Of a stretch of 64,000 nt of DNA, positions 1 to 64,000 are shown piece after piece. A program made the position numbers and the translations under genes. This DNA is from Kiritimatiellia bacterium (lineage in GTDB: Bacteria; Verrucomicrobiota; Kiritimatiellia; RFP12; UBA1067): the NCBI GenBank assembly GCA_050949565.1, contig JBMNFY010000017.1:672001-736000 (forward strand), in the 5' to 3' direction. Position 1 is the stretch's first letter. Each line of letters starts with the position of its first letter. The notes under the pieces are model-generated. The model had not been told where the DNA came from, ran no database searches, and was given only the letters and a program-made list of their open reading frames with translations.

Positions 1-321
1 TGGCTGGAGACGCATATCAGTGAATCCCCGACCGTCGACCATCTCGCCCGCGAAGCCGGTCTTTCATCCTCAAGCTTCAAGCGGATTTTCCACTCCGTCA
101 CTGGCATGACGCCCCACGCGTATATTCTCCATAAGAAGATCGAGCGAGCCATGGGGCTCCTGCTGGAGGCCGATATGCGCGTCACCGATGTCGCGCAGGC
201 CTGCGGTTTCTCCACCTCGCAGTACTTCGCCACCGTCTTCAAACGCATGACCGGCGTAAGCCCCAACGATGTTCTCCGCAAACGCGGCATCGCCCTCCCC
301 ACTAACACTGACGGACAATGA
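1..321 (+). CDS. AraC-family transcriptional regulator, C-terminal HTH domain (5' part outside window)
   Basis: Frame 1 is open from base 1: ...VDHLAREAGLSSSSFKRIFHSVTGMTPHAYILHKKIERAMGLL...VTDVAQACGFSTSQYFATVFKRMTGVSP, the AraC double-HTH signature. Confidence 0.93.
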   Translation, partial: WLETHISESPTVDHLAREAGLSSSSFKRIFHSVTGMTPHAYILHKKIERAMGLLLEADMRVTDVAQACGFSTSQYFATVFKRMTGVSPNDVLRKRGIALPTNTDGQ

Positions 322-331
322 TTCTGACGCC

Positions 332-979
332 ATGCCCACGTACCTGACCTTGCCGATGATCACGGCTGCGGCCGGCATACTGGCCGGAGCCGGTTTCCCC
401 GCATTTGCCGCAGCGGCGCTGGGTGCCGCCGCGGCGGTCTGGTTCGCACGCTTGAAACATTCAGGCGGTTTCTACCTTCACGTCACGCTGGACCCCGACG
501 CGCCGGACAACGGCATGCTGGCAGAGGCGCTCCGCGCGGCCGTGCGTCAGTTGCAACACACACAAAGCTCGGTCACGCTCCGCATCGCCGCGCTACGCGC
601 CTCCCCGCACCCGCGCATCAACCTCAACCTGACCCGCGACGGTGATCTTGAAGTCCTGTGCGACAGAAAACGGCCATGCGCGCTCGGCCATCCCGGCCTC
701 TGGATCGCCGACCACCCGCTGCCCCTCTGCATTCCTCACATGCGCAGCATCACCCTGCATCTCACGCCGGCTGTCAGAGAACGCCTGCGCGTGACATGCG
801 ATAGCGCCGCCTCCGTCACGCGCAACGGCTGGATCGCCATTCTGCTAATCGTCACTGCCGCCTGCGCGTTCGATCTCTCCGGCCTGCTCGCAACCGCGCT
901 CGGTTTTGCGGGCCAAGCCTATCTGCTGGAGCACCACCCCGAACGTCCGCGCCGCCAACGCAAGGTCAAACCGCACTGA
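332..979 (+). CDS. Hypothetical membrane protein
   Basis: ORF 269-979; likely start ATG 332 just after the AraC stop. Hydrophobic N- and C-terminal segments, no recognised motif. Confidence 0.55.
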   Translation: MPTYLTLPMITAAAGILAGAGFPAFAAAALGAAAAVWFARLKHSGGFYLHVTLDPDAPDNGMLAEALRAAVRQLQHTQSSVTLRIAALRASPHPRINLNLTRDGDLEVLCDRKRPCALGHPGLWIADHPLPLCIPHMRSITLHLTPAVRERLRVTCDSAASVTRNGWIAILLIVTAACAFDLSGLLATALGFAGQAYLLEHHPERPRRQRKVKPH

Positions 980-1717
980 GCGGTGGCACAGATAATAGAC
1001 ATCGAGCAGGCACATCTCGTCGAACGTGAGCTGATTGCGGCCCGACACCTGCCAGAGCCCCGTCATGCCCGGCAAGCCCTCCAACCGTAGCGCGTGTCCC
1101 GGCCGCGTGTAATGTCCTTGGTCGCTCTCCGGCAACGGCCGCGGTCCGATCAAGCGCATCTCTCCCCGCACGACATTGACCAGTTGCGGCCACTCATCAA
1201 TGAACGTGTGCCGCAAAACGTTTCCAAGCCGGGTCGCCCGCGGATCATGCTCAAGTTTGAAAAGCCGTTCCGGTTGCCCGTCCTGCCGCTGCAAGTCAGC
1301 ATGCAACCGTTCGGCATGTCGCGTCATGGTCCTGAACTTGAATACAGTGAAAGGCGCGCCCCGATACCCGTAGCGCGTCTGCTTGAAGATCACCGGCCGC
1401 CCGTCGCACACCCAGATCAGTAGCGCCGTCAACAGCATCACCGGCGAACAGACAACCAGCAGGCACACCGCCAGTACGCGTTCCGCCATTCCGCAACGCT
1501 GCGGCTGGGCATCCAGTCGAAATTCAAACATCCCCTCACGATTCGGTCGGCAGCGCCCCTCCCGCGTCAACACCGGCACACACGCGGCCGGCACCGCCGC
1601 GTTATTCCCTTCTCGAACAGCCAACGCCAAGAAGTCGAGCACCTCCCCCGCCCCGCCATTCCCCTGAGTTGTAAAGACTACGTGCATGTCCGGGACACAG
1701 TATCCGCTTTCTTCCAC
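845..1717 (-). CDS. Bacterial sugar transferase (priming phosphoglycosyltransferase catalytic domain, WcaJ/WbaP-like)
   Basis: FKQTRYG..G.PF.VFKFRTM, DPRATRLG..LR...IDEWPQLVNVVRGEM.LIGPRP, PGMTGLWQVSGRN, LDVYY motifs. Start codon uncertain. Confidence 0.9.
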   Translation of the reverse strand: MEESGYCVPDMHVVFTTQGNGGAGEVLDFLALAVREGNNAAVPAACVPVLTREGRCRPNREGMFEFRLDAQPQRCGMAERVLAVCLLVVCSPVMLLTALLIWVCDGRPVIFKQTRYGYRGAPFTVFKFRTMTRHAERLHADLQRQDGQPERLFKLEHDPRATRLGNVLRHTFIDEWPQLVNVVRGEMRLIGPRPLPESDQGHYTRPGHALRLEGLPGMTGLWQVSGRNQLTFDEMCLLDVYYLCHRSVRFDLALAARTFGVVLQQIGLARKTERGCEQAGEIERAGGSDD

Positions 1718-1734
1718 GTCGCTTCAAGCCTTTC

Positions 1735-2140
1735 CCTTCCGCGCTGCGCGCGGAGTTAACATTTAGGAGTTAGGATTTAGGAGTTTTTTGACTTCTGCGT
1801 TCGACGTTCGACGTTCAGCGTTCAGAAGCGGCGGTGCCGCGCAAGACAGGCGAATGGCCGGTGCCAAGCTATGTGGCACGGGCATCTTGCCCGTGTGGCG
1901 GCGCGGAGCGCCGCCCGGACGAGCAACGCTCGTCCCTCCCAGCGCAGCACAAGCCAGAGATGGCACCCCCTAAAAACCTCTGCGTCTCTGCGTTAAATAA
2001 ACCCGAACCATGAAACACATGAAACTTCATGAAAAATCATGCCATGCCTTTCCGTGTGTTCAGTGTATTCCGTGGTCAAATAAACCCGAGCCATGCCCCC
2101 CAAAAAAACCTTCGTGCCCTTCGTGCCTTCGTGTGAGAAA
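1735..2140. repeat. Intergenic mosaic of shared short-repeat modules and REP-like hairpins
   Basis: CCGCGCTGCGCGCGGA, (TTAGGAK)n, (GTTCGAC)n, GTGGCACGGGCATCTTGCCCGTG, GGACGAGCAACGCTCGTCC, (CTCTGCGT)2, (CATGAAAC)n and (CCTTCGTGC)n, all recurring elsewhere in the window. 2045-2137 matches the reverse complement of about 30690-30784. Confidence 0.85.
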
Positions 2141-2147
2141 ACCCAAC

Positions 2148-4729
2148 TCAGAACTCAAAGAGGCGGGTCTCGCCCGGCGCCATGTCGAGCGTGAAGACCG
2201 GGCCGTCCGCGATGTTCTTTCCCGTGAAGAAATCCTTCACAGGACCGGCGACGCCTGTGTCGAAGGTCACCTTGCCGCCCTGCTCATCCGCCATTGCCGA
2301 GAGCCATCCTCCGCCGCCCAAATCGCCGCGTTGCCGTCCTTTACGTAACGGTGAACGCCCGCAAGATCCGCGAGAGCGCGAACCAATTCCGGCGGGCAGG
2401 CTGGCGTGCCGAGAAACACCTCGTTCCCGCCAAACGCATTTTTACGCACAGCGATGGCGGGCGTGCCGTCCTCAAATCGCGCCCACGTCTCTGCGTCGGT
2501 GGCCTCTACGCCGAACAGATCGACGAACGGGTGCTTGTCTTTCGCCGCAAGGCGTTCGGGGAGTCCGCGCCGCCGCCCCTCCTCGGTCGCTGTCGCGCTG
2601 CCATCCGTGGACGCGAGCGCCTTGCCCTTGAAACCGGTGAGCGCCTCGATGCCGCCCACGTCTTTGCCGCCGGGCGTGAGATAACCCGGCGCCCAGCACC
2701 AGACACGCGTGACATCCGGCTTCGCGGCGCGCTGCGCGTTGATCGCCGCGATTCTTTCAGGCGTCATGTACCACGCGCTTTGAAAAATCTGGAGCTTGGC
2801 GTCGAGCGGCCTTTCCAGCACATCCGAAAGCAGGTATTGTCCGTAAGGCGCGCCGGCGCGTCCATACGCCGCGCGCGGCACCGACACGAACCTCGAAGAG
2901 ACGCGCCCGAGCGACAAATACATCATGGAGGTCTCGTCCACGATCGCCGCCACCTCCGGCGTGAACGGCCGGGCGCGGTTGAGCATCGCACGGTCGAACG
3001 GCCCGAGCCGCGCCATCAAATCCCAGAGCCGCGTATCCATGTACCAGCCGCACGCAGGCAGATCCATCCACCAACTGCCGAAGCCGCGGATGGCGGTCTG
3101 CGCGTTGTTGCGCAGCAGCACCTGCCGCGTCTGCGCGAGATCCATGCACACGCCCTCACCTTTACGCGCGGTCTTGTCCGGATCCAGAAACGTGCGCGAG
3201 TCGTCCTCGAAGAGCCACATCACGCCATGCCGCATGATCGTCTCGGCGGCGCTCATCGCAGACGCGGTCTGCCCCCACGCGCGGTCGAGATAGGAGATGG
3301 GCGAACAGAGAATATCGAGATCCTTCGCGGCCTTGTCGAGAAGGTACTTCAGCGCGTAATGCCCCGACGTACCCGCGCCGCGTGCGTGTCCCGCGAACTC
3401 CCATTGATAGCCGTAGAAGATGATGACGAGTTTCTTGCCGCCGGACGCCTTGCGGCAGACGGAGGCGACCTCCGCGACAAAGTCCGCCATCTCCTCTTGC
3501 AGGTAGAGACGGAAGTCGACGAGTACGCTATCCTTCACCGGATCGGCGAGCGTCGGCGATTTAAAAATGTCCAGCTTGCGTTCGGCGAGCGTCGGCACCT
3601 CTGCCTCGGGGCGTCCGTGTTTGCGACGCCACGCCTTGAACGCCGCCTTCGTAGCGGGGTCATAGCCGAAGAAGGGCTTTGACCACGTATCCCAGTAGAA
3701 GAACTCGCTCGAGTTCTGCGCCGCCGGATGGATGCCGGCGAAGCGGTCGGGATACTTCTCGCAGAGGTGGCGCGTCATCGCCTCAAGGAACCGGCACGCC
3801 TTTTCGCGGTAGTGGCGACAGGCGACGGAGGGCGCCGGACCCTTTGATCCATCGGCATAGGTGATCACATCGTCCGGATATTTCCGCGCCCACCATCCTG
3901 CTGTTTCCAGCTTGATGCGGGGAACGAGCAGCGCCTTCGGGTTGATGGCGATGACCTCATCGCAGAGGTCGTCCAGATCCGCCCAGTCATAGGTGTAGTC
4001 ATCCTTCCAGATTGTCTTCGGCACCATGAACGAAACCAAGTCGACACCGGCGTCTGCGGCCATCTTCACCTGCGCGGGAAACGGATCGCGACCTGTGAAT
4101 GGCCAACGCGTATAGTTCCCCGCGTAGCAGGTATAGGCGGCGGGTCTGAGAAGAACGTCATCCTCGGACGCCTTCGCCTCGAACGAGAGCACGTAACGGC
4201 GGCCTTCGACGAACGGCGTCCGCTTCGTGTAGCAGTGGAACTGGGGCTTGGGCTTCGGCCCCTTGTTTTTGGCCCACCCTTGGATCTTGAGGCATCCGTC
4301 CGCTGTCACGTCCGCGTGACCGAGAGTGTCGTTGTCGAAAACCGTCCACGCTTTGGCGAAGGCCTCCGCCGAGGAGAGCGACGCGGGATCGAGATAGTCG
4401 GCACCAGTCACCGTATCGACCACCCGCACGTTGCGCAGGAACACCACAAGCGCCCTGTCGGACGGTATCCGGAAGTGGATCGTCCCCGGATCGGCGGCCT
4501 TGGGCGTGAAGGCGAGTTCAAAGCGCTCCCACGCCGTCCCCACGATGATCGGCCGGTGCCCGCGCCAGCCCCAGAACATCCGCGCCGGCACCGCCTTACC
4601 GTCCACATGGATCTGCGGCGCACCCGCCGACCCCGGCTTAACGCGCACCTCCACTTCCGCCCCCACTGCCAACACAGCGAGCGCGGCCATTGTCAAAACG
4701 TTCCATCTTTTCACATCAGCTCCGGACAC
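2148..4729 (-). CDS. Secreted glycoside hydrolase, GH42/beta-galactosidase-like (clan A), with N-terminal carbohydrate-binding-like domain; one frameshift near 2308
   Basis: Signal peptide, TIM-barrel-like region (AGIHPAAQNSSEFFYWD; LDILCSPISYLDR; WLFEDDSRT) and trimerisation-like tail. Adding one G at GAG-GA-TGG extends the frame through WLSAMADEQGG...GETRLFEF to TGA at 2148. Confidence 0.7.
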
Positions 4730-4735
4730 CTTTTA

Positions 4736-7700
4736 TCACTGGACGAGAATGAGGGTTCCCGACGGAATGATATCCAGCCACACGCCGTCCGCTGCGGTAC
4801 GCAGTTTGGCAGTCGAGCCGTCGGCCATGCCGGTTGTCGAAAGCGTGAAGAGCGTATCCGCATTCACCAGTGTGCCGTCGATCAGCTTGTAAGACCCCGC
4901 GTTCGGCTTGGACGCGAAGGCGACCGTCACCGTCACTGCGTCCGGCAGCGAAATGGCGAGTCCGGCGGCTCCGATTGGATTCGTGACCGGCGTTTCGAGC
5001 ACCGGGTCAAATGCGAACGCGAGGCTGTCGCCCGTCAGGAACACCCTGCCCGTGAATGTGGGCGCGATCTGCGGCAGATTGTCCCATGCGGCCGCCTTGA
5101 CGTCACCCGCGCCGGAGACCGTCGCGTCCGTGAAATCGCCGTAGCCGGTCGGCGCGATGCCCACCCACTTGAAGAGCAGGTAGTCCTCGATCGTCTTCAC
5201 CTGCGCGGCGGTCAGCTCGGTCGAATACATCAAGATCTCGCCCAGCATTTCCCCATAGCCAGATGTTTGTTGCGAATTGAAGAAATTACCGAGAAGACCG
5301 AGCTTCACCTGATTCGTCGTAACGAGCGACAGCACTTCGGGTGCGCCCGTATAACCCGTCACGGTTCCGTCTACCACTCGACCGTTGAGCCGTGTCGTGC
5401 CCTTTGTCACGGCACCGCTTGCGTTTTTCCAGATCGACACAGTGTGAGACACCTTGCCGCGGTCGCCGAAATCACCACCATCCATAACCGCTTTTCGGAG
5501 CGGATCGCCGCCGCCGCGGAAGGAGTCGGACACAAAGACCACCGTGCGGACGTCTTTCTGCACATCAGCACCGCCGTAAGCGTCGCCGATCCCGCCTGCA
5601 GGCCAGACCTTGAAACGTAGCGTGTTGCCGTCGTCACCGCTAGGCACATGCGCTGCCGGATGGTCGAAATCAATCCAAGTACGCGTCCTGCCAAAGCCAC
5701 GCGCGCCTAGATGCATAAAGGGGCGCCGCGAGGTGACGCCGTAGAAGAAAACGTCGCCGACCTCCATCGTGGCCTCGGTGCTGCCGCGCGGCCAGAACCC
5801 GTAAATGGTCGCAGCGTTGTCTTCCGTCGCCGTGCGGAAGGTGTCGGGATAATCCGGGTCGAACCAGCCCACGCGCCCTTCGGCGGGAATCACGGGCGCG
5901 TATGTCGGCGTCACCACGAGCGTGCCGCCCGCGTTCACCGTGATCGCCCCCGAATACGTACCGGAAAGCTGGATGTGTCCGTCGATCTCCACGTTGCCCG
6001 TGCTGCCATAGAGGAAGGCTTTGGCCGGATGCTCCGTAACCGCCGCAACACCTTGATATTGCGCCGTGAGCCCCCACTTGTTCGCGAGGTAGGTTTCCAC
6101 GCTCACACGCTCGGCATCAGCGAGAACCTCGTTGAAGACCAGGATCTCGCCGTAATTCTGCCCGCCGCAGTTCGTGTAGTCTTTGGCCCAGCCGAAACCG
6201 TTGACGTTGTGTCCCGAGACATCGAGCGAGATGATCTGCCAGCCGCCGGACAGTCCCGTCGTCATGGGGTTCACCTTCACGCCGTCCACCCAGGCGTCGA
6301 TCACGATCGGCGCGATCGGGTCATCCTTCGTGAAGGCGGAGCGCAGCAGTGCGCCGTCAGACAGGCCCACCAGCGCTTTGCCGCCGCCGTTCTGCGACCC
6401 GAACACCATCGTCACGAACTTCGTTCCGGTGAGTGCCGGATTGGCGGGAGGCGTCAAGTTGGCCGTGTCCAGCGAGCCCGCGCTCGTCTGGATGCGGCGT
6501 GACGACCCCACGGGGCCGCAGGAGAAGGTGGCGAGGCCGTTCAGGCTGTTCTGAACACGATAAGGGAAAACATGCGGCAGGTCCTCGAAATCACTCTTCG
6601 TGCCGGCTTTGAGACCGTCGTAATGGCGCGTGTGGCGGAGGAAGCGCGTCGTCTGAAACGAACGCTTGTCTGCGAACGCCTCTACGAGGTCGTTGCCGCT
6701 GTAGGTCGTGGTGAGGACCACACTGCCGGCGGCCTTCGCGCGGATGTAATCCGGAACGGCCGTATTCAGTTTGTAAAACGTCGAGTTGTCCGAAGGATCG
6801 ATCCAGAGCAAGGCCCGATAGCAGACGTTTTCGGCGAGTTTCAGCGTTCCCGCTCCGCCAACGAATTGCGGTGCGCTGACGGTGTCCACGCGGGCGGAAA
6901 CGGTCGTGCCCTCGCCGGCGGCGACTTTGACCGTGCCGAGCTTGGCGGGGTCGTTGAACGTCGTGTCGACCGGCAAGACGCTATACGCCGTCAAATCCGC
7001 AGTTTCGAACCCGTTAAAATTATAGTCGCCGTCAGCATCCGGGAAAACGTGCCACGTTCCCTCAGGCACAGGGATCTCGACGGGCGTCTTCCCGGCCGGG
7101 AACTGAAGCGCCACGCCCGTGCCCTGCAACAGCCGCGTACCGTCGTTCACAGCATTCACGACGACCGTCGCCGTCGAGTTCGTTGTCCGGCCAAACCTGA
7201 GTGTGCCGCCGAGTTCCGCGAAGGTGTGGGTGAGGTCGCCCGGCAGGTTGACCGCGCTGGTCATGCCGCTTCCCGAAACCCGGGCTGAAAAGGTGCAGCC
7301 GACTGTGGATTCGAGGGTCAGCGTGCCGGAGAGGACGATCGGATGAGTCGATACAGCGTACTCGCCGAGCGCACTCCAGGGCCGTGTTTCGTGGTCCTTG
7401 TCCGTCTGGAGGAGATCGCTCAGGTCGGGATCGATCTCATATCCGGCAAGACGGCAATCGCAGCCGACACCGATGTGCAACGTCTTGCCGGCGGGAATGA
7501 ACGCGTCGTCGAAGATGTAGACGACCGGATTCGCAAACGCGGTGCCATAGACGTTCATAAAGTCCGGCCCGGCGATCGCGCTGGTGTGGCCGCTCAAAAT
7601 GCTGGGGACCGTGATTCCGCTCTGCGGAAAACCTTTAACCGTGCAACTTTTCAGATCCACTGTACCGATGCATGGAGTGCCGGTCGCCGTCACGAACGAA

Positions 7701-8128
7701 ACATCCCGCACATCATAGACAGGGTATCTGTTGGCGGTCGTGCAGCCGATCATCATTGACGTTGTGTTTGAGATGACGAGCGCGCCTGTCTCGCCGAGAA
7801 TGACGCTGCGCTGGAAAAGCGGTGCGAAGTTCTTGACATCCTTCGCATCGACCACCACCGTGCCGTTGGTGATGAGGTAGTTGCGCCAGATCGCCCACGA
7901 AGTGGGGTTGGCTGAGGCCGGCGTGTACGTGCCGTGGATCGTGCCCGACCCCTCGAAGAACATCGTGAAAGAGTTGTTGTTCAGGTTGTTATCACCCGCG
8001 CCTTGGCACCCCACATCCACTACCGCACCGTCAGGCCACGGGATGATCTAGGCCCGCGCCTGCATTGACACAAACGAAACGCCCGCGACCATCGTCGCAA
8101 ACAAGAAACCGCAGACCGTCTTTTTCAT
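4736..8128 (-). CDS. Large secreted/surface protein with two LamG/ConA-like domains and C-terminal GTLILVQ motif; in-frame TAG at codon 27
   Basis: GGAGG then ATG 8128 gives MKKTVCGFLFATMVAGVSFVSMQARA*IIPW..., in frame with ORF 8020-4736. Two internal domains end GEILVF...VETYLANKWG and GEILMY...IEDYLLFKW. Confidence 0.75.
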
Positions 8129-8375
8129 GTACCGACCCTCCATGTTTACCGGATGCTCACGCTCTGAAAAGCTTCATGCGCCCAAGGATGTTTCCATCCC
8201 CACCTTGGCATTGGGTATTACTATAGCCGAACCTCGCCTGTCAAGCGTTCGATTTCGGACCTGGACTTTTTTCAAACATCCTAAACTTTGAAAAGGGTGC
8301 TTGCATCTTCCCTGAGAATCAGCCATGATAACTGCCGTTTTTTTACCACAAGAGGAACGATCTGGAGGAGTTTTC

Positions 8376-8738
8376 ATGGGTACAGGCCGTACATTGAACA
8401 AAAATCCGCGCACACGCCCGATTAAGAGCCAGGGCGAAAAGAACCGCCGTTACAAGGTACAGCGTGCCCGTTTGGTCAAGCTGGGTATGGACGAAACGGT
8501 TGTCGCTAAACTGCAGCCGAACGAATTGCGCACGCTGGTACAACAGCCGACCAAGGTGAAGAAAATGGTAGCGACCAAGGTATCCGAAGCCGCAAAACCA
8601 GCCAAGGCCGAGCCTGCTGCTAAAGCTGCTGCCAAGCCGGCGAAGACTAAAGCCGCCCCCAAACCGCGCGACAAAGCACCGGCTGCCAAAAAAGCGCCCG
8701 CAAAGGCGAAAGAGTCCGCGTCCGCAAAGGCGGAATAA
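8376..8738 (+). CDS. Small basic protein with histone H1-like Lys/Ala/Pro-rich tail
   Basis: GGAGGAG before ATG 8376. Basic N-domain followed by AAKPAKAEPAAKAAAKPAKTKAAPK..., then a terminator. Confidence 0.75.
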   Translation: MGTGRTLNKNPRTRPIKSQGEKNRRYKVQRARLVKLGMDETVVAKLQPNELRTLVQQPTKVKKMVATKVSEAAKPAKAEPAAKAAAKPAKTKAAPKPRDKAPAAKKAPAKAKESASAKAE

Positions 8739-8760
8739 CGCCGTGCCGGACCGAGTGTTG

Positions 8761-8798
8761 AAAACGCGCCCCGCTCTCGAGGCTGGCGCGTTTTTTTT
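8761..8798 (+). terminator. Intrinsic terminator
   Basis: AAAACGCGCC...GGCGCGTTTTTTTT hairpin with U-tract after the H1-like gene. Confidence 0.75.
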
Positions 8799-8836
8799 AT
8801 CCACGACTGTCAGATCTTAAATTGAGGAGTTGAGCC

Positions 8837-10141
8837 ATGGCCCCTGTCCCTGTAAACCGTGAAAGCGTGCTGGATTTTCACCAAGGTGGAAAAGTCGGCG
8901 TGCGTTTGACCAAGCCGTTGAAGACGCAAAACGATCTTTGCCTGGCCTACACACCCGGCGTGGCGCATGCCGTGAAGGAGATCGCCGCCCGCCCCGACAG
9001 CGTGTACGACTACACCGCCAAGCGCAGCCTCGTGGCCGTGGTTTCCGACGGCACCGCGATCCTCGGCCTTGGCGATCTCGGCTCCGCCGCCAGCATTCCG
9101 GTGATGGAGGGCAAAGCTGTGCTCTTCAAGGCATTCGGAGATGTCGACGCTTGGCCGGTGCCGTTGGCGCGTTGCCGCCGCGACGGTGCCGACACCGGTA
9201 AGACCGACCCACAGCGCGTGATCGACGCCGTGCTGGCTCTCGCCCCGATGTACGGCGGCATCAACCTCGAAGACATCGCGGCTCCGGCCTGTTTCGAGAT
9301 TGAAGACCGGCTGGATGCTCTGCTCGATATTCCGGTCTTTCATGACGACCAATGGGGCACGGCGGTCATCACGCTGGCCGGCCTGCTTAACTACGCGCGC
9401 CTCTGCGGCCGCGAAATGTCCGAACTCCGCGTCGTCATGAATGGCGCCGGTGCGGCGGGCATCCGCATCGCCGACATGTGCAAAGCCGCCGGCGTGACGG
9501 ATCTTGTCATGTGCGACAGCCGCGGCGTGATCCACAGCGGACGCACGGACCTCAACGACCACAAACGCCGTCACGCTTCGGACACTTCGGCGCGTACCCT
9601 GCAGGAGGCGTTGCGCGGTGCGCACGTCTTCATTGGCGTTTCGGTAGCAGACTGTGTGACGACGGACGACGTGCGCGGTATGGCCGACTACCCGGCGATC
9701 TTCGCCATGTCCAATCCCGACCCGGAAATCCATCCCGGCATCGTGGCCGAAACTTTAGGCGACAAGCCGTATGTCATGGCCACGGGTCGCTCCGACTACC
9801 CCAATCAGATCAACAACGTGCTGGGCTTCCCCTACCTGTTCCGCGGTGCGCTGGATGTGCAGGCGCGCACCATCAACATCGAGATGAAGGTAGCAGCCGC
9901 CGAGGCGCTGGCCGAGCTGGCGCGCGGGCCTGTGCCTGCCGACGTGCAGGCGCTTTATCCTGCCGAGCGGCTCGAATTCGGCAATGGCTACGTGATCCCC
10001 AAACCGTTTGACCGTCGCCTCTTTGTAGAGGTCTCGTTCGCGGTAGCACGCGCAGCGGTCGAGTCCGGCGCGGCACCAGCCGACTTCGATCTCGCCGCAC
10101 TCCGCGCCAGCCTCGAAGCCCGCAACGCCAACCGCGCGTAG
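8837..10141 (+). CDS. NAD(P)-dependent malic enzyme (short form, no phosphotransacetylase domain)
   Basis: LAYTPGVA, VSDGTAILGLGD, VMEGKAVLFK, GGINLEDIAAP, PVFHDDQ.GT, GAGAAG, ATGRSDYPNQINNVLGFPYLFRGALD. Confidence 0.95.
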   Translation: MAPVPVNRESVLDFHQGGKVGVRLTKPLKTQNDLCLAYTPGVAHAVKEIAARPDSVYDYTAKRSLVAVVSDGTAILGLGDLGSAASIPVMEGKAVLFKAFGDVDAWPVPLARCRRDGADTGKTDPQRVIDAVLALAPMYGGINLEDIAAPACFEIEDRLDALLDIPVFHDDQWGTAVITLAGLLNYARLCGREMSELRVVMNGAGAAGIRIADMCKAAGVTDLVMCDSRGVIHSGRTDLNDHKRRHASDTSARTLQEALRGAHVFIGVSVADCVTTDDVRGMADYPAIFAMSNPDPEIHPGIVAETLGDKPYVMATGRSDYPNQINNVLGFPYLFRGALDVQARTINIEMKVAAAEALAELARGPVPADVQALYPAERLEFGNGYVIPKPFDRRLFVEVSFAVARAAVESGAAPADFDLAALRASLEARNANRA

Positions 10142-10318
10142 CGCGAAGGAAAAGCGGCGCCGCGCCCCGCGCACAGCGCGGCGCTTGTCATCGCAAGATG
10201 CGTCACCAGACCTGTGGGCGGCGTTCACGCCGCCACCTCTTCAGGTTTCACGCCTTTGCGTGATAAAAAATCCTAAATCCTAATTCCTAAACGCAAACTC
10301 CGCGCACAACGCGCGCGG

Positions 10319-12274
10319 TCAGTATCCGTCGCGGAACCCAAAGTTCTCGCGCGTCAAACCGCGCGGCAGCTCCTTGATGAAACGCGAAGGCTTGCAATAG
10401 AACACACCGCCGTCACGTGTACGCCGCATGCCGGGCGCACACAGCACCAGTTCGTCTTTGGCGCGCGTGACCGCCACATAAAAGAGGCGACGCTCCTCGG
10501 CGTCGTTTTCGTTCTCGCCCATCGATCGGCTCGACGGAAACATCCCTTCGGCGGCCCAGATGACGATCACCACCGGCCACTCCAGTCCCTTGGCTTGATG
10601 GACGGTGCTGAGATGCAGCATGTCCGCATGTTCGCGCGCCATCTTATCGTATTCGTGATCCACGTTGGTGAGCAATGCCACCTCTTGCAGGAAGCCCACC
10701 ACCCCGCCATCACCCCTATCAATCTGCAACGCCAGTTCGAGAACATCCTCCTCGCGCTTATCGGCGTTGTCATAGGCCTTGGCTAGGTGGGCGCGGTAGA
10801 ACACGTCGCAGAACCGCTGCACCGCTTCACCGCCGTTGGCCGAGAGATGCTCGTCGTGGTACGCCTCCAGCAGCCGGTCGATCTCCTGCCACTGACCACG
10901 CGCGGCGGGCTTGAGCGCCGCGACCAAACGCGCGCGCTGCTGCGGGTCGCGCGTCTCGAAGTGACCGTTCAAGGTTTCCCACAGCTTCTCGATGGTCTTT
11001 TCGCCGACACCGCTGAGCAGGCCGAGCAGCCGCCCGAACGCCACGCGGTCAGAACCGTTTTCGCAGACCCGCAGGAAGGCGATGACATCCTTGACGTGCG
11101 CCTGTTCGAACACACCAATACCCGAGGTAATCACAAACGGCAGACGCGCGCGCCCGAGCAACATCTGCAGCTCAATCGAATGAAAATGCGCTCGGTAGAG
11201 CACCGCCATGTCACGCAGCGCATAGCCGTCCTGCTGGAAGCGCCGGACCAAGGCCAAAACCGTGCGCGCCTGCTCGTCCCCGTCGCGCAGGAAGAAGACC
11301 TGCGGTTTGTTGCGCGTCTTACGCGTAGGGCGCAGTTTCTTCTGGAACTGCTCTGGATTACCTCGAATGCAAGCGTTCGCCACCGCCAGCACCTCTGGAA
11401 CGCTACGATAATTGCGCTCCAACTTGATGATGCGGCAACCCTCCCAGCGTTTTGGAAACTCCATGATGTTTTTGAAGTCCGCGCCACGCCACGAATAGAT
11501 ACACTGGAAATCGTCACCCACCGCCATCACGTTGCGGTTACGGGCTCCTAGGATATCGACCATACGTGCTTGCAGCAGATTGGTGTCCTGATACTCATCG
11601 ACCAGCACATGCCGGAAGCGGTTCTGATAGTAGTCACGCACCGCTTCATGCTCCACCAGCAGCCGCAGTCCGTTGACCAGCAGGTCATCGAAATCCATCG
11701 CTCCCATCTCAAGCTTGCGTTCGTTGTACAGGTTGGCGACCTTGATGATCTCCATCGGATCCACGCAAAGGTCATGGATCCTCTGTTCCAGCACGTCCTC
11801 AAGATCGCACGCACGGTTAGCGGCAGAACTGATCAAGGATGCGATGACATCTTTCTTGGGAAAATCCCTCTTATTGCGCACGGCATCCTTGATGCAGTGG
11901 TCAATCAGCGTGTGCGACTCATCACGGTCGAGGATGGTAAAACTGTTGGGATAGCCGAGCCGGTCACCGAAACGCCGCAGAAAGCGATTGCAGACGTGAT
12001 GGAACGTGCCGCTGAGCAGACTACCCACCGCATCGCCAGCAACCTCCTGAGCACGCTCCAGCATCTCACGCGCTGCGCGATTGGTGAAGGTCAACAACAA
12101 CAGACCATCGGGATGTTCACCGCGTTCAATCAGATACGCCACACGGTACACCAGAGTGCGCGTTTTACCAGTACCGGCTGCGGCGAGCACCAGCAGCGGG
12201 CCATCGCCCGCTGTCGCAGCTTCACACTGTTCCGGATTCAAAAGCTTCGAGTAATCAGTCATGGAGGAGTTCAT
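10319..12274 (-). CDS. pcrA: ATP-dependent DNA helicase, UvrD/PcrA family
   Basis: LNPEQ, AAAGTGKT, LTFTNRAA, VDEYQDTN, VGDDFQCIYSWRGA, LERNYRS, STVHQAKGLEW, EERRLFYVAVTRAK. Start at 12274 or 12262. Confidence 0.93.
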   Translation of the reverse strand: MNSSMTDYSKLLNPEQCEAATAGDGPLLVLAAAGTGKTRTLVYRVAYLIERGEHPDGLLLLTFTNRAAREMLERAQEVAGDAVGSLLSGTFHHVCNRFLRRFGDRLGYPNSFTILDRDESHTLIDHCIKDAVRNKRDFPKKDVIASLISSAANRACDLEDVLEQRIHDLCVDPMEIIKVANLYNERKLEMGAMDFDDLLVNGLRLLVEHEAVRDYYQNRFRHVLVDEYQDTNLLQARMVDILGARNRNVMAVGDDFQCIYSWRGADFKNIMEFPKRWEGCRIIKLERNYRSVPEVLAVANACIRGNPEQFQKKLRPTRKTRNKPQVFFLRDGDEQARTVLALVRRFQQDGYALRDMAVLYRAHFHSIELQMLLGRARLPFVITSGIGVFEQAHVKDVIAFLRVCENGSDRVAFGRLLGLLSGVGEKTIEKLWETLNGHFETRDPQQRARLVAALKPAARGQWQEIDRLLEAYHDEHLSANGGEAVQRFCDVFYRAHLAKAYDNADKREEDVLELALQIDRGDGGVVGFLQEVALLTNVDHEYDKMAREHADMLHLSTVHQAKGLEWPVVIVIWAAEGMFPSSRSMGENENDAEERRLFYVAVTRAKDELVLCAPGMRRTRDGGVFYCKPSRFIKELPRGLTRENFGFRDGY

Positions 12275-12493
12275 GATACGCGACTCACCCACGAAACTCA
12301 ATGCCGCATGACCGCAATCGTCAATATCGCGATGTGCCAAAAAAGCCACGGTTCTTTTCTGTTTAACGGATTACGAGCGTATTCCCGATTGTCTGCATCC
12401 CCGGTTGTCTTGTTGGAATCAGACGAAAGCCGAGAAGGCGGTGGGGAAGGCGATTAAAATGAAATGGGCACCCCATGGCTGGTTCATGCCTAT

Positions 12494-12816
12494 TTCCACA
12501 CCTTGAAAGGTGTGGAAGTAACCTGCTTACAAAAGAAAGAACCTCAACACGCCAATAAACATGCTAAATATCCCCATTTTAAAGGCTTTTCTGCTCAAAC
12601 ATAGCAACACGCCGATTCGGCTTTGTTCCCCATGCTTTTTCCACACCTTGAAAGGTGTGGAAGTACAGACTCGATAACCATTCGCGGAAAAATACAGTTC
12701 TTATGCCGAGAAATCAGCAAAATATCCCAAAATTAAAGGTTGTTTTTTAAAATTCGATCATGTGTTGACTTGTCACCGCGCATCATGCTAATTTCCACAT
12801 ATTGAAAGGTGTGGAT
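12494..12816. promoter_or_regulatory. Three 24-bp palindromes TTCCACACCTT-GA-AAGGTGTGGAA (12494-12517, 12639-12662, variant 12793-12816); putative operators
   Basis: Two perfect copies and one copy with 3 mismatches. The third overlaps a candidate promoter TTGACT(12765)-N18-TAATTT. Confidence 0.7.
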
Positions 12817-12879
12817 ACCAGCAAAGCATTGCGGTACTACCGCAGTGCATGCGAATCGACTCAGGAACGGGGAACACTA

Positions 12880-13467
12880 ATGAGTTACCATCCAACCATT
12901 TGGCGCACATGCCGGGTCTTGGCCAATGAACGCAGACTCCGCTGCCTTGAGGTCGTGTTGCGCCAGCCGGGCCTGTCAGTCGGCGAGATCGCCAAACAGG
13001 TCGCCATCCCCGAGAACCAAGCCAGCTTGTGCCTGAGAGCACTGCAAGCGCGAGGACTCCTTAGCGCGAGACGGCGGAGCCGTTGGGTCCATTACTTTCC
13101 CTCGCCAGATCCACTCGTCCCCGCTGCAGCGCATATTTTGGCGGTTGTCAGCCAAGCGATCCTCACGGCGAAATGGTCGGCCGACCGAATCATCCATCAT
13201 CTGACCGCCTACACGCATCCGCGGCGGTTGACCGTGTTGCACTGTCTTCTGATGAAAGACAGCCTCACCACCCCCGTTCTCGCGCGGGAAACACATATTT
13301 CTTGGCAAGCGTTGACGCGGCATTTGAACAAACTTTCCGAGCGAAAGATGATTGTCGACAACGACGCGGCATGGTCGCTCCACCCCGACCGCGACTTTTT
13401 CTCGGAAACGTTCTTGCAACTCATCGCACAGCACGCGGACTTGTGGGTGCGTAACACTATGAACTAA
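12880..13467 (+). CDS. Transcriptional regulator with two tandem ArsR-like winged-HTH domains
   Basis: RVLANERRLRCLEVV...LSVGEIA......NQASLCLRALQARGLL and a second unit AYTHPRRLTVLHCL...LARETHISWQALTRHLNKLSERKMI. Likely start ATG 12880. Confidence 0.8.
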   Translation: MSYHPTIWRTCRVLANERRLRCLEVVLRQPGLSVGEIAKQVAIPENQASLCLRALQARGLLSARRRSRWVHYFPSPDPLVPAAAHILAVVSQAILTAKWSADRIIHHLTAYTHPRRLTVLHCLLMKDSLTTPVLARETHISWQALTRHLNKLSERKMIVDNDAAWSLHPDRDFFSETFLQLIAQHADLWVRNTMN

Positions 13468-13482
13468 GGGGAGCAACCTATC

Positions 13483-14985
13483 ATGAAGAAAAACTCTTTC
13501 ATCTTGTCACTTGATCAGGGTACCACCAGTTCAAGAGCCCTGCTCTTCGACCGCGAACTCAATATCGTTGCGATGGCCCAGCAAGAGTTTGACCAGTTTT
13601 ATCCGCAGCCCGGATGGGTCGAACACGATCCTGAAGAGATCTGGCGGTCACAGCGCAAGGTCATGGCCAATGTCTTGAAGCAAGTGCCTGACGGTCCGGC
13701 TGCCGTCGCGGCAATCGGCGTGACCAACCAGCGGGAGACCGTCGTCGTCTGGAACCGCCGAACGGGAGAGCCTATCTATCCCGCCATCGTGTGGCAATGT
13801 CGCCGGACTGCTGATTTCTGTTCGGAGCTGAAACGTCGTGATTACGGCCCGCGCATTCGCGATAAAACGGGCTTGGTGATTGACGCCTATTTCTCGGCCA
13901 GCAAGCTGCGTTGGATCCTAGACCATGTCGACGGTGCGCGGGAGGCGGCGCAACGCGGTGAACTGCTTTGCGGCACGATCGACTCTTGGCTGCTCTGGAA
14001 GCTCTCGAACGGTACCGCGCACGTCACCGATTATACGAACGCTTCCCGTACCATGCTCTTTAACATCCGTACGCTTCAATGGGACGCGGAACTCCTTGAT
14101 CTCTTCGGTATACCGTCTTCCATGCTGCCAACCCCGGTCCCTTCATCGGGCGAGGCCGCCCGGTGCGCCCTGCCGGAGTTTGAGGGACGCGAAGTGCCCG
14201 TGCTCGGCGTGTCGGGCGACCAGCAGGCCGCGCTCTTCGGTCAGGGATGCTTTGCCCCCGGACAGATCAAAAATACGTACGGCACGGGATGCTTCCTGCT
14301 CATGCACACGGGCGGCGAAGCGGTTTCATCCGCGAACGGACTGGTGACGACGCTGACCGCGCAGACCCTTGCCGGAGCGCCCTCTTATGCGCTCGAAGGC
14401 AGTGTCTTTGTGGGCGGTGCCGTTGTTCAGTGGCTACGTGATGAACTCCGCATCGTGACACGCTCTTCCGATGTCGGGCCGATTGCGGCATCAATACCTG
14501 ATACCGGCGGAGTCTTTCTCGTGCCGGCCTTCGCGGGGCTTGGCGCGCCGCACTGGGACATGTACGCCCGGGGCACACTGGTCGGCATGACCCGCGGCAC
14601 AGGGCGCGCCCAAATCATCCGTGCGGCGGTGGAGTCGACCGCCTATCAGTGCTGGGATGTGGTCGAGGCGATGCGTGCGGACTCAGGACAACCGATCGCC
14701 TCCCTGCGCGCGGACGGTGGCGCCTCGGCCGATGATTTCCTGATGCAGTTTCAGGCCGACCTGCTTGAATGCCGCGTCGAACGGCCGACCTGTATTGAGA
14801 CAACCGCGCTCGGCGCCGCTTCATTGGCGGCTCTTGCGCTCGGCTGGCAAACGTCCGAGACGCTTGCCGGCCGACCGGCCGCCAGCGTGTTCACGCCAAA
14901 CATGCCCAAGACGCAACGCAATGCTTTGCTCGCCGGATGGCGCAAAGCCGTTTCGCGTGCAGCACACTGGGAAACCGAGAATTAA
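13483..14985 (+). CDS. glpK: Glycerol kinase
   Basis: LDQGTTSSR, GWVEHDP, GVTNQRET, IVWQCRRT, DAYFSASK, TDYTNASRTML, GDQQAALFGQ, KNTYGTGCF, YALEGSVF. Confidence 0.97.
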   Translation: MKKNSFILSLDQGTTSSRALLFDRELNIVAMAQQEFDQFYPQPGWVEHDPEEIWRSQRKVMANVLKQVPDGPAAVAAIGVTNQRETVVVWNRRTGEPIYPAIVWQCRRTADFCSELKRRDYGPRIRDKTGLVIDAYFSASKLRWILDHVDGAREAAQRGELLCGTIDSWLLWKLSNGTAHVTDYTNASRTMLFNIRTLQWDAELLDLFGIPSSMLPTPVPSSGEAARCALPEFEGREVPVLGVSGDQQAALFGQGCFAPGQIKNTYGTGCFLLMHTGGEAVSSANGLVTTLTAQTLAGAPSYALEGSVFVGGAVVQWLRDELRIVTRSSDVGPIAASIPDTGGVFLVPAFAGLGAPHWDMYARGTLVGMTRGTGRAQIIRAAVESTAYQCWDVVEAMRADSGQPIASLRADGGASADDFLMQFQADLLECRVERPTCIETTALGAASLAALALGWQTSETLAGRPAASVFTPNMPKTQRNALLAGWRKAVSRAAHWETEN

Positions 14986-14991
14986 GGAGAC

Positions 14992-17151
14992 CTACTCCCG
15001 CTTCCAAGACAGCGTGAAGGGAACTTCCCGCGAGACGCCGCTGAGCAGCTTCACCGCGACCGCGCCGTTGGCTTCCGCCGTAGCCTGACAGGTAATGCCG
15101 TCGGCAGAGCTTGCCGATGCGAGCGCGAAACCTTGTGGTACGCGGAAGCGCAACGTGACCGGATAGTCCTTGACGGCCTTGACCGCGCCGGTCAATACGT
15201 TGCGCGCGCCGTCCCAAGCCAGCCCTGTCAACTCCACGCCGCCTTGTGTGACGTGGCGGTCGCTGCTGAGGAACTGCGGCACGGCCTGCGCACGGTGTAC
15301 CGCCAACAGCCGTACGCCGTGCCCCGGCACCGGCATGTCGAAACGCGCCTTGCGCACACCTTGATAAGCACCGGTCCAAAACTCGTAGATCGCGTAATCG
15401 GCCGCGGCATCCAGTCCCAGCTCATCAAAAGTGAAGCCCAGTTCGGCCTCCTTCTCATCCCAGTTGAACAGCGCCACCACCTGCCACTCCGCAAACGGAC
15501 GCCGCACATGCAGCGCCCAGACCGGCAGCATATCGAAGACCGGGAAGAGATCCATTGGGCGTACGTCGCAAACCGGCAACGCCTGCTGCAACAACCGCAT
15601 GCGCTCCGGCTTCAGTTCGGCAAGCTTATCGCCGGAAAACATCATCTGTCCCGGCAACGCCACGACGGTCGTCGCCAGCCGCGCCTGTTCGATGCCGAGG
15701 TAATCGCCGACCATCAGGGTGTCGGGATCGGTGAAGAACACGATGTTGTTGACGAAGATCTGATTGAGCGTGCAGCGCGCCTGATTCAGCAAGTTCGGCC
15801 ACTTGGCGGGCTGGTTCGGATGCACGATGTCGGCCCCGGTGCGCGAAGCATCGGCGTAGGCGGCCTCGGGGCCAGTGAAATGTCCCTGGCAAGCGAGAAA
15901 CACGCGGTCTTCGCCGATACCCTCACGGAACGCCCGCACACAGCGCTCGAACGGATCCGGGCAAGCCGGATCTTTAAAGCGGGCGCGGATCTCAGGCCGC
16001 TCGAAAAAATGGGCGCAGTAACCGGGGCCGCGCCCCGACATGCCGTCGATCTTGAAGTACTCATATCCCCACTCGCGCGAAGCGATGCGGTGAATCTCGC
16101 GCAGGTGGTTGATCACCTCGGGATGCGAAGGGTCGATGGTGAATTTGCCGTTCCAGGTTGACAACGGCTTGCCGTCCGAACCGTGCAAGAACCACTCTTT
16201 GTGCGCCAGATAGAAGTTCGTGCTGCCGGTGCCGAAGGGCGCGGTCCAGAGCCCCGGCCTGAAACCGAGCGCCCGAATATCGTCGGCCAAACGCTTCATG
16301 CCAAGCGGGAATTGATGCTGATTGGGCTTCAGACTGAGGTTGTCAAAGTTGCTGACCGGCAGCGAGTCGGAGTTGTCCTGCCACGACTCGATATGCCAGA
16401 ACTCCATGCCGAAGGGCTGCAAATGCTTTTGGCCGATGCGCGCCTCGGCCAGATTGTCTTCGGCCGTGGCCTTGTCAAAGTAAATGTTCCAAGACATCCA
16501 ACCGGTGGGCGGCGACGGACAACGCTTGCGGTCGATCGGTTTGTAATAGGGAACGTAACGACTGCGATAGTAATCGCGCTCGACCGTAAAACTCCAGACC
16601 GCTTCAGCCGCTTCGTTTATCGTCGCCTCCAGCGTGAGTCCGTAGCGCCCACCTCCCTGACTGGCGAGCCGCCGTGCGGAACCGCCGCGCAATAGCAGGC
16701 AACGATCGCGCTCCGAATCGAAAAGCGAATCGTTGAGGTCAGTGTCCGGGCGGCCGGTTCCGAGTTGGAGCACGCGCGAACCTTTAAGCGGTTGCGTGCG
16801 GCAAGCGAAGCTGTCCGGCGTGAACGCGATGTTGCCGGTCATGCGCAATTGCCCGGCGTAATTTTGCGCGGTACGGTGGTAGGCCAACAGCGAGAGGCGG
16901 TCGCCATCGCCTTGAAACGCCAGATAGCCCTGTACGTTGCCGCGAGGATCAAGCAGCGCGAGACGGTTCGCCACCGCGTCGTGCGGTGCCGCCACGCGCC
17001 AGATCTGATCGCCGGATGTAAAGCCCAGCGTGCCGCTGATGTGCACCTCGCCAGATGCGTTTACCAGTTCGAGACGCGCATCCGCCTCCTGAAAAGTCAC
17101 CTGCCAGTTACCCAATGTCAAACTGACCAATGCCGCCGCAAGAGCTCCCAT
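14992..17151 (-). CDS. Alpha-galactosidase-like glycoside hydrolase (GH36/GH27, clan D)
   Basis: PTGWMSWN, FPLGMK.LAD.I...GFRPGLWTAPF, WGYEYFKIDG, SRTGADI, DPDTL, and C-terminal VALFNW beta-domain. Confidence 0.85.
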   Translation of the reverse strand: MGALAAALVSLTLGNWQVTFQEADARLELVNASGEVHISGTLGFTSGDQIWRVAAPHDAVANRLALLDPRGNVQGYLAFQGDGDRLSLLAYHRTAQNYAGQLRMTGNIAFTPDSFACRTQPLKGSRVLQLGTGRPDTDLNDSLFDSERDRCLLLRGGSARRLASQGGGRYGLTLEATINEAAEAVWSFTVERDYYRSRYVPYYKPIDRKRCPSPPTGWMSWNIYFDKATAEDNLAEARIGQKHLQPFGMEFWHIESWQDNSDSLPVSNFDNLSLKPNQHQFPLGMKRLADDIRALGFRPGLWTAPFGTGSTNFYLAHKEWFLHGSDGKPLSTWNGKFTIDPSHPEVINHLREIHRIASREWGYEYFKIDGMSGRGPGYCAHFFERPEIRARFKDPACPDPFERCVRAFREGIGEDRVFLACQGHFTGPEAAYADASRTGADIVHPNQPAKWPNLLNQARCTLNQIFVNNIVFFTDPDTLMVGDYLGIEQARLATTVVALPGQMMFSGDKLAELKPERMRLLQQALPVCDVRPMDLFPVFDMLPVWALHVRRPFAEWQVVALFNWDEKEAELGFTFDELGLDAAADYAIYEFWTGAYQGVRKARFDMPVPGHGVRLLAVHRAQAVPQFLSSDRHVTQGGVELTGLAWDGARNVLTGAVKAVKDYPVTLRFRVPQGFALASASSADGITCQATAEANGAVAVKLLSGVSREVPFTLSWKRE

Positions 17152-17229
17152 GTAAACCTCCTCACTACCGTCCTCGTGTTAAAGCGTAATTCCGGCAGTG
17201 TAGCGAAAAGGATGCGGCACTGGCAAGCA

Positions 17230-17278
17230 ATCGATTGGTGGTGTCGATCGATTGGTGGTTGACAATCGGTTAGTTGTC
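17230..17278. repeat. Degenerate tandem repeat of about 17 bp, x3
   Basis: ATCGATTGGTGGTGTCG / ATCGATTGGTGGTTGAC / AATCGGTTAGTTGTC. Confidence 0.5.
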
Positions 17279-17293
17279 CAGAATCACTTCACG

Positions 17294-20200
17294 TTACTTT
17301 GACAACTCCTGACGAAGTTTCTCCAGAAAGTCGCCGACACGCTCGACCGCCTGTTCGCTGACGGCACGCTTCAGCATATCGCCCAACGCGCGCGTGTCAA
17401 GACGCGGCGCGTCCACAGTGCCCGTGACCGGGATCTTGATCGACGTGCCTTTGAGTATGCGGGCTGCTGACGTGCCGACCAGTCGCTCCGTCACCGGCAC
17501 CTCAATCACATAGTTCACTGCACCGTCGAAGGCCACCCAGCCGCCGATGATCACCGGTTGCTCTTCGATCACCATACGCACCGGATCGGCCTGAATCCGT
17601 CCATTGCGCACCGTCACATGAATCGGCAGGTTCTTCACCTCGTACACATGCGTCTTGACCTTGATCATGCCAAGCAACTCGCGTAACGCGGGGCCCAACT
17701 CCAGTTTCAAGTTTTCGAGCGCGATGTCCATATCCAAGGCCACACCGCGTTCCGGGGGCACGCCCGGCTCAATGCGGCAGCTCCGCAGATCCAGCGTGAC
17801 CGTTCCGCTACGCACGCGACCACCCTGAAACAACGGATTAAAGTTCACCAGCAACGTATCAAGCATCTCTTGCGTCAGTGCCACGCGCTCCAGCAACCGC
17901 GTGCGCGGCGGCAGTATCAGCGTGCCGCCCCCGCGTCCGCCGACCGCGAGCTCAGGAACCAGCCGCAACCGTCCGTTGTTGAGCGCCGGCTCATACCCGA
18001 CGCGCAATACGCCTTTGGACAGACGGAAGACGGCGTCTGCAGGCCCGGCACGTAACCCGAATCCAACGACCGACCCCACATACACGGCGGCTTCGAGTTC
18101 GCCCTCCGACAACACCGTCGACGCACCGCCCGCCAGCGGCGAGGTAAAGCGGAACGGCCGGAACTCGCGTCCGGTCAACGTAAACTCATCGATCCCCTTG
18201 GCCGCCAGCAGTCGCGTCACCGCAGCGGCGTCCACTGCCGTGCGGCCCTGTGCCGTGAGCAAACAGCGGCCGGACAGTTCGTTCGCCGCCGCCTCAGCCT
18301 GCATCGCGAACAGGCTGCTCGCCACATCCAACTTGGAGACCTTGACGCTCGTTCCGTCTGTTGCAATGACCGCCTCTGCGATCACACGCGCCGACGGTTC
18401 TGCGAACACGGCGGTGCCGTCACGTTCCAGTATGGCGCCGCCTTGCGCCGTCAGCGCGATCTGCATCCCGCGCTTGGCACCATCGCGCACCACGCTGCCT
18501 TCAACCCGCACATCCGGCACACGCCACACACCGCCGTCTTCGACACGTGCGGTGATCGCGAGCCCGGCGGCATTCAGGCGCGCCTTTACCCCTTCCCCCA
18601 CAACCTCGGCCGTTGCATTAGCCACCACCCGGCCTTGCCATGCCGACAAGCGGCGCTGCGCGGCAATCGGCAGAAAACCGCCCATCAGACGGCGCGCGCC
18701 GGCCAGTTCCATATCGCTGGAGAAGGTAAACCCGCGCACCTGCAAAGGACGCTTCTCGCCGGGAGGCACCAGCCGTTGGCACGCGCCGGACATCCGTCCG
18801 CCATCAAGCGTCAGCTCAACGGACGCATCGTGCACCTCGGCCTGCGGCTCGTTACCTTGCAACGGCACACGCCCTGAGAGCTTCAGCGTTCCCTGCGGCA
18901 CCACTGTGCGCTGACCCGGCTGCACCTCCACCGCCACGTCGGCCAACTTCAGGAAAGAGGCAAGCGCAACCCCTGCCCCTTCGCGCCGGCTTGAGGCGTC
19001 CAAATAGATTGATCCCACCATTGGCGGACACGTCTTGAAGATGCGCGTGGCGTCACGGGCAAACCGCGTCAGATCGAGCTGTGCCTTGAGAGTCGCCGCG
19101 TCAAAGCGGCCACTGGCATAGACATCGGCAAACGGGGCTTTGAGATGCAAGCGTTCAATCTCAGGCCACGCGCCGTACGGGAAGCGCGCCTTCACTTGCA
19201 ACGAGGGCTCCGGCTTGAACGTGATCGGCTGCTTCCCGACCTTCATCGCCAAATCGGACGTCACCGCGTCCGCCTGCACCTGCAACGCTGTGTCGCTCCC
19301 CTCGACCGCCACCTCGGCGCGCAGCTCGCCGCCGCTCATCGTGAAGGCCTTGGAGAGTCCGAGCGCCGGCCCGAAGTCCCGTGCTAGCGCCGCGAGTTGA
19401 ATCGTGGTCTTGCCACTCACCGCCCCGGTCATCACGCCTTTTTTCTCTGCTGCCTGCAACCGGCCTTTGGCCTCAGCGCGTATCCACGGCGAAGCCAGAT
19501 CGAACTGAGTGATTGTGAGCGTCTTGCCGTCAACCCCAAGATTCGCCATCAGCGCCACATCGCCGGGCGGCGACGGCTTCTCGCCCTGCGCTCCGACCGA
19601 AAGTTGGCTGACAGCCAAGCCGCCCTCGATCATCCCCAGCTTGGAACTGCGGATTGCGGCGGTCAGCGCGCCCTCCAACTTGCCGCTACGGATCCATGCG
19701 TCGCCGGTCATGTGCTGAATCAACGGCGCGAACGCTGTGATATCTACATCAACCGCTTTCAGCGTGATGCGTTCCGGCTGCTCCGTCTCGGTGCCCTTGC
19801 TTAGATCACGGATGCTCTGGATGCGTCCCTCCAACGCCACCAAACCACCGCCTATCTGCGCGCGCGTCTTCACCTCAATCGGCTTGCGGTACGAGGTTAA
19901 CGCTACACGCCCCTCCACCTGCTCCGCCACGCAACGCCCCGCGCTGCCGCCGTGGATCGCGACACGACCACCCGTCACATTCAGGGTGGCTGCGATATCG
20001 ACGATCGGCAGGAAGAAGGTGCCTTTCTTCTCTTTCTCCTTCCGGGCCTTTGGCTCAGCCGGCGGCGGGGGCGGCGCAAGGTCGAGGTCAAGCTCAGGCG
20101 CACTGAGCGTCACCTCGCCCAGATCAAGCACCCCGATTGGCAACAGACGTAGCAACCCGCGGTCGAACGCAACACGCTTAGCCGACATCGCGATTCCGTG

Positions 20201-20491
20201 CTGCGGATCGCTGAACGAGAACGCCTCCAGAACCGGCGCACGGAACCAACCCAGCGACCAACGCTCAAACGACACGCGCGCCGGTTCGGCCGCCTTGTTG
20301 ATCGAAGCCAGTACCCATCGGCGGCCGCCATCCATTGAAAGCAACGTCGGGATCAGCGCCACGAGAACGACCAACGGAACCAGCAGAAACAGAATCAACT
20401 GAAGACCTCCCCGCAGACAGCCTTTCCGCTCCTCTGCCGCCTCATCCACCTCATCATCACGAATTGCATCAAATTGCATGACGATCAGCAT
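17294..20491 (-). CDS. AsmA/TamB-like membrane-anchored beta-rich protein
   Basis: Single N-terminal TM (LILFLLVPLVVLVALIPTLLS..GR), long beta-strand-rich body, and an AsmA-type C-terminus (IGGWVAFDGAVNY...IPVTGTVDAPRLD). Confidence 0.65.
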   Translation of the reverse strand: MLIVMQFDAIRDDEVDEAAEERKGCLRGGLQLILFLLVPLVVLVALIPTLLSMDGGRRWVLASINKAAEPARVSFERWSLGWFRAPVLEAFSFSDPQHGIAMSAKRVAFDRGLLRLLPIGVLDLGEVTLSAPELDLDLAPPPPPAEPKARKEKEKKGTFFLPIVDIAATLNVTGGRVAIHGGSAGRCVAEQVEGRVALTSYRKPIEVKTRAQIGGGLVALEGRIQSIRDLSKGTETEQPERITLKAVDVDITAFAPLIQHMTGDAWIRSGKLEGALTAAIRSSKLGMIEGGLAVSQLSVGAQGEKPSPPGDVALMANLGVDGKTLTITQFDLASPWIRAEAKGRLQAAEKKGVMTGAVSGKTTIQLAALARDFGPALGLSKAFTMSGGELRAEVAVEGSDTALQVQADAVTSDLAMKVGKQPITFKPEPSLQVKARFPYGAWPEIERLHLKAPFADVYASGRFDAATLKAQLDLTRFARDATRIFKTCPPMVGSIYLDASSRREGAGVALASFLKLADVAVEVQPGQRTVVPQGTLKLSGRVPLQGNEPQAEVHDASVELTLDGGRMSGACQRLVPPGEKRPLQVRGFTFSSDMELAGARRLMGGFLPIAAQRRLSAWQGRVVANATAEVVGEGVKARLNAAGLAITARVEDGGVWRVPDVRVEGSVVRDGAKRGMQIALTAQGGAILERDGTAVFAEPSARVIAEAVIATDGTSVKVSKLDVASSLFAMQAEAAANELSGRCLLTAQGRTAVDAAAVTRLLAAKGIDEFTLTGREFRPFRFTSPLAGGASTVLSEGELEAAVYVGSVVGFGLRAGPADAVFRLSKGVLRVGYEPALNNGRLRLVPELAVGGRGGGTLILPPRTRLLERVALTQEMLDTLLVNFNPLFQGGRVRSGTVTLDLRSCRIEPGVPPERGVALDMDIALENLKLELGPALRELLGMIKVKTHVYEVKNLPIHVTVRNGRIQADPVRMVIEEQPVIIGGWVAFDGAVNYVIEVPVTERLVGTSAARILKGTSIKIPVTGTVDAPRLDTRALGDMLKRAVSEQAVERVGDFLEKLRQELSK

Positions 20492-20528
20492 ACCACGCCC
20501 GTCTTATGGCGACAAGCGCGACCGGTAC

Positions 20529-20662
20529 GGGTTTCAGGTTTCGGGGTTTCAGGGTTTCACTTGAGCGTTGAGCGTTGAAAGTTGGGCGTTGAACGTTATT
20601 GAAGCGCCCTCTTGCAGTGCCCAAAAAAATCTTAGTGCCCTTCGTGCCTTCGTGTGAGAAAA
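20529..20662. repeat. Intergenic mosaic of repeat modules
   Basis: (GGGTTTCR)n, (GAGCGTT)n and (CCTTCGTGC)n modules shared with 1735-2140, 38167-38886 and 48646-48682. Confidence 0.75.
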
Positions 20663-20674
20663 ACAACTAACGCA

Positions 20675-21298
20675 CTAATGAACTGCTCCCGCTTCCTGCC
20701 ACACGGCTTGCAGCCTGCGGATGGCGGCCGCAGGATCGGACACTTGATTGACCGCGCGCACCACCGCGAAGGCGGTGGCGCCGTGACGGCGCACCTCCGC
20801 GAGATTCTCTGAGTCGATGCCGCCGATCGCCACAGTCGGCACGGGTGAGGCATGGATAATCACCCCCATCTCCTCAAGACCGAGTACCGGATCGGGGATC
20901 GCCTTGGTCGGCGTGGCGAAGACCGGCCCCACGCCGATATAATCCGGCGCGTATGCAACCGCATGTGCGGCCTGCTCACGGCTGTGCGTGGAAAGGCCAA
21001 AGACTTTGCCCGTCACCGGCCAGAGCCGCCGCGCTTCATCCAGCGGCATGTCGTCCTGACCCAGATGCACGCCGTCGGCGTCGACCTCGCGCGCGATCTC
21101 GACATCATCGTTGATCACCAGGCGCGTCGCCGTACCGCGCGTGATGGCGCGCAGCGTGTGCCCGACCGCAATGATCTCATCACGCGGCGCGCGCTTCATC
21201 CGCAACTGCAACCACCTCACGCCGCACGCCACCGCCGCTTCGGCGCAACGTTCGTATCCCGTCACCGGATTCGTCAAAATCAGATACAGTCCTTGCAT
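20675..21298 (-). CDS. thiE: Thiamine-phosphate synthase
   Basis: [45 protein letters not shown]. Confidence 0.95.
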
Positions 21299-21304
21299 CT
21301 TGCA

Positions 21305-22063
21305 TCACCCTCTCGTACGACACATTTTACATGAACACCCATTCCGACGCATTACGCGCACCGTCCGCGCGGTCAAGTGCCAAGCGTCGAACACAAATAG
21401 ACGATTTACCAGCAATGTCTCGGGCGGTGCCTCAAGCAACAGCTTGATCGCTTCGGTCGCCTGCACCGTACCGATCACGCCCGGCAACGTACTCAGCGGC
21501 CCGCGCGGTGTGTCCTCTTCCGCCGTCGGAGGTTGCTCGAATACACAGCGGTAACAGGCGCTGCGCCCCGGAATCACCGTCATCGCCGATCCCTCGAACG
21601 CACGGATGCCGCCATGCACCACCGGCCGTCCGGCCGCATGACAGAGGTCCGCAATCAGGAATTTCGCCGCAAAGCTGTCGGTCGCGTCGATGACCACATC
21701 GTACCCCTCAATCATTTCGCGACCGTTCGCCGCCGTCAGGTGTTGCGGGATCGGCACGATCGTGACCTCGGGATTCAGCGCGTTCAGAGTATCCGCCGCC
21801 GATACCGTTTTGGGGCGTCCAAGATCAGCCGTGCGGTGCAGGATCTGGCGTTGCAGATTGCTCAATTCCAGCGTGTCGCCATCCATCACGCCAATCCGTC
21901 CCACCCCCGCCGCCGCTAGATAAAACGCCGCAGGCGAGCCGAGTCCGCCCACACCGACAACCAACACGCTGCCAGCGGCCAGACGCGCTTGTCCGGTCGC
22001 GCCGATCTCCGGCAACTCCAGATGCCGCGCGTAACGCGCTTTTTGATAAGAAGAGAGATTCAT
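21305..22063 (-). CDS. thiF: ThiF/MoeB sulfur-carrier adenylyltransferase
   Basis: RYARHL.LPEIG..GQ, VGVGGLGSP, SNLQRQILH, DATDS, CYRC; thi operon context. Confidence 0.9.
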   Translation of the reverse strand: MNLSSYQKARYARHLELPEIGATGQARLAAGSVLVVGVGGLGSPAAFYLAAAGVGRIGVMDGDTLELSNLQRQILHRTADLGRPKTVSAADTLNALNPEVTIVPIPQHLTAANGREMIEGYDVVIDATDSFAAKFLIADLCHAAGRPVVHGGIRAFEGSAMTVIPGRSACYRCVFEQPPTAEEDTPRGPLSTLPGVIGTVQATEAIKLLLEAPPETLLVNRLFVFDAWHLTARTVRVMRRNGCSCKMCRTRG

Positions 22064-22111
22064 GTTTGTTTAACGCAGAGGCACAGAGACGCAGAGTTTT
22101 TTATGGTGTAA

Positions 22112-22253
22112 CGGCGTGACCGCCGCTGGGGAGGGACGAGCGTTTGCTCGTCCGCGGGCAAGCAGACGCTTGCCCCTCCCGGTGCTCCGCAATGAAACCT
22201 GAAACCGTCCTTCCGCGCAGCGGAAGGCGGCTCGTGGGGACACTCGCCCTCCA
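22112..22253 (-). repeat. Dispersed repeat of about 143 bp (also 30938-31080 on +; 5' part at 52085-52140)
   Basis: TGGAGGGCGAGTGTCCCCACGAGCCGCCTTCCGCTG.GCGGAAGG...GGGCAAGCGTCTGCTTGCCC...GGACGAGCA.ACGCTCGTCC; near-identical between copies, with several internal hairpins. Confidence 0.9.
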
Positions 22254-22312
22254 AAAAACGCTGAACGTCGAACTCTGAACTCTGAAGTAAAAAAACTCCT
22301 AAATCCTAAATC

Positions 22313-23482
22313 CTAAATCCCGCCTTCCGCGCGCAGCGCAGAAGGCGGCGACAGTACCGACCGGTACGCGCTATCCCAGTTTTTGAAAACGGGGTCTAGT
22401 CCGTGCGCGCGCAACATCGTGCAGAAGGCTGTCACGTCACGACCATCCGACACCGCGAACTGTCCCGTGTCCTCAGCACGACCATCATAGCCGCCCACCG
22501 TTGTGCGGCTGCCGGCACTCATGCGATTGATACCCACCCCGGCCAGACCATCGCGAAACGCCGGTGCCTCGCGTGTCGAAAGTACCAACGTGGTCTCCGG
22601 CAGACAAATGCGGAAAGCAAAAATGAGCTGCGCCAGCCAACGGTCGCCGACCGGATGCGGCGCTTGAAAGCCCCCCGCCTCAGGCCGCAACCTGGGAAAC
22701 GAAACAGAGAACGCTGCGCGCCAGAAACGCTGTTGCAACACGCGGACATGCCGGAAGAGCGCGAGTGCGTCGGCCAATGGATCGGCCAGTCCCAGCAACG
22801 CGCCAAGCCCCACGCTCGCGACACCGCCGGACAGCGCACGCGACGGCGCGTCCAACCGCGCCGCATAGTCGCGCTTCGGACCCCATCGGTGGAAACGTTC
22901 ATAGGCATCGGGATCATAGGTCTCCTGATAGATCGTCACGCCGGTGCAACCGGCCTCCGCCAGCGCGCGATACTCGTCAACCGTCATCGGGAATGCTTCC
23001 ACCGTGACCTCGTGAAAGAGACGCGCCGCCATGCGCACGCCCGCAAGCAGATAGTCGAAACCGGCGTGCGGCGTACGTTCGCCCGTCAGCAGTAGCACCT
23101 GCTCGAAGCCCAACCGCTTCAGCGCGGTCAACTCGCGTTCGATTTCGTCGGGTTCCAACCGATGACGCACTTGGTCGCGATCGGCGGCAAACCCGCAGTA
23201 AGCGCAACCGCCGGAGCAGTAATTCGAAAGATACAACGGCGCGTAGAGCTGGATCGTGCGACCGAACTGGCGGCGCGTCAAAGCCTGTGCCCGTTGCGCC
23301 ATGGCCTCCAGCCAGCGCGTCGGCTCCGCGCGCACCAGCGTGACAAACGCCGCTTCGTCGGGCTCTTCTGTAGTCAGCGCGGCGGCGACCGCCCGCGCAT
23401 CTGGCGGTGGCAACTCCAACCAAGGACGCGGATCCAGTTCGCGGGGCATGTCGCCGCGCGGCGATGATGAGACCGCATTCAC
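22313..23482 (-). CDS. thiH: 2-iminoacetate synthase (radical SAM)
   Basis: [20 protein letters not shown] (CxxxCxxC), [39 protein letters not shown]; overlaps the thiG stop. Confidence 0.93.
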
Positions 23483-24276
23483 ACGCGCTCCCCTCCTTGC
23501 AGAAAGGTGGTCAATGGACTGCTAGCCTGCGCCTCCTGTCCCACGGGCATGAGGCCGGCTCGCCGGGCGCTACGACCGGCCGCCACCGCCTGCGCAAAGG
23601 CCGCAGCCATGGCCGGCGGATCGCCGGCATCGGCCACCGCCGTGTTAACGAGCACTGCGTCACAGCCCATCTCCAACGCGGCGGCGGCCTGCGACGGCGC
23701 ACGCAGTCCCGCATCCACGATCACGGGGATGCACGCCTCGCGCACAATGATCTTCAGCAACTCGGCCGAGGCCAGCCCCTGGCCGCTGCCGATCGCTGCG
23801 CCCAGCGGCATGACCGAGGCACAGCCGACCTCTTCGAGGCGTTTGGCCAAAACCGGGTCGGGGGGGATGTACGGCATCACCAGCCAGCCATCGGCCGCCA
23901 GCACGCGTGCGGCCTCATAGGTCTCGATCGGGTCGGGCATCAGGTGGCGCGGATTGGGGTGGATTTCGACTTTGACCAAACGGCTGCCGCACAACTCGCG
24001 TGCGATGCGCGCGGCCTGAATCGCCTCCTCAGCGTTACGCGCGCCCGACGTGTTGGGCATCAACGTGACACCCTCCATCGCCAACAACGGCGTCAGTAGC
24101 GCATCGTCCGGGCGATCGCGGTCAAAGCGCCGCAGTGCCACAGTCACGATCTGTACACCTGACGCGGCCACGGCGCGCGCCATGACGTCGGCACTGGCGA
24201 ATTTACCTGTCCCTAACAGTAGGCGTGAAGTGTAGGCGTGATCGCCCAACACCAAAGCATCATCTTCTTGATTCAT
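23479..24276 (-). CDS. thiG: Thiazole synthase
   Basis: [49 protein letters not shown]. Confidence 0.96.
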
Positions 24277-24299
24277 GTTTCGTTGTCCTTTTCATCACA

Positions 24300-24494
24300 T
24301 CAGCCGCCGCCCGCGAAGGTCAACAGTTCCACACGGTCGCCCTCGGCGAGTGCCGTGGTGGCCTGTTCGGCGGCGGGCACCACGCGGTCATTCACCACGG
24401 CGGCCACGCGCACAGCGGGTGCTTGTTCAGCAATCAATTCCGATACAAATCGCGCCACGGTCTCGTAAGGTTCGCCATTCAGCAAAATTTTCAT
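24300..24494 (-). CDS. thiS: Sulfur carrier protein ThiS
   Basis: MKILLNGE...VAAVVNDRVVP...LAEGDRVELLTFAGGG; C-terminal GG; GGAG before ATG 24494. Confidence 0.95.
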   Translation of the reverse strand: MKILLNGEPYETVARFVSELIAEQAPAVRVAAVVNDRVVPAAEQATTALAEGDRVELLTFAGGG

Positions 24495-24525
24495 CGTTGC
24501 ACTCCTCCCGACGGCGCCGGAAAAC

Positions 24526-24558
24526 AAAAAAGGAATGCACGCCGGTCGGGTGCATTCC
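24526..24558 (-). terminator. Riboswitch-controlled intrinsic terminator
   Basis: On the minus strand, GGAATGCAC-ccgaccggc-GTGCATTCC-TTTTTT lies between the TPP aptamer and thiS. Confidence 0.85.
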
Positions 24559-24568
24559 CTGTCTGAGT

Positions 24569-24645
24569 CTCCCTTCGCCGGCATGATCCGGATCAGGTTC
24601 TGCGGGTGTGATCTCAGCTCTTCCGCGCGGAAGAACACCCCGGCC
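24569..24645 (-). ncRNA. TPP riboswitch
   Basis: Minus strand reads GGGGTG...GCTGAGATCACACCCGCAGAACCTGATCCGGATCATGCCGGCGAAGGGA upstream of thiS. Confidence 0.96.
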
Positions 24646-24713
24646 GTTTGGTGTCACAGCGTACGCCAGCGGGTCCGGATTGTCAATCCGGTTTGAAACG
24701 CCTATAATGCGGC

Positions 24714-25367
24714 ATGAAAAAAATTCTGCTGACACTCGTCTTTTTGGCGGCGGTCTCAACGGCCATAGCTGATTCAATACAGCTTTTCAATGGACGCGAC
24801 CTCACAGGCTGGAAGGTCGCCGACCTGTTTGAAAGCGGCAAGGTTGAGGTGCTGCCGGACGGCTCTGTCGAGTGCGGTTTCGGCAATCCTATGACCGGCA
24901 TCGCCTATACCAACACGCCGCCGCGCATGAACTACGAACTCTCCCTGCAAGCCGTTCGCGTCCAAGGCGCAGATTTCTTCATCGCGCTCACCCTGCCGAT
25001 CGAAACCAACTATTGCACCATCATCATCGGCGGTTGGGGCGGCAGTCTGTGTGGCATCTCGTCCGTCGATTACATGGACGCCTCGGAAAACCAGTGGAGC
25101 GAAAGCATCAACCTCGAGAACGAGCGCTGGTATACCCTGCGTGTGCGCGTCACGCCCGGCGTCTTGCAGGTCTTTCTCGACGAGACGCTTTTCACCGCCC
25201 GCGTGGAAGGACCGCCGTCACGCTTCAGCCTGCGATCGGGCAGCGACATCGACAAGACGGGGCCGCTGGGCCTCGCTACCTACCGCACCAAAGCCCGTTG
25301 GCGTAATTTCACTCTCACGCCGATCACGGAATTGGGGCCCAAGGACAAGCCGATGCTGGACGAGTGA
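24714..25367 (+). CDS. DUF1080 / 3-keto-disaccharide hydrolase family secreted protein
   Basis: Signal peptide, LFNGRDLTGW, NYEL, GGWGG..CGISS.D..DASEN, WY.LRVRV. Confidence 0.85.
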   Translation: MKKILLTLVFLAAVSTAIADSIQLFNGRDLTGWKVADLFESGKVEVLPDGSVECGFGNPMTGIAYTNTPPRMNYELSLQAVRVQGADFFIALTLPIETNYCTIIIGGWGGSLCGISSVDYMDASENQWSESINLENERWYTLRVRVTPGVLQVFLDETLFTARVEGPPSRFSLRSGSDIDKTGPLGLATYRTKARWRNFTLTPITELGPKDKPMLDE

Positions 25368-25379
25368 GCCGCCGCCCGC

Positions 25380-27803
25380 TCAGTACGTGACCCAGCGCAC
25401 GCCGCCCACCACCAGCCGCACACGGCTGTTGCGCTCGGCGTTGATGCCGATCATCACGGCCTTGATTTCGGTCGGCGACAGCTTCCCGTCGGCATCAGGG
25501 CGCGAATGCGTGCCCCATATCGCCTTGTCAAAAAAGGCCGTGAGCGTCTGCCGTCCTCGCCGGGAAAAGTCGTACGGCAACTCGCACAGGTAGCACGAGC
25601 CCCCCGCCTCGACAAACTGCACACGCAACGTACCCGTGCCTTCCAGCACCTCGACCTCGGTCTGCATACCGTCAGCCCCTTCCGGCGGACGCTCCGTCGC
25701 GGCAAGTGTGAGTCGAGGGTAACCCCACGGGTCTTGGTTGCCGAACCGCATGTCGAAGGCCATGCCGCTGTCTTGCAGTGCATGCGTCATCGTCGCGCCG
25801 CCCACAATGTTGTCGGCCCAAGCCGCAGGATCGGTCACCGAGGCGATCTCTCGTACATGCGACGGCGTCACGGCGGTCGCCGGACAGGCCAACCGGAATG
25901 CGAGCCGGGGCTGTCCTGCCGCGCCGAAATCGCCGTGCAGACGTACCGGCACACCGAAGACCGCCTGACGGCCGGCCTGCGCCGGGATCACGACCTTGAG
26001 CGCCATAACCTGACGCTCCATCGGACGCAGTTCAATCTTCTCCGTCGGCAGCGTCACGCGCCATCCCTCCGGCACGACATCGACCTTCAAACTGCCGCGC
26101 ACGGTCGCTTCGCTGAAATTGTAGAGCGCGACTGGCACCTGTTTTTCTGCATCCAGTCCCACCTCATACGCCTGAATGTCGAGCCGTGATTGCGCTTGCG
26201 GCATCACAACCTGAAACACCACCGGCGAAGGCGCAAGCGAATCCGATGAAGGCGCTGGTGACACACGCAACGGCTTCTCCACCGCAAACTGTTCGCCCGC
26301 GCCCGACGGCAGCACCGCAAAAAACGGTGCTTCTGTCAGCGTCGCCGGTACGCCATCACGCAGCGGCCGCCCGTATCCATCGTAGACCGCCTCGACTGTC
26401 ACGCCGCGCAGCATGTCAGCCGACGTCTGGCCCTTGTCGGCCCAAGCGACCAGAACATCGCGCGCCGCGCCGTCCGGTCGTGCACGGAAAGCGTAGACGC
26501 GTGCTGCGCCGTTGGTCATGCGCCCCAACGGCTGCGCGCCAGCCAACAGTCGCCCTGTAGCGGCCAGCGCGAGATAACCGCGGCGCGGTGTGAGATCGCG
26601 ACGCAACAGACCAAACTGTATCTGTCCTTCACAGTAGTTGCCGAGGATGAAAAAGTAGTGCTGCGACACGCCCGCAAAAAGACTTGTCGCGAACGACTTC
26701 GGCACAAAGCGCGCCTGACGCACTTCTTCCGCTTCCGGCAGATCGCCGTGCTCACCGTTCCACCGCACATGAATCCCGCACTCGCTGAGCCAGATCGGAC
26801 GCCCGCACGCGCCCTGACGGGCGGTCTCGAATTCGCCCGTGTACTTTTCGACGCCGCTGTAGGTGTGGTTGTTGTAGGTGTCGTAATACGGCCAGGCCCC
26901 CCCCTCGATCACGCCCTCTACGTGCAGCGCTGACCCCGACCCGGCGTAGACGTTCCAGCACACGGTCAGCGACGGATCACCCGCCTTAAAACCGAGATAC
27001 GATGCTTTCTGCAACGCAACCATCTCGTCGATGAGATGCCCGCCAAAACCGGGGATGTTGGCCTCGTTCCAAGGTTCCCACGCCTGAATGACGCCTTTGA
27101 AGCGTTCAGCCATCGCGCGACAGAAACGGAACGAATCACGCAGGTCACGCGGAAAGCGCTTGTAGGGCTTGCCCTCCTCCAGCCGTGGCATTTGCGCCCA
27201 CGACGGCGTGCTGTGATAGACCTGCAACACCTCAAGCCCCGCGCCGCGCAGAATACGCGCCGAATCGTCATAACGCGTCGCCGCATGGAACTCGCCGGGC
27301 GCGTGCTCAAGATCGCCCCACGTCAACCGGTCCCGCACACCGCTCACGCCCGCCAGCGCCGCGAGACTGGCGAATGCCGCCATTTTACGGCGGTCCCGCT
27401 CCGGCTCACCCGTGCGTGTGAACCAAGCGTTCGCGGTATCAATCCGAATCGGCGAGTCAGACGGGACGGGCACTGCCAGCCGCTTCAACACCGCTGCGGT
27501 CGTCCAGGCGACCGGCTTGCCAGCGCCATCAAGCCCTTCGATCCGGTACCAGCCCACCGGTTGCCGCCCCAGTTCGACGTGCGTCATTCCCGCTTTGTAC
27601 GCGCCCCGCACAACGTTCTTACCATCGAGATCACGCGCCTCCCAACTCACCGCCTTGTCAAAGCCGGCTGGCAACACGACGCGCACCTCATCCTTTTCAG
27701 TGCAGACATTACCTGGCCGCTCCGGCAGGGGCAACGGTACCGTCGTCGCCATACACGCGCCTCCGTACACACACAACAACACCTGTGCAAACGTCTTCAT
27801 CAT
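25380..27803 (-). CDS. Secreted clan-A glycoside hydrolase (GH39/GH5-like)
   Basis: Signal peptide; VRDRLTW..LE..PGEF, STPSWA, WEPWNEAN (acid/base), PIWLSECG (nucleophile), FGLL. Confidence 0.75.
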   Translation of the reverse strand: MMKTFAQVLLCVYGGACMATTVPLPLPERPGNVCTEKDEVRVVLPAGFDKAVSWEARDLDGKNVVRGAYKAGMTHVELGRQPVGWYRIEGLDGAGKPVAWTTAAVLKRLAVPVPSDSPIRIDTANAWFTRTGEPERDRRKMAAFASLAALAGVSGVRDRLTWGDLEHAPGEFHAATRYDDSARILRGAGLEVLQVYHSTPSWAQMPRLEEGKPYKRFPRDLRDSFRFCRAMAERFKGVIQAWEPWNEANIPGFGGHLIDEMVALQKASYLGFKAGDPSLTVCWNVYAGSGSALHVEGVIEGGAWPYYDTYNNHTYSGVEKYTGEFETARQGACGRPIWLSECGIHVRWNGEHGDLPEAEEVRQARFVPKSFATSLFAGVSQHYFFILGNYCEGQIQFGLLRRDLTPRRGYLALAATGRLLAGAQPLGRMTNGAARVYAFRARPDGAARDVLVAWADKGQTSADMLRGVTVEAVYDGYGRPLRDGVPATLTEAPFFAVLPSGAGEQFAVEKPLRVSPAPSSDSLAPSPVVFQVVMPQAQSRLDIQAYEVGLDAEKQVPVALYNFSEATVRGSLKVDVVPEGWRVTLPTEKIELRPMERQVMALKVVIPAQAGRQAVFGVPVRLHGDFGAAGQPRLAFRLACPATAVTPSHVREIASVTDPAAWADNIVGGATMTHALQDSGMAFDMRFGNQDPWGYPRLTLAATERPPEGADGMQTEVEVLEGTGTLRVQFVEAGGSCYLCELPYDFSRRGRQTLTAFFDKAIWGTHSRPDADGKLSPTEIKAVMIGINAERNSRVRLVVGGVRWVTY

Positions 27804-27862
27804 CTTTGGTTTCCTGATAGAGTGGTTTTAGTGATCATCGGCATTAACGAAGATCCGAGCCG

Positions 27863-30535
27863 TCACTGCAGAGACGCCGTCAAACGTTTTACTAGTTCGT
27901 CCGGTGACAGAGAACTCGCTGCATAGCGCATTGTACCGGGGAGGGTGGCCGGATCAGTCAGCGCGTTGCCGAAGAGATCGGTCCAGCGGATGGCAGGATC
28001 TTGGACAAACGGCAACTTGGCGTCGCGTCCACCGCAGAGCACCGCGCAGCTTCCGCCGCGACCCGCGAAGAGATAGACGAAGCGGTTCGCGCCCAGATCG
28101 ACTTTGCGCACGAACGGCTTGCCTTCCAGCGAACGCGTGAGGTGGGAATAGGCAGCCAGTCCCGGATGCGGATAGCCGTCCGCTCCCAACAACACCATGA
28201 AGCTCGGCGCGGTGGCGAGGGATGAGTAACCGTGCGCCGTGTAAAGGAAGACCTTGGCTATCTTCTGCGCCAGCAGACTGACGGTGTAGCGGCAGTTCCT
28301 CTCAGCCAAGTTGACCGTATCCTCTTCCGGCTGCCAAGTGATGGTGTGTTTGTACAGGCCCGTCATGCGCTGCTCGCCTCTGCCGGAGCCTGTGCTACCA
28401 CCCTGTCCCTCGCTCATGTAGATCGGCTTGCCGCCCGCGTTCGGGAACTTGTCGAAGATTTCACCGACCGCATAGTGATAGGCCTGCGCCACGCTGTCAT
28501 CCGCGAGGCATGTCGCGTTCTTGGTGTAGAGGTGGAAGTCGATGGTATCGCACACCTCCATGCCTCCGGCGGCAAGCACACCCGCCGTCCACAACTGACC
28601 GCTCCCGCCGCCTGTGGAATTGAATCCGGCGACCTTGATGGTGGGGTCCACGGCCTTGACGGTCCGGTAGGCTCCGCGACAAAGCTCCGTGAAATCGCGC
28701 TCGGCGTCATCCTTCCCGAAGAACTTCGCGTCCTTTCCCGACTTCCACCATCCGCCCCAAGGCTCGTTCCAGACGAAATATTCGTCGATCACCCCTTTGT
28801 AGCGCGTGACGAACGTCTTCACATAGGCGTTGAACTCTTCATTATTTTTCGGGCGCATGAATTTTTCAAAGTACCCCATGTGCTTGCAGCCCAAGTCGTC
28901 GTAGTGCGAGGCCCAGGCCGGCGCAGTTCCCAACTGCGCGAAAATCTTGATCCCGTTTTTACGGTAACGCTGGAGGTCCGCGTCCATGAAGGTCCACTCA
29001 CCTTTTTTCTTCTCAAGATTCCACCAGCCGCAGTACTCGGTACCGGCGTCGTGCAGACGCGCCCAGTTGATACCGCACGCTTTCATCATGCGGATGGTCG
29101 ACTCCAAAGCGATAAAGTGACAACCGAAGGGTGAGTCCGGTGCGTCCTGCCCCCAGAAAACCGGACGTTCCAACCGCGTCATCACGATCTCGTTGTAGGG
29201 CGAGATGCGCGTGCCGTCGCGTTCCACCCACGCCTCGATCCGGAATTGACCGAGGGGCCGGGCGGGAAAAACGTCGAACCGCAACGTGCCGTCAAACTGC
29301 TTCGATCCTGCCGGCACGCGCAGATCTGCCAGCGGTACGCTTGTTCCGTAAAGGTCTGTCACGCAACTTTTCAGTACCGCGCCGCCTGCCTCGCCTGTCA
29401 CGCAGAAACGCACTTCGGCGCGCTCGTCTGCGAACTGAATACGCGTCTCGGCAATCTCGGAGGTTCCCGGAGCGAGCGCCACCTCGCAGGCGCGGTCCTT
29501 CAGGTCGGCGGCCGCCGAATCAGCGAACGCACGCAAGGCGTCCAAGCGGAAGGTTCCGCTCCCGGTGAAACGCAGACAGAAACAGAGTGCCTCGCCGGGC
29601 AGCACGAAAGCCAGCTTGGCCGTCTGCCAACCGTTTGAAGGCGTCAGCGTCTTGCCGCCCATGGCACGACCGTCACGCATCAGTTCCACGCGACACGCAT
29701 TGTCGGCTTGGTATGCGAACGTGATCGTGTGGGGCTTGTCCGGCTGATTGGTTTGGAAGGGCTCGGAGTACAGCGCGAACCCCTCGCCGGATGTGACGAC
29801 AAGCGAAGGGACGCCCCCTTCACCGGGATGCGCGGTGTCGGCTCCGTAGGTGGCGGTACGGCTGTCGCGGTCGATGTTCCAACCACAGGGCAGCCCCAAC
29901 GGGAAGCGGCTGTTGCGGAAGAAGTTCTTCACCGAGGCGTCCGGACGCGGCACCGTGGCAGCAAGCTCCTCTTTGCTGAGACGCGCCAGTTCCACCGAGG
30001 CAATGTCCGTAATGCCGCCGCCCAAGTAGAAAAAGATCGCCACACGTGATTCGCTGCGCTCCCGTGTCTGGATGACGAAGCGCCGTTCCTTCCATCCGTC
30101 GGCAGGCAGGAACTCCGCCGTGCCGAAACTCCGATAGGGCGCGCCCACCTGACGCAGACCGAACTGAAGGGGGGCGGCGTGCGGGCGGGCCGTCACAACC
30201 AGCTCGAACACGCCCGGCAGCGCGATCTCGCCGCCACTGATCGAGAACTGCACAGCCGAATCGATCTTTTCCGTGTGGAACCGCAAAAATGTGCGCCCGT
30301 CTTCCGTGAGCCGTTCCGTACGCGCCACAGAGGCGTTCCACGCGGCGAAGTTCTCGCTCACCCTCGGTGGCAGCGTGCCTTGAAAGCGGCCGATCTTTTC
30401 GTACGAGCAGGCTCTTCCTTCCTGTCCAAAATCTACGCGGAACACCGTTTCTCTGGCTTCCGCCAACTGCATCCATCCCGCGCAGAAAGCCGCGCCGATC
30501 AGTATTGTGAGCCACCGTTTTGAGTGAGTCGTCAT
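27863..30535 (-). CDS. Secreted clan-A glycoside hydrolase (GH39-like) with N-terminal CBM-like domains
   Basis: MTTHSKRW signal peptide; DSPFGCH, GINWARLHD, LGTAPAWA, YFVWNEPW, IDFHLY, PIYMSEG. Confidence 0.75.
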   Translation of the reverse strand: MTTHSKRWLTILIGAAFCAGWMQLAEARETVFRVDFGQEGRACSYEKIGRFQGTLPPRVSENFAAWNASVARTERLTEDGRTFLRFHTEKIDSAVQFSISGGEIALPGVFELVVTARPHAAPLQFGLRQVGAPYRSFGTAEFLPADGWKERRFVIQTRERSESRVAIFFYLGGGITDIASVELARLSKEELAATVPRPDASVKNFFRNSRFPLGLPCGWNIDRDSRTATYGADTAHPGEGGVPSLVVTSGEGFALYSEPFQTNQPDKPHTITFAYQADNACRVELMRDGRAMGGKTLTPSNGWQTAKLAFVLPGEALCFCLRFTGSGTFRLDALRAFADSAAADLKDRACEVALAPGTSEIAETRIQFADERAEVRFCVTGEAGGAVLKSCVTDLYGTSVPLADLRVPAGSKQFDGTLRFDVFPARPLGQFRIEAWVERDGTRISPYNEIVMTRLERPVFWGQDAPDSPFGCHFIALESTIRMMKACGINWARLHDAGTEYCGWWNLEKKKGEWTFMDADLQRYRKNGIKIFAQLGTAPAWASHYDDLGCKHMGYFEKFMRPKNNEEFNAYVKTFVTRYKGVIDEYFVWNEPWGGWWKSGKDAKFFGKDDAERDFTELCRGAYRTVKAVDPTIKVAGFNSTGGGSGQLWTAGVLAAGGMEVCDTIDFHLYTKNATCLADDSVAQAYHYAVGEIFDKFPNAGGKPIYMSEGQGGSTGSGRGEQRMTGLYKHTITWQPEEDTVNLAERNCRYTVSLLAQKIAKVFLYTAHGYSSLATAPSFMVLLGADGYPHPGLAAYSHLTRSLEGKPFVRKVDLGANRFVYLFAGRGGSCAVLCGGRDAKLPFVQDPAIRWTDLFGNALTDPATLPGTMRYAASSLSPDELVKRLTASLQ

Positions 30536-30817
30536 CGTTTCTCCCTGAGTTCTGTTTACGCCGCCATCCCGCGCCCTTGCGCCTTTTTGCATACCTCAGA
30601 ACTGTAACCCCGAAATCACTTTGGAACAAGCGCTTTCTGCGGCAGCGCGGTAATCGGTTAGTGACAGGGGTGTGGTGCTCGGTTTTTTTATCACACGAAG
30701 GCACAAAGGACACGAAGGTTTTTTTGGGGGGGGCATTGCTCGGGTTTATTTAACAACGGAATACACTGAACACACGGAAAGGCACAGCTCTGCTGTTTCA
30801 CGCGAAGACGCGAAGAT

Positions 30818-30967
30818 TGGAGGGCGAGTGTCCCCACGAGCCGCCTGGACGCGGCAATGGAGGGCGAGTGTCCCCACGAGCCGCCTGGACGCGGCAATGG
30901 AGGGCGAGTGTCCCCACGAGCCGCCTGGACGCGGCAATGGAGGGCGAGTGTCCCCACGAGCCGCCTT
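30818..30967 (+). repeat. 40-bp tandem repeat, 3 full copies plus 1 partial
   Basis: TGGAGGGCGAGTGTCCCCACGAGCCGCCTGGACGCGGCAA at 30818, 30858 and 30898; the fourth copy runs into the 143-bp dispersed repeat. Confidence 0.95.
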
Positions 30968-31486
30968 CCGCTGTGCGGAAGGATGGTTTCAGGGTTTCAT
31001 TGCGGAGCACCGGGAGGGGCAAGCGTCTGCTTGCCCGCGGACGAGCAGACGCTCGTCCCTCCCCGGCGGCGGTCACGCCGCCACACGGGCAAGACACACA
31101 CCTCTGCACCTCCGTGTTAAAAAAACCGATCCTCCAAAACCCTTTGCGTTCTGTGCGTTCTTTGCGGCTATTACCGTAGCCATGCTCCAAAAATCTGCGG
31201 CATCTGCGAAATCTGCGGATCAAAAAAACCGAGCCTTGCCAGAAACCAAAGAGCGTTGAAGATTCAACTGCTCTTTTTAGGCTAACCGATTACGCGAGGG
31301 TTGGCGGAGCGCCGCTTGCCTCCAATCTGTTCGATAGCTTTGCGGAGCATCGCGAGTATCAATTTTGAGAATTTTTAGGGTTGACTTTTCCCCCCCCCGC
31401 ACAATGCGTGCCAACCATAGGGACCGGTGGGTTGCCGGTTAATCCTACGTGATGGTAATGAACAGAACCCAACTGAAAGGCTATTT

Positions 31487-32518
31487 ATGAACAGAAACAC
31501 TGTATCCTGTTCCGCGTTCCTCTCCCGCCTGGGGCGCCTCTGTGCGCTCGCCGTGGCGGGGCTGTTCGCGGCAACAGCCACCGCCGACCCGTACCTCACC
31601 TTCTCGAGCGCGCAGTCGTTCACGATCACGCCGCAGGAAGCGTTGTGGAACGGGACGCTCGAATACTCCACCGACGCGACGAGCTGGGCGGTCTTCGACA
31701 CCGCCGGCGCGACCGCGGCGGACGACGGCTCCGGCACGTACAGACTGTATCTCCGGGGGACGGGCAACACCAGCATTTCAGCAGCCACCGTGTATGCGCT
31801 CGGCTGGACGTTGACCGCCGCCGGGACGGTCGCCTGCGAGGGCAACATCGAGACCCTGCTCGACTATGCGAAGGTGATCAACGGCGAGCATCCGGTGATG
31901 TACGGCTACTGCTTCGCCAACCTGTTCCAGGACTGGACGGCGCTCACGGAAGCGCCCGCCCTGCCCGCCACGACGCTGGCCGATTACTGCTACTCCGGCA
32001 TGTTCCAGGGCTGCACGGGGCTGACGCAACCGCCCGCCCTGCCCGCCACGGCGCTGGCCGATTACTGCTACCAGAACATGTTCCAAGGCTGCACGGGCAT
32101 CAAGCTGAGCACCCAGGGCCCCGGCGCGGAGTGGGGCATCCCCGCCGCCGCGACGGCCCAAACGGGCTGGAACGACCTCATGCTCGACGACACGGGCGGC
32201 ACCTTCACCGGCAATCCGGAGATCGGCGTCATCTACTACTGCACGTCGGCCCCCGGCCCCGATCCCGACCCTGACCCCGAGGCGCCAGTCATCACCGCGA
32301 TCACCGTCGACACCGGCGCCTCGACGCTCGAAATCACGATCGACAACGCCATAACCGGCGCGTGGTACACGCTCCTTGTGGCGGACGAGCTTGGCGATCC
32401 TTGGGCGGTCACCCCGGCCGTCCAGGCGACAGCGGACGGCATCCTCGTCTTCCAGAACGTGCCCGCGACACTGCCGCACCGCTTCTACAAGGTGAGGGCC
32501 AGCGCGACCCAGCCGTAA
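31487..32518 (+). CDS. Secreted surface protein with BspA/LRR-like 26-aa repeats, PD linker and C-terminal beta-domain
   Basis: Signal peptide ending ATATA; PALPAT(T/A)LADYCY..MFQGCTG twice (78-bp DNA period, 31954/32032) plus a degenerate copy; PGPDPDPDPE; ends RFYKVRA. Confidence 0.75.
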   Translation: MNRNTVSCSAFLSRLGRLCALAVAGLFAATATADPYLTFSSAQSFTITPQEALWNGTLEYSTDATSWAVFDTAGATAADDGSGTYRLYLRGTGNTSISAATVYALGWTLTAAGTVACEGNIETLLDYAKVINGEHPVMYGYCFANLFQDWTALTEAPALPATTLADYCYSGMFQGCTGLTQPPALPATALADYCYQNMFQGCTGIKLSTQGPGAEWGIPAAATAQTGWNDLMLDDTGGTFTGNPEIGVIYYCTSAPGPDPDPDPEAPVITAITVDTGASTLEITIDNAITGAWYTLLVADELGDPWAVTPAVQATADGILVFQNVPATLPHRFYKVRASATQP

Positions 32519-32753
32519 CCGCAAGCGATTACAACGAAAGACAAACAACGAAAGGCAAATAGCGAACAAAGGATGACGAATGACGCGGGGGACGAGCGGA
32601 CGCTCGCCCCCGCGCATTTTTGAACATCGAACGCAGAAGGTTGAGAAACGCTCAACGTCCAACTCTCAACTTTCAGCGGGCGAGGACGCCCGCGACCGAC
32701 TGCGCGCACACAAAACACGCTCTCGACTCGTATACCCTTCTGTCACTAGCCGA

Positions 32754-34754
32754 TTACGGAACAAGCGCTTTCTGCGGGAGCGCAAAGTCGCCGTCCATTG
32801 TGACTGGTAACTGGAAGACATCGCCCTTCTGATTGCAGAAGTAGAGGCGTGACGCGGACGGTTTGCGTCCGTGTCCATCCGCCCAATAGCCGTAGAAATC
32901 GGGGTGGGCATTTACCGGACGGCGCACGTAGGTGTGGTTCATCTCGCTGTTGGCCGTCATCTGTCTGACCTTTCGCCATGTGGCTCCCGCGTCCTCGGTC
33001 AACCACATCGCGATCTCTCCGCCGGGATTGTACGGCTGCGGTCCCAACTCGGTCGGACCGATGATGCGCCATGTAGTGTCGCTCTCGATATACACCGGAC
33101 CGGTATCGTAATTGTTGCCCGAGACGATGCCGGTAAAGCGTTCCTGCCACTCCGTGCCGGTCCAGCGCACGGTGCGCCATTCACGGGGACCGTTGGCCGG
33201 GCCGGACTGGTATCCCTTGCTCAGTACGAACAGGATGATCGGATGTCCCTTGGAATCGAACTGCACGTCCTTGATGTAGCAGTTGCGGTTCTTGCTTTCG
33301 TACTCCAGTACCAGAGCAGGATTGTCTTTGCTGACAAGCGGCGTCTCAAGCACCTGCCCGTCGGCCGTCTTCCAGGTCGCGCCGAAATCATCGCTTTCCA
33401 TGTAGTACACGTTCGTGCGCCAGTTAAGCCCTTTGCCTTTAGGATGCTGGTTGAAGGCGATGCCGGTTTTCTTGTCCTTCCACTGCCAACTGATCTGATA
33501 GTGTCCCTCTTCAAAGTAAGCGGTCTGCTTGCGCTCGCTCCATTCGGTACCTTCCGGATTGCTGGTCATATAGTAGTTGCCGCGTCCCCTCACATACCAT
33601 GTATGGACAAAGAGAAAGCCCTTGCCGGGGTAGTAGAACGGTTCGGGATAGGAGAAGTTGCCGCTCCACATGAGTTGGAACGCCTCGATGTCGTACGGCT
33701 TGACGCTGCGCGAAATATAGGAGGGACGCCCGCGGCCGTGGCTGCTGGAGAAAATCCAGATGTAGCCCTTGTCATCCAGATTGATCACCGGGTTGTCATG
33801 CGCATCGTCGGTTTTTTTGTCGAGCAGACAGACGGGCCTGGCCACACGTCCCGTCTTATGGTCATAGTACGAGATCATGTGTAGGAGCGTGCGGTTGCCT
33901 TCATCGGTGCCGCCGTAACAGAAGAAGGTCTTGTTGACCGCGGGCGCATACCAGGCCATCGGGATATGCTTGGCGCAATAGGTGCCGAGGCCGCCGCTGT
34001 ACTTGTAGACGTACTCGTCCCCCGAGGGTTGATTGAAGTACCAGATGCCACGGAAACCATCTAGCTTGCGATTAAGGAGAACGGTCAGTGTCGGCTGGAA
34101 CTTCACGAGGTCAGCCCCGCCTTTCACCCGGTTTGCGATTGTCGTGTCAGTCGAATGGGTCTGCCAGTGCGCAATCAGCTCGCGCGACTGATCTGGCCAC
34201 GCCTCTTCGCTGGCGAGACACCGCGCCTCGGTCGCGTCGAGTGCGCGGTTCCAGATGCGGATGTCGGTCATGTTACCTTTGAGTATGCGTTCCTCTTGAC
34301 CGTTGATCACACCGACCGTCAGCGGATGCGCGAACGCCGTCCGTTTCAGCGGGATCGCCTGCTGCCCCTCCAGCACGCCGTCGCGATAGATCTTCGCCGT
34401 CTTGCCGTCATAGGTTCCCAGGTAGTGGGTCCAAACGTTCGGTTGCGGCGGCTTCGCTGTGGCGTATCCGTAACGGCCCGGTTCGCCCTCGACCAACATC
34501 CGCACCGCGCCCTTGTACAGGTAAAACGAAAAGTCCTGATTCGGCTTCCCCAATGTGAGGAACATCTGCGGACGCACAGCGTCCGTAACCCTGACCCACG
34601 CGGCGACCGAGAACCCGTCCACCTTCAGGACAGTCTGGATGTTGCTCACGCTGAAACCGGTTTGCCCGTCAAACGGATACCCCGCCTGTTTCGGCACGGC
34701 CCATACTGAGGCCGCCGCCAACACGACCACCGCTACCAACATGATTCCCCTCAT
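32754..34754 (-). CDS. Secreted LamG-domain + BNR-4 repeat family protein
   Basis: GGAGG before ATG 34754. LamG signature FSVAAWV...WTHYLGTYDG..KIYRDG...DIRIWNRAL; KYSGGLGTY, DDAHDNP, SYPEP, SDDFGATW, TEDAGATW Asp-boxes. Confidence 0.85.
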   Translation of the reverse strand: MRGIMLVAVVVLAAASVWAVPKQAGYPFDGQTGFSVSNIQTVLKVDGFSVAAWVRVTDAVRPQMFLTLGKPNQDFSFYLYKGAVRMLVEGEPGRYGYATAKPPQPNVWTHYLGTYDGKTAKIYRDGVLEGQQAIPLKRTAFAHPLTVGVINGQEERILKGNMTDIRIWNRALDATEARCLASEEAWPDQSRELIAHWQTHSTDTTIANRVKGGADLVKFQPTLTVLLNRKLDGFRGIWYFNQPSGDEYVYKYSGGLGTYCAKHIPMAWYAPAVNKTFFCYGGTDEGNRTLLHMISYYDHKTGRVARPVCLLDKKTDDAHDNPVINLDDKGYIWIFSSSHGRGRPSYISRSVKPYDIEAFQLMWSGNFSYPEPFYYPGKGFLFVHTWYVRGRGNYYMTSNPEGTEWSERKQTAYFEEGHYQISWQWKDKKTGIAFNQHPKGKGLNWRTNVYYMESDDFGATWKTADGQVLETPLVSKDNPALVLEYESKNRNCYIKDVQFDSKGHPIILFVLSKGYQSGPANGPREWRTVRWTGTEWQERFTGIVSGNNYDTGPVYIESDTTWRIIGPTELGPQPYNPGGEIAMWLTEDAGATWRKVRQMTANSEMNHTYVRRPVNAHPDFYGYWADGHGRKPSASRLYFCNQKGDVFQLPVTMDGDFALPQKALVP

Positions 34755-34860
34755 ATAGTCCTCCCGTTGCATTGTTTGCATTAAACACAGAAAGCTTTGG
34801 GAGACGCAACCCTTTTTTGGAACGAGCGCTTTCAGAGGCGGTTATGCTACACTCTCTCCC

Positions 34861-36069
34861 ATGCAAGCGCTTCCCTATTGCCTGAACATCCACCCCGGCG
34901 AGAGTCTCGCCGCTGTTCGTGATGCCATCACGACGCACGCGGTCGCGGTCAAGGCGCACGTCTCTCCCGCTCACGCCTATCCGCTCGGTCTGCGTCTCTC
35001 CGCCGCTGCCGCCCAAGAACTGCTCGCCTCCTCCGCGCCGTCGCTGGAAGACTTCGAGGAGTTGCTCGCCCGGCACGATCTGACGGTCTCCTGCATCAAT
35101 GGGTTCCCGTACGGCGCATTCCACGGTACCGCCGTCAAGGCCGCCGTTTACGAGCCCGATTGGTCGAAGCCCGAACGGCTCATCTACACCGGCCGGCTTG
35201 CCGAGATTCTTGCCGCCCTGTTGCCTGAAGGCGCGGCCGGCAACATTTCGACCGTGCCGGTCGGCTACCAGAATCCGAGCTCGGCAGAAATCCAAAGGAG
35301 AGCAGGCGCCGAAGAGCAGCGGATGGCGGTGTGTGTGCGGCAACTCGTCGTTATGGCGGAGTTCCTCGATGATCTCTCTATTCGCAAAAACCGTGACATC
35401 GTTCTCGCGCTGGAACCCGAGCCTGACTGTCTGTTGGAAACCACGAACGATGTCATCCACTGGTTCGAAGACGAGCTGCTCTACCAAGGAATCCGCTGGC
35501 TCAGCAACAACCGCCAGCGCACGCGCGACGAGGCTGAAGCGCTACTGCGCCGCCATATTGGCATCTGTCTGGACACCTGTCACTTCGCGGTGGCTTTCGA
35601 GGACCCGCTGACCGCGCTGACCCGTTTCGAATCCGCCGGTCTGCGCGTCGCGCGCATTCAGCTCAGCGCCGCGCTGCGCACCACCGTTTCAGAAGACGCC
35701 CTGCAACGCCTGCGCGCCTTCATCGATCCGGTCTATCTGCACCAGACCAAGATCCGACTGCCGCGAGGCCAGATCGCGGCATACCCCGACCTGACCGAGG
35801 CCACGCTGGACGCCGCACGCGAGCAGACCGACTGTGAACTGCGCACGCACTTTCATGTGCCGCTCTACTTCGAAGGCGACGGCGTGCTGGCCTCGACCCA
35901 CACCGACCTCACACCCGCTTTCTTTGAGCACGTCCGGGCGCGCCGCATCCCGCTTGAAGTCGAGACCTACACCTTTGATGTCCTGCCGCCCGACCTGCGC
36001 GCCCCGACAGTGGTCGACAGTTTGGTGCGCGAGTTAGAATGGGCTTCCCGCGCTGCGCGCGGAGTTTGA
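34861..36069 (+). CDS. eboE: EboE-family TIM-barrel protein (sugar-phosphate isomerase/epimerase-like)
   Basis: YCLNIHPGES, LGLRLS, NGFPYGAFH, VK..VY.PDW, LALEPEPDC, GICLDTCHFAV.FEDP, YLHQ, RTHFHVPL, LEVETYT. Confidence 0.88.
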   Translation: MQALPYCLNIHPGESLAAVRDAITTHAVAVKAHVSPAHAYPLGLRLSAAAAQELLASSAPSLEDFEELLARHDLTVSCINGFPYGAFHGTAVKAAVYEPDWSKPERLIYTGRLAEILAALLPEGAAGNISTVPVGYQNPSSAEIQRRAGAEEQRMAVCVRQLVVMAEFLDDLSIRKNRDIVLALEPEPDCLLETTNDVIHWFEDELLYQGIRWLSNNRQRTRDEAEALLRRHIGICLDTCHFAVAFEDPLTALTRFESAGLRVARIQLSAALRTTVSEDALQRLRAFIDPVYLHQTKIRLPRGQIAAYPDLTEATLDAAREQTDCELRTHFHVPLYFEGDGVLASTHTDLTPAFFEHVRARRIPLEVETYTFDVLPPDLRAPTVVDSLVRELEWASRAARGV

Positions 36070-36190
36070 ATTTAGGATTTAGGAGTTAGGAGTTTTTTCA
36101 CTTCGGCGTTCGACGTTCTCCCGTTCTGTGGGCGGCGTTTACGCCGCCGGACGAGCGACGCTCGTCCCTCTCGGCGCTGCGCGGCGGATT
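36047..36190 (+). repeat. Intergenic mosaic overlapping the eboE 3' end
   Basis: CCGCGCTGCGCGCGGA-(TTAGGAK)3-T6-GTTCGACGTTC, then GTGGGCGGCGTTTACGCCGCC and GGACGAGCGACGCTCGTCC hairpins. Confidence 0.8.
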
Positions 36191-36226
36191 GGTTTTTAAT
36201 CGCAACAGCACCCCCGCCGATCACTG

Positions 36227-36922
36227 TCACTCTTTCTCCGCGTCCCCGCCCTCTTCGTCCAGTTCGCCGGTCGCATCCAAGATGCGCGCGGCTTCGACAT
36301 ACATCGGGTGCTCCTTGTCCTTATAGATCTCTTTCATCATCGGCACCTTGATGTCCTCGTCGTGGTTCAACCCGTCAGAAAAAATCTCATCGAGAATGTC
36401 CGGGTCGATGGTTTTGTCAAAAAGAATCGGATACAAGATCGGGAACTGCTCTTCCGGCAACAGATGCAGTGCCGTCTGGATGCCGTCCATTTGATCTCTC
36501 TTGTCAAGTTTGGCAAACTCGCGCTTAAAGGCGATGGCTTCCTCGGCGGTGGGCGCTCTGGTCTTTTCAGACAGCGTGTCGATAAAGTTTTCCCAAGCCT
36601 CGATAACCTTGATGCGTTCTTCCGTCATCTCCTCCGCTTGAGGGGTCGGAGCGGCCGCCCCTGGTGTTGGCGCGCCCTGTCCTGCCCGCACACGCTCTGT
36701 GCGTTGACCCGCCGGCCGCTGATGCGGCGACACACGCGACGACGGCTTTTTCGGATCGATCGGCTTTTTCGGATCGGTCGGAGTGAGTGCCTTGGCGACG
36801 GGCTGTTCCGTGACGTCCGTCTCCGGCTCTGGTGTTTTCGAGCGCAGAGCCACAAACCCAATAACGGCCGCCACCAACGCAACGACCGCCAATCCGAGCC
36901 AAACTGTTTTTTTATCGCGCAT
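36227..36922 (-). CDS. Hypothetical single-pass membrane protein with helical C-terminal domain
   Basis: MRDKKTVWLGLAVVALVAAVIGFVAL anchor, Pro-rich linker, acidic helical domain. Confidence 0.7.
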   Translation of the reverse strand: MRDKKTVWLGLAVVALVAAVIGFVALRSKTPEPETDVTEQPVAKALTPTDPKKPIDPKKPSSRVSPHQRPAGQRTERVRAGQGAPTPGAAAPTPQAEEMTEERIKVIEAWENFIDTLSEKTRAPTAEEAIAFKREFAKLDKRDQMDGIQTALHLLPEEQFPILYPILFDKTIDPDILDEIFSDGLNHDEDIKVPMMKEIYKDKEHPMYVEAARILDATGELDEEGGDAEKE

Positions 36923-36990
36923 CGTGCAACTCCTTAAACAAAAAAGCCAGCGACTTCCACTTCCGTAAACCGCTGGCATATCCGATTAGG

Positions 36991-37065
36991 TGGCACCCCC
37001 TAGGGGAATCGAACCCCTCTTTCCAGGATGAGAACCTGATGTCCTAGCCGATAGACGAAGGGGGC
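36991..37065 (-). tRNA. tRNA-Glu(CTC)
   Basis: GCCCCCTTCGTCTATCGGCTAGGAC-ATCAGG-TTCTCAT-CCTGG...GGTTCGATTCCCCTAGGGGGTGCCA. Confidence 0.95.
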
Positions 37066-37084
37066 AGTGCCTAAAAATGAACTA

Positions 37085-37169
37085 TGGTGCACCCGGAGGG
37101 ATTTGAACCCCCACACCTCTCGGCATAAGAACCTGAATCTTACGTGTCTGCCAATTCCACCACGGGTGC
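37085..37169 (-). tRNA. tRNA-Leu(CAG)
   Basis: GCACCCGTGGTGGAATTGGCAGACACG-TAAGA-TTCAGGT-TCTTA, long variable arm, GGTTCAAATCC...GGGTGCACCA. Confidence 0.95.
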
Positions 37170-37182
37170 GAATGAGAGAGGA

Positions 37183-37274
37183 AGTATGCCAAAAACCCCC
37201 TCATGTCGTCAACCCCCCTGCTTCTTTTTTTTCATCTTGGGCACTTGACTTCCCTCTCGGTAACTCGCTATAGT
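37183..37274. promoter_or_regulatory. Divergent sigma70-type promoters for the tRNAs
   Basis: Plus strand TTGACT(37245)-N18-TATAGT(37269); minus strand TTGACG(37212)-N18-CATACT. Confidence 0.6.
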
Positions 37275-37290
37275 GGCACCTGTTTCTGAA

Positions 37291-37366
37291 GCCAACGTAG
37301 CTCAGCTGGTAGAGCAGATCATTCGTAATGATCAGGTCGTCCGTTCGATCCGGATCGTTGGCTCCA
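37291..37366 (+). tRNA. tRNA-Thr(CGT)
   Basis: GCCAACGTAGCTCAGCTGGTAGAGCA-GATCA-TTCGTAA-TGATC...GTTCGATCCGGATCGTTGGCTCCA. Confidence 0.95.
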
Positions 37367-37429
37367 TTTTTAACCTCGAAAACCGGTGGTTGTTGTTTTC
37401 GGGGTTTTTCTGTTTCGGGGGCCACTACC

Positions 37430-38068
37430 ATGCACGCACCCTGTCCGCCAGAGCGGCGGCGCTTCATTACTTCTGTGCTCGTGCCTGACCGCGTGGGCCT
37501 GCTGCGCGATGTCACGCGAAGCGTCTTTTCGCTGGAAGGCAACATCGGCGGTATCCGCCAGACTGTTGTCGACGGCTTTTTTAACTTGGTCTTCACCTCG
37601 GAGCACCCGTCCCAAATAACGCCCGAGGCCTTGCGTGCGCTGCTGGATTCAACCTTGGAGTCGGAGGCGGTCGTGACCGTACTCGACAGCCCCGAGGTGG
37701 TGCCGACCGCCGTGCCCCAAGGCGCGCGGTTCGTGGTGACGACGCGCGGCGCGGACAAGCCCGGCACGATTTTCGCCATTACCTCTTTTCTGGTCGACCA
37801 CAACATCAACATCGAGGATTGGATGGTTGAGGAAGAGGACGGTAAAATTGTCTACATCGCGCAAGTCGTAGTGCCCGAGACCGAAGACTTTCGCCTGCTG
37901 CAGGAGGCGTTCCGCGATGCCATGGCAACGCACGGTCTGACCGCGCTCCTTTGCCACGAAAACATCTTTAGAGCCACCAATGAAATCGGCCCGATCAAAG
38001 CCCTAATCGAAGAAACGCCCAACGCAAAAGCCACTCCCATGCCCTCGTGCGAAAGGAGCGGCAAGTGA
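37430..38068 (+). CDS. Tandem ACT-domain protein (GcvR-like)
   Basis: ITSVLVPDRVGLL...EGNI and VTTRGADKPGTI..ITSFL....INIED; HENIFRATNEI. Usual partner of DUF711. Confidence 0.85.
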   Translation: MHAPCPPERRRFITSVLVPDRVGLLRDVTRSVFSLEGNIGGIRQTVVDGFFNLVFTSEHPSQITPEALRALLDSTLESEAVVTVLDSPEVVPTAVPQGARFVVTTRGADKPGTIFAITSFLVDHNINIEDWMVEEEDGKIVYIAQVVVPETEDFRLLQEAFRDAMATHGLTALLCHENIFRATNEIGPIKALIEETPNAKATPMPSCERSGK

Positions 38069-38166
38069 ATTGTCCATAAAATCAACAATGTCCACAGAGT
38101 CCACCATAAGCGATACCGATCCCGATTTCGATACCGATCCCGATGGAATGAAACCTTGACCCCCAT

Positions 38167-38886
38167 CCCCTGAAACCCCGAAACCCTGAAACCCTGAAAC
38201 CCGAAACCCTGAAACCCCGAAACCCTGAAACCCCGAAACCCTGAAACCCCGAAACCCTGAAACCCCGAAACCCTGAAACCCCGAAACCCTGAAACCCCGA
38301 AACCCCGAAACCCCGAAACCCTGAAACCCCGAAACCCTGAAACCCCGAAACCCTGAAACCCCGAAACCCTGAAACCCCGAAACCCTGAAACCCTGAAACC
38401 CGAAACCCTGAAACCCCGAAACCCTGAAACCCCGAAACCCTGAAACCCCGAAACCCTGAAACCCCGAAACCCTGAAACCCCGAAACCCTGAAACCCCGAA
38501 ACCCTGAAACCCCGAAACCCTGAAACCCCGAAACCCTGAAACCCCGAAACCCTGAAACCCCGAAACCCTGAAACCCCGAAACCCTGAAACCCCGAAACCC
38601 CGAAACCCTGAAACCCCGAAACCCTGAAACCCCGAAACCCTGAAACCCCGAAACCCTGAAACCCCGAAACCCTGAAACCCCGAAACCCTGAAACCCCGAA
38701 ACCCTGAAACCCCGAAACCCTGAAACCCCGAAACCCCGAAACCCTGAAACCCCGAAACCCCGAAACCCCGAAACCCCGAAACCCTGAAACCCCGAAACCC
38801 CGAAACCCTGAAACCCTGAAACCCCGAAACCCCGAAACCCTGAAACCCCGAAACCTGAAACCCCGAAACCCTGAAACCCCGAAACC
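38167..38886 (+). repeat. Octamer microsatellite (CCCYGAAA)n, about 90 units
   Basis: Mostly alternating CCCTGAAA/CCCCGAAA with occasional 7-mers; ends 8 nt before ATG 38895. Confidence 0.97.
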
Positions 38887-38894
38887 AAGCCCCT

Positions 38895-40268
38895 ATGCTC
38901 GCCCGACAAGCTGTCCTTTCAACCATCCGCATGGTGCGCGAGGAAAACCTCGACGTGCGCACCGTCACGCTCGGTATCAACCTGAATGTCTGCGCCAATC
39001 CCGATCCCGACCGCCTCGTCGAGGCGGTTTACGCGCGCATCGTCGACAAGGCCGGCAGCCTTGTGCGTTTCTGCGATGAGGTCAGCGACAAGTACGGCCT
39101 GCCGATCGTCAACAAGCGCATCGCCGTCTCGCCCGCCAGCCAGCTTCTGGAGGGTCACAGCGTCGAGACCGCCGTGCGCCTCTGCCAGGCGCTCGACGCC
39201 GCTGCAGAGAAGGTCGAGATCGACCTGCTGGGCGGCTTCACCGCGCTGGTGCAGCGCGGCATCACGCCGGGCGAACGTACTTTGATCGAGTCGCTGCCGC
39301 AGGCATTGGCCGCCACGCACCGCGTCTGCTCTTCCTTTAACGTGGGCACCACCAAAGCCGGCATCCATGTTGACGCGGTGAACCTGATCGCGCGCAAGCT
39401 GATCGAAACCGCCGAGATGACGCGCGCGACGCGCGGCTTCGGCTGCGCCAAGGTCGTGGTTTTCGCCAACATGCCGGAGGACAACCCCTTCATGGCGGGC
39501 GCAATGCTCGGAGCGGGCCAGCCGGAGTGCGTCATCAATGTCGGCGTCAGCGGCCCCGGCGTGGTCAAGCGCGCGGTCGACCGCCTGGTGCAGCACGATC
39601 CCGCCGCGACGTTGGACGAGATCGCCGAGGAGATCAAGCACACGGCGTTTCGCGTGACGCGCACAGGCGAGTTGATCGGACACGAGGTGGCCGACCGTCT
39701 GGGCGTCCCGTTCGGCGTGGTCGACCTCTCGCTCGCGCCGACACCGCGCGTGGGCGACTCGGTCGGCGAGATTTACCAGAGCATGGGCATAAGCCGCATC
39801 GGTGCGCCGGGCACCACCGCCGCCGTGATGCTGCTCAACGACGCGGTCAAGAAGGGCGGCTCCTTCGCCTCCAGCGCGGTCGGCGGGCTCTCCGGTGCCT
39901 TTATCCCTGTCATGGAGGATCATGTGCTCTCCAAGGCAGTGGCCGATGGTACGCTGACGCTGGAGAAGCTAGAGGCGATGACGGCGGTCTGCTCGGTGGG
40001 CCTCGACATGATCCTGTTGCCGGGCAGCACCACAGCCGAGACGCTGGCCGGCATCATTTTGGACGAAGCGGCGATCGGCATCACCAACCGCAAGACCACC
40101 GGCGTGCGCGTGATCCCCGTGCCGGATGCGCAGCCCGGCGAGTTCGTGGACTTCGGCGGCCTCTTCGGCTCGGGCGTGGTCACGCAGCCCGCCAGTCCGG
40201 AGGGCGCGGAGACCTTCGTCAATCGCGGCGGCCAGATTCCCGCGCCTATTCACAGCCTGAGCAACTGA
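38895..40268 (+). CDS. DUF711 / UPF0210 (PFL-like) protein
   Basis: ENLDVRTVTLGI, PIVNKRIAVSP, DNPFMAGA, INVGVSGPGVV, DLSLAPTP, VGGLSGAFIPV, KLEAMTAVCSVGLDMI, GQIPAPIHSL.N. Confidence 0.93.
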   Translation: MLARQAVLSTIRMVREENLDVRTVTLGINLNVCANPDPDRLVEAVYARIVDKAGSLVRFCDEVSDKYGLPIVNKRIAVSPASQLLEGHSVETAVRLCQALDAAAEKVEIDLLGGFTALVQRGITPGERTLIESLPQALAATHRVCSSFNVGTTKAGIHVDAVNLIARKLIETAEMTRATRGFGCAKVVVFANMPEDNPFMAGAMLGAGQPECVINVGVSGPGVVKRAVDRLVQHDPAATLDEIAEEIKHTAFRVTRTGELIGHEVADRLGVPFGVVDLSLAPTPRVGDSVGEIYQSMGISRIGAPGTTAAVMLLNDAVKKGGSFASSAVGGLSGAFIPVMEDHVLSKAVADGTLTLEKLEAMTAVCSVGLDMILLPGSTTAETLAGIILDEAAIGITNRKTTGVRVIPVPDAQPGEFVDFGGLFGSGVVTQPASPEGAETFVNRGGQIPAPIHSLSN

Positions 40269-40270
40269 CC

Positions 40271-41179
40271 ATGCCGGAAGAGCGCCAGACGCGTTTCAAC
40301 CAGGCCGAGACGGTGATCCGTATCGCGCTGGTGGTGAACGCCCTGCTGATGGTGGCCAAGCTGCTGGCGGGACGCCTGGGCCACTCCGAAGCGCTCTTTG
40401 CCGACGGTGTGGAGAGTGCCTGCGATCTGGCCATCTCGGCGGCTGCGTTGGCCACGATGCGCTTCAGCCGCCAGCCGTTCGACCGCCAGCATCCCTACGG
40501 CCACGGACGCGCCGAGAGTCTGGCGGCCTTCCTTGTCGGACTGGTGATCATCGGCACCAGCGCGCTGATCCTCTACGGCGCCGTCATCACGATCGCCTCC
40601 GGAGATATTCCTCGTCCGCGCCTCTACACCCTGGCGGTGGCGGCCGCGACCATCCTCCTCAAAGAAACACTGGCGCGGGTCACTTTCCGGCAGGCGCGGA
40701 ACATCGGCAGCCCGGTGCTGAACGCCCTGGCGCAGGATCACCGCAAGGACGCCCTGACCTCTATCGGCACCCTGCTGGGTTGCGGCTGCGCCTTTCTGGG
40801 ATGGCGCTTCATGGACCCGTTCTTTGCCGGCTTGACCGGCCTGCTGATTGCGCATGTGGGAATCAATACCGTGCATGGAGCGGCACAAGACCTGATCGAC
40901 ACCGCGCTACCCGAGGAACGCCTCAATGCCATCAGTGCCGTCGCTGCCGCCGTCGAGGGCGTGGAGCATGTCCACGAGATCCGCGGCCGCAACTCGGGAC
41001 AATACATTATTCTGGATCTCAAACTGGAGATGGATCCCGAGATGACCGTCGCACGGTCACACGAGATCGCCACCGAAGTCAAGCGCCGTATCTTCGAAGC
41101 CGACACCAGCGTGGGCGATGTCATGATCCACATCAATCCCCACGATGATCCCAATCATACGGATCTGATCAGGCTGTAG
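40271..41179 (+). CDS. Cation diffusion facilitator transporter (FieF-like)
   Basis: SEALFADGVES..D, HPYGHGRAE, DHRKDALTS, DP, cytosolic domain ending DVMIHINP. Confidence 0.93.
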   Translation: MPEERQTRFNQAETVIRIALVVNALLMVAKLLAGRLGHSEALFADGVESACDLAISAAALATMRFSRQPFDRQHPYGHGRAESLAAFLVGLVIIGTSALILYGAVITIASGDIPRPRLYTLAVAAATILLKETLARVTFRQARNIGSPVLNALAQDHRKDALTSIGTLLGCGCAFLGWRFMDPFFAGLTGLLIAHVGINTVHGAAQDLIDTALPEERLNAISAVAAAVEGVEHVHEIRGRNSGQYIILDLKLEMDPEMTVARSHEIATEVKRRIFEADTSVGDVMIHINPHDDPNHTDLIRL

Positions 41180-41199
41180 CGGCCAGCGCCGCGGCCGTG

Positions 41200-41262
41200 G
41201 CCGCGCGCGGATTTAGGATTTAGGAGTTAGGAGTTAGGAGTTAGGAGTTAGGAGTTGGGAGT
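41200..41262 (+). repeat. Heptamer tandem (TTAGGAG)n, about 7 units
   Basis: Lies between the convergent CDF and hydF stops and is preceded by CCGCGCGCGGA. Confidence 0.9.
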
Positions 41263-42474
41263 TCAGCAAGTGCCAAACGGCTCCAGGCAACGCTCAAGAA
41301 TGCCCTGCATGTAGGCGATCAGCACCCCGTAGTTGACGATCGGTACGCCCGCGGCCTTGGCCTGATGGATGCGGTAGCGCATCTCGCGGCGGTTGAGCAT
41401 GCAGCCGCCGCAGTGGATAATGAGCGCGAAGCGTGACAGGTCACGCGGATAGGTCATGCCGCTGGTGTGCTCGAAGACAAGGTCACGGCCGGTGTGCTGA
41501 CGCAGCCAGCGCGGAATCTTGACCGTGCCGATGTCATCGCACTGCCGATGGTGCGTACAGCCTTCGGCAATCAGGATGCGGTCGCCGTCCTCCAGCGCCG
41601 CAACCGCCCGCGTGCCGCGCACCTGCTCCGCGAGATCACCCTTGTAACGCGAGAAGAGCATCGAGAACGAAGTCAGCGGCACCTCACGCGGGGTTTCGGC
41701 CGCGACCTTGGCGAACACCTGCGAGTCGGTAACCACCATGCGCGGCGGATGGGCGAGTGCCGCGAGCGCCGCGCGCAGTTCGACCTCGCGCGTGACCAAA
41801 GCCAGCGCGCCGGCCTCCAGGATGTCGCGCACGGTCTGCTGTTGCGGCAGAATCATGCGGCCCTTGGGCGCGGCGGCGTCGATCGGCGTGACCAGCACGA
41901 CCACGTCCCCCGGATGCAGCAGGTCGCCGATCAACCGGATGTCGTCAGCGTCGTCCGGCACGGCTTCGGCCAGCGCCCGCTTGAGCGCCTCGATGCCCGC
42001 GCAGGTGACGGACGAAACCGCCAGCACCGGAGCTCCGCTCATTTCGGCGGCTTGGCGCAACGCATCAGGCGAAGGAGGCTGGAGGTCGGCCTTATTGAAG
42101 ACCGTCAGCAGCGGAATACCCTTGGCGCGCACCAGCGCGAGGATGTCGCGCTCACACGCGCCGACCCCCGACTCCGCCTCCAACACTAAAATCGCCACAT
42201 CGGTCTTGTTGAGCACATCGCGTGTGCGTTCGACGCGCAACGCACCCAGCGCGCCCTCGTCGTCTAGTCCGGGCGTATCAAAGATCACGACCGGGCCGAG
42301 CGGGAGGAGTTCCATCGCCTTGGAGACCGGATCAGTGGTGGTACCCTTGACTTCCGAGACGATGGCGACTTCCTGACCGGTGAGCGCATTGATCAGGCTC
42401 GATTTGCCGACATTGCGTCGGCCAAAGAGCGCGATATGCACGCGCTCGCCTTGTGGGGTGGTGTTGAGGCTCAT
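41263..42474 (-). CDS. hydF: [FeFe]-hydrogenase maturation GTPase HydF
   Basis: RVHIALFGRRNVGKSS, GTTTDPV, DTPG, NKAD, APKGRMILPQQQ, EGCTHH, HCGGCMLN. Start ATG 42474. Confidence 0.95.
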   Translation of the reverse strand: MSLNTTPQGERVHIALFGRRNVGKSSLINALTGQEVAIVSEVKGTTTDPVSKAMELLPLGPVVIFDTPGLDDEGALGALRVERTRDVLNKTDVAILVLEAESGVGACERDILALVRAKGIPLLTVFNKADLQPPSPDALRQAAEMSGAPVLAVSSVTCAGIEALKRALAEAVPDDADDIRLIGDLLHPGDVVVLVTPIDAAAPKGRMILPQQQTVRDILEAGALALVTREVELRAALAALAHPPRMVVTDSQVFAKVAAETPREVPLTSFSMLFSRYKGDLAEQVRGTRAVAALEDGDRILIAEGCTHHRQCDDIGTVKIPRWLRQHTGRDLVFEHTSGMTYPRDLSRFALIIHCGGCMLNRREMRYRIHQAKAAGVPIVNYGVLIAYMQGILERCLEPFGTC

Positions 42475-42749
42475 GGCAGATGGTAAAGAGTGTCTGGTTG
42501 AAAAGCCCCAGTGTAAATGCGTCCGCCCCGCGCCGTCAATGGTTTGTGGTTGGTCGATAGAATCGAAGGAATCGACGGAATCGAACAATTCGAGTCTTTC
42601 GATTCCACCGATTCTGCCGGTGTCCTGAAAAAAATCGGGGATGTTACGCTTTCGTGTTGCTGTCACGCTGCATACTGTGGTATGCTCCTCATCACGGTAA
42701 CAGTACAGCTTGCGCTGGGCATGGAGCCCGCGTCAACCGGAGTTGTTTT

Positions 42750-44057
42750 ATGCCCAAATTCGCATATATCGCTGTGGATTCCGCGGGAAAAGAGAGCCGC
42801 GGCACAATCGAAGCCCCCAACCAGGCGCAGGCCGTCGCTAAAGTGCGCGGCATGGGTCTTTTCCCCACGGCGATCGGAGCGGCCGGCGGGTCTGAGGGGG
42901 GGGGCGCTGCCAAGCCCGCGCCCGCGCCCGCAGCCAAGAAGGCCGGCAAGAAGTCCATGGGGCAGACGAAGATCGAGATCAAACTGCCCAAGTTCCTCCG
43001 CCCCAAGGTCAAGCACGAAGGATCTTATGACGCTCACGCGCCAGCTCGCGACGTTGGTGGACGCGGGACTGCCGCTGCTGCGTGGCCTGCATGTGTTGCA
43101 GCGGCAGACCCCCCACGTGACGCTCAAGGAGGCCTTGGCCGGGATGTGCGAATCGGTGGAGAGCGGCAGCACTTTCTCGGAGTCGCTGCTGAACTATCCC
43201 TAAGATCTTCGACAATCTTTATGTAAACATGGTGAGGGCCGGCGAGGCTGGCGGTGTTCTTGAGGTGGTGCTCAACCGCTTGGCCGAGTTTGCCGAGAAG
43301 GGCGAGAAGATCAAGAACAAGGTCAAGGGCGCGATGGTCTACCCGATCGTGGTCTTGGTCGCGGCCGTCGGTATCACCGGCTTCCTGCTGGTCGCGGTGA
43401 TCCCGAAGTTCAAGGACATCTTTAATGACCTGCTCGAGGGCAAGCCTCTGCCGGCGATCACCCAGTTCGTGATGGACGCCAGCCATCTGGTCATGAACAA
43501 CGGCTTGGCAGGTGGTCGTGGCCATTGTTGCGTTCATTGTGCTGTTTAAGCTCTTTGCCAAAACCAAGTTCGGGCGCTACATGGTCGACACGGCCAAGAT
43601 CAACGCGCCGATGTTCGGTTCGTTGGTGCGCAGGACCGCTGTGGCGCGCATGACGCGTACGCTTGGCACGCTGCTCGCCTCGGGCGTGCCGGTGCTGCAG
43701 GCGATCAACATCGTGCGCGACACCACCGGCAACGAGGTCCTCGTGCGCGCCATGCAGAGCGTGCATGACGCCGTCAAGGAAGGTGAGAGCATGACCGCGC
43801 CGCTGGCGGCCTCCAAGGTCTTCCCCCCGATGGTGGTCTCGATGGTGGAGGTCGGCGAGGAGACCGGCGCTCTGCCGGACATGCTGATGCGTGTCGCCAA
43901 CACCTATGATGATGAAGTGGACAACGCTGTGGCGGGCCTGACCTCGGTGATCGAACCGTTGATGATCATCGTACTGGCCGTGGTCGTCGGCACGATCGTC
44001 ATCGCGATGTTCATGCCGATGATTCAGATCATCACCACGCTCGGGTCTCAAGCGTAA
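42750..44057 (+). CDS. pilC: Type II secretion/type IV pilus platform protein (GspF/PilC); three +1 frameshifts (~43014, ~43201, ~43506)
   Basis: [22 protein letters not shown]; [14 protein letters not shown]; [12 protein letters not shown]; GAMVYP; [11 protein letters not shown]; VGEETGAL; IEP..I; AMFMP, spread over four frame segments. Confidence 0.9.
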
Positions 44058-44142
44058 TAGCGCCGCCCGGAGCAGCAGAATCGCGTGTCCGACACCCAAG
44101 TGCCGGACACGCACGGATAACCGGCTCGACAGGAGATTAGTA

Positions 44143-45161
44143 ATGAAAATGTTTGAGCAGAAAAGAGCGTCCGACAGGACGCACCGGCAACGGAGTGCCT
44201 TCACCTTGATTGAGATGATGGTGGTGGTGGCGTTGGTCGGTATCTTGATCGGAGGCGTGTTCCGCCTGCTCAACGCGGCCGGTGAAGGCGCCAAACGTGG
44301 TGAGACGATTGAGCGCATGCAGCGCATCGAAAACGCCCTCTCCGGCTTCTACGCCGCCTACGGGTCCTATCCGCCGGTGGAGCAGCACGGATCGCCCGAT
44401 CCCTTCGTTGAGGAAGCTCCGGACGGCACCACGTCACCGGTGTCCTCGCTGGAGGCCGAAAACGCCAACCGCGCGGCAGCCTGCCAGCCGATGGCGTTCG
44501 AGTTCCCGCCGATGCAGGCCCTCGACGACTATATTGCCACGAGATTTCAGTCCCAAGGCATCTTGTCTCCCAACAGGAACCCCGGCATCTTCACCCAGAG
44601 TGAAAAATGGCCGCAGATGAAGCTGTACCGTTACGGAGTGGTCTCCTTTTTGGTCCCCCGTTACGACGCGATCGGCGATTTCACGCTAGACCCATCCAAT
44701 CAATACGAACCCAGACCGATTGACACCAAATTGGCACCTAATGAGGGTCTGTACAAGAATCACAAGCAGTGGACGAATTACAATCCCGCGAGAAAGGCCA
44801 AGGCAGAGCGGGAGGCCTGCGCGCGCTGGCTGCCCAATCTGCAGAGGGATTGTTCGCGGTGGCAGGAAAGCTGCTGGGGGTGCAGACCGGAACCCCGAAC
44901 ACCGATAATGACGCAGTGTTTTCTCCGGCGTACACCAAAGGCGGCAACAAGTATGTTCTCCGCATGATGACCATTCGGGATGCCTGGGGCAACGATTTCT
45001 ACTATCATTCGGCTCCGCCCTACCAGAGCTACCGCCTTTGGTCGGCAGGCCCCGACGGCGTCACCTTCCCGGCCGATTATCCGCTACAGCAACTGAACAC
45101 TTCGGACCGCAAGACCGTGAGCGGTTGGATCAAGGACGACATCGCGCGCCCGTCGCGGTAA
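44143..45161 (+). CDS. Prepilin-type (GspG-like) protein; frameshift near 44840-44870
   Basis: RSA/FTLIEMMVVV; C-terminus in another frame, DAWGNDFYY...YRLWSAGPDG. Confidence 0.82.
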
Positions 45162-45199
45162 AGGGGATTGAGGAACCGCAAGCCAAAATGAGGATGACC

Positions 45200-45859
45200 A
45201 TGAGAATGACTTCTAAGAACAAAAAACGTTGCGGCTTCACGCTGGTCGAGATGCTGGTGGTGATCGGCATTTTGGGCATCCTCTCGGCGGGGCTCATCAG
45301 CTCGTTCTCGCACGTCCGCAAGGCCGCACTTAAGTCAGAGGCGCAGAATCAGGTCGCGGAAGTGGCGACGGCCTTCACCCTGTATCTGCAAAAAGAGCGG
45401 GTCTGGCCGCAAGCGTGGCTAGACGCAGACAAGCGCGAGATGGACGAAGAGGTGTGCTGGTATTTCCAGGATGCCAAGCTGTTGGATGTCTCCACCTACA
45501 TGTATGAAGGTGGCAAAGTCAAGGAGATGACCGACGCGAACATCAACGAGCAAAGCCTCGACCGTTTCGGGCTGCTGGATCCGTGGGGGCGGCGCGCGCT
45601 GAAAAAAAAGGCTAACGCCACGAAAAACGACAGGGTGCCGAACGGCGGCACCTTCGAGGAGCACCGCATCCAGTTCCGCCTCGACAAAAATTATGACGGC
45701 TGGGTAGACCAGACTGAAGGGTTGCCCGCAAAGAGCAGCAAGGTGCGTGCGTCAGTCGTTGTATGGTCGCGCGGGCCGGACGGCAAAGATGATCTGGATC
45801 GCTTCGGTAAGCCTATGGACGACAGCCTGAGTTGGCCGTTCGCCCTTTACGAAAAATGA
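45200..45859 (+). CDS. Prepilin-type (GspG-like) protein
   Basis: KKRCG/FTLVEMLVVIGILGIL; LLDPWG; VWSRGPDG. Start among 45188-45206. Confidence 0.88.
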   Translation: MRMTSKNKKRCGFTLVEMLVVIGILGILSAGLISSFSHVRKAALKSEAQNQVAEVATAFTLYLQKERVWPQAWLDADKREMDEEVCWYFQDAKLLDVSTYMYEGGKVKEMTDANINEQSLDRFGLLDPWGRRALKKKANATKNDRVPNGGTFEEHRIQFRLDKNYDGWVDQTEGLPAKSSKVRASVVVWSRGPDGKDDLDRFGKPMDDSLSWPFALYEK

Positions 45860-45875
45860 GTGTGAGGGATCAAGC

Positions 45876-46409
45876 ATGAAGAGATCGACAAAGAAAATCA
45901 CGCGGCGCGGCTTCACCATCGTTGAGCTGCTGGTGGTGATTTCGATTATGGCAATCGTCGCCACACTGGCGACCGGCGCGGTTCTGCGGTCGATGCGCCA
46001 AAGCCGTGTGAGGCGTGTGGAAATGATGGCGAAATCGCTTGAGGCCGCCATCATGAGCTACCGCTCGCTCACCGGCGAATGGCCCTGTGACTTCGGCACT
46101 CCCGACCCTGTGGGGGCTGGTGTTAGAAAAGACGGCCCGGAGCATGCGGAGGTCAAAACTTTCGAGGGCAAAGAGAACGCCAGGGTCTTCAAGAAGATCT
46201 TTGAAGAGGTCAAAAAAGGACGTCCCTTGCTGGACACATCCAGCCTCTTGACGAGCGTCAGCGGCAGGCGTATGACCGTGCGCGAAGCGCTTGAACGGGG
46301 TGAAACCGACATCCCAGTCGGGTATGCTCACCCCGAGAACCAGCAGAATTTTGTTTTCTTTAAAGTGGTCTACAATTTCCAGACGGACATGATCACTGTC
46401 CACCAGTGA
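45876..46409 (+). CDS. Prepilin-type protein
   Basis: RRG/FTIVELLVVISIMAIVATL; Y....GEWP. Confidence 0.88.
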   Translation: MKRSTKKITRRGFTIVELLVVISIMAIVATLATGAVLRSMRQSRVRRVEMMAKSLEAAIMSYRSLTGEWPCDFGTPDPVGAGVRKDGPEHAEVKTFEGKENARVFKKIFEEVKKGRPLLDTSSLLTSVSGRRMTVREALERGETDIPVGYAHPENQQNFVFFKVVYNFQTDMITVHQ

Positions 46410-46419
46410 CCCCCGGCTG

Positions 46420-47304
46420 ATGAGGAGCGGTGCCCAGATGTGCGCGAATAAACCCATACAGAGAGCGGCCCGGACGAAAAGGAACCGCGGCGGATTCTCC
46501 CTGATTGAGCTACTGGCGGTGATGGCGATTGTGGCGATGCTCTCCACGCTGGCCGTTACGAGCTACTTCAGCGCGATCCGCGGCATGTCGAGCCGCACTG
46601 CGCGCGACAACTTCTACAACGCGCTCATGATGGCCCGCCAACGCGCCTGTATCGATGGTTGCCGCGTCAGCCTGATCGTTTTCAACGAAGCCGCCGCCTT
46701 CGATGCGTCGGGCACAGCGATCAGCGACCTCGCCGCTTCGTTCGTCGTGTGCCGTGAACTGGGCCGGTTCTCGTTCGTCAGCGGGAACTTCCTGTTCGAC
46801 GAGTTTTCAGATCTAGGTTCGCTGTTCCGGAAAAAACAGGCGGGGGACTCCGCCGGCACCTCGGCAGGGTCGGTCAAACTCTACAATTTGTCGCAGGGCG
46901 CCTGGACACTGGTCGGGCCCTATGTGGACTGGAAGACCGTGGGTTCCTCGGCTGAGTTGCTCTACAGCGGGGGGAACTTTTCAATCAATGCCCACGCTTT
47001 GGAGAGGTTAACCGGAAGCGGCACCGCATCGACAGGGAGTACGAACTGGAAAACCGGAGACTCGTATGGGGTCGAGATCACGCCGATCAAATCGTTGCCC
47101 AAAGGGTTCGTTTTCGACGAATTGAACAACAACCTCACCTCAGGCGATACACTGAAAGATGTTAGAAGCGTGACCTTCGAGCCGGACGGCAGCGCCATCA
47201 GAGGCGCAACCTTCACGATCCGGAGCCAGACCAGAGATCCCAACGTCCAAGGGATGAGGTTTACAGTTTCCACGCAGGGCAATATCACGGTGACAACAAA
47301 CTGA
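46420..47304 (+). CDS. Minor pilin, FimT/GspH-like (Verru_Chthon D-like)
   Basis: RGG/FSLIELLAVMAIV; ALMMARQRA; VTFEPDGS. Confidence 0.85.
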   Translation: MRSGAQMCANKPIQRAARTKRNRGGFSLIELLAVMAIVAMLSTLAVTSYFSAIRGMSSRTARDNFYNALMMARQRACIDGCRVSLIVFNEAAAFDASGTAISDLAASFVVCRELGRFSFVSGNFLFDEFSDLGSLFRKKQAGDSAGTSAGSVKLYNLSQGAWTLVGPYVDWKTVGSSAELLYSGGNFSINAHALERLTGSGTASTGSTNWKTGDSYGVEITPIKSLPKGFVFDELNNNLTSGDTLKDVRSVTFEPDGSAIRGATFTIRSQTRDPNVQGMRFTVSTQGNITVTTN

Positions 47305-47321
47305 GCGCAGAGAGAAAACAG

Positions 47322-47879
47322 ATGAAACATGCAGCACATAATGCCGGCTTTTCGCTGATGGAGGTTAACATGGCGGTTTTCGTCATGGCTATCGGCATCC
47401 TGGGCATGGTGGCGCTCTTCCCGCTCGGGTTGCGCGAAGGCGTGCAGGCGCGCGCCGATCTCAAGCAGGCGATGTTCGCTGACCATGCGCTCAACCAGAT
47501 CGTCGCGATCCTCTCGCAGACCAACATGACGTGGAGCGTGTGGAAAGGGTTGGACGGATTTGAAGGCGACGGCAGCAAGCTACAGGGCAAATTGACCACC
47601 GTGACACCCAAAGGGTCAGGGGGATCGGTCGATTTAGGGGAGACGCTTCGGGAGAATTGGACAATCGGTGTCGACGGAACAACGATGAAGAATACCCATT
47701 TCCATATTGTCTGCTTCATGCCGGATGATACGCCTTCTGGGCGTATTCTGGGGGTCACGGTGCGCTCGACCGATACCGACGATCCCTACCCTTCCACCGA
47801 AAAAGAACGGAGAGCTTGGGAAACCCGCCATCCGCCCTACTACGCTGAAGTATTATTCAACGGCGACCCCACGCAATGA
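47322..47879 (+). CDS. Minor pilin, PilV/GspI-like (Verru_Chthon B-like)
   Basis: NAG/FSLMEVNMAVFVMAIGILGMVALFPLGL. Confidence 0.85.
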   Translation: MKHAAHNAGFSLMEVNMAVFVMAIGILGMVALFPLGLREGVQARADLKQAMFADHALNQIVAILSQTNMTWSVWKGLDGFEGDGSKLQGKLTTVTPKGSGGSVDLGETLRENWTIGVDGTTMKNTHFHIVCFMPDDTPSGRILGVTVRSTDTDDPYPSTEKERRAWETRHPPYYAEVLFNGDPTQ

Positions 47880-47899
47880 CCCCTTGGGAAAAGAGAGCA

Positions 47900-48610
47900 A
47901 TGAAAAACAGAAACAGACACGGCTTTTCAATGATCGAAGTCATGGTCGCCGCGACCATTCTGGTGGTGATCGTCATGATGCTCGGCATGCTCTTTCAGCA
48001 GACCAGCGTGGCGTGGCGTACCGGCCTGATGCGTAGCGACGGCTACATGCAGCTCCGCGCCTTCATCGGCGCACTCCAGCGAGATGCTAGCGCGATGATT
48101 GATGCCAACCAGATCCCCCAGAGCCTGCTCTGTAACAATCAAAAACAGAAGTTCGAGTCAGGCGAGATCCGGTTCTACACCATGACAGGCACGTTGCGCC
48201 CCGATCCGAATAATCCAAGTACGCTACAAGACTTCCGTGCCCTGAACTTCATTACATACAACACTGGCGGCAAGCGGACCCAACGGCGGCTGGAGCCGAA
48301 TGGAACATGGAGCGAGGAAGAATCCTCCAACGTTCTGTCACCGCCGAACATCGGCGCAAACCCCGATAAACCGCAGGTCGCGGCCAAAGGCTTCAGTTTC
48401 GCTTTTCAGAGCGGCACGGAGTACGACATCGCTGGCAACGTAGTCCCCAACGCCAGCCGCTACCCGCTCTTTCTCACAGTGGAGTCAGATGTGACCCAGA
48501 AAGGGCGGTTGTACGATGTCGGTGCTGAATGTTCGGGACCTGACAAAAAGTTCGGGACCGGGCCATCGGATGCGGCCGGCAAAGACGACATCCGGACGTG
48601 GGTGCAGTAG
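47900..48610 (+). CDS. Minor pilin, PilW/GspJ-like (Verru_Chthon C-like)
   Basis: RHG/FSMIEVMVAATILVVIVMML..LFQQTS.AW; L.RD; C-terminal SGPDKKFG..DDIRTW. Confidence 0.85.
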   Translation: MKNRNRHGFSMIEVMVAATILVVIVMMLGMLFQQTSVAWRTGLMRSDGYMQLRAFIGALQRDASAMIDANQIPQSLLCNNQKQKFESGEIRFYTMTGTLRPDPNNPSTLQDFRALNFITYNTGGKRTQRRLEPNGTWSEEESSNVLSPPNIGANPDKPQVAAKGFSFAFQSGTEYDIAGNVVPNASRYPLFLTVESDVTQKGRLYDVGAECSGPDKKFGTGPSDAAGKDDIRTWVQ

Positions 48611-48700
48611 AGGACGGAGGGGCACGGCGTGAAAACTGAATGCAGAACGTTCAACGTTCAACGCTCAACGCCCAACACTCAATTTTTGAAGGAGAGAGAC

Positions 48701-49123
48701 GTGAACAAGCGACGGAGAGAGGCCTTTACCTTGATGGAGATGATGGTGGTCATCGGCATGCTGGGCGTGCTGATGGGGGTCACCTTTTCCGGCATCGGCC
48801 AGGCCAAGACGCGGGCGCGCGTCGCCAAGGCCAATGCCGAGGTGCGCGAACTGGTCAATGCCCTCCTCGCCTATGAAGCCGCCGAGGAAGAACTGGAGGT
48901 CACGCCCGAACCGGTCGAAGCCAATGCGACGACGCTCGCTTTCCTGCTCGGCGATGCGGGGGGGCCCGTGTACCTGAACATGAAGTCGCGTGACGGTGTC
49001 TTCCGTGACCCTTGGGGGCAACCCTATCGTTTCCGCATCGGGCTCAAGGTGGAGTCCAGTAGTGCGGAGAAGATGTCTGCGACGGTAACCTTCCCGAACC
49101 GCCACCAACATGCTAGATGGTAA
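48701..49123 (+). CDS. Prepilin-type (GspG-like) protein
   Basis: GGAG then GTG 48701; RREA/FTLMEMMVVIGMLGVL; DPWGQPY. Confidence 0.85.
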   Translation: MNKRRREAFTLMEMMVVIGMLGVLMGVTFSGIGQAKTRARVAKANAEVRELVNALLAYEAAEEELEVTPEPVEANATTLAFLLGDAGGPVYLNMKSRDGVFRDPWGQPYRFRIGLKVESSSAEKMSATVTFPNRHQHARW

Positions 49124-49148
49124 CCCCCCTGATATGATAGGTAACAGT

Positions 49149-52015
49149 ATGCGAAAACGCCTCTTTCATACCCCTTCAAGCCGGTCGCCCGTGCGGCACC
49201 GCGGTTCAGCCCTGTTGATTGTGCTGGGCTTCTTGAGCTTCATGGTCATCAGTGCGGTCTCGTTCGCCATCTACATGCGTACCGAACGCCAAGCCTCTTC
49301 AAACTACCGCCATGCGGTCAACGCACGCCACCTGCTCAATCTCGGTCTCGTCCGTGCCATGGAAGAGGTGGACTCCGAGTTGCGGCTCAAATCCAACACG
49401 AGCCTGAAGTTCCCGGATTGGCCCGGTCGCGTGCTGGTCTCGGCTATCCCCGCCAGTGACGATGACGTGCAACGAGATAGCGATGCGCGCGTGCTCTCGC
49501 TGGAGGCGCTGAGTTTCCTGCCGCCCTTCTTAGTCAATGACGTGCGGCGTTATGCGTACAGAGCAGGACGAGCGACGAGGTTTACAAGGGCGCCAAGTGG
49601 CGCTTGTTCAGCAGCGGCATCGAGGGCGAAGACGCCAGCGGTTCAGTGGTCGGCCGCTACGCCTATGTCTGTGTCAATGTCTCCGACATGCTTAACGTGA
49701 ACGCATGCAGGGCACAGTACCGTGACGTCGCCACCAACCGGGTCAGCCTCGGCCATCTTTTCAACGGCGATGGCCAGCGTCAGGACTTCGACAACAATGC
49801 TCGGGACGACGGTCACTACTTCTCACTGCAGGATTTTTATTCGGCACGTTATGAGCGGGACAGCAGTGTCCTGAGCAGCCCATTCCATAACTACGTCATA
49901 GGGAATAGCGGTTTCACGCCATTCGACAACGGGGGGCTGTTGAAGCAAGTCTTCATCACCGACGGCATCGCCAAACCCCAGCCGACCGCACAGGATGCCT
50001 GCAACATCTGGCTCAATCCGCCGATTGAAAACATGCTCCTAAATAACAAAACGCCGCACCCGAGCCAACTGGCGGGCGCGGTGAACAATGAGTTTTGGAA
50101 GGCGTTCACCCACTCAGACCTCTTCCCGGGGACCGACGAACAGGTCATGGCGGCACTGCTGAAAGATTATATCGACACGGATAACGTGCCCTCCCTGCTC
50201 AATGCGCCCTGCTTGGAAATGGTGCCGATGATCAGTCAGGTCACCATCCCGAAAAACATTATGAAGTATTCGGTCACCAGCCGGGCCGAGGGCGGAGCAC
50301 AGGGACAGCCCCAAGTCACGGTGTACACGCTCCACCTTTTGGATGAGACGACGCTTGAGTTCCCGATCCAGGTTGAGGTTGTCTGGCCGTTCAAAAACAC
50401 GCAGTATAGAGGGCTGGCGCCCCAACAATACTCGCTGGAGGTCGAAGCGTTTCTTGTGGTGGACAAAAACGGGGCTGAACGAAACACAAGGGGCTTCCAG
50501 AACAAGGGTGAGTGGCTCCGGCTGACGATGTCCGGCGGAGGCTCGATCCCCCCCGTTTGGAACCAGAAAATCGTAAACGAGAACGATTGTTTTAGAGTCG
50601 TCGATGCAACCCTGAAAGCCAATCTGGCTGACGTCTCGTTCGATGTGATGAGAGATGCGGAGTATCTAAACGGCTTCACGGCAAACTTCAGGGTGTCGCT
50701 CTGCATGTTCGTCCGTATCAAAGAGGGGAACGTCTGGGTCGACAGCGTACCGCATTACCCCCCTGTCAACCCCTTGCCAGACACGGAAATAGGCACCAAC
50801 CCCAAGCTTTATTTCCAGACCGCGTCAATCGCGTTGGCCCCCGGGGTGATCGTTCCCACCCCTTACGCATGGGATTGGACAAACCTCGAAGTGGCTGATC
50901 CGCGCTTTAATCACAACGCCTCAAACTGGGTCAAAAACGATAACGAGGAATACCCGATCACGGCCGGTATAAACAAATCCACCCTGGATATCCGCACGTC
51001 GCTCGAAGGCCGTGACGCCGACATTTTTATGTTCGTCGCGAATACCGGCGTATTGCAGTCTCCCGGCGAGTTGGGTTTTATCATCCGGCCGCACAATTTT
51101 AAAAACTCAGCAGACCCAGCCCGTAACTTCAACACTGAGACCGAGCCAGCAGAAAAAGAGAACATGTTCCGCACCATCAGGTTGTATGACCATGGCGGTG
51201 CCGGTGCCAACGAAAAAAGGGACGAGGTCTACAAGCATTTCTATGCCATGAGTCCGGACGGCACGTTGCCCGGTGCGCGCGTCAATCCGCTTTCGGATAT
51301 TGACGAGGTGCTGGAAGCCGCGATCTGGGGTACGCCGCTGGACTACTGGATCGCCTCGACCAACAACGGTCTCACCGAAGTGCAACGCAAGGACCTGACA
51401 TTCACGCGCGACAATAGCTATTTCAACACGACCTCGCCCAACGACAGTAATTGGCAGAGTTTCCGCGGCAAATGGAGAGATGGGATGGAAAAAGCGATGG
51501 AGCCAGGAGGCAACCCAAACAACCCGAACAAAATATGGAGCCGGTCCCTGGCTGATTACTACGGCGACGAGTCGTATTTCAAGTGGTACGATGAAGACCG
51601 TATGAAAATCTTTGGCACCACCGTGCCGAACAATCTGCACGAGATCGACCGCAAGATGCTCTACTCGTTCTCGCTCGACTCCTTCTCGGACCGTCAGCAA
51701 CTCTTCCTCTACTTCGTCCGCGCCGAAACCACCGTACCGACATTCGGCAGCGCCGGAAAAGTCAACATGCAGTCCTTGGCCGGCAGCCGCGCTGTGGCGC
51801 TGGTCTGGCGTGATCCCTACCCACGCGGATTTGCAAAGGATAACGACACCAATAACGACAATGACACGATGGACAAGAAGACCGAATGGTATCCGGACAA
51901 TCGGAACACCGATTTCGAGTCGCCTTGGAAGCGGTATCCCGGATCTTCCAGTACCGCGCGTCATGCTACGCACCACGATACCCGCGTGCTCTTCTTCAAA
52001 CAGCTCGGGCAATAA
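49149..52015 (+). CDS. Large PilX/GspK-like protein (Verru_Chthon A-like); -1 frameshift near 49556
   Basis: HRG/SALLIVLGFLSFMVISAVSF...R.ER; GRYAY...NVS..LNVN. Restoring one G (GCG GTA) joins ORFs 49149 and 49604 into about 955 aa. Confidence 0.8.
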
Positions 52016-52060
52016 AGCTGACGCGCACGCTTTGCTCGGCTTCAGGTTTCATTTTTTGAC

Positions 52061-53302
52061 ATGATTGACAGGATTGACAGGATTTGGAGGGCGAGTGTCC
52101 CCACGAGCCGCCTTTCGCTGTGCGGAAGGCTGGTTTCAGGCTTCATGGCTGCGACCGTCATGGCGGCGATCGCCGTCTGTGCGGCTGAATCGGGAGCGCA
52201 AACCGGAGTCCCGGACGTGCTCAAAACCGCAGCCGGAAAACCGGTCACCACCGTCGAGACGTGGGAACAGGTGCGCCGGCCCGAAGTGCTGGAACTTTTC
52301 AAAACGCATGTCTTCGGACGCAATGCCGTCGAACGGCCGTCAACGCTACGCTTTGAGCCGATCGAACCGGACCGCGAAATGATGGAGGGCAAGGCGCTGC
52401 GCAAACGCGTCAACATCCGTTACAGCGGGCCGGGCGGCGAAGGCGCGATCGCCCTGACCGCCTTCATCCCCAAAGCCGCGCAGCCGGTGCCGGCCTTTGT
52501 GCTGATCTGCAACCGCTCGTCTGCCAAGCATATCGACCCCGACCGCCTGACGAAGAACCCCTTCTTCCCGGCCGAGGAGTTGGTCGCGCGCGGCTATGCG
52601 GCGCTGGCGTTCCATAACGGCGACGTCGACCCCGATTTCCACGACGGCTTCACCAATGGCGTACACGCGGTGTTCCAGCCTGATCCCTCCGTGCGCAAAC
52701 CCGACGCCTGGGGCACCATCGCGGCTTGGGCGTGGGGCGCGAGCCGCGTGATGGACTGGATCGAGACGCAACCCACCATCGACCGCACGCGCGTCGGCGT
52801 AGTGGGCCATTCGCGCGGCGGCAAGACCGCGCTCTGGTGCGGCGCGACCGACACCCGTTTTGCTCTGACAATCTCCAACAACTCCGGTTGCGGCGGAGCG
52901 AAGTTCAACCGCATGGCGCTGCCCAAGTCTGAGAGCATCGCCCGCATCAACAAGTCCTTCCCGCACTGGTTCTGCACAAATTACAAGCAGTACGGCGACA
53001 ACGAAGACGCGCTGCCGGTAGACCAGCACATGCTGGTCGCGCTGATCGCCCCGCGCCTCGCGTATGTCGCCTCAGCCACGCTGGACGACTGGGCCGGTCA
53101 GCCCGGCGAGTTCCACTCCTGCCTGCTCGCCTCCCCCGTATGGCGTCTCTATGGCCAGCAGGGTTTGGTCGGGGAGACTCTTCCCGCGCCCGACACGCCG
53201 TTGCATCAGGGGCGCGTCGGCTACCATCTGCGCACCGGCAAGCATGACCTTACCCTCTACGACTGGCAGCGCTTCATGGATTTCGCGGACAAACACAAGT
53301 AA
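52061..53302 (+). CDS. CE15-like glucuronoyl/acetylxylan esterase (alpha/beta hydrolase)
   Basis: WEQVRRPEVL, WGTIAAWAWGASRVMD, GHSRGGKTALW, SGCGG, LPVDQHML.ALIAPR. Start at 52061 or 52145. Confidence 0.88.
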   Translation: MIDRIDRIWRASVPTSRLSLCGRLVSGFMAATVMAAIAVCAAESGAQTGVPDVLKTAAGKPVTTVETWEQVRRPEVLELFKTHVFGRNAVERPSTLRFEPIEPDREMMEGKALRKRVNIRYSGPGGEGAIALTAFIPKAAQPVPAFVLICNRSSAKHIDPDRLTKNPFFPAEELVARGYAALAFHNGDVDPDFHDGFTNGVHAVFQPDPSVRKPDAWGTIAAWAWGASRVMDWIETQPTIDRTRVGVVGHSRGGKTALWCGATDTRFALTISNNSGCGGAKFNRMALPKSESIARINKSFPHWFCTNYKQYGDNEDALPVDQHMLVALIAPRLAYVASATLDDWAGQPGEFHSCLLASPVWRLYGQQGLVGETLPAPDTPLHQGRVGYHLRTGKHDLTLYDWQRFMDFADKHK

Positions 53303-53372
53303 GAGGTGATGTGTCTCTTAACCATGAAGCACATTAAACTTCATGAAAATCGGGGAATCCCTTTTTTAGGTT

Positions 53373-55598
53373 TTACCGTGTGTTAGCGGGTAACCGGCGG
53401 CGGTATGCATCTTTGTAAAGTCCGATCTTGTCGAACGGGATCGGCTCGAACACCGGTAGCTCTTTCAGCAGGCGCGCACCGCGACGCAGTGTAAGATCAC
53501 CGGCCGCGCGGTCAGTAAAGCCGAGATCAATCGGGTTGTCAGCCGTGCCGGCCAAGCACGTAAAGCCCTTAATCCCATCGGCCATCGCAATGCCGTTGGT
53601 CGCACCCGAGGTGTTGACCGCCAGATTGTCGGTAATCTCGAACTTGTCGAGCAGCTTCTTGACGTTCCCGTCGAAATCACACACTTGGCGGGTGCAATCG
53701 ACAAACACATTGCGGCGGATCGGATTGTACAGCGGCTCGCGCGGTGAATCATTCATGATGGTCGCCAAGCGCGGATAACGCACACTCCACGGCGGCTGGG
53801 TATAGTTGAACACCCGCGCCTTGGCATCCAAGCACCAGCTCGGATCGTTGGTATTGTTCCAATGCTTCCAGGTCATGCCGCGCGAATCGATGTGCAGGCC
53901 GATGGGGCAATCCACCACCAGATTGTTGAGCACCGGGTTATCGCGCCCGCCACCAATCATCAACGCCCGGCCGGCGCGGTAAAAGACGTTGCCTTCCAGC
54001 GTGTCGCCGCAGTCGCAGTCGTCCAGATAAATGCCCATCGTGTTCACATGCTTATCATCGCCGCCACCGAGATTATGGATAAAGTTGTGGCGCAGGATGT
54101 TGCCTTGGCTGGTCCAATCGCGTCCGGTGTAGAAGGCACCGGCGTCACCGGTCTCCATGACGACGCGGTAAATCTCGTTACGCTCGAAGCGGTGCTCGTT
54201 GCCGCCATAGAGAATCGCGTTGTGCGGAGCGTCGTGGATGCAGTTATTGCGCACAAGCTGGCCGCAGCCCTGAGCGCCGATGCCGGGCGCATAGGTCCGC
54301 TGGAAGAGACCATAATGGTGTATGTGATTGTTCTCGGCCAGATTACCGGCCGGTGTCAGTGTCTTGCGGTCGCCACCGTTAAGCTGGATGCCGTAAGTAC
54401 CAAGATTGAAGAGGTCGCAGGAGCGTATCGTGTTGGCGCGACCATTGACCGAGACTCCGCCGCCAGCGAAATTGGCGATCACGCAACCGGCGATCTCGAC
54501 CTGCTCGGCGTTTCGCAATGAGAGGCCCGAGGCATGTCCGTACTCAAAGGCCAGTTCGATAAAGGCCACATGGCGTGCGCCGTCGATTTTGACCAAGGGT
54601 TCGGTCAGGGTAGCCAGCACGATCGAGGCATCTTTGAGCGGGCTTTCCGGATAGAAGTAGAGGCGTTTGGCGGTGCGATCCAGATACCACTCGCCCGGCG
54701 CGTCCAACTCTTCCAGTACATTCAGCGCGAAGAAGCGGCGCTTGGCCGCGCCCCATGTTCCGCTCATGATGCCGTAGTTGTGCGGTGCCGCCAGTGTGAT
54801 GATCCGCTTTTCGCGGTCATACGCAGCCACGCGGATCACCTCGTCAAACCAGTCGTGCGTCCAGTAGCCGAGCAACCACACCCCCTGCTCAAGATTCCAG
54901 CGCTCGGGACGCGGATCATCGAACACGAACGCGCCGGGCCGTGCCTTGCGCAACGCGGGGTCCGGGGAATCGGGCTTGGGCAGGCCAGAGTCCACCGCCT
55001 TGGAGAAGCTAGCCCAACCGGCCTCGGGCGCGTCAGCGTTAGGCCAGCGCGCCAGCGTCATCGGACGCCGGTCGACATAAAGCCAGGGTGCCGCCGGCAC
55101 GCCGCGATAGGCGGTCTTGAACGGCGGCAGCGCGTCGGGCACCAGACGCGACAGGTCGCAGACCCGCACCTGCTCGCGCACGGATGGATCAAGCCGCGCC
55201 AACACGGCGGGATCGGTCACTGCCGTAAAGTCGGCGGCATCCAGCGTGATACCGCCGTGCAATCGCGCCTGCCCACGCTTCTGGGCGCGGTAGACCACCG
55301 GTGCGCCCTCGCTGCCGCTATCCTCCGCTGTCAACTCAAATGCAGCCTGCTGCCGGTAGACGCCCGGTCCCACAAGCACCGTGACCGCCTCGCCACTCGC
55401 CAGCGATCCATCCTTACGCGCCGCGCGGATCGCATCGCGTGCCTGCTCCAGAGTTTGGTGCGGCCGCCGCCGGCTACCGTCGCCGCCGGCTTCGGCTTCC
55501 GTGGCGACATAGATGTTCCGCTCCGCAAAGACGCACGCCGCCGCACCCGACACCAGCCACGCCGCCACCACACGCAAACGCTTTCGCCGCATCATCAT
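53373..55598 (-). CDS. Secreted right-handed parallel beta-helix protein (putative glycoside hydrolase or lyase)
   Basis: IYVA...GDGS..P..TLEQARDAIR, GVY, LARWPN, GYW..DWFD, LDAPGEWY, repeated NN.IH, GIYLDD. Confidence 0.82.
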   Translation of the reverse strand: MMMRRKRLRVVAAWLVSGAAACVFAERNIYVATEAEAGGDGSRRRPHQTLEQARDAIRAARKDGSLASGEAVTVLVGPGVYRQQAAFELTAEDSGSEGAPVVYRAQKRGQARLHGGITLDAADFTAVTDPAVLARLDPSVREQVRVCDLSRLVPDALPPFKTAYRGVPAAPWLYVDRRPMTLARWPNADAPEAGWASFSKAVDSGLPKPDSPDPALRKARPGAFVFDDPRPERWNLEQGVWLLGYWTHDWFDEVIRVAAYDREKRIITLAAPHNYGIMSGTWGAAKRRFFALNVLEELDAPGEWYLDRTAKRLYFYPESPLKDASIVLATLTEPLVKIDGARHVAFIELAFEYGHASGLSLRNAEQVEIAGCVIANFAGGGVSVNGRANTIRSCDLFNLGTYGIQLNGGDRKTLTPAGNLAENNHIHHYGLFQRTYAPGIGAQGCGQLVRNNCIHDAPHNAILYGGNEHRFERNEIYRVVMETGDAGAFYTGRDWTSQGNILRHNFIHNLGGGDDKHVNTMGIYLDDCDCGDTLEGNVFYRAGRALMIGGGRDNPVLNNLVVDCPIGLHIDSRGMTWKHWNNTNDPSWCLDAKARVFNYTQPPWSVRYPRLATIMNDSPREPLYNPIRRNVFVDCTRQVCDFDGNVKKLLDKFEITDNLAVNTSGATNGIAMADGIKGFTCLAGTADNPIDLGFTDRAAGDLTLRRGARLLKELPVFEPIPFDKIGLYKDAYRRRLPANTR

Positions 55599-56932
55599 AG
55601 CTCCCCCTCTCCTCCTCTCATCTCACCCAATTCTTTTACAACATCCGGCAAATCAGCGTATTTCCGCCACTGGTTCAATGACGCCCAACTCGACAGCAAG
55701 GTTCCGTCGGACCATGCCTGAATGATCACGCCCTTCAGTTTCGCGCCACTGATCCGTTCTCGTCCACGCAGGGTGTAATAGTAGTAAACCCGCTCCGAGA
55801 TTTCATCGGACTGCAACGTCACACGCGTGATCTTGCCAGGGTCCAGCGTGACCGTCTGCTCCTTCTTGTCGACCACCAGATCGCGCTTGGAAGAGGCGTC
55901 GCCAATGAAGAATGCCTTCAGCGTAATCGGCCGGGACTCATCGCCCAGCCCCCGCAGTTCAACACCATATGTGAGCGAGCGCCGCCGACTGCGATCATAA
56001 TACCATTGGCCGCCCAAATCGCCGGACTGTCCCACGCGCACGCAACGCATAAACAGCAAAGACTTCGTGTCGGCGGCGGCCGCACTTTCGCTGGCGGACT
56101 GCGACGCGGGCTTGGGCGACGCCTGCTGCAACACAAGCGCGATTTTCTTTCCGCGCAACGGCTCGCCGCCGCGCCTGACCTGTCGAAGCATGTAGGGCTT
56201 AACCACTGAGGGGAACACCTCGACCGCTACCGGCTCGGCATCCTCAGGCAACTCATAAAATGCGCAGTAGAGCTTAGAAAAACCGGGCTGGAGCGCATCA
56301 ATACCGGCAAAAAGCGTGCCCTCAGGAATGTAGTACTGGGCCATACCGCGCTCGGCCTGCGTGAAGACGCGCCCCTGACGATCATGCAGTATAGGCGCGG
56401 GGATTTCGACCGGCGCACGCGAATCGTTCTTCACGCGGTAGGTGACAAAGATGAACTTGCCGTCAGTCGTCAAGGCATCGCCGACCCCGTCACGGCGCGG
56501 CAAGATTCTCTTCCCCAGCGCGTCGATCGATTCGATCTTCCAGGTCGTGTCCTCCTTGAGTTCCACCGGCGCACCGTCGGTCACCGCGTGATCGACTACC
56601 AGTACCGCGCTGTCGCGATACGTGACCTCATCCGAGGAGCCCGACTCCACATAGCCGGGGCCGAGTCGCTCGCGCTTAAAAACGACTTTGATCTCGCGCG
56701 GCTCATAGGTGATCTCCGCGACGTACGCACGGTCCGCATCGCACAGCGCATCCAGCTTGGCCTGAACCGTAACGCCATCCTTGCGTTTGAGCGTAACAAC
56801 CCCGTTTTCCTCTTTGACGAACGAGGCTTCAATAGCGCTCCCCCCTGTTTTGCCCTTCCACGCGCGCACCTCGTTTTCCGCTCCAGCCGCGCATGCCAGC
56901 ACCATCCCTACAACACAGATCATTCGGCGCAT
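55595..56932 (-). CDS. Secreted protein with N-terminal SHD1-like domain and DUF4352-like Ig domain
   Basis: RAWK..TGG..IEASFV....VTLKRKDG...LDALCDADRAYV (SHD1 pattern); GKFIFVTYRVKN...L.DRQGRVF. Confidence 0.65.
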   Translation of the reverse strand: MRRMICVVGMVLACAAGAENEVRAWKGKTGGSAIEASFVKEENGVVTLKRKDGVTVQAKLDALCDADRAYVAEITYEPREIKVVFKRERLGPGYVESGSSDEVTYRDSAVLVVDHAVTDGAPVELKEDTTWKIESIDALGKRILPRRDGVGDALTTDGKFIFVTYRVKNDSRAPVEIPAPILHDRQGRVFTQAERGMAQYYIPEGTLFAGIDALQPGFSKLYCAFYELPEDAEPVAVEVFPSVVKPYMLRQVRRGGEPLRGKKIALVLQQASPKPASQSASESAAAADTKSLLFMRCVRVGQSGDLGGQWYYDRSRRRSLTYGVELRGLGDESRPITLKAFFIGDASSKRDLVVDKKEQTVTLDPGKITRVTLQSDEISERVYYYYTLRGRERISGAKLKGVIIQAWSDGTLLSSWASLNQWRKYADLPDVVKELGEMRGGEGEL

Positions 56933-57203
56933 GATGATTGTTCTCCGTTATGATTCTGCCAGTGTAGCAGATTGCGTTTTCCGCAACCAAACTCTTTTCT
57001 CATTCTACACAGAAATAGAGGTCTCTGGCGATCCCTGTGCAGGGAAAGGTGAGGCGCACACCCCGCCCTCAGTTGAGAAGACACCGATTCGCGTCAGATT
57101 GGCCCACGAAAAAAATATCGCATCGGCTTGCCTAGCATGACGGAATCCGGTAAACTTCATGGTCTTTATTCAACAGCGATGAAGCGAAACTAAGGAAGCG
57201 ACA

Positions 57204-58073
57204 ATGCCAGTGATTCTGGGTTTGCCTAAAGGAAGTTTGCAGGACGCGACTTTCAACATCATGCGGAAAGCGGGATTCAACGTGCAGGCGGGCGAGCGCT
57301 CGTATGCGCCGAGCGTGGATGATCCCGAGCTTCAATGCCGCCTGATTCGTCCGCAAGAGATCTCTCGTTACGTCGAGCTTGGACTGCTTGACGCGGGCAT
57401 CACCGGCTACGACTGGATCTACGAAAACAACTCTGACGTGCATGAAGTCTCGGAGATGCGCTATTCCAAGGCCACCTCGCGCCCGGTGCGCTGGGTGCTC
57501 GCCGTCCCTAATGACTCGCCGATCCAAGGCGTCAAAGACCTGCAAGGTAAACGCATCGCCACCGAGGCGGTCGGGCTGGCCAACCGCTATCTCGCCCAAC
57601 ACGGCGTCACCGCCGAGGTCGAGTTTTCTTGGGGCGCCACCGAAGTCAAAGCGCCCGAGCTGGTCGACGCCATTATAGAGCTGACCGAGACCGGCTCTTC
57701 GCTGCGCGCCAACAACCTGCGCATCGTCGATACGATCCTGACCTCCACCACGCGCCTGATCGCCAACAAGAAGGCGTGGGCGGATGCCGCCAAACGCGAA
57801 AAAATCGAACAGCTTTCGATGTTGCTGCAAGGCGCGCTGGCCGCCGAATCGCGCGTGCTGCTCAAGTTGAATGTGCCGGCTGCACAGCTTGAGACCGTCA
57901 CCGAGATTCTTCCAGCGCTGCACGCGCCGACCGTCAACAGGCTCAACGATGCCGATTGGTTCGCGGTTGAGTCGGTGGTTGACGAAAAGGTCGTGCGCGA
58001 TATCGTTCCGCCGCTACGCGCCGCCGGCGCCACCGGCATCATTGAACTGCCTTTGAAAAAAGTCATCTTTTAA
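57204..58073 (+). CDS. hisG: ATP phosphoribosyltransferase (long form)
   Basis: GLPKGSLQ, RPQEI..YV..G.LDAGITG.D, RIATE, SWGATE, DAI.ELTETGSSLRANNL, C-terminal regulatory domain. Confidence 0.96.
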   Translation: MPVILGLPKGSLQDATFNIMRKAGFNVQAGERSYAPSVDDPELQCRLIRPQEISRYVELGLLDAGITGYDWIYENNSDVHEVSEMRYSKATSRPVRWVLAVPNDSPIQGVKDLQGKRIATEAVGLANRYLAQHGVTAEVEFSWGATEVKAPELVDAIIELTETGSSLRANNLRIVDTILTSTTRLIANKKAWADAAKREKIEQLSMLLQGALAAESRVLLKLNVPAAQLETVTEILPALHAPTVNRLNDADWFAVESVVDEKVVRDIVPPLRAAGATGIIELPLKKVIF

Positions 58074-58132
58074 CACACAACACCGCGTGACGGCCCGGGC
58101 GGGCGGTCGCGCGTCATTCCAGGAGAACAAAC

Positions 58133-58228
58133 GTGGGTTCGATTAAGAAGAAACGCCGTGCGAAGATGTCTAAGCATAAGCATCGGAAACGCCTGAAGGC
58201 GCAGCGGCACAAGAACAAGAACAAGTAA
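58133..58228 (+). CDS. Small basic AURKAIP1/COX24-domain protein (ribosomal bS22-like), 31 aa
   Basis: AGGAG then GTG: MGSIKKKRRAKMSKHKHRKRLKAQRHKNKNK*; below the ORF-track size cutoff. Confidence 0.85.
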   Translation: MGSIKKKRRAKMSKHKHRKRLKAQRHKNKNK

Positions 58229-58351
58229 GGCGCGCACGGACGCGCACATGTGCTGGAAGACGGCTGGGGAGCGCCTTCCACGCTTGCTATTCTGGAACGC
58301 CGGTCCGCGCATCCGCCGCGGCCGGCCTTTACCCATCACGGGAGAAACGAC

Positions 58352-59869
58352 ATGAGACCGATTCGACACGCCGCACATAGACGGCCGATCGAATCGGCCT
58401 TTGTCGCTTCTTTTCTGTTTTGTATGGCGTTGGCCTGCGGGTGCACGTTCTTTCAAGCACCGACACCTGCCCCTCTCTCTTTCACGCTACCGGAGCACGA
58501 GGCGCGTCAGGCCGGAGCAATGGCACTCTACGCCAAGGGCATCCTGTTGGAGAGCAGCACGCAAGGCGATGCCAACACAAACCGGCAAGCGGCTTGTGAG
58601 GCCTTCCGTCAGGCGGTCGTGTTGGATCCCGACAACCGGCGTCCGTTGGAAGCGCTCGTCAGCGCCTTGAAGGACGACAAGCGTTTCGCCGAAGCGCTGG
58701 AGGCCCTCGAGCCTTTTCTTGCTCGCCATCCTGAAGAGATCGAACTGCGTTTCGAAGCGGCGCGCCTGGCCGAAGCCAGCGAGCGCCTCGACGACGCCGC
58801 GCGCCATTGCGCCGTCCTCTTCGCATTGAAGCCCGACCATCGCGAGTTGGGACATGCCCTGATCCGGCTCTATTTCCTGGCCGACCGCGTCCCTGAAGCG
58901 CTGGATGCCATGCGCGAAATCCACACCCGTTTCAACGACACTAAGAGTGCCTCCCTGCCGTTGCAATGGGCCATTCACTTCACGCAGGAAGGTTCGCAGA
59001 CCGCCGATCGCGCGCTCGCCTGCCTTGATCTAGCCCTGCCGATGCGCACCAACGCGGCCGAGCGTGCCGCAATCCTGACCCTCACCGCTGAAAACCGGTT
59101 GCTTCTCGGCGAAACCAATATAGCGGAAACCATCTTTCTCGACGCCTATCACCTGAATCCCGCAGTTAACACGGCCATCATGCGGCTCGGCGCGCTCTGG
59201 TCGACGCGTCCGGACGCCACCAACCAACTCGCCCACCTGATCCGTACGACGCCGGACGCCTATGTCGAGCGCCTCATCCTGACCGCGACCCATCAGGCGC
59301 TCGGCCAGTTCAACATTGCGGCTGACGTACTCAGCGACACCTATGCCTGGCGCATGCGGCAAGGCTACTTCCCCAGCGAAAACGTCTACCTCTGGCATGC
59401 CGCGTTACTTGAGACCACAAAACGCATACAGGCGGCTGAGCGAGTCCTGCGGGACGCCATCGCCGCCTATCCGCACTCCCCCGAACTCAAAAACTTCCTT
59501 GCCTACCTCTGGGCCGAAGCGGGCACGCATCTGGATGAGGCCGATCGCTTGGTGACCGACGCCCTCCGGCAACGCCCCGAGAACGCCGCCTATCTCGATA
59601 CCAAGGGGTGGATCCTTTACAAATTGGGGCGGCATTACGAAGCGCTGCAGTGGCTGCTGAAGGCCGCCGAACTCGACAAAGAAGAGCCTGTGATCCTAGA
59701 TCACGTCGGCGATGCCCTCAAGTCCATCGGCCGCGATAGCGAGGCGATTCTCTTCTGGAGCCGCAGTCACCACTTCGACCCCCGCCCCGAGGTTGAAAAA
59801 AAACTGCGCGCCCACAACGCCTTCCCCCTAGGGCGGGGAAGCCCGCAGCCCAATCATGTCGAAAAATGA
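58352..59869 (+). CDS. Tetratricopeptide-repeat (lipo)protein
   Basis: Lipobox-like LACGC; TPR motifs; C-terminal NFLAYLWAE...P.NAAYLDTKGWILYKLG...VILDHVGD. Confidence 0.88.
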   Translation: MRPIRHAAHRRPIESAFVASFLFCMALACGCTFFQAPTPAPLSFTLPEHEARQAGAMALYAKGILLESSTQGDANTNRQAACEAFRQAVVLDPDNRRPLEALVSALKDDKRFAEALEALEPFLARHPEEIELRFEAARLAEASERLDDAARHCAVLFALKPDHRELGHALIRLYFLADRVPEALDAMREIHTRFNDTKSASLPLQWAIHFTQEGSQTADRALACLDLALPMRTNAAERAAILTLTAENRLLLGETNIAETIFLDAYHLNPAVNTAIMRLGALWSTRPDATNQLAHLIRTTPDAYVERLILTATHQALGQFNIAADVLSDTYAWRMRQGYFPSENVYLWHAALLETTKRIQAAERVLRDAIAAYPHSPELKNFLAYLWAEAGTHLDEADRLVTDALRQRPENAAYLDTKGWILYKLGRHYEALQWLLKAAELDKEEPVILDHVGDALKSIGRDSEAILFWSRSHHFDPRPEVEKKLRAHNAFPLGRGSPQPNHVEK

Positions 59870-61100
59870 AACTTGAAGCCAATTCCTAACCATGAAACAC
59901 ATGAAACTTCATGAAAATCAGGAACCCCCTTGGTGTTCTTGGCGTCTTGGCGGTTCAAAAAGCCGAGCACTGCCACCCCCAAAAAACTCTGCGTCTCTGC
60001 GTCTCTGCGTTAAAAAAAACTGCGCGCCCACAACGCCTTCCCCCTAGGGCGGGGAAGCCCGCAGCCCAATCATGTCGAAAAATGAAACTTGAAGCCAATT
60101 CCTAACCATGAAACACATGAAACTTCATGAAAATCAGGAACCCCCTTGGTGTTCTTGGCGTCTTGGCGGTTCAAAAAGCCGAGCACTGCCACCCCCAAAA
60201 AACTCTGCGTCTCTGCGTCTCTGCGTTAAAAAAAACTGCGCGCCCACAACGCCTTCCCCCTAGGGCGGGGAAGCCCGCAGCCCAATCATGTCGAAAAATG
60301 AAACTTGAAGCCAATTCCTAACCATGAAACACATGAAACTTCATGAAAATCAGGAACCCCCTTGGTGTTCTTGGCGTCTTGGCGGTTCAAAAAGCCGAGC
60401 ACTGCCACCCCCAAAAAACTCTGCGTCTCTGCGTCTCTGCGTTAAAAAAAACTGCGCGCCCACAACGCCTTCCCCCTAGGGCGGGGAAGCCCGCAGCCCA
60501 ATCATGTCGAAAAATGAAACTTGAAGCCAATTCCTAACCATGAAACACATGAAACTTCATGAAAATCAGGAACCCCCTTGGTGTTCTTGGCGTCTTGGCG
60601 GTTCAAAAAGCCGAGCACTGCCACCCCCAAAAAACTCTGCGTCTCTGCGTCTCTGCGTTAAAAAAAACTGCGCGCCCACAACGCCTTCCCCCTAGGGCGG
60701 GGAAGCCCGCAGCCCAATCATGTCGAAAAATGAAACTTGAAGCCAATTCCTAACCATGAAACACATGAAACTTCATGAAAATCAGGAACCCCCTTGGTGT
60801 TCTTGGCGTCTTGGCGGTTCAAAAAGCCGAGCACTGCCACCCCCAAAAAACTCTGCGTCTCTGCGTCTCTGCGTTAAAAAAAACTGCGCGCCCACAACGC
60901 CTTCCCCCTAGGGCGGGGAAGCCCGCAGCCCAATCATGTCGAAAAATGAAACTTGAAGCCAATTCCTAACCATGAAACACATGAAACTTCATGAAAATCA
61001 GGAACCCCCTTGGTGTTCTTGGCGTCTTGGCGGTTCAAAAAGCCGAGCACTGCCACCCCCAAAAAACTCTGCGTCTCTGCGTCTCTGCGTTAAAAAAAAC
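59796..61100 (+). repeat. 216-bp tandem repeat, 6 apparently identical copies
   Basis: Units start at 59796, 60012, 60228, 60444, 60660 and 60876. Each unit is the TPR gene 3' end plus repeat modules; junctions at A8C. Confidence 0.95.
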
Positions 61101-61211
61101 CGAGCAGTGCCCAAAAAACTCTGTGCCCTCTGCGTCTCTGTGAGAGAAACAACTTGTTTTTTATCGCGCTTGCCGAGCCGTAAGGCGCTAACGCGGGTAG
61201 CGCCCGCGTCC

Positions 61212-61260
61212 AACTCCTAAATCCTAACTCCTAAATCCTAACTCCTAAATTCCAACTCCC
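61212..61260 (-). repeat. Heptamer tandem (AAMTCCT)n abutting the prlC start
   Basis: AACTCCT/AAATCCT about x7, the reverse complement of the TTAGGAK module. Confidence 0.9.
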
Positions 61261-61261
61261 C

Positions 61262-63334
61262 ATGTCCCCTTTCCTCAACATCCCCTACTATCCCGCCTTT
61301 GACCGCATGACCCCAGAGAATGCGGCACCGGCTTTTGAACAGTTGCTGGCGGATGCGAACCGCGCCGTCGATGTGATCGAACGCAACCATACGCCGACCT
61401 GGTCGGGACTGATACGCCCGCTCCACGATGCCTGCCATCCGCTCTTCGACGCCTGGGGTCTGCTCGGCCACATGCTCTCGGTCATGAACAACGACGCATG
61501 GCGCCGCGTCTACGAAGAGTTTCAGCCGGCGCTTGTCACCTTTTCGTTGCGTGTCGGCCAGAGTCCCGCGTTTTACGCGAGCTACTGCGCGTTGCGCGAC
61601 GCCGACCAAGCCGCCCCCTGCCTCACCTCCGTCCAACGCCGCATCCTGGACAAGACCATCCAAGCCGCCGAGCAGGCGGGCGTGGGTCTGCCGGAGCCCC
61701 AGCAGCAGCGCTTCAACGAGATTCAAGCAGAATTGGCGCGCCTCGCCACCGACTTCCGCAACAACGTTCTGGATGCGACCAAGGCCTTCTCGCTGACCCT
61801 GCGCACACACGATGAAGCGGACGGCCTCCCGCCCGCCCTGCTCGCCGTCACCGCACAGGCCGCGCGCGACGCCGACGAGCCGCAGGCCACCGCCGAAGAC
61901 GGCCCTTGGCGCATCACGCTCGACCACGCCGTCTACCACCCCTTCATGATGCACAGCCGCAACCGCGCCGCGCGCGAACAGCTCTGCCGCGCTTCGGCCA
62001 CGCGCGCATCAAGCGGCGACCTCGACAACTCCCCGCTCATCGAGCAGACCCTTGCCTTACGCCGCGAGATGGCCGCCCTGCTCGGCTACGCCTCCTATGC
62101 CGAACTCAGCCTCTCGCGCAAAACCGCACGGACGGTCGAGGCCGTGGACGCCCTGATCGCGCAACTGGCCGACGCCGCGCGCGACGCCGCGCAGCGCGAG
62201 GCCGACGACCTGCTGGCTTTCGCCCGTGCGCACGGTTTCGAGGGCACGTCACTGGAACCGTGGGACACCGCCTTTTGGGCCGAGCGCCAGCGCGAACACG
62301 TCTACGCCTACAGCGATGAAGAACTGAGCCGCTACTTCCTCTTCCCGCGCGTACTGGAAGGCCTCTTCCAGTTGGCCGAACGCCTCTTCGGCATCACCAT
62401 CACGCCAGCGGATGGCGAAGCACCGGTGTGGCACCCCGACGTGCGTTTCTTCCGTGTCGCCGACACCGACGGCACGCCGCGCGCCTGCTTCTTCCTTGAT
62501 CCCTACAGCCGTCCCGCGACCAAAAGCGGCGGTGCGTGGATGAACGATTTCCGTACGCGCGACCGCCGCCCCGACGGCTCGCTGCAACTCCCCATGGCCG
62601 TGCTGGTCTGCAACCAGAGCGTACCGGTCGGCGACCAACCGCCCGTCATGCGCTTCCAAGAGGTGAACACGCTCTTCCACGAGTTCGGCCACGCCCTGCA
62701 ACACATGCTGACCACCGTGGAAGAGCCCGATGCCTCCGGCGTCAACGGCATTGAATGGGACGCCATCGAAATCGCCAGCCAGTTCATGGAGAACTGGTGC
62801 TACGACCGCCCCACGCTCAAAGGTCTCAGCAGCCATGCCGAAACCGGCGAACCGTTGCCGGACGCGCTCTTCGACAAACTCGTCGCCGCCAAGAATTACC
62901 GTGCCGCCACTGCGATGTGCCGCCAGCTCTTCTTCGCGGCCACCGACATGGATCTCTACGCGCGCTATCCGCGACCGGAGTGGCCGGACGCCGACACCGT
63001 CAAACGGCAGAACGCCGCGACCTATCTGTCCACGCCCCTGCTCCCGGAAGACCGTTTTCTCTGCTCGTTCACGCACATCTTCGGCGGCGGGTATGCCGCC
63101 GGTTATTACAGCTACAAATGGTCGGAAGTGCTCTCGGCTGACGCCTTTGCCGCCTTCGAAGAGGCCGGTCTGGCGGATGACGCAGCGGTCCGCGCCACCG
63201 GCCAGCGCTTCCGCGACACCCTGCTGGCGTTGGGCGGCAGCGAAGACCCGATGGCGGTCTACCGCCGCTTCCGCGGACGCGCCCCGACGGTCGATGCGTT
63301 GCTGCGTCACTCCGGTCTCCTGCCTGCCACATGA
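61262..63334 (+). CDS. prlC: Oligopeptidase A (peptidase M3A)
   Basis: F.NNVLDAT, LLGY.SYA, WHPDVRFF, DPYSRP..K.GGAWM, TLFHEFGHALQH, SQFMENW, GYAAGYYSYKWSEVL.ADAF. Confidence 0.94.
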   Translation: MSPFLNIPYYPAFDRMTPENAAPAFEQLLADANRAVDVIERNHTPTWSGLIRPLHDACHPLFDAWGLLGHMLSVMNNDAWRRVYEEFQPALVTFSLRVGQSPAFYASYCALRDADQAAPCLTSVQRRILDKTIQAAEQAGVGLPEPQQQRFNEIQAELARLATDFRNNVLDATKAFSLTLRTHDEADGLPPALLAVTAQAARDADEPQATAEDGPWRITLDHAVYHPFMMHSRNRAAREQLCRASATRASSGDLDNSPLIEQTLALRREMAALLGYASYAELSLSRKTARTVEAVDALIAQLADAARDAAQREADDLLAFARAHGFEGTSLEPWDTAFWAERQREHVYAYSDEELSRYFLFPRVLEGLFQLAERLFGITITPADGEAPVWHPDVRFFRVADTDGTPRACFFLDPYSRPATKSGGAWMNDFRTRDRRPDGSLQLPMAVLVCNQSVPVGDQPPVMRFQEVNTLFHEFGHALQHMLTTVEEPDASGVNGIEWDAIEIASQFMENWCYDRPTLKGLSSHAETGEPLPDALFDKLVAAKNYRAATAMCRQLFFAATDMDLYARYPRPEWPDADTVKRQNAATYLSTPLLPEDRFLCSFTHIFGGGYAAGYYSYKWSEVLSADAFAAFEEAGLADDAAVRATGQRFRDTLLALGGSEDPMAVYRRFRGRAPTVDALLRHSGLLPAT

Positions 63335-64000
63335 ACACCCCTGTCCGTACCCTCCTCGCCTACCTGCACCGGCTGATCGAGTACGCCGCCTTCTACGGCG
63401 TGCTCTTCACGCTGGCCGGACTCTTCGACCGGCACCATTGGTTTCTGGGGCTCTTCACGCATCTCAAGCTGCCGCTCGCCGGCTGCTTCATCGGTTACAC
63501 GCTGATCGAACTCGTGGCGCGCCACCGACACCACGTAGCGGCAGGCGTGATATTTGCCCTCGTGAACGCATTGCCGGTGCTGATGCTCTGTCTGCCTGCC
63601 CCGCATCAGCCGCAGCCGACTGCGCCCGCGACGGTTGCGCAACTCCGGATCTTGCAGGCGAACATCCTCACCAGCAACCGCGACGCCGCCGCGCTGCTCA
63701 GCCTCATTGACCGCGAAGCGCCCGACGTAATCGTGCTCCAGGAGACCGGCCGCCGCTGGCTGAGCGACCTCGCGGTCCTGACCAACGCCTATCCGGTCTT
63801 TGCCGCCATGCCGCGTGAGGATAACTTCGGTGCCGCCATTTTCTGCAAAGGTTCCTTGACTGCAGGTGTGACACGGGCATCCTGCCCGTGTCGCCATCTT
63901 CTACAAAAGCCCATTGCCTGCAGGTGTGGCACGGGCATCTTGCCCGTGGATGTGGCACGGGCATCCTGCCCGTGTTTCATGGGCGGGACGCCCATGCCAC
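63331..64000 (+). CDS. Membrane-anchored endonuclease/exonuclease/phosphatase (EEP) family protein, runs off the window; contains REP-like repeats in frame
   Basis: ATG overlaps the prlC stop. TM segments, LRILQANILTSN, PDVIVLQE, EDNFGAAIF; no stop codon up to base 64000. Confidence 0.8.
   Translation, partial: MNTPVRTLLAYLHRLIEYAAFYGVLFTLAGLFDRHHWFLGLFTHLKLPLAGCFIGYTLIELVARHRHHVAAGVIFALVNALPVLMLCLPAPHQPQPTAPATVAQLRILQANILTSNRDAAALLSLIDREAPDVIVLQETGRRWLSDLAVLTNAYPVFAAMPREDNFGAAIFCKGSLTAGVTRASCPCRHLLQKPIACRCGTGILPVDVARASCPCFMGGTPMP
63866..64000 (+). repeat. REP-like cluster: GTG(G/A)CACGGGCATC(C/T)TGCCCGTG x3 plus an inverted related copy
   Basis: Hairpin CACGGGCA-TCY-TGCCCGTG at about 63868, 63926 and 63952; ATGGGCGGGACGCCCATGCCAC at the end; same motif at 1873-1895. 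Confidence 0.88.

Follow-up and report, generated by a model that had tools for sequence, protein, structure and literature searches.

IS231, a member of the IS4 family, gave rise to MIC231 of Bacillus cereus, one of the mobile insertion cassettes (MICs). PMC3129680 names MICs and MITEs among the IS-related objects open to activation by a cognate transposase. The ISBst12 group of the IS66 family includes ISDge4, whose description in PMC12898284 gives terminal inverted repeats beginning GTGACT and GTAACT, one transposase of 449 aa and an 8-bp direct repeat. Longer flanking repeats are on record for other families: those of IS1549 and IS1634 measure 8-514 bp, in an account that proposes no mechanistic model where it reports them (PMC2266710), and one IS1202 subgroup is reported to make duplications of 16-28 bp (PMC10132070).

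Here we describe a unit of 2,108 bp at positions 30650-32757 of a 64,000-nt stretch of DNA (the window) from a Kiritimatiellia bacterium. In common with MICs and composite MITEs, it has IS-type terminal inverted repeats, no transposase, an unrelated passenger gene, a flanking direct repeat and presumed mobilisation in trans; it differs from MIC231 in that its ends are IS66-type, its flanking repeat is three times the family's length and it is known from one locus. With the ISBst12 group (e.g. ISDge4) it shares GTAA termini, autonomous relatives with a single DDE_Tnp_IS66 ORF and membership of a family with a short fixed duplication. Unlike in ISDge4, that duplication is 9 bp rather than 8 bp, the transposase has been lost from the 2.1-kb unit, and a cognate gene was not found in 7/7 genomes of the genus. 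The unit is a familiar kind of element, and its single oddity is a flanking duplication of 27 bp instead of 9 bp. As in IS1549 and IS1634, this extends far beyond one helical turn, but those elements have another transposase family and other ends, and long variable repeats are a trait there, whereas here they amount to one event in a 9-bp family. The length also falls within the range of the IS1202 subgroup, for which PMC10132070 describes a TnsB-like transposase family and, in the ISAjo2 type, TGT/ACA ends, to which the termini here are unrelated.

Structure of the unit, its alleles and its host gene

The repeats, inverted repeats, orphan gene end and half-site named in the original prediction all lie where it had placed them (Table 1). 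The inverted repeats at 30650-30667 and 32740-32757 match at 17 of 18 positions, and their pattern has two matches in the window, where shuffled sequence gives an expectation of 0.03. The direct repeat, GGAACAAGCGCTTTCTGCGG[C/G]AGCGC, stands at 30623-30648 and 32758-32783 with 25/26 positions identical. It had been given as 26-27 bp with one base between repeat and terminus; the repeat is real, but that base, a g at 30649, is no spacer. It is the 27th duplicated base and the third position of a Phe codon, in the state (TTC) found in four other species of the genus, making the direct repeat 27 bp long and 25/27 identical. No further site for the 26-mer was found in the 4.66-Mb genome with up to five mismatches allowed. 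Both junctions of the unit are present, letter for letter, in metagenome contigs L166 and L168, and contigs from public runs bridge the left junction in 4/4 runs and the right junction in 2/4. We conclude that the structure at 30623-32784 is not an assembly artefact.

An empty allele elsewhere, with one repeat copy and a gene ending ALVPK*, had been anticipated, and such alleles occur in two congeneric genomes (G002 and G004) and two metagenome contigs (L164 and L170). In both genomes the locus flanks are 97-99% identical, and the two flanks overlap by exactly the 26-mer. The 2,108 bp are therefore inserted DNA, although deletion between the repeats could in principle have turned a filled allele into the empty ones. 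Divergence between filled and empty alleles is highest in the spacer (83-84% in the bin 30500-30599, where there is also an indel of 9 bp). Between the two repeat copies of the window there are just two differences, t21 and t27, each synonymous and at the third position of a codon: the orphan (left) copy has the states of G001, G003, G005 and G006, and the functional (right) copy those of every empty allele. One further allele, V (metagenome contig L165), has the same left junction as the window allele but a different end module, the two differing from the first base behind the terminus (C-type in the window allele, B-type in V), and no right terminus. Its duplication measures 70 bp, the joint lies at a TGCGC microhomology and the right copy is of the empty type; a flank duplication has thus arisen here at least once without a transposase-made right junction.

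The insertion lies at the 3' end of a gene with BNR_4 and Laminin_G_3 domains, which now ends CCG TAA (...ALPQKALVP*), the TAA (32754-32756) lying inside the right inverted repeat. The orphan copy reads ALPQKALVPK* (30616-30648), with the same sequence in the filled alleles L166 and L168. Because the gene lost only its last lysine and its stop codon came from the terminus, the filled allele was tolerated and is now widespread. The downstream gene has a likely start ATG at 30535 behind GGGAG, with the start MTTHSKR common to G001 and G006; it gave a weak Glyco_hydro_39 match and no match in an NCBIfam search.

Within the unit, a transcription unit lies between a MITE-like left arm and a right arm consisting of one MITE end, and the outer ends are family termini of 18-21 bp. 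The backbone of the left arm is similar to a 409-bp family member at G000:C4:23804-24212 (G000 being this genome), and the arm contains a 40-bp tandem repeat (30818-30966) and a palindromic module (31012-31063). Only two inner terminus ends like the 12-nt fragment occur in the genome. The passenger segment starts exactly at the tip of this fragment (31293), and its upstream region includes a poly-C tract at 31390-31398. Positions 31324-32644 are 82-84% identical to a paralogue locus at G000:C8:67355-69142, where no family termini were found. The passenger protein, with a signal-peptide-like N-terminus, LADYCY..MFQGCTG repeats and a PDPDPDP linker, is predicted to be a secreted repeat protein, and its gene belongs to a paralogous family with five further loci at 36-62% identity. 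The hairpin behind the gene also occurs at the C8 paralogue; a consensus terminator scan did not list it. The expectation of a unit without a transposase held, as none of the seven internal ORFs matched a Pfam family at E<=0.01.

Table 1 Features of the locus (positions in the window; t1-t27, bases of the duplicated target)
Feature	Position	Strand	Remarks
Downstream gene of the original two-gene arrangement	27863..30535	-	From the ORF list; longest ORF to 30592
Intergenic spacer of the original locus	30536..30615	.	
Orphan BNR_4 gene end	30616..30649	-	(TT)C GCG CTG CCG CAG AAA GCG CTT GTT CCA AAG TGA
Left direct repeat, t1-t27	30623..30649	.	27 bp; t21 is C and t27 is G, as in the genus's other species
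Left terminal inverted repeat GTAATCGGTTAGTGACAGGGG	30650..30670	+	IS66-type, begins GTAA
Left arm	30650..31293	.	Small interspersed repeats in a mosaic; single segments have up to 231 copies in the genome
Inner 12-nt terminus fragment CTAACCGATTAC	31282..31293	-	Tip toward the passenger segment
Passenger segment, whole transcription unit	31294..32644	+	
Passenger gene, 343 aa	31487..32518	+	No Pfam or NCBIfam family matched
G+C-rich hairpin then T run, behind the passenger gene	32585..32621	+	Terminator-like by eye
Right arm	32640..32757	-	The family's 'A-type' end module; no inner terminus
Terminal inverted repeat GTAATCGGCTAGTGACAG in the right arm	32740-32757		Right end of the 2.1-kb unit
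BNR_4 / Laminin_G_3 gene	32754..34781	-	Sugar-enzyme-like; both domains by profile match
Right direct repeat, t1-t27	32758..32784	.	27 bp; t21 is G and t27 is A, as in every empty allele

An IS66-type terminus family with a 9-bp target duplication

The inverted repeats of the unit are the ends typical of a repeat family whose termini number about 106-122 in this genome. At up to three mismatches the terminus 18-mer has 106 sites in G000, 63 in G002 and 123 in G004, a reversed control pattern has none, and the terminus pattern is present in 32/151 genomes of the order. A genome search for paired copies with ~27-bp flanks had been proposed. Paired copies do exist (64 non-redundant terminus pairs), but the duplications found at their flanks are of 9 bp, with no other of ~27 bp: the flanks match at 9/9 positions in 15 pairs, at 8/9 in six and at 7/9 in one, and shuffled pairing gave an 8/9 match in 0.03% of cases. 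In the 21 other pairs whose duplication is clear (8 or 9 of 9), its length is always 9 bp; only this locus has a long flanking repeat (25/27; next best 12/27), and it is the only pair longer than 700 bp with any flanking repeat. Among 50 loci examined, 4/4 family insertions in G002 or G004 that are empty in G000 likewise have a 9-bp duplication. We conclude that the family's target duplication is fixed at 9 bp. The proposal that a long duplication is a property of the element or its enzyme is contradicted by these counts (21/64 pairs, 4/4 empty-site insertions) and by a related element, L160, described below; the suggested parallels to casposons, IS1634/IS1549 and gene-end integrases fail with it, since the family makes 9-bp duplications. 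Insertion at gene ends as a target preference found no support either, the 17 reconstructed targets of the family having no consensus. Elsewhere, one locus holds different family members in G000 and in G002, with outer ends 10 bp apart, so independent nearby hits in different lineages do occur. The small family members, of 233-344 bp, are non-coding, have terminal inverted repeats and target duplications, and occur in many, insertion-polymorphic copies; they are mobile MITEs. The 2.1-kb unit, too long for a MITE and protein-coding, is a derivative.

The same termini bound three elements with one ORF each in other genera of the order, one of them in this genome's family: L156 (2,011 bp), L157 (1,999 bp) and L160 (2,032 bp). 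These autonomous elements encode DDE_Tnp_IS66 (PF03050), with E values of 5.8e-36 and 1.9e-33, and a same-terminus ORF matches NCBIfam transpos_IS66 (NF033517) at 212 bits, against a cut-off of 180. The L160 transposase ORF, at 74% identity, has one in-frame TGA, and the element is flanked by the 9-bp duplication GTTTAGGTT. The termini of the 2.1-kb unit begin 5'-GTAA, as in GTAATCGGTTAGTGACAGGGG, at both ends, a start which we take to be typical of the IS66 family in ISfinder. The short fixed duplication of 8-9 bp expected of that family is seen in the terminus family (9 bp), from which the 2.1-kb insertion departs (27 bp). A cognate transposase was found in 0/7 genomes of the genus (56-92% complete) at E<=1e-10, this one included; G000, 92% complete, has only a split relic of 31-36% identity at C17:1224478-1226431. 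The idea that the termini belong to a family mobilised in trans was borne out, the small members being insertion-polymorphic and the IS66-family transposase being found only in other genera.

On the strength of the family termini, the 9-bp MITEs and the same-terminus IS66 elements, we read 30650-32757 as a transposase-less, non-autonomous, passenger-carrying derivative of a single-ORF (ISBst12-like) IS66-family insertion sequence. The field's terms for such a unit are mobile insertion cassette (MIC-like) or composite MITE, and IS termini do enclose a passenger gene here with no transposase. Although the unit is present at one locus only (G000 and 40 relatives searched), we infer that it moved as one piece.

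Origin of the 27-bp repeat and history of the cargo

We favour a canonical 9-bp insertion followed by recombination between alleles, at a probability of about 0.5, over a single aberrant 27-bp integration; the 27-bp repeat would then not be the primary target duplication. An IS66-type DDE transposase, supplied in trans, would bind the two outer termini and join them to target nicks staggered by 9 bp, and gap repair would leave a 9-bp duplication. A family member would have inserted canonically at t19-t27, making the left junction, in an allele that still held the genus-typical synonymous states TTC and CTG. Recombination of this allele with one of 'empty' type would then have added a second, complete gene end, most likely by a crossover within homologous element DNA, the second allele having a family member of its own inserted 18 bp upstream, at target t1-t9. 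The product would have two precise terminus junctions and a duplication made up of 9+9+9 bp, with the left copy of the older type and the right copy of the empty type. The 9 bp that precede the left terminus are indeed t19-t27 of the target, and the t21/t27 pattern fits two alleles and does not fit one target with drift in the orphan. Also on the side of two steps are the uniqueness of the long repeat among the 64 pairs, the duplication in allele V and the independent nearby hits at another locus. However, a precise right terminus abutting t1 is equally predicted by a single 27-bp staggered integration, and two independent hits within 27 bp plus a crossover are a coincidence argued after the fact. 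The predicted parental alleles, with a 9-bp insertion at t19-t27 or t1-t9, were not found among the two genomes and five metagenome contigs that carry the site. Every model needs a further event to account for the shared left junction but different modules of the window allele and V.

Casposons carry a Cas1 integrase and a polymerase inside the element and make 14-15-bp duplications. It is highly improbable that the element belongs to, or was moved by, a dedicated long-duplication or site-specific system, be it a casposon-like Cas1, a transposase of the IS1634/IS1549 or IS1202 type, or an integrase (tyrosine or serine) whose att site lies in a gene 3' end. A 26-27-bp repeat at a gene 3' end, with the gene kept intact, does resemble an att duplication, and its length is matched in the IS1202 subgroup of PMC10132070. 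Yet the unit has the termini of an IS66-family element that makes 9-bp duplications, the 26-mer is found nowhere else in the genome, and other family members lie at unrelated targets. As identities, we rejected IS1634/IS1549 on the IS66-type ends and enzyme and the fixed 9 bp; a casposon on the lack of any Pfam family, and so of Cas1, in the seven ORFs; an integrative element with a 3'-end att on the lack of a recombinase, Cas1 or other Pfam family in the element and three further neighbouring genes scanned, and on a repeat that abuts transposon termini; and the IS1202 long-duplication subgroup on the lack of a TnsB-like gene inside the unit and on ends of GTAA...TTAC, where PMC10132070 gives TGT...ACA for the ISAjo2 type. 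A separate question, compatible with any account of the 27-bp repeat, is whether the cargo was acquired in place, a small family member arriving first and the gene segment later, so that the 2.1 kb never moved as a unit. Allele V, in which the element at this left junction lacks the gene, speaks for this, as do the single known locus and a backbone that matches the 409-bp member with ~1.6 kb extra in the middle. We nevertheless consider it unlikely, given that no mechanism for capture in place is evident and that a segment starting at the inner-terminus tip is what would be expected if a family member had once inserted beside the gene elsewhere. The modules common to V and the window are, moreover, multi-copy, one pair being only 89% alike, and so need not stem from the same insertion.

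For the repeat itself, the strongest competitor of the two-step account, credible but less probable, is aberrant transposition in one step: the ends, joined by an IS66-type transposase in an uncoordinated or alternative-register strand transfer, would attack the target 27 bp apart, gap repair would copy 27 bp, and homologous exchange with an empty-type allele would later replace the right copy as far as the homology edge. With 30649 taken as t27, the order of repeat, terminus, element, terminus and repeat has nothing in between and is exactly the layout of a target duplication, with both junctions precise and 27 = 3 x 9; substrate length might matter, this being the only terminus pair above 700 bp with a flanking repeat. 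Long irregular duplications have precedents in the 8-514 bp reported for IS1549/IS1634 (PMC2266710) and in HERV-K insertions reported with 111 and 250 bp (PMC5488345). Against it, 0/21 other clear-duplication pairs depart from 9 bp, nor does L160, and allele V attests a non-transposase duplication route operating at the same site. It is also the orphan, not the functional copy, that holds the genus-typical synonymous states, so that one step needs an extra recombination reaching within 21 nt of heterology. A third course deserves little credence. Homology-facilitated illegitimate recombination, reportedly described in natural transformation by de Vries and Wackernagel in 2002, might have rebuilt the gene end from empty-allele DNA after an insertion at t19-t27 had cut off the last seven codons, the incoming DNA being anchored by homology in the gene and joined at a GG microhomology directly behind the right terminus. 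Allele V would be such a product, with one homologous anchor, one microhomology joint and extra DNA gained, although its case is inferred from sequence only: the TGCGC joint goes with loss of the right terminus, a 70-bp duplication and an empty-type right copy. In the window, GG follows the terminus in the predicted parent and begins t1, but 2 bp of microhomology is very short, the joint would fall exactly on the terminus's last base by chance, and the rebuilt gene end still lacks its last lysine.

Canonical insertion followed by recombination remains our preferred reading. It is possible, though doubtful, that the IS66-type transposase has a second integration register, in which the ends of a long cargo-bearing substrate attack 27 bp (3 x 9) apart. 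If it has, the duplication would be long enough to provide a spare copy of a gene's last codons, and gene-end insertions would thereby survive. Such a register would be a mechanistic feature undescribed for the poorly studied IS66 family and a tractable entry to the unexplained long duplications of IS1549/IS1634.

The insertion and its alleles

The unit under study occupies 2,108 bp (30650-32757) at the end of a BNR_4 gene. All sequence features of the original prediction are present: the direct and inverted repeats, the orphan gene end, the inner half-site, and the TAA stop codon of the BNR_4 gene, which is located within the right inverted repeat. The inverted-repeat pattern matches twice in the window, against 0.03 matches expected from shuffles, and no third copy of the 26-mer was found in the 4.66-Mb genome when up to 5 mismatches were allowed. 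None of the 7 internal ORFs has a Pfam match at E ≤ 0.01, so there is no transposase inside the unit.

Features of the locus (window positions); copy and match numbers are from BLAST against the window's own genome
Feature	Position	Strand	Remarks
Spacer beside left repeat	30536-30615
Orphan ALPQKALVPK*	30616-30648
Direct repeat, 26 bp	30623-30648 and 32758-32783		25/26 identical
Inverted repeat, 18 bp	30650-30667 and 32740-32757		17/18 matching
Left arm	30650-31293		interspersed repeats, up to 231 copies
40-bp tandem repeat	30818-30966
52-bp palindromic module	31012-31063		up to 231 matches
Inner half-site CTAACCGATTAC	31282-31293
Upstream region	31300-31560		nearly unique
Poly-C tract	31390-31398
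Passenger gene	31487-32518		6-31 weaker matches
Right arm	32640-32757		up to 44 copies
BNR_4 host gene	32754-34781	minus	Laminin_G_3 and BNR_4 domains

A DNA search of 41 genomes identified two of the same genus (G002 and G004), with flanks 97-99% identical, in which the left flank stops and the right flank starts on the identical 26 bases. The site in these genomes reads ...aaatcacttt GGAACAAGCGCTTTCTGCGGGAGCGC aaagtcgcc... and the gene ends in ALVPK*; the predicted empty site, with a single repeat copy and this gene end, was thus borne out. A spacer of ~90 bp separates the BNR_4 gene from its original downstream gene in the empty alleles. The 26-mer was also found in five metagenome contigs (7 loci), two of which are empty (L164 and L170), two filled (L166 and L168), and one a third allele (L165). 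Both junctions of the filled contigs are letter-for-letter the same as those of the window, the only differences being in the number of 40-bp tandem repeat copies (+2 or -1), the length of the poly-C tract (+1 or +2), two substitutions and one single-base deletion. At least half of the stretch's words occur in 16 public runs from 13 studies of sludge, digester, landfill and bioreactor metagenomes, and, among four of the runs examined in detail, contigs span the left junction in all four and the right junction in two. We conclude that the filled structure is real and widespread. A joint skipping 30649-32757, as expected of an empty site or a circle, was not listed for the contigs of the four public runs; contigs lose rare variants, and this is no evidence against such junctions.

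The variable poly-C homopolymer lies upstream of the passenger gene and could be a candidate phase-variable switch. When filled alleles were compared with the empty alleles L002, L003, L164 and L170, the most diverged stretch was the spacer beside the left repeat, where a 9-bp deletion has removed half of a GGCGGCG/CGCCGCC hairpin from the filled allele. Only this spacer stands out in the identity profile of the flanks, which is without a clear edge of a recombination tract.

The terminus family and its probable enzyme

The 18-mer terminus occurs at 106 sites in G000, the window's own genome (≤3 mismatches), and a 16-nt core plus GG at 122 sites; the terminus is found at 63 sites in G002 and at 123 in G004, against 0 for the reversed control pattern. 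Across the order, the motif was found in 32 of 151 sampled genomes, some of which carry 50-155 sites, and the 80 loci matched in the species collection have titles that refer to MAGs of Kiritimatiellia, Lentisphaerae and 'Verrucomicrobia'. When terminus copies were oriented, the sequence outside was unique, and that inside consisted of a few recurring end modules. Typical family members are 233-344 bp long, with one 'A-type' and one 'B-type' end. Among 50 loci examined, four family elements present in G002 or G004 occupy sites that are empty in G000; each has a 9-bp duplication and is bounded exactly by GTAATCGG...CCGATTAC. We also compared the nine bases outside both ends of 64 non-redundant terminus pairs: 15 pairs match at 9/9 positions, 6 at 8/9, 1 at 7/9 and 42 at chance level, with shuffled pairing reaching 8/9 in 0.03% of cases. 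Over 27 flanking bases, the studied locus matches at 25 and the next best of the 64 pairs at 12.

In G000, the sequence immediately outside an element often contains stacked, incomplete terminus copies consisting of its first 6-12 bases (gtaatc, gtaatcggttgg), examples being C1:143240, C4:85704, C17:373744 and C17:1646833 (contig:position), and two of 17 reconstructed targets resemble the terminus (GAAATCGGG, GTGATCGGR). This may reflect insertion beside older ends. Larger terminus pairs enclosing ordinary genes (an OEP gene; APH-like and TIM-barrel genes; a TrkA-like gene) were considered as cargo units, but have no flanking repeat and were taken as independent ends. A 1,426-bp pair (C1:253786-255211), considered as an autonomous element, is actually a family member with a nested 950-bp IS5-type element. 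The transposase of the latter is encoded in two frames separated by an A-run, and the element has inverted repeats of its own, AGG(G/A)CTTATCCG...; related copies lie at C11:119871-120823 and near C6:300-1235, and those in C1 and C6 are at equal distance from the terminus, with 82% identity.

An order-wide search yielded two terminus pairs ~2 kb apart, L156 (2,011 bp) and L157 (1,999 bp), both from other genera and both with GTAATCGG(T/C)TAGCGACAGGGG at each end. Each contains one long ORF matching DDE_Tnp_IS66 (E 5.8e-36 and 1.9e-33, respectively), and the L156 protein scores 212 bits against the NCBIfam IS66 transposase model, for which the cut-off is 180. A 74% identical transposase copy with one in-frame TGA was found in G010, a genome of the same family and another genus, within a 2,032-bp element that has termini GTAATCGGTTGGTGACAG and a perfect 9-bp duplication (GTTTAGGTT). 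Because ~2-kb elements with the same termini encode an IS66 transposase, we infer that the repeat family is made up of MITEs, the parent of which was an ISBst12-like, single-ORF element of the IS66 family. IS66-family elements in general have GTAA ends and 8-9 bp duplications. ISDge4, an experimentally active element of the ISBst12 group, is described as having GTAACT/GTGACT ends, one ORF and an 8-bp repeat (PMC12898284); L156 and L157 share the single ORF, whereas the duplication in the family studied here is 9 bp.

The cognate transposase was found in none of the seven genomes of the window's genus (56-92% complete) at E ≤ 1e-10, and G000 has only a split relic of an IS66-type transposase, at 31-36% identity. 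Several other elements of G000 were considered as partners and rejected on account of their different termini: a 1,450-bp DDE_Tnp_1 element (~14 copies), a 1,652-bp DDE_Tnp_1/DUF772 element (~11 copies), a 1,457-bp element without a Pfam match (~9 copies), rve-type and IS30-like elements, and a single-copy IS4-like gene (C7:154466-156022). IS1 (PF03400) and IS256 (PF00872) transposases have no match in G000. The 1,457-bp element, at C8:141837-143293 with 8 further copies, has a 425-aa ORF with no Pfam match at E ≤ 0.001, and GTGACCAC occurs in its flanks in inverted orientation; the element may be an unclassified insertion sequence.

Architecture of the passenger unit

BLAST against G000 divides the unit into two arms, an upstream region and a passenger gene. 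Taken together, the two arms match a 409-bp family member (C4:23804-24212), with ~1.6 kb extra in the middle of the unit. The start of this extra segment coincides exactly with the tip of the 12-nt inner terminus fragment (31293). Positions 31324-32644 are 82-84% identical to a paralogue locus without family termini (C8:67355-69142). The match spans the upstream region and a hairpin-plus-T-run behind the gene, and the passenger is therefore a whole transcription unit. Its gene, the only sizeable one inside the unit, has no Pfam or NCBIfam match; the predicted protein starts with a signal-peptide-like sequence and contains LADYCY..MFQGCTG repeats and a PD-rich linker, and there are five further paralogous loci at 36-62% identity. 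Judged from sequence, the architecture is that of a mobile insertion cassette or composite MITE, as these terms are used in PMC3129680. A search of G000 and 40 relatives located the unit at a single site, and we therefore infer its movement as one piece. The palindromic module of the left arm has the sequence GGGAGGGGCAAGCG...CGCTCGTCCCTCCC, and a copy of it lies in G001, of the same genus, in the spacer between the two orthologous genes.

The insertion parts the BNR_4 gene from its original downstream gene, and the BNR_4 protein loses its last lysine only. Since two of the three reading frames meet a stop codon in the terminus (TAA, TAG and TGA within GTAATCGGTTAGTGA), insertion in the last codons of a gene truncates little, and tolerance of the insertion here requires no special targeting. 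The original prediction of a non-autonomous element, mobilised in trans and with a real empty site, holds; its long-duplication mechanism aimed at gene ends is not supported. Other members lie at unrelated targets, with no consensus among the 17 reconstructed. We conclude that the unit is an IS66-derived, passenger-carrying cassette in Kiritimatiellia, the sole unusual feature of which is the 27-bp repeat.

Origin of the 27-bp repeat

The g at 30649, between the left repeat and the terminus, is the 27th target base, giving copies of t1-t27 at 30623-30649 and 32758-32784. The copies differ only at t21 and t27, each difference being a synonymous one in the third position of a codon; read on the coding strand, they are ..C GCG CTG CCG CAG... 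(left) and TTT GCG CTC CCG CAG... (right). TTC and CTG, the states of the orphan left copy, are shared with G005 and G006 of the same genus (TTC is also present in G001 and G003), and TTT and CTC, those of the functional right copy, with every empty allele. After a simple duplication, drift should alter the orphan copy and not the functional one, and the pattern thus looks like two alleles joined. The nine bases to the left of the left terminus are t19-t27, as a canonical insertion would leave.

The third allele, L165 (2,016 bp; positions 295-383 and 1807-1932), has the same left junction as the window (t1-t27, then the terminus), followed by GCAATCGG and a B-type module, and lacks both the passenger gene and the right terminus. 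On its right side, an A-type module cut at ...GACTGCGC is joined via TGCGC microhomology to a stretch in which 44 bp of spacer and the gene end are present for a second time, such that the allele has a 70-bp direct repeat (88.6% identity) whose right copy is of the empty type. On at least one occasion, therefore, flank duplication at this site involved a right junction not made by a transposase; the joint looks like the product of homology-facilitated illegitimate recombination, a known mechanism. At C15:25800-31900 of G000 and the orthologous G002 site, different family members have outer ends 10 bp apart, and independent nearby hits in different lineages therefore do occur. At this site, G000 also carries four repeats of a 623-bp unit, which comprises element sequence and 199 bp of flank.

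We favour, with a probability of about 0.5, the class of explanations in which the 27-bp repeat results from canonical insertion events plus recombination. A family member would have entered target t19-t27 in an allele with the older synonymous states, an empty-type allele would have borne another 18 bp upstream (target t1-t9), and a crossover in homologous element DNA would have yielded a recombinant with its left half from the t19-t27 allele and its right half from the t1-t9 allele. Both terminus junctions would then be precise, 9+9+9 = 27 bases would be duplicated, and the states of the two copies would be explained without any further event. Neither predicted parental allele, with a 9-bp duplication at t19-t27 or t1-t9, was found in the two genomes and five contigs with the site. 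That the window and L165 have a common left junction but different end modules would require a further event under every model. The main rival is that the unit integrated once, with a stagger of 27 bp, and that its right side was then altered by allelic exchange. This matches the geometry just as well and has precedents of a sort: duplications of 8-514 bp are reported for IS1549/IS1634, with no model in the cited account (PMC2266710), and of 111 and 250 bp for HERV-K insertions (PMC5488345). However, it requires an event of a kind not seen in the 21 other clearly duplicated pairs (8/9 or 9/9), and we consider it somewhat less probable.

Rebuilding of the gene end by illegitimate joining at GG is improbable, since the joint must land exactly on the last base of the terminus. 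For practical purposes we exclude a dedicated long-duplication or att-type system: ends and enzyme are IS66-type, no recombinase is present in the unit or in the neighbouring genes scanned, and other members are at unrelated targets without consensus. The empty alleles could also descend from a filled one via deletion between the repeats.

The commonest terminus motif of this Kiritimatiellia genome thereby gains a name and a likely enzyme. It marks a MITE family of IS66 origin, active in the genus and patchy across the order. A transposase-less derivative carrying a complete secreted-protein gene is one way to copy paralogous surface-protein genes around the genome. The three alleles (empty, 27-bp duplication and 70-bp duplication) are a small natural experiment, in a recombining population of uncultured bacteria, on how gene-end insertions are tolerated or repaired. 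Should the 27-bp repeat be a one-step product, it would reveal something new about target capture by IS66-family transposases.
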